A stretch of DNA of 32,982 bases, from the sequence record SRR31156797_9514; one strand, written 5' to 3'. Under the pieces are notes generated by a model that made no database searches, was not told the DNA's origin, and saw only the letters and a list, made by a program, of their open reading frames with translations. Shown in pieces: positions 1 to 32,982 of the stretch. Each line of letters begins with the position of its first letter. Position 1 is the first letter of the stretch. A program made the translations under genes and the position numbers.

Positions 1-220
1 TGTATAGAGACTAGAACTATGAGCATTTATAAAGGAACTAGGGATCAGGTTGGATTCGTGCGGATCAAACGGACATAAATGATTGGGGAAGCTAAGAATG
101 ATAAGGGGTTTGGGCTGAAATAGCTTGAACCCCTTTTTTGTTTTTTGGTCTTTCGACAGGTCTTTTATGGTTTGAGCATTCCTTTTTAAATCTTAAATTT
201 ACGTCTAGCAAAATGAGCAC
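1..220 (+). repeat. Left end (attL) with three putative transposase-binding sites L1-L3
   Basis: Terminal TG; TGAGCA cores at 20-25, 173-178 and 214-219, all in the same orientation. AAAATGAGCAC (210-220) is identical to a right-end copy. Confidence 0.8.
103..146 (+). terminator. Intrinsic terminator facing into the phage from the left end
   Basis: AAGGGGTT-TGGGCT (103-116) pairs with AGCTTG-AACCCCTT (122-135), using G-U pairs possible only on the + strand, followed by T-runs. Confidence 0.65.
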
Positions 221-268
221 AGCGACTGTTTGTGCAAACGGCGTTTAAACCGCGTTTAAACGTTTAAA

Positions 269-1219
269 TTAATCGCCTATGTCTTTGGCTATGTGAACCA
301 CTTGGCCTACTACTTCAAACTGGTGCTGTTCTTCTTTAGGAATAGAAACAGTTTCATACATTGGGTTGTCGCTAATCATACGCCAGCTCCCAAGTGCGCT
401 TTGGTATCTCTTAACGAAAAGCTCATCACCATTCCTGAAAATGTATATGTGCCCGTCTGCTGGTATGTTCCTGCCAGTATGCACAACAAGCGTATCGTTG
501 TTGTGTATGGTTGGCTCCATGCTGTCACCCTTAGCCCAAACAATGGCTAAGTCTTTCTCTGTGAAACCGCGCCACTTCAACCATTTTCGTCTAAATGCTA
601 GATATCTGGTTGGTTCTAGTTGATCTTGGCTGAGAGAGCCGTGACCAGCAGATACTTGAATTTTATAACCAGGAATTAAAGCGAAGTCTTTAAGATATGA
701 ACTCTTTAGGTCTGATAATAAAACTTCAAACTGTTCATCAGTAACCTTTTTAGAGTCTGTTATGTTGCTATTGATTAATATGGTCTTAGTTGTTTCTGAG
801 CAAGTACTGAATACATCTTTTAATCTGTAGTACCTATCCTTAATGCCATCAACGCTAACGGAAGACATTTTATCTAGAGCCTCAATGAAGTCATCTCTAC
901 GAGAAAGAAGAGCTACAGCCCTGTCATTGTCGATAAATTTATGATTTTCATCATCATATATTTTACCTCTTCCGGTAAGTATCCATCCTGCATTAATGCC
1001 TGTTTTTTCAGATATTTGCATGATTTTGCTTGCTGTAGGCTCTCCTCCTGTAAGGTATCTCTTTAAGCCGGAAACTGACATTCCTACCTGTTTTGCAAAA
1101 GCGTTTGGGTTTCCTGCTGAGTCAACAAGAAACTGGATTCTATCCTGGATGGATTCAGAGCTTTCAAGTTTGCGCTTCAAACTAGAAAGCTCCTTTAAAG
1201 TTTTTTCAATCTCTTCCAT
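269..1219 (-). CDS. Phage repressor, N-terminal HTH plus C-terminal S24 peptidase (CI/LexA-like)
   Basis: HTH (NAFAKQVGMSVSGLKRYLTGGEP), Ala-Gly cleavage site (VSAGHG), catalytic Ser (GDSMEP) and Lys (FVKR). Divergent from ner at the Mu c position. Confidence 0.9.
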   Translation of the reverse strand: MEEIEKTLKELSSLKRKLESSESIQDRIQFLVDSAGNPNAFAKQVGMSVSGLKRYLTGGEPTASKIMQISEKTGINAGWILTGRGKIYDDENHKFIDNDRAVALLSRRDDFIEALDKMSSVSVDGIKDRYYRLKDVFSTCSETTKTILINSNITDSKKVTDEQFEVLLSDLKSSYLKDFALIPGYKIQVSAGHGSLSQDQLEPTRYLAFRRKWLKWRGFTEKDLAIVWAKGDSMEPTIHNNDTLVVHTGRNIPADGHIYIFRNGDELFVKRYQSALGSWRMISDNPMYETVSIPKEEQHQFEVVGQVVHIAKDIGD

Positions 1220-1399
1220 ATGAACATAACCATTTGATAATTAACGAATAAACTCTATAAGAGCAATTTAATAAACTTTAAAGAGGTAATTAATGCACTT
1301 TTTAAAGTTGACAATGAACTTTTTAGCGTTAGTATTTAATTCGTTAGGTTGCTCTATTGAGTTAATTAAATGAGTAACAAGTGAGTATAGAGGCTTTTT
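1220..1399. promoter_or_regulatory. Divergent immunity region: early promoter and palindromic operator array
   Basis: AT-rich. TTGACA at 1308-1313 with TAGTAT at 1330-1335. Imperfect AACTY-N4/5-RAGTT palindromes start at 1251, 1274, 1296, 1317 and 1350. Confidence 0.65.
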
Positions 1400-1657
1400 A
1401 TGGATCAGCAAAGACACTTTCAGATTACGAAAGACAATGGGGATTGGAAGGATGAGTTCATTCTTGCAGCTTTAAAGTCTGAGGGGTGGACCTATGCAAG
1501 CTTGGGTTCAGCTCACGGATTGGGGAAAACAACGTTACGTAATGCTATTCGAGCATCTTGGCCCAAAGGCGAAGACATTATTGCGTCAGCAATTGGTGTT
1601 GAGCCAGGGACCATCTGGCCTAGCAGATATCTATTGAAAGAAGCTAAGCGAGGTTAG
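1400..1657 (+). CDS. ner: Ner-like transcriptional regulator
   Basis: DW...ILAALK...TLRNAIRASWPKGEDIIASAIGVEPGTIWPSRY matches the Ner/Nlp signature; lies just upstream of the transposase. Confidence 0.92.
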   Translation: MDQQRHFQITKDNGDWKDEFILAALKSEGWTYASLGSAHGLGKTTLRNAIRASWPKGEDIIASAIGVEPGTIWPSRYLLKEAKRG

Positions 1658-1659
1658 AT

Positions 1660-3651
1660 ATGGAATGGTATGCAGCGTCAGAATTGATAGGTCTAGCTGG
1701 ACTGCCTAGTACAGTTCAAGGGATTAATTATAAAGCTAAGAGTGAAAGCTGGATGGCTAGACCTAGAAGTGGTCATGGTGGTGGTAAGGAATACCACGTC
1801 TCCTCACTTGCCCCAGTGGTGCAAGCTAGCTTGTATCACAGAGAAGGAAGAATCAAAGTCGGTGACTTAGTTCTTGAGTTACCAAAAAAGAAAAGCCAGC
1901 AAAGTTACTGTCGTGAGGCGCTTTGGAACCGTTGGAACAAAACCAACAACAAAGCGAAAGACAAGGCTCAGCAATCCCTCAAAGCTGTTCAAGCCGTCTT
2001 CGCGCTAAAAAGTAATGGCATCAGTTTGATGGACGCATACCACTCAGTTTCAAAAGAGTATGACGTTCCTTTCTCTACCCTTCGTCGCCACTGTGCGGCT
2101 GTGAAAGGTATTGATGAATGCGATTGGGCACCCGCTCTGCTTCCTAAGCAGTTCGAAGCAGCACAAGCACAAACCAAAAAGGCTAAACAATTTGCGTATA
2201 TCACGCCTGACGCTTGGGAGTTCTTCAAGTCGGACTACCTACGGTCTGAACAACCAGCAATGTCAGCTTGTTACGAACGCCTTAAAGATGCTGCTGATCA
2301 GAATGGATGGGAGTACCCAAGCCTTAAAAGTTTGGAGCGTCGTCTGAAACATGAAGTGCCTAAACCACAAATCGTGATGTTGCGACAAGGCGAACACGCG
2401 TTACATCAGTTGTATCCACCGCAAGAGCGTACTGTGGAAAGTCTCCACGCGCTGCAATGGATAAACGGCGATGGCTACCAGCACAACGTGTTTGTTAAGT
2501 GGTTTAACGGTGAAACTCTTCGCCCTAAAACATGGTTCTGGCAAGACGTATACAGCCGCAAGATCGTGGGTTGGCGTTGTGATGTCAGCGAAAACACAGA
2601 CAGCATTCGCCTTTCATTAATGGACGTGTGCGAAAAGTTCGGTGTGCCAAAAGAAATCACATTGGATAACACCCGTGCAGCCGCGAACAAGTGGATGACA
2701 GGCGGCGTTCCTAACCGTTACCGCTTCAAAGTCAAGGAAGATGATCCACTTGGCATCATCCCAATGATGAATATCAAACTGCATTGGTCAAGCGTGATTC
2801 TTGGTAAAGGTCATGGTCAGGCAAAACCGATTGAACGTGCGTTTGGTGTGGGCGGTTTAGAAGAGTACATCGACAAACATCCGGCATGTCATGGCGCTTA
2901 CACGGGTTCAAATCCGATGGCGAAGCCAGACAACTACGGCAGCAAAGCAATTGATGCAGAAGTGTTCCTTGAAGCAATAGCCAAAGGCGTCGAAATGTTC
3001 AATGCCAAAGCAAACCGCAACACGGAAATTTGCCAAGGCTTTATGAGTTTCAACCAAGCATTCAATGCCAGTTATGAATCTGCGCCTATCCGCAAAGCAA
3101 CACCTGAGCAGTTGCAAATGATGATGCTGCAAGCAGAAGCGGTTCGCGTTTCTAAACACGGAACCATCGTTCTTGATGCTGGCGGAACATTGAAAGGTCG
3201 TAAGAACCGTTACCACCACCAAGTGATGATGGACTACGTAGGTCAAAAACTCGTGGCACGTTTCGACCCTTTGAAGCTGCATGAGTCGGTAGAGATTTAC
3301 ACCCTAAACGGTGTGCATGTTTGCTCTGCGGAATGTTTGGAAAAAGTGGGCTTTGGCGATACGCAAGCGGCTCGCGAGCATAAGCGTCACCGCACTCAAG
3401 CAACCAAAGCGCACAAGATTGCTGCGCAAGCACAAACCACCATGGATGCAATAGAACTGGCTGCTTTGATGAAGCCGCTTGAAGAAGAAGTGATCCCTGA
3501 AACCAAAGTGGTTGAACCGTTCCGACCTGTGGCAATTGGTAACACCGCTGCCGTGATTCACCACCAGGAAGAAACCGAAGACGAATACGAATCCGCTTAT
3601 GCCAACAGCATTGCATCGCTATTGGAACAACGCGCTAAAAACCGCCTTTAA
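1660..3651 (+). CDS. A: Mu-type DDE transposase A
   Basis: 663 aa. N-terminal Mu DNA-binding domain (GGGKEYHVSSL), DDE motifs WINGDGY / ITLDNTRA / AKPIERAF, and C-terminal RFDP..LH motif. Confidence 0.96.
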   Translation: MEWYAASELIGLAGLPSTVQGINYKAKSESWMARPRSGHGGGKEYHVSSLAPVVQASLYHREGRIKVGDLVLELPKKKSQQSYCREALWNRWNKTNNKAKDKAQQSLKAVQAVFALKSNGISLMDAYHSVSKEYDVPFSTLRRHCAAVKGIDECDWAPALLPKQFEAAQAQTKKAKQFAYITPDAWEFFKSDYLRSEQPAMSACYERLKDAADQNGWEYPSLKSLERRLKHEVPKPQIVMLRQGEHALHQLYPPQERTVESLHALQWINGDGYQHNVFVKWFNGETLRPKTWFWQDVYSRKIVGWRCDVSENTDSIRLSLMDVCEKFGVPKEITLDNTRAAANKWMTGGVPNRYRFKVKEDDPLGIIPMMNIKLHWSSVILGKGHGQAKPIERAFGVGGLEEYIDKHPACHGAYTGSNPMAKPDNYGSKAIDAEVFLEAIAKGVEMFNAKANRNTEICQGFMSFNQAFNASYESAPIRKATPEQLQMMMLQAEAVRVSKHGTIVLDAGGTLKGRKNRYHHQVMMDYVGQKLVARFDPLKLHESVEIYTLNGVHVCSAECLEKVGFGDTQAAREHKRHRTQATKAHKIAAQAQTTMDAIELAALMKPLEEEVIPETKVVEPFRPVAIGNTAAVIHHQEETEDEYESAYANSIASLLEQRAKNRL

Positions 3652-3675
3652 ACCTGATTTAAACGAGGACTAAAT

Positions 3676-4620
3676 ATGGACAACGTAGTGGCCTTAGCTA
3701 AGGCAGAAGTAAAAGAGACTGACATCCTTATGCGTATCAAAAGCGTGTTGGAGTCAAAAGTAATTACATCCGCACAAATGGCAAAAGAGATCAGCGTTTC
3801 ACCTGCTGCTTTAAGTCAGGTTATTGCAGGTAAGTACGCCGCAGACCCTAGCGCGATCATCGAAAAACTTGAGAACTGGTTACGCTTGAGTGATGAAAAA
3901 AAGGCAACGCCAAATATCAACCCTGGCTTTGTTATGACGGAAACCGCACAGCTAATCACTCGCGATTTAACTTACGCACAAGTAACGGAATCAATCGTAG
4001 TTATCTACGGAGCTTCAGGTGTTGGTAAGTCAGAAGCGTTGCGTGAGTACAAACGCAAGAACAACAACGTGTGGATGGTGACAGCCAGCCCAAGCCGTTC
4101 AAGCCTCACTGAATGTATGTACGAAATTGCCATGGAACTAGGGCTTGATGATGCACCTCGCCGCAAAGGTCCTCTTTCTCGCGTAGTGCGTAACCGCCTG
4201 AATAGAAGCGAAGGCTTAGTGATTATCGACGAAGCCGATCACCTTGATTACCCAACACTGGAAGAGCTTCGAATTCTTCAAGAAGAAACAGGTATTGGCA
4301 TGGTGTTCGTGGGTAACAACAAGGTTTACACCCAGCTTACTGGTGGTCGCCGTAATGAAGACTTTGCTCGTCTGTTCTCACGCATTGCGAAGAAGCGCGG
4401 CTTGCATAAAACCCGCCTTGCTGACGTTCGAACTATCGCTCAGGCGTGGCAAATATCTAGCGAAAAAGAAATGAACCTGATGGTGCAAATCAGTGAGCGC
4501 CCAGGTGGATTGCGTCTGCTTACCAAAACTCTGAAATTGGCGGCGATGTTTGCCAACAACAACCCGATTACAGAGAAGGTATTGCGCCAAGCGTTCAACG
4601 AACTAGAAGCGAATGAGTGA
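3676..4620 (+). CDS. B: MuB-like AAA+ transposition ATPase
   Basis: N-terminal HTH, Walker A GASGVGKS, Walker B IIDEAD; follows gene A. Confidence 0.95.
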   Translation: MDNVVALAKAEVKETDILMRIKSVLESKVITSAQMAKEISVSPAALSQVIAGKYAADPSAIIEKLENWLRLSDEKKATPNINPGFVMTETAQLITRDLTYAQVTESIVVIYGASGVGKSEALREYKRKNNNVWMVTASPSRSSLTECMYEIAMELGLDDAPRRKGPLSRVVRNRLNRSEGLVIIDEADHLDYPTLEELRILQEETGIGMVFVGNNKVYTQLTGGRRNEDFARLFSRIAKKRGLHKTRLADVRTIAQAWQISSEKEMNLMVQISERPGGLRLLTKTLKLAAMFANNNPITEKVLRQAFNELEANE

Positions 4621-4628
4621 GGTGTGTG

Positions 4629-4907
4629 ATGGCTAGAACCAAATACAGCTACAGAGGCGTTGAAGGTTTAAAGGCGATTGCAGCGAAGTACGGCATTAAC
4701 CCTGAAACGCTTAGGCAGCGAATTGTTAACCAAGGCATGAGCATCACTGCCGCCATCAATGCTGGTGATGGTCGTTTCTCTCAAAAAGAAGCGCGTGAGA
4801 AACGCAAAGTTAACTACAGCTTACCAAGACAACAAGTCGGCATTAAGCACCCTGATCTATTAAGCCCTTTCTGGAAGTTGGCACTGGGTATGGGAGAAGC
4901 GATATGA
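4629..4907 (+). CDS. Hypothetical protein, possible HTH DNA-binding
   Basis: ATG 4629 follows GAGGTG; HTH-like LKAIAAKYGINPETLRQRI; ATGA overlap with the next gene. Confidence 0.65.
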   Translation: MARTKYSYRGVEGLKAIAAKYGINPETLRQRIVNQGMSITAAINAGDGRFSQKEAREKRKVNYSLPRQQVGIKHPDLLSPFWKLALGMGEAI

Positions 4908-5143
4908 CCTTTAAAGCAATCGTTCGTTGTGATGCCGAAGGCTGTTGTCAAGAAGTAGAACTTGAATGTTGGGATGCTGCGGACGCTGAGGAAGCAGTTA
5001 TCAAACTTGATGAAAGCACTGAATGGTTCGTTGACTACGGAGCTTGTGATCACTACTGCCCGAAGCATGCGAAAAGCGCTAAAGACTCATACGAAGAAAG
5101 CAACCCAAAGCCAACTGGTATCTATCAAACATTGGTCGGATAA
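4904..5143 (+). CDS. Hypothetical acidic protein with possible Zn ligands (CDxxxC...CPxH)
   Basis: SD GGAG, tight packing within the operon, Cys/His pattern. Confidence 0.6.
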   Translation: MTFKAIVRCDAEGCCQEVELECWDAADAEEAVIKLDESTEWFVDYGACDHYCPKHAKSAKDSYEESNPKPTGIYQTLVG

Positions 5144-5154
5144 GGAGCACCGCA

Positions 5155-5478
5155 ATGATGAAATCAAATGAAAAGCGCAGAGCCATTGCCAACGCGCTTG
5201 AGCAGTTGAGACGTGAAGGTTCTGCGATTCTGAATATTGCAAACCACACAGTATCAGCACCCGTGATTACCGTTGATGTTCCGCCAACGTGGTTACTTAA
5301 AGGCTCTGTTCCTATCCGCGAATGCATTAAAGGCATTCAGCGTGACATGTCGGTTAACCGCTTAAACGGTTGTCTGGTTCGTTGGGCTAGCGATGAACTG
5401 CCAGAAGTTTGCCAAATTACTCAAAACCTAAACCCATATGCGCCAGAAATGATCGCGCATTGGCCTGTGAATCTCTAA
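5155..5478 (+). CDS. Hypothetical phage protein
   Basis: Strong SD TAAGGAG; fills the operon. Confidence 0.65.
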   Translation: MMKSNEKRRAIANALEQLRREGSAILNIANHTVSAPVITVDVPPTWLLKGSVPIRECIKGIQRDMSVNRLNGCLVRWASDELPEVCQITQNLNPYAPEMIAHWPVNL

Positions 5479-5487
5479 GGGAAAGAT

Positions 5488-5676
5488 ATGCGTACAGAAA
5501 CAGAAATAAGAGCACGTATTCAAGAGCTTGAATCAGATGAGCGACACGGATATGAACCGGCAAGTGTATTTGCCAACGCTCCTTTAGCAATCATTCAGGC
5601 AAGTATAAGCGCAGAGCTTCTAGGGTTGTATTTCGCATTAGGTGAAGTGCCACCACGTAAAAAATCAAACAAGTAG
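5488..5676 (+). CDS. Hypothetical protein
   Basis: SD AAGGG; fills the gap between its neighbours. Confidence 0.6.
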   Translation: MRTETEIRARIQELESDERHGYEPASVFANAPLAIIQASISAELLGLYFALGEVPPRKKSNK

Positions 5677-5685
5677 GAAGAAGTC

Positions 5686-6303
5686 ATGACTACCACTAAC
5701 CAACCACAAGAAGGCTTTCGCTTTAACTCACTTGGTCACCAAGTGCCAGAAAGCCAAATCAAAGACATCGACAAACTGCGTGATGAAGTTGTCATGGGCA
5801 TTGTCGAAAAGGCGAAAGAAGCACAAACCATGATGGCGCAATTCAAAGGCGAAGCCATGGCAGAAGTGGCTGACTTCGTAGACCTAAGCTCAGCCGAGTT
5901 TGATGTGAAGTATGGCGGTACTAAGGGCAACGTTACGCTTTTGTCGTTCGATGGCAAATACAAAGTCCAACGCTCTATTGGCGAGCACCGTGTGTTTGAT
6001 GAACGCATTCAGGCAGCAAAGGCAAAGATTGACGAGTGCATTATGCGTTGGTCAGAAGGTTCTAATGACCACATCAAAGCCATTGTTGAGCTGTCGTTCC
6101 GCGTCAACAAACAAGGTCACATCGATGTGAACCAAGTGCTCTCACTGCGTCAGTTAAACATTGATGACCCTGACTGGTTAGAAGCGATGGATGCCATTGC
6201 AGACTCAATGCGCGTAGTGGGCAAAACACCATACCTACGTATTTACGAACGCCAAGGTGATGGGCAGTACAAACAAATCGCTCTCGATATCGCCAAGCTC
6301 TAA
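5686..6303 (+). CDS. DUF3164 family protein of Mu-like phages
   Basis: GGxKGNVTLxSFDG...FDERIQAAKAKIDEC...W motif; typical size and position. Confidence 0.85.
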   Translation: MTTTNQPQEGFRFNSLGHQVPESQIKDIDKLRDEVVMGIVEKAKEAQTMMAQFKGEAMAEVADFVDLSSAEFDVKYGGTKGNVTLLSFDGKYKVQRSIGEHRVFDERIQAAKAKIDECIMRWSEGSNDHIKAIVELSFRVNKQGHIDVNQVLSLRQLNIDDPDWLEAMDAIADSMRVVGKTPYLRIYERQGDGQYKQIALDIAKL

Positions 6304-6312
6304 GGAGCCGTT

Positions 6313-6804
6313 ATGCAAATCGAGACTCGTTATGGAAAGGTCTACTTAACCCACCATGCATCAACTAGATGGGTTGAGAGAACGGGACGAAGTCTTGAGG
6401 AATTGGTTGCTGCTATTCGCTGTTCAGTCAGGCCAACGAAGCAGCAACTCAACAGGATAAATAAGCGCACCAGAGGGAAAGAACTCAAGCGCGTTCTGGA
6501 ATGCGATGTCGCTTATTTCATCCTTTGCAAACAAGTCATCGTCACTGTTTATCAAAAGGGAAAGCATATGCAAAACGAACTGCAACGTTCATTCACCACG
6601 CCGCACACCTATGGCGCACTTGAGCGCGAAATTGAAATGGCAGAAGCGTTGGTGGAGAGCCAAGGAACCGCGTTTCCTGATGGCACATTGGAAGAAGGTT
6701 TTATTGCTGGAATCAAGTTTGTTCTGTGCCGTGAAGGTTCATGTATCCGTGATGCCTACGAGGAAATGATGGATGGCAAAGACACCGAAGGTGAAGCCGC
6801 CTAG
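6313..6804 (+). CDS. Hypothetical two-domain protein (basic N half, acidic C half)
   Basis: SD TAAGGAG; possible internal in-frame start at 6568. Confidence 0.65.
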   Translation: MQIETRYGKVYLTHHASTRWVERTGRSLEELVAAIRCSVRPTKQQLNRINKRTRGKELKRVLECDVAYFILCKQVIVTVYQKGKHMQNELQRSFTTPHTYGALEREIEMAEALVESQGTAFPDGTLEEGFIAGIKFVLCREGSCIRDAYEEMMDGKDTEGEAA

Positions 6805-6964
6805 CAACAAATTGATCGCCCACATCATGCATCACAAGCGATGCACTCAAGAGGATGCGGAAAAGTGGGCTGATAGATACTGCGGGGATTGGCGGAATAC
6901 GCCTCTCCCCAAAGCCAAACGAATTAATTCAATTTCAAGTGATGAGAAGGAATGGGACGAATGA
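6773..6964 (+). CDS. Hypothetical protein
   Basis: SD GAGG upstream; ATGA overlap with the next gene. Confidence 0.55.
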   Translation: MAKTPKVKPPSNKLIAHIMHHKRCTQEDAEKWADRYCGDWRNTPLPKAKRINSISSDEKEWDE

Positions 6965-7641
6965 AAGAGAAGATTTTAGACAAAATCAAAAAGCTATTAA
7001 GGCTAGCTGCATCAAGCAATCCAAACGAAGCAGCATTGGCGTTGTCTCGCGCTCAAAAGTTAATGCAAGAGCATGGCATTCAAAGCGACTCACCAGAGCT
7101 TGCGGGTGTTAATGAGCAAGTCATAGATGCCATGTCGAAAGCCAAAACTCCAACTAAATATTTTGGGATGTTAGCGCACTCGATAGCAAAAGCTTTTGGT
7201 TGTGAATATTACCTACAGCCAACCTTCACAAATATGGGCGTTGTTTTTATTGGTCATGATGAGCGCCCAAAAATAGCTGGATATGTTTTCGCTGTTCTAG
7301 AGCGACAGCTTATGAAAGCGCGAAAGGAGTTTATTGAAAGCCTTAACTCGCGAATGAAAAAGCAAAACAAAACCAAGCGAGCTGACCAGTTTTGTGAAGG
7401 TTGGTGCATTGGGGTTTACAGAAAGATTGAGCAATTTGCTCTATCAGACAAAGAGCAACAAGAGATCCAAACGTTCAAGCAAAGCATTGACGACCTTTCA
7501 TCATGTAACGCCCGTGAAGCAAAAGGCTCTGGTATGGCGGCGGATGAATCAAAAAGGAAAGGTTATGCAGCAGCTAGAGATGTGACGCTCAACCACGGTG
7601 TTAGCGGTACTGAAACCATGAAACTTGGAGCAGCACTATGA
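6961..7641 (+). CDS. DUF2786 domain protein
   Basis: KILDKIKKLLRLA.S.NPNEAALAL..AQKLM N-terminal signature. Confidence 0.85.
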   Translation: MKEKILDKIKKLLRLAASSNPNEAALALSRAQKLMQEHGIQSDSPELAGVNEQVIDAMSKAKTPTKYFGMLAHSIAKAFGCEYYLQPTFTNMGVVFIGHDERPKIAGYVFAVLERQLMKARKEFIESLNSRMKKQNKTKRADQFCEGWCIGVYRKIEQFALSDKEQQEIQTFKQSIDDLSSCNAREAKGSGMAADESKRKGYAAARDVTLNHGVSGTETMKLGAAL

Positions 7642-8174
7642 AACTCACCCGTTGCCCTGTGTGCCATAGCCAAATCAGCCTAGATGCTTTGGTAGCTGAT
7701 GACTCAGGCCGTGAGCTGCTGGCTAAGGTTGCAAGCCTGCCTGATTTCGTTGCGCGTCCAATGCTGGAGTACTTGGGTTTGTTCCGTCCTGCGAAGTCTG
7801 ACTTATCGCTAACCAGAACGTTGCGCTTACTGACTGAAGTCACGGATGAGTTCCGAGCAGATCATGTACTGGCTTCCGCTTTGGTTGAGTGCGTGAACAA
7901 GCTGCGTGAAAAACGTATCCAGTACAGCGACACCAAGCCACTGGCTAACCACAACTACTTGAAACAGGTTTACCAGACCACTGCGGTTCGCAATAACGTC
8001 AGTGCTAAAACGTCATCCGTTCAGGGAGAAAAACAGGAAACGACCAAACCGGATGATAGTGATTGGTACATCCAACAAGCCAAACGAATGCAAGCTGCTG
8101 GGCAAGATCCACTTGGCAAACAAAGCGCTATTGCAGCCAAGCTGCGTGAATTGAATTGGAAAGCGGAGATTTAG
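7638..8174 (+). CDS. Conserved Mu-like phage protein with N-terminal CxxC
   Basis: MKLTRCPVCH...YLGLFRPAKSDL...PLANHNYLKQV pattern; SD GGAG; ATGA overlap. Confidence 0.75.
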   Translation: MKLTRCPVCHSQISLDALVADDSGRELLAKVASLPDFVARPMLEYLGLFRPAKSDLSLTRTLRLLTEVTDEFRADHVLASALVECVNKLREKRIQYSDTKPLANHNYLKQVYQTTAVRNNVSAKTSSVQGEKQETTKPDDSDWYIQQAKRMQAAGQDPLGKQSAIAAKLRELNWKAEI

Positions 8175-8177
8175 TAA

Positions 8178-8354
8178 ATGGAAATTAGAGAGCCGTCCCC
8201 ACAAGAAGAGTTGGAGTTTGCAGCTAAGGCTTTAGATGCAATGGTCGAGTCTGCTTTACAGCACGGATTCTTACTCAGATCTGAAGTTCTTGAAGCAATG
8301 CTTTTGATGATTAAAGGGAAAAAAATTGTGTATTTCCCAGAGCGTTACAAGTAA
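8178..8354 (+). CDS. Small hypothetical protein, 58 aa (not in ORF track)
   Basis: SD GGAG at 8165-8168, ATG 8178, MEIREPSPQEELEF...YFPERYK, stop TAA 8352-8354. Confidence 0.65.
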   Translation: MEIREPSPQEELEFAAKALDAMVESALQHGFLLRSEVLEAMLLMIKGKKIVYFPERYK

Positions 8355-8420
8355 GCGAAACAAGCAAGGTTCGCCTTGCTTGTCTGCCTAGCGTGGTTGC
8401 TAGGTACTGATGAGCAGCCA
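8355..8420 (+). ncRNA. Type II hammerhead ribozyme with loop I pseudoknot
   Basis: GAAA 8357-8360; stem III 8360-8369/8374-8383 with UUCG loop; GUC triplet 8382-8384; stem I 8385-8392/8399-8406; CUGAUGA 8407-8413; stem II GC 8355-8356/8414-8415; pseudoknot UGGUU 8394-8398 with AGCCA 8416-8420. Confidence 0.93.
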
Positions 8421-8433
8421 AGGGAGAAAGACT

Positions 8434-8682
8434 ATGTTCTTCGGTGAATATACTCCATTGCTAAGCCAACAGTTGTTACAACGCCGCTTGGCGAATGGTA
8501 AAGCACGGATTGATCCAGAAGTCGGTTTAGAAAAGTATTGCAGCCACTGTGGCGAATACTGGCCTCAAGACACTTTGTTTTGGACACCTCTCGCCAGTAG
8601 GCCAGATGGTTTGCAAGACTGGTGCAAAGCCTGCCGTTCTGAAGAAGCGAGTGCTGCTCACAGAGCAAAGAAAGCGGCATAG
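8434..8682 (+). CDS. Small Zn-finger-like protein (CxxC...CxxC)
   Basis: ATG 8434 follows SD GGGAG (8422-8426); KYCSHCGEYWP...DGLQDWCKAC. Confidence 0.75.
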   Translation: MFFGEYTPLLSQQLLQRRLANGKARIDPEVGLEKYCSHCGEYWPQDTLFWTPLASRPDGLQDWCKACRSEEASAAHRAKKAA

Positions 8683-8690
8683 GAGGTGTT

Positions 8691-8894
8691 ATGAATAACG
8701 AACTAAAAACTTACTACCGCACTCTTCATTCCTTTTTGAAGCATCAAGAGAAGGATAAGAACTTGCTGGTTAGAACTGACTTCGGCTGGCATTTAGCATT
8801 AGCTTGTAAGTCAAAAACAAAGGCAGGAAGAAAGTATAATAGGCTTACGAAGCTTATCCGAAAGATTAAGAAAGCGAGGAATCGGTATGTCTAA
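8691..8894 (+). CDS. Small, highly basic hypothetical protein
   Basis: Strong SD AGGAGGT; K/R-rich; overlaps the gemA start. Confidence 0.65.
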   Translation: MNNELKTYYRTLHSFLKHQEKDKNLLVRTDFGWHLALACKSKTKAGRKYNRLTKLIRKIKKARNRYV

Positions 8895-9414
8895 CCTACT
8901 CAAACTCGTTCAAATTGGTAAGCGTGAACTAGGGCTTGATGATGACATGTATCGAGACATGCTCCAGCAAACGGTTGGTCAACGCAGTTCAAAGAACCTT
9001 AGCCAGTGGCAGCTTTCTAAAGTTCTCGATCATATGAAAGCGTTGGGCTTTAAACCAAAACCTAAACCAGCAGCAAAACCACAAGCAAGATTGCCAGAGT
9101 GTAAAAAGATTCTGGCTATCTGGATCACCATGCGCAAGCAAGGTTTCATTAAGAACGCCAGCGATGCTGCTCTCGACGCTTTCGTTAAACGTATGACTAG
9201 CCAAATCAACGGCGGTCAGGGTATTGAAAAACTTAACTGGTTAAAATCTGAGGACGCTTACCGCGTTCTCGAAGCATTAAAACGCTGGCATTATCGTGTG
9301 ATGAAAGAAGCAATTCTTGCTGCTGGCGGGCGTATACCGTCAAATGATGACTGCACTGGTCCTGCTGGATATGGTAAGTTGGCGGAATATTATCAAGAAT
9401 TTATAGGAAAATGA
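8887..9414 (+). CDS. gemA: GemA / Mu gp16 family (DUF1018) regulator
   Basis: IGKRELGLDDDMYRDML...G.RSSK.L...GF...KILAIW...VLEALKRW signature; lies upstream of the mor-like gene. Confidence 0.9.
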   Translation: MSNLLKLVQIGKRELGLDDDMYRDMLQQTVGQRSSKNLSQWQLSKVLDHMKALGFKPKPKPAAKPQARLPECKKILAIWITMRKQGFIKNASDAALDAFVKRMTSQINGGQGIEKLNWLKSEDAYRVLEALKRWHYRVMKEAILAAGGRIPSNDDCTGPAGYGKLAEYYQEFIGK

Positions 9415-9647
9415 TTATGGATTTTATCGATATAGCGAAATTTGTTGTTAGTGCATTAATGGGGTTAATCAGTACCGCTGTGACGTTAGGGTTTATCTTT
9501 CTGATCTGGGGCGTCTTTCGCGGTTTCGATTGGGACCTCTATGTATTTCTAACAGGTATCGGAAAGATTGTAGGTGTAATATTTTTGGCTTGTTACGGGA
9601 TATGGTTTGTCACTAAGCGAAGAAATAACAACGACGCAAATTACTAA
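9411..9647 (+). CDS. Small membrane protein (2 predicted TM)
   Basis: Two long hydrophobic stretches and a basic C-terminus; ATGA overlap with gemA. Confidence 0.65.
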   Translation: MIMDFIDIAKFVVSALMGLISTAVTLGFIFLIWGVFRGFDWDLYVFLTGIGKIVGVIFLACYGIWFVTKRRNNNDANY

Positions 9648-9685
9648 ACACCACCTAACCACCATAGCTGCTGTTGTATAGTACG

Positions 9686-9711
9686 AACACCTCCCACGCG
9701 GAGGTGTTTTT
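9686..9711 (+). terminator. Terminator-like hairpin before the Mor/C gene
   Basis: AACACCTCC-CACGC-GGAGGTGTT followed by TTT. Confidence 0.65.
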
Positions 9712-9724
9712 GTATCTGGAGGTT

Positions 9725-10147
9725 ATGATGAGAAACCAAACAAAGCTTGAAAAAGTGAACCTAGATTTGTTCGGGTTTGAAAACGTAAGCATTGAAGACT
9801 TAGACCAACTGCTACCCACTGAAGAAAATAGCGTTCGATGGCCTGAGATGATGCTCACCATTTTTGAATCATTGCGTGATGAGTGCGCTAAGATGAATCT
9901 TGATGAACGTACTGCGTTAGTGTTCCTATCGCGTCTTTGCAAAGACACGGGCGGTTTGCAGTATTACTTTCCTAAAGGTGATCAGCTTGAGCACCAGCTA
10001 AAGAGTATGTATATTTGGCGCGAGTTCAACGGAAAGAACGTTCCTGAACTTGCTCTCAAGTATGATATCTCAACTCAGAACGTATACGCCGCCATCAGAA
10101 AGATGCGCAGCCTTGAGTATAAGAAGCGTCAGCCACAGCTTTTCTAG
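9725..10147 (+). CDS. mor: Mor/C family transcription activator
   Basis: SD GGAGG 9718-9722; WPE...GGLQYYFPKG...IWREFNGKNVPELALKY...RQPQLF signature. Confidence 0.9.
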   Translation: MMRNQTKLEKVNLDLFGFENVSIEDLDQLLPTEENSVRWPEMMLTIFESLRDECAKMNLDERTALVFLSRLCKDTGGLQYYFPKGDQLEHQLKSMYIWREFNGKNVPELALKYDISTQNVYAAIRKMRSLEYKKRQPQLF

Positions 10148-10150
10148 CGC

Positions 10151-10198
10151 TTGAACAATCAGCGTTAATTCATAACTTTCAGATACAAGAAGCACAAT
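10151..10198 (+). promoter_or_regulatory. Putative activator-dependent late promoter (Plys-like)
   Basis: TTGAACAATCAGCGTTAATTC is 16/21 identical to 17399-17419; CACAAT follows after a 21-nt spacer. Confidence 0.55.
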
Positions 10199-10236
10199 CA
10201 ATTCAATATCAACGATAACGAATTGGCTGTGCTTTT

Positions 10237-10785
10237 ATGCTTTCTACGTACCCATTCTCGACCAAAGGTTACACGCCTGAATTTTGTCATGCGGTGCATT
10301 TCATTCTAGAAATGGAAGGCGGACTTCGCGCAGATGGCGGATATGTTAACGATCCAGAAGATGCAGGTGGAGAAACCAAATACGGCATCAGTAAACGTGC
10401 TTTCCCCAACCGCGACATTAAATCACTCACCATTGATGACGCAGTTCGCATCTACTACACCAACTACTGGAAGCCAGCTTATTGCCCTGAGTGGTCTGGT
10501 CCTGTAGCGCTTTACGCTTTTGACTCTGCTGTTCAGCATGGTGTTGATAATGCTATCCGCATGCTGCAAGAAATTAGTGGCAGCAAACCAGATGGTAAGG
10601 TTGGTCCTAAAACTCGTGCCGCCATTCATAGTTGTGATGTTGAGTATCTCTGTGCTCGTTATGGTCTGCGTCGTGGTCGCTTCTATGCACGAATCCTGAA
10701 GAACAATTCTAGCCAAGGTAAGTTTATTGAAGGTTGGTACAACCGCTTAGTTCACCTTACCAACGCCGCATGGGAGATGGCTTAA
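10237..10785 (+). CDS. Endolysin, glycoside hydrolase family 108 with peptidoglycan-binding C-terminus
   Basis: EGG...YVNDPEDAGGETKYGI, FDSAVQHG, DGKVGPKT and F.EGW.NR motifs. Confidence 0.9.
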   Translation: MLSTYPFSTKGYTPEFCHAVHFILEMEGGLRADGGYVNDPEDAGGETKYGISKRAFPNRDIKSLTIDDAVRIYYTNYWKPAYCPEWSGPVALYAFDSAVQHGVDNAIRMLQEISGSKPDGKVGPKTRAAIHSCDVEYLCARYGLRRGRFYARILKNNSSQGKFIEGWYNRLVHLTNAAWEMA

Positions 10786-10787
10786 CC

Positions 10788-11069
10788 ATGGGCAGACAAT
10801 ACAACTGGCAATTCGCCAAACAGCAAGGCAAAGCCAAACGCCTCGAAGCAGAAATGAACGCCTTTAACCAAGGCGTTCCTGTACCAGCTAAACCGCCTCT
10901 ATTCAGTCACGATGCCACTCTGCAAAGTTATTTCAATACTGCATGGCAGCGTGTTTCTCAATGTGAAATCAACCGTCACCTTGGCATAGCTACAACGTCA
11001 GAAGGTAATGATTTGATTGCCAAGATTAGGAACTTTAAACAATGTCACTTGCACTCATCACGGGCGTAG
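10788..11069 (+). CDS. Hypothetical protein in the lysis cassette
   Basis: ATG 10788 follows GGAG; fills the gap between endolysin and the holin-like gene. Confidence 0.6.
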   Translation: MGRQYNWQFAKQQGKAKRLEAEMNAFNQGVPVPAKPPLFSHDATLQSYFNTAWQRVSQCEINRHLGIATTSEGNDLIAKIRNFKQCHLHSSRA

Positions 11070-11641
11070 CCTCTCTCGCTATGGAATATGGACCTGCGGC
11101 TATTCGTGGGATCTCTTCTTTATTTGGTGGCAGTGAAACTGCTGACAAAGTTGCAGACGCCGTTGAAAAAGCGGATGCCATGTTCGGTGCGACCAAAGAG
11201 CAGAAAGAACTCGCTGTCACCCGTGAACTCCAGAACCTGCCGCCTGAAGCGTTGATTGAGCTTGAGAAGATTAAGGTCGAACTGGAAAAGCAAAAGACCC
11301 GCCGCCAAGAACTGGAGCTTAACGACAAGCAAGCCGAGCACCACGAAACGCAAACCACTATCCGCAACGGTGACAATGCACAAGATGAGTACGTTCGTCA
11401 GACTCGCCCAAAGATGGCGCGTCAGTCGTTTGCTCTGATGGTGCTTTACATCATCGGCATGGAAGTTCTTAAAGCAATGAACTTTGGCACAGGTGCTGAT
11501 ACCTATCTCGCGCTCACTATTGCTACTCCTGCTTTTGCTTATCTTGGCTTACGTACCGTTGATGGTTTCGCGCCTTATTCAAAGTCCAGCGGCGACAAAG
11601 TTGCAGGCGCAATTGGAAACGTGATCAAGGGGCGTAAATGA
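11042..11641 (+). CDS. Putative holin-like membrane protein (resembles GTA 3TM holin family)
   Basis: Coiled coil, then an RP motif and two TM segments ending YLGLRT; located in the lysis module. Confidence 0.6.
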   Translation: MSLALITGVASLAMEYGPAAIRGISSLFGGSETADKVADAVEKADAMFGATKEQKELAVTRELQNLPPEALIELEKIKVELEKQKTRRQELELNDKQAEHHETQTTIRNGDNAQDEYVRQTRPKMARQSFALMVLYIIGMEVLKAMNFGTGADTYLALTIATPAFAYLGLRTVDGFAPYSKSSGDKVAGAIGNVIKGRK

Positions 11642-11853
11642 CCGACCTATTCGATAAAGCCCAAGAGCTAGAACAACGTCAACGTGATCAGGCATTAGCT
11701 AACCAATTGCACCGCACGGTAGAAAAGCCCGACGAAGATAAAGAAGGAATTCGATACTGCCTAGATTGTGGCATCGACATACCTCAACAGCGATTAGAAG
11801 CAGAACCGAACGCAGTGCGCTGCGTGCCTTGTCAGTCTAGGAAGGAACATTAA
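11638..11853 (+). CDS. TraR/DksA C4-type zinc finger protein
   Basis: N-terminal DxxDxA; CLDCG..IPQQRL.A.P.AVRCVPCQ. Confidence 0.92.
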   Translation: MTDLFDKAQELEQRQRDQALANQLHRTVEKPDEDKEGIRYCLDCGIDIPQQRLEAEPNAVRCVPCQSRKEH

Positions 11854-12158
11854 TGGAATTGGATTGGGTAAAAGCATGGTGGCCTATTGTTTGGGCTGGC
11901 GTTTTGACTGTCGTTCAAGTGATTCAGATCTTGCTGTCCAAAACCTACGCCCGTCGTGAGGAAGTGGTTGAAGTGAGACGAGAGATGGATGAACTAAGAG
12001 CACAGGTTGATGCAATGCCAACCCGTGAAGAAATGACCAAGCTGACGCTTGAGCTTTCTGAAGCTCGTGGAGATATGAAAGAACTGCGAGCGCATATTCA
12101 ACCCGTGGAGCACTTAGCTCAACTGCTGTTAGAGCAGCGTTTAAACGAAAATAAATAG
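11853..12158 (+). CDS. DUF2730-like protein (Mu gp25-like; N-terminal TM plus coiled coil)
   Basis: TM segment, KTYA.REE...MPT...LLLE motif; synteny. Confidence 0.75.
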   Translation: MELDWVKAWWPIVWAGVLTVVQVIQILLSKTYARREEVVEVRREMDELRAQVDAMPTREEMTKLTLELSEARGDMKELRAHIQPVEHLAQLLLEQRLNENK

Positions 12159-12166
12159 AGGTTTAA

Positions 12167-12460
12167 ATGTCATTTAAAGAACTTTTAAAAGAAGACCAAC
12201 GCTTAGTTATCTTGCGTTCTCTTCATGAAATGGATGGCATGTCAGCGAATGAATCCATCTTAGATTCATGCCTTGATGCCTATGGTCACAGAGTAAGCCG
12301 TGATGTGGTTCGTACTCAGATGGCTTGGTTAGCAGAACAAGATTTGATCTCCATTCGTGAATTGGATGGTTTCAAAATCGCCACGCTTACTGGTCGCGGT
12401 GAAGACGTTGCTACAGGTCAAGCTGTTGTGCCTGGTGTGAAACGCCCACGAGCTAAGTAA
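12167..12460 (+). CDS. Mu gp26-like winged-helix protein
   Basis: EDQRLVILRSL...RDVVRTQMAWLAEQ.L...LTGRGEDVATG...PGVKRP signature. Confidence 0.85.
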   Translation: MSFKELLKEDQRLVILRSLHEMDGMSANESILDSCLDAYGHRVSRDVVRTQMAWLAEQDLISIRELDGFKIATLTGRGEDVATGQAVVPGVKRPRAK

Positions 12461-12469
12461 GGCTTACTC

Positions 12470-13048
12470 ATGAAGCAAACAGCTAACCGAAAATCAAAAG
12501 TAAACCTGCTACCTGAAGAGATTCGCCAAACGCTCAATGCCTTCATTCGCAGTGGCAGCATGACGCAGAAAGACATCCTTGCTGAAATCAATCAGATGAT
12601 TGAAGAAGCGGGTCTTCCTGATGATGTAAAACTCAGCCGCACTGGGTTCAATCGCTACGCCAAGAAGATGGAAGAGATGGGTATGCGAATGCGGCAAGCT
12701 CGCGAGGTAGCAGAAGTGTGGACAGCGAAACTTGGTGATGCACCCGTTTCTGATGTCGGTAAGTTGCTGCAAGAGTTCGTGAGAACGATGGCGTTTGAAA
12801 CCTCTATGCGAATGATGGAAGAAGCGGAAGAAAACCAAGAAGTCATTCCACCGAAAGCACTCAACCAGTTGGCTCTTGTCTCGCAGCGTATTGAACAGGC
12901 GGCGATGACAAGCCAGAAAGTAGAGCGAGAAATTCGCGCTGCGTTTGCTGCTGAAGCCGCAGACAAAGCAGAAAAGATTGTTAAGCAAGCAGGTGTTTCC
13001 GCTGCCACTGCGGAAGACATCAAGAAACAAATCTTGGGGATTGCATGA
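12470..13048 (+). CDS. DUF3486 / Mu gp27-like putative terminase small subunit
   Basis: RKSKV.LLP.EI...LSRTGFNRY...I..QILGI signature; lies upstream of the terminase. Confidence 0.85.
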   Translation: MKQTANRKSKVNLLPEEIRQTLNAFIRSGSMTQKDILAEINQMIEEAGLPDDVKLSRTGFNRYAKKMEEMGMRMRQAREVAEVWTAKLGDAPVSDVGKLLQEFVRTMAFETSMRMMEEAEENQEVIPPKALNQLALVSQRIEQAAMTSQKVEREIRAAFAAEAADKAEKIVKQAGVSAATAEDIKKQILGIA

Positions 13049-13329
13049 TGAATCAGGATGAATATCTAGTTCTTGGTCTTTATTTGTTGTCCGGTTGGGC
13101 GTTTGTTATGCATGGCTTATATGGCAAGGAACGTCGCTACTTGCCATTGGCTTTTGGTTCTCTCATTGCTGCACTCGTTTTTCACTATACGGGCTATATG
13201 GTTTTTATTTCTCTTGCTGTGTACGCACTTCTTATTGGCCTTGCTGTTTTAGCAGGGCTGTTTGTTTGGTCGGTTTGGTTCATCTATCAACTGAGCCTTG
13301 AGTCACAGGAATGGGATGATGACTGCTGA
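13045..13329 (+). CDS. Small membrane protein (about 3 TM) between the terminase genes
   Basis: Three hydrophobic stretches; ATGA overlap upstream; overlaps the terminase start. Confidence 0.65.
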   Translation: MMNQDEYLVLGLYLLSGWAFVMHGLYGKERRYLPLAFGSLIAALVFHYTGYMVFISLAVYALLIGLAVLAGLFVWSVWFIYQLSLESQEWDDDC

Positions 13330-14881
13330 AGCATTCAATGAAAATGATGTGTTGCTTCCCTACCAGAAGCGATGGATTGCCGATGAATCTCTGCTAAAGA
13401 TTGGCGAGAAAAGCCGCCGTACAGGTATCACCTGGGCGGAAGCTGCTGATGCAGCATTGACCGCTTCCAAATCAAAAGCCGCTGGCGGTACGCACCACTT
13501 CTATGTGGGTTCGAACAAAGAAATGGCGCGTGAGTTTATCGACGCTGTGGCTATGTGGGCTAAGGCTTTCAATCACGCTGCGAGTGATGTCCAGGAAGAA
13601 GTCTTTCTCGATGAGGACGGCAGCAAAGAGATCTTAACTTTCGTTGTTAACTTCGCTTCAGGCTTTAAGGTTCAGGCGCTTTCCAGTAACCCTTCTAACC
13701 TGCGTGGTATGCAGGGTAACGTCACCATTGATGAAGCTGCTTTCCATGAGCGCTTAGCGGAAGTTTTGAAAGCTGCTCTCGCTCTTACCATGTGGGGCGC
13801 AAAGGTTCGCCTTATCTCAACTCATAACGGTGTTGAGAACCTATTCAACCAACTCATTCAAGACAGCCGTGCAGGTAAGAAGCGTTACTCGATCCATACC
13901 ATCACGCTGGATGATGCGTGTCGCGATGGTCTGTACAAACGTATTTGTCAGGTCAAGGGCAAGCAGTGGTCACAACAAGCTGAAGACGAATGGAAAGCTG
14001 GCCTACTGAAAGACACGGCAACCGAAGAAGATGCGCTGGAAGAATATTACTGTGTGCCTAAGAACGGTGGCGGTGCCTACATTAGCCGAAGCCTACGTGA
14101 ACGCGCTGCGTGTTTGGATGTGCCTGTTATTCGCTTCAACGGAACCCAAGCATTCAATGATGCTGGCGAAGGTGAACGGATGCGCGAGATGCAAGAGTGG
14201 CTGGTTGAAAACGTGGGTCCATTGCTGCAAGCACTGCCGCTAGAACTGCGTCACTCGCTCGGTGAAGACTTTGCGCGTAATGGTGACTTAACCGTCTTTG
14301 CACCTGTTACCGTGCAGGACAGCACCAAGCGCACGGTACCATTCTTGGTTGAACTGTCTAAGGTTCCGTTCAAGCAGCAAGAGCAAGCGCTTTTCTATAT
14401 CTGTGATCGCCTACCTCGTCGTGACGGTATCAAGCTAGATGCGCGTGGTAATGGTCAGTACCTAGCCGAGCAAGCCAAGTACCGCTACGGCGAAGAGGTA
14501 GAAGAGGTGATGCTGTCTGTCGCTTACTACCGCGAGAACATGCCGCGCTTTAAAGCGGCCTTCGAAGATGACGAAATTAAACTGCCTAAGCATGAAGACG
14601 TGATCACCGACTTAGGCCAGATACAAATCTATCGTGGTGTGCCTGGTATCGATGACAGCCGAACCAAAGGCAGTGATGGCAACAAGCGTCACGGTGATAG
14701 CGCGGTGGCAATCTTCCTTGGTTACTTAGCATCAAAAGAAGATATCACCCGTTACGAACTGCACACCATTCGTCCTAGTACCGACGACACTCAGCGCCGC
14801 TTCTTCGGCACTGCAAAAGAAAACAACCGATTTGACGATATGCCGCGTGCTGATATTCGCGGTAAAGGGATTCGACTATGA
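13316..14881 (+). CDS. Terminase large subunit (Mu gp28-like)
   Basis: LLPYQKRW, EKSRRTGITW, IDEAAFH, LISTHNG, GEDFARNGD and HGDSAVA motifs; start at 13316 or 13319. Confidence 0.93.
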   Translation: MMTAEAFNENDVLLPYQKRWIADESLLKIGEKSRRTGITWAEAADAALTASKSKAAGGTHHFYVGSNKEMAREFIDAVAMWAKAFNHAASDVQEEVFLDEDGSKEILTFVVNFASGFKVQALSSNPSNLRGMQGNVTIDEAAFHERLAEVLKAALALTMWGAKVRLISTHNGVENLFNQLIQDSRAGKKRYSIHTITLDDACRDGLYKRICQVKGKQWSQQAEDEWKAGLLKDTATEEDALEEYYCVPKNGGGAYISRSLRERAACLDVPVIRFNGTQAFNDAGEGERMREMQEWLVENVGPLLQALPLELRHSLGEDFARNGDLTVFAPVTVQDSTKRTVPFLVELSKVPFKQQEQALFYICDRLPRRDGIKLDARGNGQYLAEQAKYRYGEEVEEVMLSVAYYRENMPRFKAAFEDDEIKLPKHEDVITDLGQIQIYRGVPGIDDSRTKGSDGNKRHGDSAVAIFLGYLASKEDITRYELHTIRPSTDDTQRRFFGTAKENNRFDDMPRADIRGKGIRL

Positions 14882-16446
14882 GTATTCAAATTCTCGATCA
14901 TCGCGGCAACCCAATCAAAGCCGACGAGAAAAAGCTGACGGAAGATATTGCCCGTGCCTATACCACTGGCGTTCGTAACCCTCGTCCACCGAGTGTGGCT
15001 TCCACTCTTACACCTCAGCGATTAGCTGGCATTCTTCGCAGTGTGATTGATGGCAACGACCCTGAAGCCTATATGACGTTGGCTGAAGAAATGGAAGAAC
15101 GCGACTTACACTACGCGGCGCAACTGCGTACACGTAAGCTCGCTGTTGCTGCCATTGAGCCAAGTGTTGAAGCACACAGCGATGAGCCTGCTGATATTGA
15201 AATGGCAGACCGCATTCGTGGCTTAATGGATGATGATGCCATCCCTGAGTTGTTCTTTGATTTGCTGGACGGTTTAGGCAAAGGGATCGCTGTAGTTCAA
15301 ATACTATGGCAAACCAAAAGCTCACAATGGAAGCCACAGGATTACAAGTGGGTAGACCCACGTTACCTGCGTCAAGACCAAGAGACACTGGAAGACATTC
15401 TCCTGATTAGTGAAGATGCGCCAAACGGCGCACCACTAGAGCCATACAAGTTCATGATCCACACGCCTCGCTCTAAATCTGGCAGTGTGTGGCGCAACGG
15501 TTTGGCGCGTTTGGTAGCTGTGATGTACATGCTGAAATCATTCACGGTTCGTGATTGGTGGGCATTTGCGGAAGTGTTTGGTATTCCCGTTCGCGTTGGT
15601 AAATACGGAGCGAACGCAACAGTAGATGATATTCAAACTTTAGTGAATGCCATTGGTTCAATCGCCAGTGATGCGGGTGCAGTTATCCCTGAATCCATGA
15701 AGATTGAGATGATTGAAACCGCCAAAGGCAACGGCGGCAACACGCTGTTTGAAAACATGGTTCGTTGGTGTGACGAGCAAATCTCCAAAGCGGTACTGGG
15801 TCAAACCATGACGGCAGACAACGGCAGCTCAATGGCACAAGCAAACGTGCATAACGAAGTGCGTTTGGATATTGCGGCTTGGGATGCGCGTCAGCTTGAA
15901 TCTTGTATTAATGAATACCTAGTTAAGCCGTTCATCATTTTGAACTGGGGTGTGCAAGAGCACTACCCGAAAGTCAAAATCAAAGTGCCTCAACCGGAAG
16001 ACTTGAAGGTGCTGGTTGAAAGCTTAACGCCACTGATTGATCGCGGCATGAAAGTCTCCGCTTCAACCATGCGCGACAAGTTCGGCATTGAAGACCCAGA
16101 CGCTAAAGATGAACTGCTACTGCCAATTAATCAGGTCACTATGCAAGGTTCTCAAACGCCATTGGAACCCAGTTTAAACCGCGCTCAAATTGCGTTTAAC
16201 CGAGTAACGAAAACAGCCGAGCAAGAGATTAACGATCTCACTGATGAAGCTATGGGCGAATGGGAACAAGTTGCGGAAGACTTCATGAACCCAATCACGC
16301 AACTGGCGAATGACTCAGACAGCTACGAAAGCTTTATGGCTGGCTTGCCTGCCTTACAAGAAAAGCTTGGTGCGGAAAACTTTGTAGAACAGATGGCACT
16401 GTGCATGTTCAAGACTCGTGGCTTAGGAGATACACGCAATGCCTGA
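14878..16446 (+). CDS. Portal protein (DUF935, Mu gp29-like)
   Basis: EEMEERD.H, FAEVFGIP.RVGKY and ISKAVLGQTMT motifs. Confidence 0.93.
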   Translation: MSIQILDHRGNPIKADEKKLTEDIARAYTTGVRNPRPPSVASTLTPQRLAGILRSVIDGNDPEAYMTLAEEMEERDLHYAAQLRTRKLAVAAIEPSVEAHSDEPADIEMADRIRGLMDDDAIPELFFDLLDGLGKGIAVVQILWQTKSSQWKPQDYKWVDPRYLRQDQETLEDILLISEDAPNGAPLEPYKFMIHTPRSKSGSVWRNGLARLVAVMYMLKSFTVRDWWAFAEVFGIPVRVGKYGANATVDDIQTLVNAIGSIASDAGAVIPESMKIEMIETAKGNGGNTLFENMVRWCDEQISKAVLGQTMTADNGSSMAQANVHNEVRLDIAAWDARQLESCINEYLVKPFIILNWGVQEHYPKVKIKVPQPEDLKVLVESLTPLIDRGMKVSASTMRDKFGIEDPDAKDELLLPINQVTMQGSQTPLEPSLNRAQIAFNRVTKTAEQEINDLTDEAMGEWEQVAEDFMNPITQLANDSDSYESFMAGLPALQEKLGAENFVEQMALCMFKTRGLGDTRNA

Positions 16447-17218
16447 GAACATCGTACCCAAAGAAGCATTAGCCTGGTTCAAGCGCAAAGGCATTGAGCC
16501 AGCGTTTGACTACCGAGACGTATGGAAAGAAGAACACGGCAATGCGTTCACCGTTGCCAAGATGCTCAATGCGGATTTGTTGGTCGATGTGCGGCAGCTC
16601 GTGGCGGACGCTATCGAACAAGGGCAAACCTTTAAACAGTTCCGTGATGTGCTGAAACCGCTGCTGGTAAAATCGGGTTGGTGGGGAATTCAAACCTTAG
16701 TGGACCCACTGACAGGTGATGAGAACCCTGTACAGCTTGGCAGCGAAGGCCGAATGAAAACCATCTACCGTACCAACATGCGCACCGCTCGTGCTGCTGG
16801 TCAGTGGGAACGGATAGAACGCACCAAGCGCGTGATGCCCTATTTGCTCTACCAACTTGGCCCGTCAATGGAGCACCGTGTTGACCATGTGAAATGGAAA
16901 GACCTGCTGCTGTCTGTGGATGATTCTTGGTGGGCTTCTCATATGCCGCCAAATGGTTGGGGTTGCAAGTGCTGGATTCGTCAGGTGTCGAAATTCGAAG
17001 CTGACAAGCTGATTGCTGAAGGTAAGGTTTCAACCACAGCACCAAGTGGCGGAACTAAGCGGTGGGTAAACAAGCGTACGGGCGAAGTTGAAGTGTTGCC
17101 TGAAGGGATTGAACCAGGTTGGAATTACAATCCCGGTCAAGCTCGACAAAAAACCTTAGAGGATGACCTAGCCAAAAAAGAAAGCAGAATGCGTGAAACG
17201 CTTTCTAAAGGCTTGTAA
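16439..17218 (+). CDS. F: Head morphogenesis protein (Mu gpF/gp30)
   Basis: AFTVAK, TIYRTN.RTA.AAG and PPNGWGCKC motifs. Confidence 0.92.
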   Translation: MPENIVPKEALAWFKRKGIEPAFDYRDVWKEEHGNAFTVAKMLNADLLVDVRQLVADAIEQGQTFKQFRDVLKPLLVKSGWWGIQTLVDPLTGDENPVQLGSEGRMKTIYRTNMRTARAAGQWERIERTKRVMPYLLYQLGPSMEHRVDHVKWKDLLLSVDDSWWASHMPPNGWGCKCWIRQVSKFEADKLIAEGKVSTTAPSGGTKRWVNKRTGEVEVLPEGIEPGWNYNPGQARQKTLEDDLAKKESRMRETLSKGL

Positions 17219-17308
17219 TTGTTTATAGGCTACAAAGTTACTCTCAAAAAAGTTTAAACGAATCTGACGCGATTTAAACGGTGTTTAAACGCGGTCTAGA
17301 TTACTTTG

Positions 17309-17350
17309 CGAGGTTGGTTTTTAGCGTTTCGCTTGCCAACCTCGTTTTTT
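17309..17350 (+). terminator. Intrinsic terminator after gene F
   Basis: CGAGGTTGG 17309-17317 pairs with CCAACCTCG 17336-17344 (inner AGCG/CGCT), followed by T6. Confidence 0.7.
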
Positions 17351-17398
17351 GCGGTAATCATAACCGCGCGTTCTGCACTCTTCCCAAACATCCCATTC

Positions 17399-17446
17399 TT
17401 GAGCAATTCACGTTATTTCTACCCATAAGAACCAATCGATCATTCT
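17399..17446 (+). promoter_or_regulatory. Putative late promoter (PI-like)
   Basis: TTGAGCAATTCACGTTATTTC is shared with 10151-10171; CATTCT follows after a 21-nt spacer. Confidence 0.55.
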
Positions 17447-17525
17447 TAACTCCGCAATATGAATTTATCCATACCAACCAACAAACCGGAGGTTGTTATG
17501 TAACGTTTAACTAGCGGAGTCATTA

Positions 17526-18485
17526 ATGAGCGCAACGGCACTGACAGCATTATGTTTCAACATGTCAGATATCCAGCAGGCTGAAGGAGGCGTTTGGCTT
17601 CCTCTGGTTCCCAAAGGTATCTTCACCGGAATTGATGGACGTACCTGGAATAACTCTCAACCGGATATTGTTGTCGCTCGTTTCGATAAGAAGCGTCCGT
17701 TCGATATCGAACACTCAACTCACATCAAGGGCCCTAAAGGTGAACCAGCTCCTGCATTTGGTTGGATAACCAAGCTTGAAAACCGTGATGGTGAAATATT
17801 TGGTTTCACTGAATGGAACAAAGCTGGGCAAGAGTTAATCGATAACAAGCAATACGCTTTTTACTCCCCAGCCTTTGCATATCTTGAGGACGGTACTGTT
17901 TTAGCAGTAGCCAGTAGCGGCCTTACCAACAATCCAAATCTGGATGTTCCAGCTCTTAATCATAAAGAGGAAACAGCAATGCCACTTGCATTAGTGATTC
18001 GTCAAGCACTTGGTCTGGGCGAGAACGCCACAGAACAAGATGCCGTCACCGCGATCAACTCTCTCAATCAGGAGAAAGATGTCGCACTTAACCGAGCCAA
18101 TACGATTGACCTTGAAAAGGTTGTGCCGAAAGAGACACACCAGCTCGCGCTTAATCGTGCTGAAACTGCGGAAGCCGCACTCAAAGCAATTCAAGACAAA
18201 GAGATTGAAGCTCTGGTTCAGGCCGGTGTTGAAGCTGGAAAGGTTTCACCAGCGAACAAAGAAATGTTCATTGGCATGTGTCGTCAAGAAGGTGGCATTG
18301 AACAGTTCAACAAGTTCATTGAAAGCGCACCTCAAATTGCGACGAACGCTCAGGTGAAAACGCCGAAGACACCTGATGGCAAGCAAAAGCTTGAAGAGCA
18401 TGAAATTGCTCTATGTCGAACCATGGGTGTGACGGAAGAAGAATTCCTTGCAGCTAAACAACAAATGAACGTAGGAGTTAAATAA
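17526..18485 (+). CDS. I: Prohead protease/scaffold (Mu gpI)
   Basis: DGR.W, DIEHST, PAPAFGWI, YSPAF and LTNNPNL motifs; lies upstream of the capsid gene. Confidence 0.92.
   Translation: MSATALTALCFNMSDIQQAEGGVWLPLVPKGIFTGIDGRTWNNSQPDIVVARFDKKRPFDIEHSTHIKGPKGEPAPAFGWITKLENRDGEIFGFTEWNKAGQELIDNKQYAFYSPAFAYLEDGTVLAVASSGLTNNPNLDVPALNHKEETAMPLALVIRQALGLGENATEQDAVTAINSLNQEKDVALNRANTIDLEKVVPKETHQLALNRAETAEAALKAIQDKEIEALVQAGVEAGKVSPANKEMFIGMCRQEGGIEQFNKFIESAPQIATNAQVKTPKTPDGKQKLEEHEIALCRTMGVTEEEFLAAKQQMNVGVK
17979..18485 (+). CDS. Z: Scaffolding protein from an internal in-frame start (Mu gpZ-like)
   Basis: SD AGAGG 17966-17970 and in-frame ATG 17979 (MPLALVIRQALGL) directly after the protease domain, as in Mu I/Z. 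Confidence 0.7.
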   Translation: MPLALVIRQALGLGENATEQDAVTAINSLNQEKDVALNRANTIDLEKVVPKETHQLALNRAETAEAALKAIQDKEIEALVQAGVEAGKVSPANKEMFIGMCRQEGGIEQFNKFIESAPQIATNAQVKTPKTPDGKQKLEEHEIALCRTMGVTEEEFLAAKQQMNVGVK

Positions 18486-19387
18486 TGGCTACTGAAGCAG
18501 AAGTGCTTGCAGCGCTACAGGCAACAATGTCTGCGGCGTACACCAAAGGTCTTAGTGCGGCTAAACCGCAATGGGCAATGGTCGCAACTAAAGTGCCTAG
18601 TGCTGGCGCGGCTAACTATTACGGTTGGCTAAAAGACTTACCTGGTATTACCGAATGGGTTGGTGATCGTCAGTTGGCTGATATGGGTAAGCATGGTTAC
18701 TCAATCGAAAACAAAACATGGGAAAGCTCAATCAGCATTTCCCGTGATGAAGTGGATGACAACCAAATTGGTCAGTACAGCGTTATCGCTCAGAACTATG
18801 GCGACCAAGTTGCTTACTTCCCAGACCTGTTAGTTTATCCACTGTTGGTGGCTGGCTTCACTGAACTTTGTTACGACGGTCAACCGTATTTCGATACAGA
18901 TCACCCGTTAGAAACCACTCCTGCATCAACGTTCTCGAACGTGATTGGCGACCCAGCTACAGATCTAGGCGAACCTTGGTTCTTGATTGATGACACCAAA
19001 GTTCTTAAACCAATTGTTTACCAAGAGCGTCGTCCGTTTGTGTTCAAGAACATGAACCCGACTGAAGAATACACTTGGTTCAACAACAAATACGCTGCTG
19101 GTGTGGATGGCCGTTGTGCTGCTGGTTTCTCTTTCCCTCAATTGGCGATTGGTTCAAAGGCTGCGTTGAACGAAGCGAACTACGCAGAAGCGAAAAAGCT
19201 TCTACGTAAGATGAAGAAAGTCGACGGTACAGCAATCGGCGTTCGTCCAACCAAGCTGGTTGTTGGTCCTAACAACGAAGCTGCGGCTAAGAAGTTGATC
19301 GAAACCATGCTGATTGATGCTGGTAATACAAACGTCTACTACAAAGACGTTGAGATTGTTGTCCACGAACAGTTGGCTATCGACTAA
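18485..19387 (+). CDS. T: Major capsid protein (Mu gpT)
   Basis: YGWL...P...EWVGDR, CYDGQPYFDTDHP, KPIVYQER and P.KLVVGP motifs. Confidence 0.95.
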   Translation: MATEAEVLAALQATMSAAYTKGLSAAKPQWAMVATKVPSAGAANYYGWLKDLPGITEWVGDRQLADMGKHGYSIENKTWESSISISRDEVDDNQIGQYSVIAQNYGDQVAYFPDLLVYPLLVAGFTELCYDGQPYFDTDHPLETTPASTFSNVIGDPATDLGEPWFLIDDTKVLKPIVYQERRPFVFKNMNPTEEYTWFNNKYAAGVDGRCAAGFSFPQLAIGSKAALNEANYAEAKKLLRKMKKVDGTAIGVRPTKLVVGPNNEAAAKKLIETMLIDAGNTNVYYKDVEIVVHEQLAID

Positions 19388-19630
19388 GCGTAAAGGCTCA
19401 TCAGCTTTATAGTGATGACGGGCTGGCGGTGTTCACTCACCGCCACGCAATTCGGAGAGTGACATGACGAAACAGGTTGAAGTTGGCGCTGCTCAAAGGT
19501 CAGAAGTTCCGGTTCATGCATTACACCAATGATGCATCCAAAGCCGTATCAATTGTTTCGTTCGCAGCCAGTGGCGTATTGCCATCATCTGCGGGAGTCA
19601 CTCTCAGCTTGTTTGGGATTATCCCAACCT
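19388..19630 (+). ncRNA. Putative structured RNA downstream of gpT
   Basis: 261-nt intergenic gap containing at least seven mutually compatible nested helices (see findings). Confidence 0.6.
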
Positions 19631-19648
19631 AATTGAAAGGAGTTCACC

Positions 19649-20371
19649 GTGAGTGGAACTGCATCAAAAACATCAACGCGAAAACCTCGCACCACAAAGT
19701 CTACCGCTGGATCTGATAAAGAAACAGTGGCAGCGAGTGATTCCCAGTCTCAAGCGAAAGCCGAACAGGACGAGAAGCTGAAACAAGAAGCGGAAGCTCA
19801 GGAGCAAGCCCAAGCGGAAGCGGAAGACACAGCCAAAGTTCAAGAAGATGTTGCGGCTAACGTGGAAGATGACATGAAAGCAGAAGCTAATGCAGAAGCA
19901 GAAAATGACGCAGAAGCGACTGAAGATAAACCTGATGAGTCTGACTCTGCGAAGCAGGAAGAACCTGTGGAGAGTGACAAGCCTGAGCATCCAGCTAAGA
20001 CGGCGGACTCTGACCAACCAGAAAAAGGAAGTGAAGACGATGTCCAATTGGATTCAACGAAAACTGCTGGTGATATTGATGGGACTGCTGGTGCTGTTCT
20101 CGGTATTACTGGTGCCCTTAAAGTACGCGCTAAATCAGCTCAAGGTTTTTGGCGCAGTGGTGTTAAGTTCCTTCGAACGAAAGATACGTACCTGCTCGTG
20201 GTTGACGAAATGCCGACGAATCAGCCTGCGACAGTGGCACAGGATGGTATCGAACCTGAGCTTGTTCTGTTCATGTCTAAAGAAAAAGCTCAGCGCGTCC
20301 ACCGCGAACCGAACTTGGTGGTTGAAGTGGTTGAACTCTCCGAAGTTATCGACATAGAAGACATGGCATAA
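19649..20371 (+). CDS. Mu gp35/HI1506-like protein with acidic low-complexity N-terminus
   Basis: SD AAAGGAG and GTG start; C-terminal GFWRSG..F...EPNLVVE motif; lies after gpT. Confidence 0.75.
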   Translation: MSGTASKTSTRKPRTTKSTAGSDKETVAASDSQSQAKAEQDEKLKQEAEAQEQAQAEAEDTAKVQEDVAANVEDDMKAEANAEAENDAEATEDKPDESDSAKQEEPVESDKPEHPAKTADSDQPEKGSEDDVQLDSTKTAGDIDGTAGAVLGITGALKVRAKSAQGFWRSGVKFLRTKDTYLLVVDEMPTNQPATVAQDGIEPELVLFMSKEKAQRVHREPNLVVEVVELSEVIDIEDMA

Positions 20372-20388
20372 GCATAAGGCAATAAGTG

Positions 20389-20820
20389 ATGGCAGTTTAC
20401 GCAACTAAAGATGACTTGCTTATCCGTGACAAGTCGATGCTCTGGAACCTCGCAATGGATCGCGAGACTGGTGAGTTAAATGACACATGGATTGACCAAG
20501 CTCTAGAACAGGCCGATGACGAGATCAACTCTCTATTAACGAAGTTTGCTCTCCCTTTGGTCACGGTTCCTAGCTTGTTGAATAAGCAAGCCATCATTAT
20601 TGCCTTTTATTGGTTGGCAGACCGAGACAACCAAGCCACTGACCTTTTAGAGAAACGCTATGAAAAAGCCATCGCGACTTTGAAAGAAATCGCCAGTGGT
20701 AAACGAGACTTAGGTCTGCCAGCCGCAGACAAACCAGAAGAAACCAGTATTGGCAAAGTGGAAATCGTCCAGGACAACACACGAATGTTCACTCGTGATT
20801 CACTCAAAGGGGTCTTGTAA
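20389..20820 (+). CDS. Head-tail adaptor (Mu gp36, DUF1320)
   Basis: YATKDDL...ADDEINS.L...LPL...RYEKAI..LKEIASGK..LG signature. Confidence 0.88.
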   Translation: MAVYATKDDLLIRDKSMLWNLAMDRETGELNDTWIDQALEQADDEINSLLTKFALPLVTVPSLLNKQAIIIAFYWLADRDNQATDLLEKRYEKAIATLKEIASGKRDLGLPAADKPEETSIGKVEIVQDNTRMFTRDSLKGVL

Positions 20821-21362
20821 TGAGCATCAGTGTTGAGGTTCGCGGCGATACCAATTTTGAGCAGTACCAGCGCTTAATCGAAAACCTCAGCGACCCAAAA
20901 CACAAAGAGCTGCTGCTTGACGGTTTAGGTGCAGTGGTTGAAAGCCAAACTCGGAGACGTATTGCTGATGAGAAAACTGCACCGGATGGCAGTGCTTGGC
21001 CTGAGTGGAACGCTAGCTATGCAAAGACTCGGCACAGTAACCAGTCAAAGTTGCAAGGCGATGGAGACTTGCTTGATTCGATTCAGTACATCGTGGAGCG
21101 AAATCAAGTTCGAATTGGATCGCCATTGGTCTATGCACGAGTGCTTAACGATGGCTTTGAAGGTGCGGTTCAAGTGTCTCCGCATACGCGCCTTATTACG
21201 CAAGCCTTTGGTAAGGCGTTGCGGTATCCGGTTTATCAGAACGTAGGCTCGTTTACCCGAATGATGAACATGCCACAGTACCAGTTCCTTGGGCTGAGTG
21301 GCGAAAACCAAACCGAGGTTTACGCAGTGATTGGTGACTTCTGGCAAGGACTAATGCAATGA
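20820..21362 (+). CDS. Phage virion morphogenesis protein (Mu gpG / tail-S family)
   Basis: APDGSAW, G.LLDSI, IGS.LVYA and MP.YQFLGLS motifs. Confidence 0.85.
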   Translation: MSISVEVRGDTNFEQYQRLIENLSDPKHKELLLDGLGAVVESQTRRRIADEKTAPDGSAWPEWNASYAKTRHSNQSKLQGDGDLLDSIQYIVERNQVRIGSPLVYARVLNDGFEGAVQVSPHTRLITQAFGKALRYPVYQNVGSFTRMMNMPQYQFLGLSGENQTEVYAVIGDFWQGLMQ

Positions 21363-21961
21363 GTACCAGACCAAGTTTTGAAACAGCAGGTTCAACCGTC
21401 TATGCCTGCCAACAGGTGGTTGAGTATTTGAAGCCACTGCTTGAAGGCGGTGATGCGGACATTGATAAAGTCGAAGTCGTTGAGCGACATATCGGCAGAT
21501 TAAACACCCAAGAAGAATTGAAGCGCTGGATGGGACCTCGTGACGGTGGTATTCGCATTGCGGCTTTGAATGTAACCAATTACGAAAAGATTGGTGGCGA
21601 CATTGTCGGCACAGTAAGCATGGCGGCTTATGTATTCGCGTCAGATAAGTTTGCGTATTCACGCGATGAGCGAGCAGAAGTGATTGCTGGTCAGTTGGTT
21701 ATTGCCATGATGGCAAGTTCCATGCCTCCAAATGCTTACGGCAATGCAATGAATATTCGCTGTGACAACTTGTATTCAGACAAGATCGACAACAAAGGCG
21801 TGGCGATGTGGTCAGTAACTTGGTCGCAGAAATGGCAACTCAATGTGCCAATCGATCTATCCAAACTAGATGATTTCATCACTTTCGATTTCAAAGGTGA
21901 AATAGCTGAAGGCGCACCGTTAATCGAAGGCGAACAAACGTTACCTCAAGAGGAAGTGTGA
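21359..21961 (+). CDS. Mu gp37-like tail completion protein
   Basis: Synteny; NLYS...G.AMWSVTW.Q and LDDF.T motifs. Confidence 0.7.
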   Translation: MSTRPSFETAGSTVYACQQVVEYLKPLLEGGDADIDKVEVVERHIGRLNTQEELKRWMGPRDGGIRIAALNVTNYEKIGGDIVGTVSMAAYVFASDKFAYSRDERAEVIAGQLVIAMMASSMPPNAYGNAMNIRCDNLYSDKIDNKGVAMWSVTWSQKWQLNVPIDLSKLDDFITFDFKGEIAEGAPLIEGEQTLPQEEV

Positions 21962-21962
21962 C

Positions 21963-22265
21963 ATGTTAATTATCGTTAAACCTGCCAAAGAAAATGTGAA
22001 GGTTCGTAAAGAAAACGGCGCTCACCTTTCTGTTAAGGGTGAACAAGTAGAAAGCTCATCGTTCTGGAAGCGCCAAGCGAAAGCTCGCGACGTTGTGATC
22101 TTAAACGATGACGAAGCCAAAGCATGGCGTGATGCCATCGAAGCAGAGAAGACTAAGCGCCGTGAAGACGCGAAAAAAGTTAAAGCTGAGCTGGAAAAAG
22201 AAGCCGCTGCCAAAGCGAAAGCTGAAAAGGCAGCAGCCAAAAAAACTGAGACTCAAGGAGAATAA
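21963..22265 (+). CDS. Mu gp38-like (DUF2635) protein with Lys/Ala-rich tail
   Basis: VKPA...VR..NG..L...GE.V..S.FW.R....DV motif; precedes the sheath gene. Confidence 0.75.
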   Translation: MLIIVKPAKENVKVRKENGAHLSVKGEQVESSSFWKRQAKARDVVILNDDEAKAWRDAIEAEKTKRREDAKKVKAELEKEAAAKAKAEKAAAKKTETQGE

Positions 22266-22267
22266 CC

Positions 22268-23746
22268 ATGCTAGGTAATATTCCTAATGATGTAAGAACG
22301 CCGTTGTTCTTCATGGACTTTGACAACAGCAAAGCGCTAAGTGGAACACCAGCGCAGGTTCACCGCGTTCTTGTCATTGGTCAGCAGTTGGCAACGGGTA
22401 CCGCGCAGCCTTTAGAACTGACTCGCATTGGCACATCCGAAAGCCAAATGGATGAGCAGTTTGGTAAGGGCGCAATGATGTCTCGCATGTTGAAAGCCTT
22501 CCGCAAAGCGAACTTCTATCAAGATGTGTACGCACTGGGTGTGACCATTGATGGCGGTGCGGCGGCTGTAGGTGAGATTCAAGTGGCAGTGACTACCGCA
22601 AAAGCGGGTGTTATCTACTTGCTCATCGATGGCGATTCCGTTCAAGTGACCGTGAATGCAGACGACACTGACGAAGATATCGCAGCAGCGATCATTGCGA
22701 AGGTGAACGAAGATACCAACCTACCAGTGACAGCGGCACTCAAAGCGGGTGAAACCACCATCGTCGCATTGACTTGTAAATGGACGGGTCAAACAGGTAA
22801 CGATCTTGATGTTCGCTACAACTACTACGACGGAGAGGTACTACCTGCTGGTGTGACACTGACCATCGTCGATATGGCAGGTGGTGCAGGAACGCCAGAC
22901 ATGGCAGAAGTCACGAACGCGATTCCTGACGAATGGTACAACCATATTTCAATGCCGTTCAACGATACCCAAAGCATGAACGCTCTGCGTGATGAGCTAA
23001 TCAATCGCTGGGGTCCGTTAGTCATGATGGAAGGCATTGCTTATACTGCTTTCCGTGGTACCTACGCAGAAACAGGTACGTTCGGTGAGTCACGCAATGA
23101 CTTTTTGTTTACCTGTATGGGCACCAACAAATCACCACAAGCGCCTTACCTATGGTCGGCTGTTTACAGTGCGATTGCTTCTTACAACTTGGCAATCGAT
23201 CCAGCTCGCCCACTGCAAACTCTGGTTCTGAAGGGTATCTTGCCGCCAGCTAAAGCTGACCGTTGGCCTCAGTTCCCTGAGCGCAACAATCTGCTTGGTG
23301 ATGGCATTGCAACATATACCGTGACGGCTGGTGGTGAGGTTGCCATTGAGCGTGAAGTATCTATGTATCGCGTGAATAGCTTTGGTGACCCTGACCCTAG
23401 CTACATGGACATTACCACGCCAGCAACCTTGGGTTACTTGCGTTACTCCATGCGTACTATGGTGACGAATAGTTTTCCTCGTCACAAATTAGCCGGTGAT
23501 GATGTACTCGATACGCTCGACCCAGCTCAGCCAGTGGTAACACCTAAGATTATGCGCCAAGCACTCATTGCATTAGCAAGCACAGACTGGGTGCCAAAAG
23601 GTTTGATCGAAGATTTAGCCGGCTTCAAAGAGACCTTAGAAGTGTATCGAGACGGCAGCGACAATAACCGTTTGAACGTTCTGCTTAACCCTGACTTGGT
23701 TAACCAGTTACGTGTGCTTGCATCTCTTAACCAATTCATTCTTTAA
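22268..23746 (+). CDS. L: Tail sheath protein (Mu gpL)
   Basis: IP..VRTPLF..DFDNS, DPARPLQTL.L, FPRHKLA and PDLVNQLRV motifs. Confidence 0.95.
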   Translation: MLGNIPNDVRTPLFFMDFDNSKALSGTPAQVHRVLVIGQQLATGTAQPLELTRIGTSESQMDEQFGKGAMMSRMLKAFRKANFYQDVYALGVTIDGGAAAVGEIQVAVTTAKAGVIYLLIDGDSVQVTVNADDTDEDIAAAIIAKVNEDTNLPVTAALKAGETTIVALTCKWTGQTGNDLDVRYNYYDGEVLPAGVTLTIVDMAGGAGTPDMAEVTNAIPDEWYNHISMPFNDTQSMNALRDELINRWGPLVMMEGIAYTAFRGTYAETGTFGESRNDFLFTCMGTNKSPQAPYLWSAVYSAIASYNLAIDPARPLQTLVLKGILPPAKADRWPQFPERNNLLGDGIATYTVTAGGEVAIEREVSMYRVNSFGDPDPSYMDITTPATLGYLRYSMRTMVTNSFPRHKLAGDDVLDTLDPAQPVVTPKIMRQALIALASTDWVPKGLIEDLAGFKETLEVYRDGSDNNRLNVLLNPDLVNQLRVLASLNQFIL

Positions 23747-23756
23747 GGAGTAAGTC

Positions 23757-24113
23757 ATGGGACGAATTCTTGGTGAAGTCATTATCCGTATGAACAATAA
23801 ACGGATTAAGGCAAAAAAAGGTACCACGCTTAACCCAGGTGGCGTTCGTCGCACCAAACACCCAAAGCCAGGTGGTGGAATTTATGGCACGTCGCGAGAG
23901 TCTGTTGGTGGTTCCATCAGTGTGATCATCGCAGCCGATGAAGATGTCGATGTCATCGAAATCAACGAGGTTGAAGATGCAACGCTGACATGGGAAGGCG
24001 ACAACGGCCTTGAGTACATGATGACAGATTCTTCAGCTATGGAACCTTTTACCGTCAGTGACTCTGGTGAAATCGTCGGTACCTTCGAAGGTGACGCGGC
24101 GGAGAGAATCTAA
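23757..24113 (+). CDS. M: Tail tube protein (Mu gpM-like)
   Basis: 118 aa, follows the sheath gene; strong SD AAGGAG. Confidence 0.85.
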   Translation: MGRILGEVIIRMNNKRIKAKKGTTLNPGGVRRTKHPKPGGGIYGTSRESVGGSISVIIAADEDVDVIEINEVEDATLTWEGDNGLEYMMTDSSAMEPFTVSDSGEIVGTFEGDAAERI

Positions 24114-24457
24114 TGGCGATCATGACGTTTGAATTAACGCATGGCTACAAGGTGGGTGAAGTCACCCACCATGAAGTTGGCCTCCGCGAATTGAATTCTG
24201 GTGATTACATCGACGCGCAGTTAGCCGCTGAAAAGGTGGTGGTGGTTGATGGCAAGGCTGTCGCTTACACATCAGATGTGCTCTATGGATTGGAATTACT
24301 TTGCCGACAAGTAGATTACATCGGAAAAGTTCAAGGTCCACTTAGCGCTAAAGACTTTCGTAAGCTTCATCAGGAAGACTTCAAACTCATCCAAGAAAAA
24401 GCACAAGAGCTTGACGAGATGATTGTGCAGGAGCTTGAGCGACGGGGGCGATCTTAA
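24113..24457 (+). CDS. Tail assembly chaperone (Mu gp41-like)
   Basis: Between tube and tape measure genes; ends with the slippery CGG GGG CGA. Confidence 0.88.
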   Translation: MAIMTFELTHGYKVGEVTHHEVGLRELNSGDYIDAQLAAEKVVVVDGKAVAYTSDVLYGLELLCRQVDYIGKVQGPLSAKDFRKLHQEDFKLIQEKAQELDEMIVQELERRGRS

Positions 24458-24599
24458 GCTGTTTGCGGAAATGGCTGAGAGCTTGCAGCTTGCTCTCAGT
24501 TCTCGTTACCCAATCAGCGAAACCCGTCACTTCTCTCTCCGTCGATTGCTGCGTATCTACTACAAACTAAGAGATATGAATAATGGCCCAGCGTCTTGA
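24447..24599 (+). CDS. Frameshift extension of the tail chaperone (-2 frame, 50 aa)
   Basis: Open frame GDLKLFAEMAESLQLALSSRYPISETRHFSLRRLLRIYYKLRDMNNGPAS* runs from the slippery site to TGA 24597-24599. Confidence 0.75.
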   Translation, partial: GDLKLFAEMAESLQLALSSRYPISETRHFSLRRLLRIYYKLRDMNNGPAS

Positions 24600-26352
24600 A
24601 ACCGACATCGTTCTAAACCTCGCGGGAAACCTAGCGGCTAAAGCTCGCCAGTATGGCGCATCCATGAGTGAGTTCGCGAACAAAAACCAGAAAGCAATGA
24701 TGCTGGTTCAAACCACTGCTAGAGCGGCTGGTCGTGGTATCGATGCGCTAGGAAATCGTTATGTAGGCTTAGCCACTACTGTCGCAACTGGTGCCACTGT
24801 TCGTAATATTGGTAACTTCGAAGAGCAAATGACTCGCTTGGGTACCAACGCTAAGTTGACCAGTGATCAAGTTGATGCTCTGTCAAAATCGATTCTTGAT
24901 GTTGCCAACCAAAAAGATGTGCGTGTTAATTTCTCTGAGCTTGCCGCTGGCGTTGATGAGCTGCTTGGTAAGACGGGTGACTTTGAATTCGTGCAAGAAA
25001 ACTTGCAGAACATGGGCTTGTTTATGCAAGCCTTTGGCGTTGATGCCAAAACCACAGGCGGCATTTTCAGCCAGTTCCGCGAGAAAGGTATTCGTGATTC
25101 TCAAGCCGTGATGGATACCATCGATCAGCTTTATGGTCAGTTCGCGATCGGTAGTGTCAACGTTAAGGACTTGGCTTCGATTTCCGAGCAGCTTTTCTCT
25201 ACCTATCAAGGGCAAGGGCCAGAAGCGATTGCTCAAATGTCTGCATTGGTTCAGTTGTTTGCTAAGGCTAAAGGCAACGCGAACGAATCACTGACCTCTA
25301 TCCAAGCGGTGTTCGCTACGTTCTCCGATAAGAAGAAAGTCGAGTTTCTTGATTCAAAAGGAATTAAGGTTTTTAAGGAAGGAACGCAGCAACTAAAAGA
25401 GCCAGTTGACCTATTAATGCAAATCTTAGAGACGGCAAATAACAACCCTCTCGCTCTGGGTGATGTGTTCGACAACACAGCTATTCAAGGTTTGGCTTCA
25501 CTTTATACCGAAGACCGTAAAAACCTATTGAAACAAATGGTGTCTGGTACTGTTGAACTTGGTGCAACTCAAAAGGCTTCAGCGAAAAATGCAGAAACGC
25601 TTAACTCAGCAATGCGCTCTCTTAACAACTCATTTTTCAAGTTAGCCAATGACCGTTTAGCCGACCCAATTATGGACATCGCTGATGCTATCAACAGCGT
25701 TGATGATGAAGCGATTGAACGATGGGCTGAATGGGGCGAGACCGCGCTGTATGTGGTTGGTGGTTTGGTGGCGGCCAAGAAAGGTTTAGATATTGCTGCT
25801 TCTATTAAAACCGTATTTGGCAAATCTGGCCCAATGCCAGGTGGTAAAGGTGGATTCCAAGATTTGGGGGCAATGCCTGTTTATGTGGTCAATATGCCAG
25901 GTGGTGGTCTAGCTGGTGACGGCTCTATGATTGACGGGCCAAGTGGAAGTAATAAAAAAGGTGGAGGTTTGAAAAGTGCTGTTATTACCGTAGCTCAAGC
26001 TTCCATCGTCGCTGCTGGAATTAATGCTGCGTATGACCTAACGGCTCAAGCGGTTACAAACAAAGTTAGACGCAAAGAAGATGTTGATCTCGGTCAGGCT
26101 GGACGCCTTGGTTTGGAGTTTTCTGAAGAAACAAAGAACGCAGTCGTTGTTCCTGGTCTTTTGGATGTGTTCGATGAAATCAAAGCTTGGATGTCGGGTG
26201 GTAATAATCAGACATCAGATTTCAGTCCAAGCATGAGAAACCAATCAGGCGAAATGAGACTGAAGGTTGAGGTTTCCGACGATAGAACAAAAGTCACACC
26301 AACTTATTTACCACCAGGTTTCACCATTGACCCTGATATGGGCGTAAATTAA
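24583..26352 (+). CDS. Tail tape measure protein
   Basis: 589 aa, helical and Ala/Gly-rich, PVYVVN motif; synteny. Confidence 0.9.
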   Translation: MAQRLETDIVLNLAGNLAAKARQYGASMSEFANKNQKAMMLVQTTARAAGRGIDALGNRYVGLATTVATGATVRNIGNFEEQMTRLGTNAKLTSDQVDALSKSILDVANQKDVRVNFSELAAGVDELLGKTGDFEFVQENLQNMGLFMQAFGVDAKTTGGIFSQFREKGIRDSQAVMDTIDQLYGQFAIGSVNVKDLASISEQLFSTYQGQGPEAIAQMSALVQLFAKAKGNANESLTSIQAVFATFSDKKKVEFLDSKGIKVFKEGTQQLKEPVDLLMQILETANNNPLALGDVFDNTAIQGLASLYTEDRKNLLKQMVSGTVELGATQKASAKNAETLNSAMRSLNNSFFKLANDRLADPIMDIADAINSVDDEAIERWAEWGETALYVVGGLVAAKKGLDIAASIKTVFGKSGPMPGGKGGFQDLGAMPVYVVNMPGGGLAGDGSMIDGPSGSNKKGGGLKSAVITVAQASIVAAGINAAYDLTAQAVTNKVRRKEDVDLGQAGRLGLEFSEETKNAVVVPGLLDVFDEIKAWMSGGNNQTSDFSPSMRNQSGEMRLKVEVSDDRTKVTPTYLPPGFTIDPDMGVN

Positions 26353-26363
26353 GGAGGCTTTAA

Positions 26364-27683
26364 ATGTCGTTTGAAGAGCGTTTAAACGCCTCGTTCCGAG
26401 GTGTGAATTTCGAACTGGAAGACATCGACGGCGACATGGGCCGTCGTGCTATTGCGCATCAATACCCAAAACGAAATAAAGGTTACACCGAAGATAACGG
26501 CCAGGTTCTCAACGCTGAGCGTATCAATGGCAAGGTCGTTGGTGATGACTACCTTGATCGCTTTTACAACATTCTTGAAGCCGTCAACAAAGAAGGACCA
26601 GGTGAACTTATTCACCCTTGGTTTGGTGTTCGAAAGGTGCAGGTTGGGCGTGGTAGCTACAAACTGGTCAATAGAACTGAAGGTGTGATTACCTTCAGTT
26701 TTGAAGTGTTCGATGCTGGCGAGAATGTATTCCCAACAGCAAAAAGCGACACGGTGAAAGTGCTTGATGAGCAAGCTTCAGCCACTCAGGAAGCTGCCAA
26801 TAACACCTTTGAAAATGAATACGATGAAACAGCAACAACTGGTATTGGTGACATGGTTGACCAATACCTAGATGATTTGGACGAATTCACTCGTGGCTTG
26901 CCTTCTCTTCCTGATGAGCTGCGTGAATGGACAGACCGCCTGATGAGAGCAAAAGATTCCATTGGTAAGCTGCTCGCTTATCCTGGTGACTTGGCGCGTG
27001 AAATGATGGGCATTCTAGAAGACGTGAAAGGCGTGGTGACAGACCCGATTCGTGCGCTTGAAGTCTACGACAATGTTCAGAACCGTTGGGATGGTATGCG
27101 TGCTGAGTTGGCGGTGACTGGTGGTTTGAATCGCAACGTAGCCAGTGAGAACGGTGTGGCGAGTTCAGTGCCGACTGTGACCAATCAGGCTGAGAAAGAT
27201 GCCATTCTAGCCAACGCTGCGGCTTATCAAAAACTCATCATTAACTCTGCTGCTATTTCGAAAGCGTCAGCCATTAGCAGCACAGAGACAGCTTATAGCT
27301 TATCCGATGAGGTAGAGGTGGTTGCCAGTCTTTCAGGTGCTGAGCGCAATGTGATCATGACAGGCCAACAACTCAAAACCATTGGTTACAAGCTGGCGGC
27401 TGAGCTGGCAGAACTGGCTGAAATCGAAGTGGAAAATGGAAACTCCTCGTTGTGGAGACAGATGCGATCACTGCGTCAGGCTGTGCTTGCTGATACCAAA
27501 GAACGTGCCGAACTGCTGCCACAATTAACGGTGTTTACTCCTACCGTCACGGTTCCTGTTTCGTTGATAGCATGGCAACAAACGGGCGACACAGAACGCA
27601 GAAACAGCATTGTGCGCCGCAATGGTATTCGCAACCCTGCCTTTGTCACTCCTAACGATTCTGTTGAGGTGATCAATGGCTGA
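26364..27683 (+). CDS. N: DNA circularization protein (Mu gpN)
   Basis: ASFRGV.F...GRR...HQYP, GPGELIHPWFG and RNGIRNPAFV motifs. Confidence 0.93.
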   Translation: MSFEERLNASFRGVNFELEDIDGDMGRRAIAHQYPKRNKGYTEDNGQVLNAERINGKVVGDDYLDRFYNILEAVNKEGPGELIHPWFGVRKVQVGRGSYKLVNRTEGVITFSFEVFDAGENVFPTAKSDTVKVLDEQASATQEAANNTFENEYDETATTGIGDMVDQYLDDLDEFTRGLPSLPDELREWTDRLMRAKDSIGKLLAYPGDLAREMMGILEDVKGVVTDPIRALEVYDNVQNRWDGMRAELAVTGGLNRNVASENGVASSVPTVTNQAEKDAILANAAAYQKLIINSAAISKASAISSTETAYSLSDEVEVVASLSGAERNVIMTGQQLKTIGYKLAAELAELAEIEVENGNSSLWRQMRSLRQAVLADTKERAELLPQLTVFTPTVTVPVSLIAWQQTGDTERRNSIVRRNGIRNPAFVTPNDSVEVING

Positions 27684-28749
27684 TAAAATTGTGCTCAGTG
27701 CTGGCGGCAACGTTTACGAAGGTTGGACGAAGATTCGCATCACACGCTCACTGGAAGCGATGGCAGGCTCGTTTGATTTAGAGCTGACCCATAAATGGGA
27801 CGGTTCCGACAGCAAATACAAAGCATTCATGAAGCCAATCCAGCAGGGTGCTCCGTGCGTGGTGAAGATTGGTAATGACAAAGTGATCACTGGGTACGTG
27901 GATGACTGGGTGCCCAGTTACGACGACAGCAAAGTGATGATTTCTGTCAGTGGGCGTGACAAAACGTCAGACCTGATTGACTGCTCGATCATCTATCCTT
28001 CAGGTCAGTTCAAGAATCAGACATTCACACAAATTGCTAAAACCGTATGCCAGCCATTTGGTATTAATGTCGTCGTTGAAACTGACGTAGGCGCAGCCTT
28101 CACATTGGTTCAAATTGAGCAAGGCGAAACGCCACATGAGCTGCTCACTCGCTTAGCTACTCAGCGCGGTGTTTTACTCACCACTAATGGCGAAGGTGAT
28201 TTGGTGATCACCCGTGCAAGCACCAAACGTGCTGGTGTTTCTCTTATCCTGGGAGAAAACATCAAAGCAGCTCGTGGTCGTTTTAGTTGGCGTGAGCGCT
28301 ACAGCCAATTCAAGGTTAAAGGCTCAAGCGACAAGTGGGATGAAAAACCAGAAGTGTCCGGTGGCATTGAGGTCACGGTTCGCGATTCGGATATCAGTCG
28401 TTACCGTCCTTTGATTATTATGAGTGATGAGATTACAACAGCCGACGGCGCATCTAAACGCGGTCAATGGGAGCGCCAGCGAAGTATTGGGCGTTCTAAT
28501 ACTGCGGAATATACCGTCATAGGCTGGCGCATTCCTCAAACAGGCAAGGTTTGGAATGTGAACCAAATTGTTCCTGTTCAAGATGACATTATTGGCCTGA
28601 ACGAAGACATGCTCATCAATACCATTATGTTTAGCGAGGAAGAAGACTCAGGACGCATAGCGGTCATTGGTGTGGTTCGCCCTGATGCACTTAAAATTCC
28701 ACCTCAAGAGAAACTTGAGGCGAAGGATTACTGGAAAGGTAAAAGCTAA
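27676..28749 (+). CDS. P: Baseplate hub (Mu gpP/gp44)
   Basis: YEGW..IRITRSLE..AG.F.L and GRDKTSDLIDCS motifs. Confidence 0.92.
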   Translation: MADKIVLSAGGNVYEGWTKIRITRSLEAMAGSFDLELTHKWDGSDSKYKAFMKPIQQGAPCVVKIGNDKVITGYVDDWVPSYDDSKVMISVSGRDKTSDLIDCSIIYPSGQFKNQTFTQIAKTVCQPFGINVVVETDVGAAFTLVQIEQGETPHELLTRLATQRGVLLTTNGEGDLVITRASTKRAGVSLILGENIKAARGRFSWRERYSQFKVKGSSDKWDEKPEVSGGIEVTVRDSDISRYRPLIIMSDEITTADGASKRGQWERQRSIGRSNTAEYTVIGWRIPQTGKVWNVNQIVPVQDDIIGLNEDMLINTIMFSEEEDSGRIAVIGVVRPDALKIPPQEKLEAKDYWKGKS

Positions 28750-29363
28750 TGGATATGATGGTAAAGCGTTACATTGACCGTTTGCTGATGCCTGTTCGTC
28801 GCCGTTTGTATTCTATGGCTGGTCGTGCGTTGATTACGGCTATCAATGAAGAGTCACAGCGCCAGAAGTTTCAGATACTGATTGATAGTGACGAGTCTAT
28901 GGACGATGTCGAACACTTCCAGCATTACGGGTTTAGTTCAGTACCACCAAAAGGCTCTGAAGCACTCGTTCTTGCGCTCAATGGTAACAACGCAAAGCGA
29001 GTGGCTATCAATGCTGAGAAAAAAGATTTGCGCCCACAAGGTGAAGGTTCAGACGTTTTTCTCTATCATGAGGAAGGCCACAAGATTGGCTTTCTTCGCA
29101 ATGGGAAAGTTCACCTCACAGCAATTGACGTTATTTTAACGGCGTCAAACTCCCTCACTATTATTTCTCCAGAAAACATTATTCAAGGCCCTTTGCACGT
29201 CACTGGTGGTATTTCCACTGACCTTGGTATTTATGCGACTGGCGGTATTACTTCAGCCAGTGTGATCAGCGGATTGGATTTGATGGCTGGCAGCATTAGT
29301 TACCTAGGACACAAACACAGAGATGCAGAGAACAGGCTAACAGGACTACCAACGGTGAGTTAG
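28749..29363 (+). CDS. Baseplate spike (Mu gp45)
   Basis: EHFQHYGFSSVPP and C-terminal HxH metal-binding motif (GHKH). Confidence 0.9.
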   Translation: MDMMVKRYIDRLLMPVRRRLYSMAGRALITAINEESQRQKFQILIDSDESMDDVEHFQHYGFSSVPPKGSEALVLALNGNNAKRVAINAEKKDLRPQGEGSDVFLYHEEGHKIGFLRNGKVHLTAIDVILTASNSLTIISPENIIQGPLHVTGGISTDLGIYATGGITSASVISGLDLMAGSISYLGHKHRDAENRLTGLPTVS

Positions 29364-29365
29364 TT

Positions 29366-29815
29366 ATGAGCAGCATCTTGTTAGAGATGGCACAAAATGC
29401 GGGTGTGATTATCGAGGGCAATGTTACTGATGAATCAGTTGCTGCCCTCGTTTTGATCTCCTATTTCACTGATGCTCGCGCTGATTCTTCAGACGAATTG
29501 CCAGATGGTACGGACGATTTAAGAGGTTGGCCTGGTGATAGTTTTTCAGACCAACCTTGGGGTTCAAAACTGTGGTTGTTGTTTCGCGAGAAACTGACCA
29601 CAGATGTTCGTAACCGAGCTGTGAAATATTGCGAAGACGCACTGGCTTGGATGTTGGTCGATTCAGGTCAAGGCCGCATGGCAAAGAGTGTAAAAGTGAC
29701 AGGCTCTATTCCAGCGTTTCAGACATTAGCCTTGAATACCGTAATCACCAAACCGGATGGCACAGAGATGTCATTCACTGTATCTAAACGATGGGAGGCG
29801 CAACGTGCCGTTTAA
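29366..29815 (+). CDS. Baseplate protein (Mu gp46)
   Basis: ISYFTDARA, RGWPGD, GSKLWLL.REK and ALAWM motifs. Confidence 0.9.
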   Translation: MSSILLEMAQNAGVIIEGNVTDESVAALVLISYFTDARADSSDELPDGTDDLRGWPGDSFSDQPWGSKLWLLFREKLTTDVRNRAVKYCEDALAWMLVDSGQGRMAKSVKVTGSIPAFQTLALNTVITKPDGTEMSFTVSKRWEAQRAV

Positions 29816-30872
29816 CGTTCCTACGCTAAGACAACTGAATGCTGATGGATGGGCAGACGTTGAAGCTTCTCTCGATGAAGTGCTTCCAAAATTTGGTGTT
29901 GAAAAGGCGCTGAATAGCTCGGTAAGCTCCGCTATACGCGACCTCTACGACTACCAGACGCTTATTGTGCGTCAAATCATTCCTACCACTGAATCTGAAG
30001 ACCAAACCATTGTTGATATAGCGCGAACCGAAGGCGTAATTCGTAAGCTTGCGAGTGGTGCTATTGGTCCTGTGTCATTTACTGGCACGAGTCCGATTCC
30101 AGTTGATACGGTCATGACGCATCAAGATGGACGCGCATATCGTGTGACTTCATCAGCATCACCTGAAGGCGGAACAGTCGTCGTTCAAGTTCAATCTGAA
30201 GATGTAGGCAGTGAAACAAACCTAGATGCTGGTGAAGAGCTAACGCTTTCAGGCACTGTTCCAGGTGTATCTCCTATCGGGTTGTCAGGTGGGCTTTCCG
30301 GTGGTGCTGCTATTGAGCCAATCGCTCAGTTGTTAGAACGATTGTTGTTCCGTAAGCGCAATCCGCCTATGGGTGGCGCAGAGCATGATTATGTGGCTTG
30401 GTGTCGTGAAGTGGATGGAGTAAGCCGTGCTTGGGCTATTGGCGCTTATCAAGGTGGTTCTACGATGGGTTATGCGTTTGTTTTTGATGAACGCGAAGAT
30501 ATTTTCCCAACGATTACCGACAAGCAAGCAATGTCGGATTACATCTACAGGCACCAAGACCCAGCAACAGGCGTGTTTGTTGGGCGTCCTGCGGGTATCG
30601 AAGCCATCAATATAGATTTGACTGCCAAGACTACGGATTTGGCGATTCAGCTAACTCCAGACACCGCCGACAATCGCACGGCAGTATTAACGAATTTGCA
30701 AAGCTACTGGGCGACGTTGTCACCTGGTTCAACATTAATTTTGGCTAAGGTGCGCACGGCTATCGGTGAGATTGATGGTGTTGATAATTACGCTCTCGAT
30801 CTTAATGCTGATGTCACATCAGCAACGGAAGAGCTGCACGTTCTTGGAGAGGTCGCATGGGCCATTCCGTAG
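29805..30872 (+). CDS. Baseplate J-like wedge protein (Mu gp47)
   Basis: GTG 29805 follows GGGAGG; GGA..E and PPMGGA.HDY..W...V.GV.RAW motifs. Confidence 0.9.
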   Translation: MPFNVPTLRQLNADGWADVEASLDEVLPKFGVEKALNSSVSSAIRDLYDYQTLIVRQIIPTTESEDQTIVDIARTEGVIRKLASGAIGPVSFTGTSPIPVDTVMTHQDGRAYRVTSSASPEGGTVVVQVQSEDVGSETNLDAGEELTLSGTVPGVSPIGLSGGLSGGAAIEPIAQLLERLLFRKRNPPMGGAEHDYVAWCREVDGVSRAWAIGAYQGGSTMGYAFVFDEREDIFPTITDKQAMSDYIYRHQDPATGVFVGRPAGIEAINIDLTAKTTDLAIQLTPDTADNRTAVLTNLQSYWATLSPGSTLILAKVRTAIGEIDGVDNYALDLNADVTSATEELHVLGEVAWAIP

Positions 30873-31444
30873 AACAATGGACCAACGTCATTATGGCGAA
30901 TATGCCACGGGGTATCATTTGGTCCCGTGAGCATACGCTAAAGCTTTATCAATATGCGGCTGGTTATGCACCACGTCTTAAGGCAGCAGAAGAAAACGCA
31001 GATAACATCCTTTTGGAAATGCGCCCAGAGACAACGGTGCAAATGCTTCCTGAATGGGAATGGTACTTAGGGCTTCCTGAATGCAATGTCGAAAAGCAAA
31101 CCTTAGAAACCAGACGTGACGCTGTAGTAGAAAAATTCCATCGCAAAGGTGGCCTGCAAGCTTGGAACATTGAAAAGCTAGCGGCTGACCTTGGCTTTGA
31201 TGTTGAAGTGCAGGAAATATTTCCTCACCACTGTCTTCGTGGGTGTACCTATCCGCTTTATGAAGAGAAGTACCGCCACTTATTAACTATTAACGTCAAA
31301 GGCATCACGCAATCTTACGCAACATGCCTTGATGACTGTTTAACCCCACTCGTATCACAAACCGCCGCAGCTCTTGAATGCACGTTGAACAAAATCAAGA
31401 TGGGCGGTAAGTACTACGACTTTATTTATGAGGAGAGCGTGTAA
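30857..31444 (+). CDS. Baseplate protein (Mu gp48, DUF2313/YmfQ)
   Basis: PRGIIW, P.T...MLPEWE..LGLP and LEC.L motifs. Confidence 0.88.
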   Translation: MGHSVEQWTNVIMANMPRGIIWSREHTLKLYQYAAGYAPRLKAAEENADNILLEMRPETTVQMLPEWEWYLGLPECNVEKQTLETRRDAVVEKFHRKGGLQAWNIEKLAADLGFDVEVQEIFPHHCLRGCTYPLYEEKYRHLLTINVKGITQSYATCLDDCLTPLVSQTAAALECTLNKIKMGGKYYDFIYEESV

Positions 31445-32325
31445 TGCATCCTTTGCATAATGGCTCGCAGGTTACTGAGCGCCCAGCCAGAAAAACGCCA
31501 TCTGGAACCATGGGTTACTTTTCAGAAAGTAATGAAAATGGCGCTCCAAGTTATCCAGGTGCAGACTTCTTCAATGACCAGATAGACGAGTTCAAGAATG
31601 CACTGGCAGTTATGGGGATCGCCTACGATGAAACCAAAGTTGATCATCTGGCCCAGTTGTTTATATCAGTTAGCAAGTCTGTCCCAGTCTATAGCGCAAC
31701 AACAGTTTATACGTATGGTGACATCGTTCAAAAAACAATTGGTGGTGTTAAGAAGTTTTTCCAATGGTACTCAAATGTAGAGTCATTATCTGGTAAAGAC
31801 CCCGAACTTGCCGCTAATCGTCGAACTGGTTGGAGTGATACAACTAAGCCGTTTTATTGGTTGCCATATTCACCGAAAGTAGCTGGTGAAACTATTTATT
31901 GGGATACCGACGCAACTCCAGAAAATATGGTAGTTGGTATCGGGCAGCAGTTGCCTGTAGCTGTTTATCACACGTTAGCAGCGGCTAAACCTGAGTGGAT
32001 TGATGGCGTAGACAATACGTTACTCAACATTCCAGATAGACAAGGTCGCTTTGTTCGTGGGGCTAATGGTGCTAATTGGATGGCGGGTAATACACATGAG
32101 GATGCAATCAGAAGTATCACTGGTTATCTTACCGATATTTCAGGAGGTGTAAGCTCAGGTAGTTCTGGGGTGTTCTCGAATACGTTTTTAGGCGGTGTTA
32201 CTGCTGGAACAGGCTCGTCAACACTATACCAAAATACATATTCATTTGACGTGTCCAGACAAGTTCCCGTGGCACCAGAAATCCAGCCAAAGGCATACAT
32301 TGAATGGGTAGGATACGCACTATGA
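31444..32325 (+). CDS. Short tail fibre protein
   Basis: Mu-like N-terminal anchor (GYF.E...PS..GADFFN); collar-like PDRQGRFVRG; C-terminal FDVSRQVP.A.E..P. Confidence 0.8.
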   Translation: MHPLHNGSQVTERPARKTPSGTMGYFSESNENGAPSYPGADFFNDQIDEFKNALAVMGIAYDETKVDHLAQLFISVSKSVPVYSATTVYTYGDIVQKTIGGVKKFFQWYSNVESLSGKDPELAANRRTGWSDTTKPFYWLPYSPKVAGETIYWDTDATPENMVVGIGQQLPVAVYHTLAAAKPEWIDGVDNTLLNIPDRQGRFVRGANGANWMAGNTHEDAIRSITGYLTDISGGVSSGSSGVFSNTFLGGVTAGTGSSTLYQNTYSFDVSRQVPVAPEIQPKAYIEWVGYAL

Positions 32326-32882
32326 TTGACTTTTATTATACATATAACAAAGAGACTCTGATTGTTAATCAGAAAGGTATCTCTACAACACTTCGTCAGG
32401 CGCTTCCTGAATACCCTCGTGATGCATTACTGAGTAAACCGCTACCAGAGAAAGAGGGGGTTGTGGTTCGTGTTTGTGACTTTGAAAACGGACGACCAAC
32501 CGCAACAGAATACGTCGCCGACCACCGTGGCAAAACCATCTACAACAAATCCAATCCACTAGAATCCAAGCAAGTAGAAAAACTAGGTGAGATCGAACAA
32601 GGTTGGACACTAAACAAGTCACCACACCAATACGTCACTTGGAACGAAGCGCTAGACGATTGGGAAGTAGACACGCAAGCTAAATACGAAGCTGAACTTC
32701 AGCAAGTAGCCAACACTCGCGAAAGCCTTTATGTGCAGATAGTTGATCGTCTAAACAACGAAGCCAAAATGATTCGTCGTGTTGAAGGGAACGAGGCTAA
32801 AGCTGCTGAGTATGAATCGCAAGCCGATGCGGCTTACGTGAAAATTCGTGAAGACAATCCTTGGCCTGAGTTTCCAGTTTAA
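32322..32882 (+). CDS. Tail fibre assembly chaperone
   Basis: ATGA overlap; DHRGKTIY...LGEI..GWT...P...WN motif and terminal WPE.P. Confidence 0.8.
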   Translation: MIDFYYTYNKETLIVNQKGISTTLRQALPEYPRDALLSKPLPEKEGVVVRVCDFENGRPTATEYVADHRGKTIYNKSNPLESKQVEKLGEIEQGWTLNKSPHQYVTWNEALDDWEVDTQAKYEAELQQVANTRESLYVQIVDRLNNEAKMIRRVEGNEAKAAEYESQADAAYVKIREDNPWPEFPV

Positions 32883-32910
32883 ATACGCTTTAAATTACCT
32901 TTAAACATGT

Positions 32911-32978
32911 AAAATGAGCACTATAGGTAGTGCTCATTTTTGTAGTCCAACTGTGCTCAAATACGGCGACGCGCTACA
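32911..32978 (-). repeat. Right end (attR) with putative sites R1, R2 and inverted R3
   Basis: Read from the right end, TGAGCA lies at offsets 20-25 and 43-48. A third, inverted copy creates the perfect inverted repeat AAAATGAGCACTA-TAGG-TAGTGCTCATTTT (32911-32940). Confidence 0.82.
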
Positions 32979-32982
32979 TTCG

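Follow-up and report, generated by a model that had tools for sequence, protein, structure and literature searches.

Hammerhead ribozymes of bacteria and phages

The pseudoknot architecture of type II hammerheads was described by Perreault 2011 (PMC3088659), where it was also reported that phage hammerheads cut polycistronic RNAs of about 2 kb in vitro and that a hammerhead fragment of Agrobacterium tumefaciens cleaves in Escherichia coli, and where processing into gene-length mRNAs was proposed for the phage elements. Bacterial hammerhead and twister ribozymes are reported to be enriched near Mu-like phage genes (PMC10085705, citing Roth 2014 and Weinberg 2015); that hammerheads go with such genes is thus in print, the reason being given as 'still unknown'. 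In Desulfovibrio vulgaris, three type II hammerheads near phage genes were found to cleave in vivo by cyPhyRNA-seq (PMC8782182). The purpose of bacterial and phage hammerheads has been a question since 2011, and the survey presented here gives a loose statistical association a defined setting, i.e., one ribozyme, in a single orientation, in the slot between DUF3164 and GemA of the early operon in about half of the Mu-like phages. In this setting it can be asked whether cleavage affects the stability or translation of the GemA/Mor regulatory genes as against the transposition genes.

The stretch of DNA studied here (the window; 32,982 nucleotides) carries such a ribozyme at 8353-8423 on the + strand, and its identity, anatomy, orientation, conserved slot and covariation were established in this analysis. 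The Rfam family Hammerhead_II (RF02276) matched this interval in cmscan with 63.9 bits (gathering score 37; E 3.2e-11) over the full length of the model (positions 1-66 of 66), and no further Rfam match appeared anywhere in the window when E values up to 1 were allowed. A model built in this study (R1) gave 74.1 bits for the same ribozyme, and a single-sequence fold recovered stems III and I at -28.4 kcal/mol (z -2.59), a value equalled by 2 of 200 shuffles. The match by Rfam, by R1 and by folding is far above chance expectation.

From 5' to 3' the order of elements is a stem II strand, GAAA, the stem III hairpin, GUC, the stem I hairpin, CUGAUGA and the second stem II strand. Stem II has only 2 bp, G8355-C8415 and C8356-G8414 (8355-8356 with 8414-8415), as read from the sequence and from the structure line of cmscan. 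The core GAAA (G12, A13, A14, A15.1) occupies 8357-8360 and is followed by stem III, whose 10 bp (8360-8369 with 8374-8383) include A15.1-U16.1 and are closed by a UUCG loop at 8370-8373. The GUC triplet between stems III and I is found at 8382-8384 and the predicted cleavage site is therefore placed between C17 (C8384) and U1.1 (U8385). Stem I, of 8 bp with one G-U, pairs 8385-8392 with 8399-8406 around the loop GUGGUU (8393-8398), in which an additional G8393-U8398 pair is possible. The core CUGAUGA (C3 to A9) lies at 8407-8413, and the 3' tail AGCCA (8416-8420) can form a pseudoknot of five pairs, one of them G-U, with UGGUU of loop I (8394-8398).

An earlier note on this DNA had read an intact pseudoknotted type II hammerhead, with a cut after C8384, and had named the Rfam hammerhead models as a check; every element was recovered at the base claimed, the RF02276 score lies well over the gathering score, and the cut agrees with GUC between stems III and I. 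By the core checklist of Perreault 2011 (C3 U4 G5 A6 N7 G8 A9, G12 A13 A14, A15.1-U16.1 and H17; PMC3088659), the invariant bases are all there, namely CUGAUGA at 8407-8413, GAA at 8357-8359, the pair A8360-U8383 and C8384 as H17. The core-adjacent pairs that the same source demands are likewise complete and free of mispairs: G8414-C8356 (10.1-11.1), U8385-A8406 (1.1-2.1) and A8360-U8383 (15.1-16.1). A loop caps each of stems I and III and both ends of the molecule lie in stem II, which is the type II permutation, and the tertiary contact is present, in which loop I can form at least four pairs with the nucleotides directly following stem II. The window ribozyme thus shares with the type of RF02276 and Perreault 2011 the permuted topology (I and III closed, II open), the core, the 2-bp stem II, the pseudoknot in which loop I pairs with the 3' side over at least 4 bp, and the prophage context, and no structural difference from the content cited was seen. 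It is no new kind of RNA but a known type of element in a known type of place. The hammerheads of D. vulgaris belong to the same Rfam family and also lie near phage-like genes, whereas organism and loci are different.

The interval 8353-8423 is almost certainly a genuine hammerhead of the active type, its activity being predicted from these features. A chance match or an inactive relic, hammerhead-like in sequence but without cleavage, is scarcely credible. Some inactive hammerhead-like RNAs were found by Perreault 2011, in the part of that work cited; however, the present match exceeds the gathering score by 27 bits, the core is perfect with its adjacent pairs intact, the sequence is kept in a near-identical provirus, and homologous copies occupy the same slot in dozens of phages.

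Place in the early operon and among Mu-like phages

The window contains Ner, MuA, MuB, GemA and Mor in the order of Mu together with a divergent repressor, and is therefore a Mu-like prophage by its Pfam content (HTH_35, DDE_2, HTH_Tnp_Mu_1, HTH_Tnp_Mu_2, Mu-transpos_C, Phage-MuB_C, AAA_22, GemA, Mor and Peptidase_S24). On the + strand one strong promoter-like site, TTGACA-16-TAGTAT (1308-1335), is a candidate early promoter before ner by consensus match only (10 of 12). It is followed by ner (1400-1657; HTH_35), the Mu transposase A gene (1660-3651; DDE_2 with Mu DNA-binding domains), MuB (3676-4620; Phage-MuB_C with AAA_22) and the DUF3164 gene (5686-6303; PF11363, E 5.8e-83), which is the upstream landmark of the ribozyme slot. 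An ORF of 58 aa without a family (8178-8354) directly precedes the ribozyme, its TAA stop at 8352-8354 overlapping positions 1-2 of the ribozyme model. On the other side, a Shine-Dalgarno-like GGGAGA (8422-8427) begins 2 nt past the ribozyme tail and belongs to an 82-aa Zn-ribbon ORF with two CxxC motifs (8434-8682), which starts 18 nt past stem II; this ORF matched phrog_3273 (E 1.8e-24), showed a weak match to the Lar-like restriction alleviation family phrog_5558 (E 1.2e-6), and belongs to no Pfam family. The downstream landmarks of the slot are gemA (8887-9414; PF06252, E 3.2e-38), a small membrane-like ORF (9411-9647) and mor (9674-10147; PF08765, E 8.7e-25), all on the + strand.

The ribozyme is thus in sense orientation within a tightly packed run of + strand genes, squeezed between the stop codon of one gene and the Shine-Dalgarno sequence of the next, and no convincing + strand terminator was found ahead of it in the operon. 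The location in the early operon had been proposed in the earlier note, and a place in a Mu-like early operon, in sense orientation, is borne out by the Pfam-defined gene order. Its further proposal, that the cut separates ner-A-B from the Zn-finger/gemA part, is incomplete: about ten genes lie upstream of the predicted cut and not ner-A-B alone.

The distribution of the ribozyme was surveyed in samples anchored on DUF3164 or MuA, i.e., picked independently of the ribozyme; a GemA anchor, using a single protein, yielded only 5 loci, and the other two anchors were used instead. Among DUF3164-anchored viral contigs, 42 of 80 carried one to three hammerheads each, and all 53 of these copies lay on the operon strand, 5-2352 nt past DUF3164. 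One or two hammerheads were present in 20 of 61 MuA-anchored bacterial prophages, where the strong copies (24 of 24) again lay on the operon strand, 2.3-4.5 kb past MuA. Every locus with DUF3164, GemA and a ribozyme (35/35) had a copy between the two genes, and the ribozyme was retained in 15 of 16 close MuA relatives from several genera. It was absent from 38 of the 80 DUF3164-anchored loci, from 41 of the 61 MuA-anchored prophages, including those of E. coli and Shigella and every Pasteurellaceae locus, and from all four distant GemA-anchored loci. Since many loci are without it, the ribozyme is optional among Mu-like phages and no fixed part of the Mu programme. Replacement of the hammerhead by another ribozyme class was ruled out for the 38 hammerhead-less DUF3164-anchored loci, in which no other Rfam family matched at gathering.

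Copy number varied. The window and its five closest phage or provirus records have one copy each, as do Vibrio phage martha 12B12, Vibrio phage vB-Vv-ZX4290 and Shewanella phage MuM16-2, which are cultured phage-host pairs with exactly one copy; as the ribozyme is found in about half of the Mu-like phages, natural relatives without it exist too. At the other extreme, one locus (L107) has an array of 11 copies in 3.9 kb, with one ribozyme per small gene.

The reported enrichment near Mu-like genes is reproduced by both samples and by the window itself, a Mu-like prophage that carries the ribozyme in the midst of its early genes. The cited part of PMC10085705 gives no slot, whereas here the slot between DUF3164 and GemA, the operon strand and a prevalence near one half were obtained; this slot may already be contained in Roth 2014, Weinberg 2015 or their supplements. 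No mention of this ribozyme copy or its host phage was found in the published content covered. Prophage hammerhead clusters flanking single genes (ardA, A. tumefaciens, Legionella; Perreault 2011, in part) share with the window an intercistronic site before a small accessory gene and are echoed by the weak Lar-like match of the Zn-ribbon ORF, but they differ from the window and its five closest records in being clusters and not single copies.

Covariation and decay of the ribozyme

Covariation across related prophages, which had been suggested as a check on the ribozyme, was found for the stems and the pseudoknot in two sets of sequences. The first set (29 sequences) consisted of the window and 28 sequences picked from 59 compact unique copies, and in its rows, which were pre-filtered for stems, 99.7% of the cells paired; the covariation score was 0.656 against 0.177 in shuffles and was reached by none of 500 shuffles. 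The second set comprised 53 copies from loci chosen by DUF3164 alone, and in this alignment, which was fitted to the model, 98.4% of the cells paired (78.1% in shuffles), with a score of 0.560 against 0.177, again reached by 0 of 500 shuffles. Twelve pairs changed on both sides in the second set, a number matched by 32 of 500 shuffles and hence not significant.

Single helices differed in their variation. The pairs of stem II were invariant or G-U among 51 distinct relatives, the four variable outer pairs of stem III covaried, and changes on both sides were seen in 7 of the 8 stem I pairs in the 53-copy set and in all 8 in the 29-sequence set. The pseudoknot helix was 97-98% paired in these two sets, and covariant combinations of loop I and tail such as GUAGUG/AGCUA, GUCGCG/AGCGA and GUGUCG/AGACA occurred among the relatives. 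In a set of 108 copies, obtained by a best-parse rule with 44 of 123 sources left out of the counts for having no well-formed copy, at least four contiguous pseudoknot pairs were present in 76 copies as compared with 553 of 2160 shuffled-tail controls; the pseudoknot was no criterion of selection. Core changes were seen in a few relatives, at G12 in L192 and at U4 in L176:4318, together with one degenerate copy in L200, and therefore decay of the ribozyme is tolerated.

Such copies with core changes could point to a neutral or selfish passenger, which cleaves without measurable gain for the phage and is kept by linkage and frequent horizontal spread. This would fit the patchy distribution (42/80 and 20/61 loci), the copy number of one to three per slot, and the fact that hammerhead function, according to the literature cited in part here, is still unknown after 15 years of study. 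However, we consider it quite unlikely. All copies are in sense orientation (53/53 and 24/24), the slot is fixed (35/35 loci), compensatory changes keep the stems and the pseudoknot, and 15 of the 16 close MuA relatives, which represent several genera, have kept the ribozyme. These observations speak for purifying selection that acts on an activity of the RNA within this operon.

Predicted cleavage and its possible consequences for the operon

The explanation favoured here, to which as a whole a probability of about 0.55 is assigned, is that a competent type II hammerhead, with cleavage predicted, splits the early transcript and uncouples its distal genes. The ribozyme would be transcribed within the long early RNA of a Mu-like prophage, probably in a marine gammaproteobacterium of the Vibrionaceae type. 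Once transcription has passed about 8420, stems I and III would fold, the 2-bp stem II would close and loop I would dock with the 3' tail through the pseudoknot, and the folded RNA would cut itself between C8384 and U8385, so that two RNAs arise from the polycistronic one. The upstream RNA (ner, A, B, DUF3164 and small early genes) would end in a 2',3'-cyclic phosphate 1 nt past stem III, and the first base of the downstream RNA (Zn-ribbon ORF, gemA and mor) would carry a 5'-OH and be paired in stem I from the outset, stem I being followed by about 30 unstructured nt with the Shine-Dalgarno sequence and the AUG. Folding of the separate products agrees with this: the 5' product ended in the 10-bp UUCG hairpin of stem III with a 1-nt overhang, and the 3' product had stem I at its very 5' end, paired from the first nucleotide, so that the hairpin start expected earlier for the downstream RNA was recovered.

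The most likely consequence of the cut would be that the distal genes, early and regulatory, are uncoupled in stability and translation from the transposition genes and from whatever cassette precedes them. We infer cleavage in vivo and, with it, every effect on RNA decay or translation; that processing with such an effect is the selected role has about even odds. RNA can be stabilised with respect to RNase E, 3' exonucleases and poly(A) polymerase by a 5'-OH, by a hairpin at its 5' end and by a 2',3'-cyclic phosphate, and with the stem III hairpin at its end, protection of the upstream RNA is to be expected too. Differential stability after processing, which the earlier note had put forward together with resistance to RNase E, is not a new idea but the standard, unproven hypothesis already printed for bacterial hammerheads (PMC3088659, PMC6765202, each in part). 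In glmS, the 5'-OH end made by the ribozyme can lead to degradation (PMC6765202). This system resembles the window in that a bacterial RNA cleaves itself within an mRNA leader and the cut alters the fate of the downstream message, but it differs in its metabolite cofactor, in its fold and in the degradation of the downstream mRNA, which is the opposite of the stabilisation proposed here.

Contigs of a relative with 95-99% identity were present in four public RNA-seq runs of one study. The cleavage site is spanned by one of them (depth 2.6; 328 nt long), which extends 35 nt to one side and 280 nt to the other, and therefore some uncleaved RNA or carried-over DNA exists; it is weak evidence either way because contigs show neither ends nor strand nor levels.

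The packing between cistrons speaks for the processing role and could also bear on control of the cut. In the 108-copy set the upstream stop lay within 3 nt of stem II in 53 copies, as compared with 270 of 5400 random positions (5%), and in the DUF3164-chosen sample it lay exactly at stem II in 22 of 53 copies. A ribosome terminating at an abutting stop would sit on the stem II strand, on GAAA and on half of stem III. The ribozyme, instead of processing the RNA constitutively, could be a switch whose gate is upstream-ORF translation, for example, or the ionic or ligand conditions. Regulated cleavage was raised for phage hammerheads by Perreault 2011 (cited in part), and the bridging contig would be compatible with it. 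This alternative is nevertheless held to be very unlikely: tight abutment of the stop is equally expected from genome compaction, the ribozyme has no extra ligand-binding domain, and pseudoknotted hammerheads of type II cleave fast in vitro when Mg2+ is low, according to the literature cited in part.

On the downstream side, 101 of 108 copies had an ORF start no more than 70 nt away, most commonly 17-19 nt past stem II (18 in the window), and an SD-like motif followed the ribozyme in 83 of 108 related hammerheads. The genes themselves were diverse: among 47 immediate downstream genes scanned, 5 were GemA, 4 belonged to other families and 38 to none, and 50 downstream ORFs fell into 28 clusters. 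A constant downstream gene was thereby ruled out, and thus no single regulated target accounts for the ribozyme. The in-frame AUG within CUGAUGA (8410; ORF 8410-8682) was judged a coincidence as a start of the Zn-ribbon ORF, because multiples of three are not favoured among the spacings of the family, and 8434 was taken as the start.

With its tail abutting the Shine-Dalgarno sequence, the ribozyme might act not through differential decay but as an insulator, a natural counterpart of RiboJ that provides the following gene with a 5' leader which is fixed and independent of context, so that accessory genes shuffled through the hyper-mosaic early region are translated alike whatever lies upstream. 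RiboJ is a satellite-RNA hammerhead with a permutation other than that of the window ribozyme and with a hairpin added. A synthetic precedent is provided by ribozyme-plus-hairpin insulators upstream of the RBS, which insulate and stabilise mRNAs (PMC6993053, in part, citing Lou 2012 and Clifton 2018); they resemble the window in having a self-cleaving ribozyme directly before the RBS and a hairpin leader, but they are engineered and the likeness is functional only. The most frequent start codon distance of 17-19 nt, the SD-like motif in 83 of 108 copies, the diversity of small downstream ORFs and the arrays with one ribozyme per small gene also speak for such a role.

Comparison with the near-identical provirus (G001) adds to this, since the extra gene of the window (8169-8349) ends exactly at the 5' edge of the ribozyme, and the block 8350-8693, with the ribozyme and the Zn-ribbon ORF, is 98.8% identical between the two. 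Moreover, none of the 27 distinct records with DNA similarity over the ribozyme reaches upstream of 8349, while 13 run on into the Zn-ribbon ORF. However, this breakpoint is largely due to the rarity of the upstream 58-aa gene, which was found by tblastn in 1 of 122 loci, and the other cassette junctions with the provirus (8693, 8886, 9426 and 9637) have no ribozyme. Flank interference, which an insulator would relieve, was not apparent either: over 147 distinct sites the duplex between upstream and downstream flanks averaged -9.84 kcal/mol, no stronger than the -10.88 and -10.6 obtained with upstream windows displaced by 100 and 150 nt. An anti-SD helix in the window itself, pairing UUUCCC (8333-8338) with GGGAGA (8422-8427) in a 121-nt fold, by which cleavage would unmask the Shine-Dalgarno sequence, was rejected, being equalled by 12% of shuffles and missing from close relatives. 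The insulator is accordingly regarded as possible but rather unlikely as an alternative to the processing role favoured above.

A more far-reaching and about equally doubtful suggestion is that the ribozyme forms the 5' boundary of a promoter-less, ribozyme-led cassette through which Mu-like phages take up and exchange small accessory genes. These may include anti-restriction genes, the Lar-like Zn-ribbon ORF being a possible example. If this were true, the hammerhead would free each newcomer gene from the early transcript with a standard hairpin-capped leader, allowing plug-and-play expression, and the concentration of self-cleaving ribozymes in the hyper-mosaic early region of Mu-like phages would be explained. 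In a bolder form of the suggestion, the nearly invariant 14-nt CUGAUGAGCAGCC segment would double as microhomology for cassette exchange.

Anatomy and operon context of the ribozyme

The RNA of the window at 8353-8423 (+) is an intact, pseudoknotted type II hammerhead, lying in the sense direction between cistrons in a conserved slot of the early operon, and its structure is under selection. In an Rfam cmscan it was matched over the whole model by Hammerhead_II (RF02276) at 63.9 bits (gathering score 37; E 3.2e-11), and a permissive scan to E = 1 gave no further Rfam match in the window. The earlier note had listed the elements of such a ribozyme from the bases alone, and its anatomy was correct. 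Reading of 8200-8600 on the plus strand recovered stem II (G8355-C8415, C8356-G8414), GAAA (8357-8360), stem III as a 10-bp hairpin with a UUCG loop (8360-8369 with 8374-8383), GUC (8382-8384), stem I of 8 bp with the loop GUGGUU (8385-8392 with 8399-8406), CUGAUGA (8407-8413) and the tail AGCCA (8416-8420), complementary to UGGUU at 8394-8398. Stems III and I were also recovered by single-sequence folding (z -2.59), with 2 of 200 shuffles folding equally well. The hammerhead observation is confirmed and a chance match is ruled out. The element is a genuine ribozyme belonging to a known kind, and its surroundings have been reported before as typical. Perreault 2011 describes type II hammerheads with a 2-bp stem II, a loop I/3' tail pseudoknot verified by compensatory mutants and a prophage context, and the window ribozyme agrees in architecture and surroundings.

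The window is a Mu-like transposable prophage. Pfam matches in a dense run of plus-strand ORFs comprise Ner (1400-1657), Mu transposase A (1660-3651), MuB (3676-4620), DUF3164 (5686-6303), DUF2786/DUF7168 (6952-7641), GemA (8887-9414), Mor (9674-10147) and an endolysin (10237-10785), with a divergent S24 repressor at 269-1219 (-). The closest MuA relatives (70-76% identity) are encoded by prophages of Vibrio, Enterovibrio, Photobacterium, Aliivibrio, Shewanella and Rheinheimera. A strong promoter-like site is present at 1308-1335; plus-strand terminator-like sites upstream of the ribozyme were weak, lay within coding DNA and were no more numerous than in shuffles. The ribozyme occupies the gap between two small plus-strand genes, i.e., a 58-aa ORF (8178-8354), whose TAA stop overlaps positions 1-2 of the ribozyme model, and an 82-aa Zn-ribbon ORF running from an ATG at 8434 to 8682, with GGGAGA at 8422-8427. 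The latter matches phrog_3273 (function unknown; E 1.8e-24) and, weakly, the Lar-like restriction alleviation family phrog_5558 (E 1.2e-6). Perreault 2011 places the anti-restriction gene ardA directly behind hammerheads of Agrobacterium and Legionella, so the ribozyme may repeatedly have anti-defence genes as partners. The AUG within the invariant CUGAUGA (8410-8412) shares the reading frame of the downstream ORF, and mechanical ORF calling gives 8410-8682; this was read as coincidence because no SD precedes it and the family has no in-frame spacing preference.

Covariation and packing among relatives

Fourteen phage records were matched by blastn. In the Vibrio phages the DNA similarity begins at the ribozyme; Shewanella phage MuM16-2 and Ralstonia phage YO107_2 are similar over the ribozyme alone. 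Hammerhead_II exceeded its gathering score in all five loci fetched (56-73.5 bits), each time in an unannotated gap from a stop codon to the next gene and in exactly one copy per whole record (5/5), compared with none of 14 control genomes. Cultured phages among them offer single-copy systems for probing hammerhead function.

For a wider sample, the viral collection was scanned with a pattern in which nothing but the core and a GC stem II was fixed; at least 117 stretches matched. Among the matches listed, 108 well-formed copies survived a best-parse rule; they came from 79 of 123 sources, and the 44 sources with nothing but chance matches or mis-parses were dropped. Among these 108 copies from the matches listed, an upstream ORF stop lay within 3 nt of stem II in 53 (versus 270 of 5400 random positions), an ORF start within 70 nt downstream in 101 (commonest spacing 17-19 nt; 18 in the window) and an SD-like motif in 83, so that the window copy is typical of a class wedged tightly between cistrons. 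Loop I and the 3' tail covary in the same copies (GUGGUG/AGCCA, GUAGUG/AGCUA, GUCGCG/AGCGA, GUGUCG/AGACA and others), at least four contiguous pseudoknot pairs being possible in 76, compared with 553 of 2160 shuffled-tail controls.

Covariation across relatives, which the earlier note had proposed as a check, was borne out in two sets, the score exceeding all 500 shuffles in each. The first comprised the window and 28 copies picked from 59 compact unique ones (n=29; rows pre-filtered for stems, not for the pseudoknot); 99.7% of cells paired, double-sided changes occurred in 14 of 20 pairs, and the score was 0.656 versus 0.177 in shuffles. In the second, the 53 copies from loci chosen by DUF3164, aligned to the model, 98.4% of cells paired versus 78.1% in shuffles and the score was 0.560 versus 0.177; 12 pairs had double changes, a count reached by 32 of 500 shuffles, and the pseudoknot helix was 97.1% paired, with one pair changed on both sides. 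In both sets pairing fell to 22-53% when partners were slid by 1-3 columns.

Type II hammerhead arrays were also observed on viral contigs, with 37 matches in all and no other Rfam family there: 11 copies in L107 (3.9 kb, 2817-6749, minus strand), eight in L041, six in L054, four in L121, three each in L117 and L058 and two in L095. The 11 parsed copies of L107 share one strand, and no more than about 25 nt separate each tail from an SD-like motif and an ATG; this array looks like a ribozyme-punctuated operon.

Occupancy of the slot and gene turnover around it

Three samples not chosen by ribozyme were examined. Among 80 viral loci picked by DUF3164 alone and scored with our own model (R1), 42 carried 53 copies (one in 32 loci, two in nine, three in one), all on the DUF3164 strand and 5-2352 nt downstream of that gene, and the 38 loci without a copy held no Rfam family at gathering score. 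DUF3164 and GemA were both matched in 65 loci; the ribozyme was present in 35 of them, in every case (35/35) with a copy between the two genes. In 79 MuA-chosen loci of species-representative bacterial genomes, the strong copies numbered 24 (56-78 bits) and were spread over 20 loci, each 2.3-4.5 kb downstream of MuA and on its strand; a further match of 26.9 bits, upstream of MuA, was regarded as spurious. Of the 61 MuA loci with 6.5 kb or more of sequence downstream, 20 had a copy: 15 of 16 close MuA relatives (at least 58% identity; genera Vibrio, Shewanella, Rheinheimera, Marinomonas and Aeromonas) and 5 of the remaining 45. Within 8 kb downstream of MuA no type II hammerhead was found in the E. 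coli and Shigella loci (L243, L258) or in any of the Pasteurellaceae loci (among L234-L289; Haemophilus, Mannheimia, Actinobacillus, Avibacterium and Pasteurella), and none of four distant GemA-anchored loci had the ribozyme. Based on these counts, the ribozyme is common, strictly oriented and slot-specific, yet optional.

The gene directly behind the ribozyme varies. Among 47 downstream ORFs (two duplicates omitted from 49), GemA was found in five, DUF2786/DUF7168, HU and DUF6874 in one each, a below-threshold NUMOD4 match in one and no Pfam family in 38; clustering of 50 downstream ORFs gave 28 clusters, the Zn-ribbon type of the window accounting for five. The near-identical IMG/VR provirus G001 (L123) has the same ribozyme. 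Its aligned blocks are 88-99% identical to the window, and the differences are whole small-gene cassettes. The window has an extra gene-sized block of 181 nt (8169-8349) exactly at the 5' edge of the ribozyme. The 58-aa ORF is an insertion unique to the window; in G001 the TAA of the preceding gene abuts the ribozyme instead. The stretch 8350-8693 (ribozyme and Zn-ribbon ORF) is 98.8% identical, and the ORFs after the Zn-ribbon gene (8693-8886) and after gemA (9426-9637) are replaced by unrelated ones. Cassette junctions elsewhere in this comparison had no ribozyme. Loose RNA-seq contig ends at 8350 and 8693 agree with the G001 arrangement. DNA similarity over the ribozyme extended upstream of 8349 in none of 27 distinct records, beginning at 8349-8354 in 19 and inside the ribozyme in eight, and 13 continued into the Zn-ribbon ORF; the breakpoints near 8349 arise largely because the upstream 58-aa gene is rare.

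Core changes were seen in some same-slot copies of other Mu-like contigs, i.e., G12 to U in L192 (5598-5670) and U4 to C in L176 (4318-4386), and L200 (6255-6320) has a degenerate core that includes an N; in others (L181 and L167 in the group) the variation is confined to the free position 7 or to a G-U pair in stem II. Intact and decaying copies thus occur side by side.

Predicted cleavage products and their possible fates

The ribozyme would cut the early transcript at 8384/8385. In the folded products, stem III closes the upstream RNA at its very 3' terminus, leaving a 1-nt overhang, and the downstream RNA opens directly with stem I, its first base paired and an SD-containing leader following. 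A single-stranded end bearing a 5' monophosphate stimulates RNase E, E. coli mRNAs are stabilised by 5'-terminal hairpins, and 3' exonucleases and polyadenylation are hindered by 3' hairpins and 2',3'-cyclic phosphates; because of these properties, both predicted products would be relatively protected and their fates uncoupled. The differential RNA stability put forward in the earlier note is the standard hypothesis, and an incomplete one. The present analysis adds a defined slot, prevalence figures, the tight stop/SD packing and the cultured single-copy systems. The region of a close relative is present in RNA libraries, where one contig bridges the predicted cleavage site, although assembled contigs do not reveal RNA ends.

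Type II hammerheads near phage genes are active in vivo in D. vulgaris (PMC8782182). According to PMC10085705, bacterial hammerhead and twister ribozymes are most strongly associated with genes of Mu-like phages, for a reason described as unknown. Synthetic ribozyme insulators (PMC6993053) agree with the predicted uncoupling of the products. A literature search joining hammerhead ribozymes with Mu-like phages returned only PMC10085705, and one pairing the ribozyme with DUF3164 returned none; the primary association papers and their supplements may already tabulate the slot.

An anti-SD helix formed across the ribozyme was considered and rejected, as flank pairing was not above displaced controls. 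Over 147 hammerhead sites, pairing of the 40 nt upstream with the 25 nt downstream averaged -9.84 versus -10.88 kcal/mol in the controls, i.e., slightly weaker (paired Wilcoxon p 0.01), and flank pairing able to compete with the ribozyme fold may be mildly avoided.

Further downstream, a 10-bp terminator-like hairpin followed by a T-rich stretch lies at 9685-9709 (+), shortly after the start of the longest mor ORF (TTG 9674), and promoter-like sites occur at 9366-9393 and 9987-10015. The Mor domain starts only at residue 55 of that ORF; the true mor start is probably further downstream than TTG 9674, and mor may be set off from the preceding genes by a terminator or attenuator.
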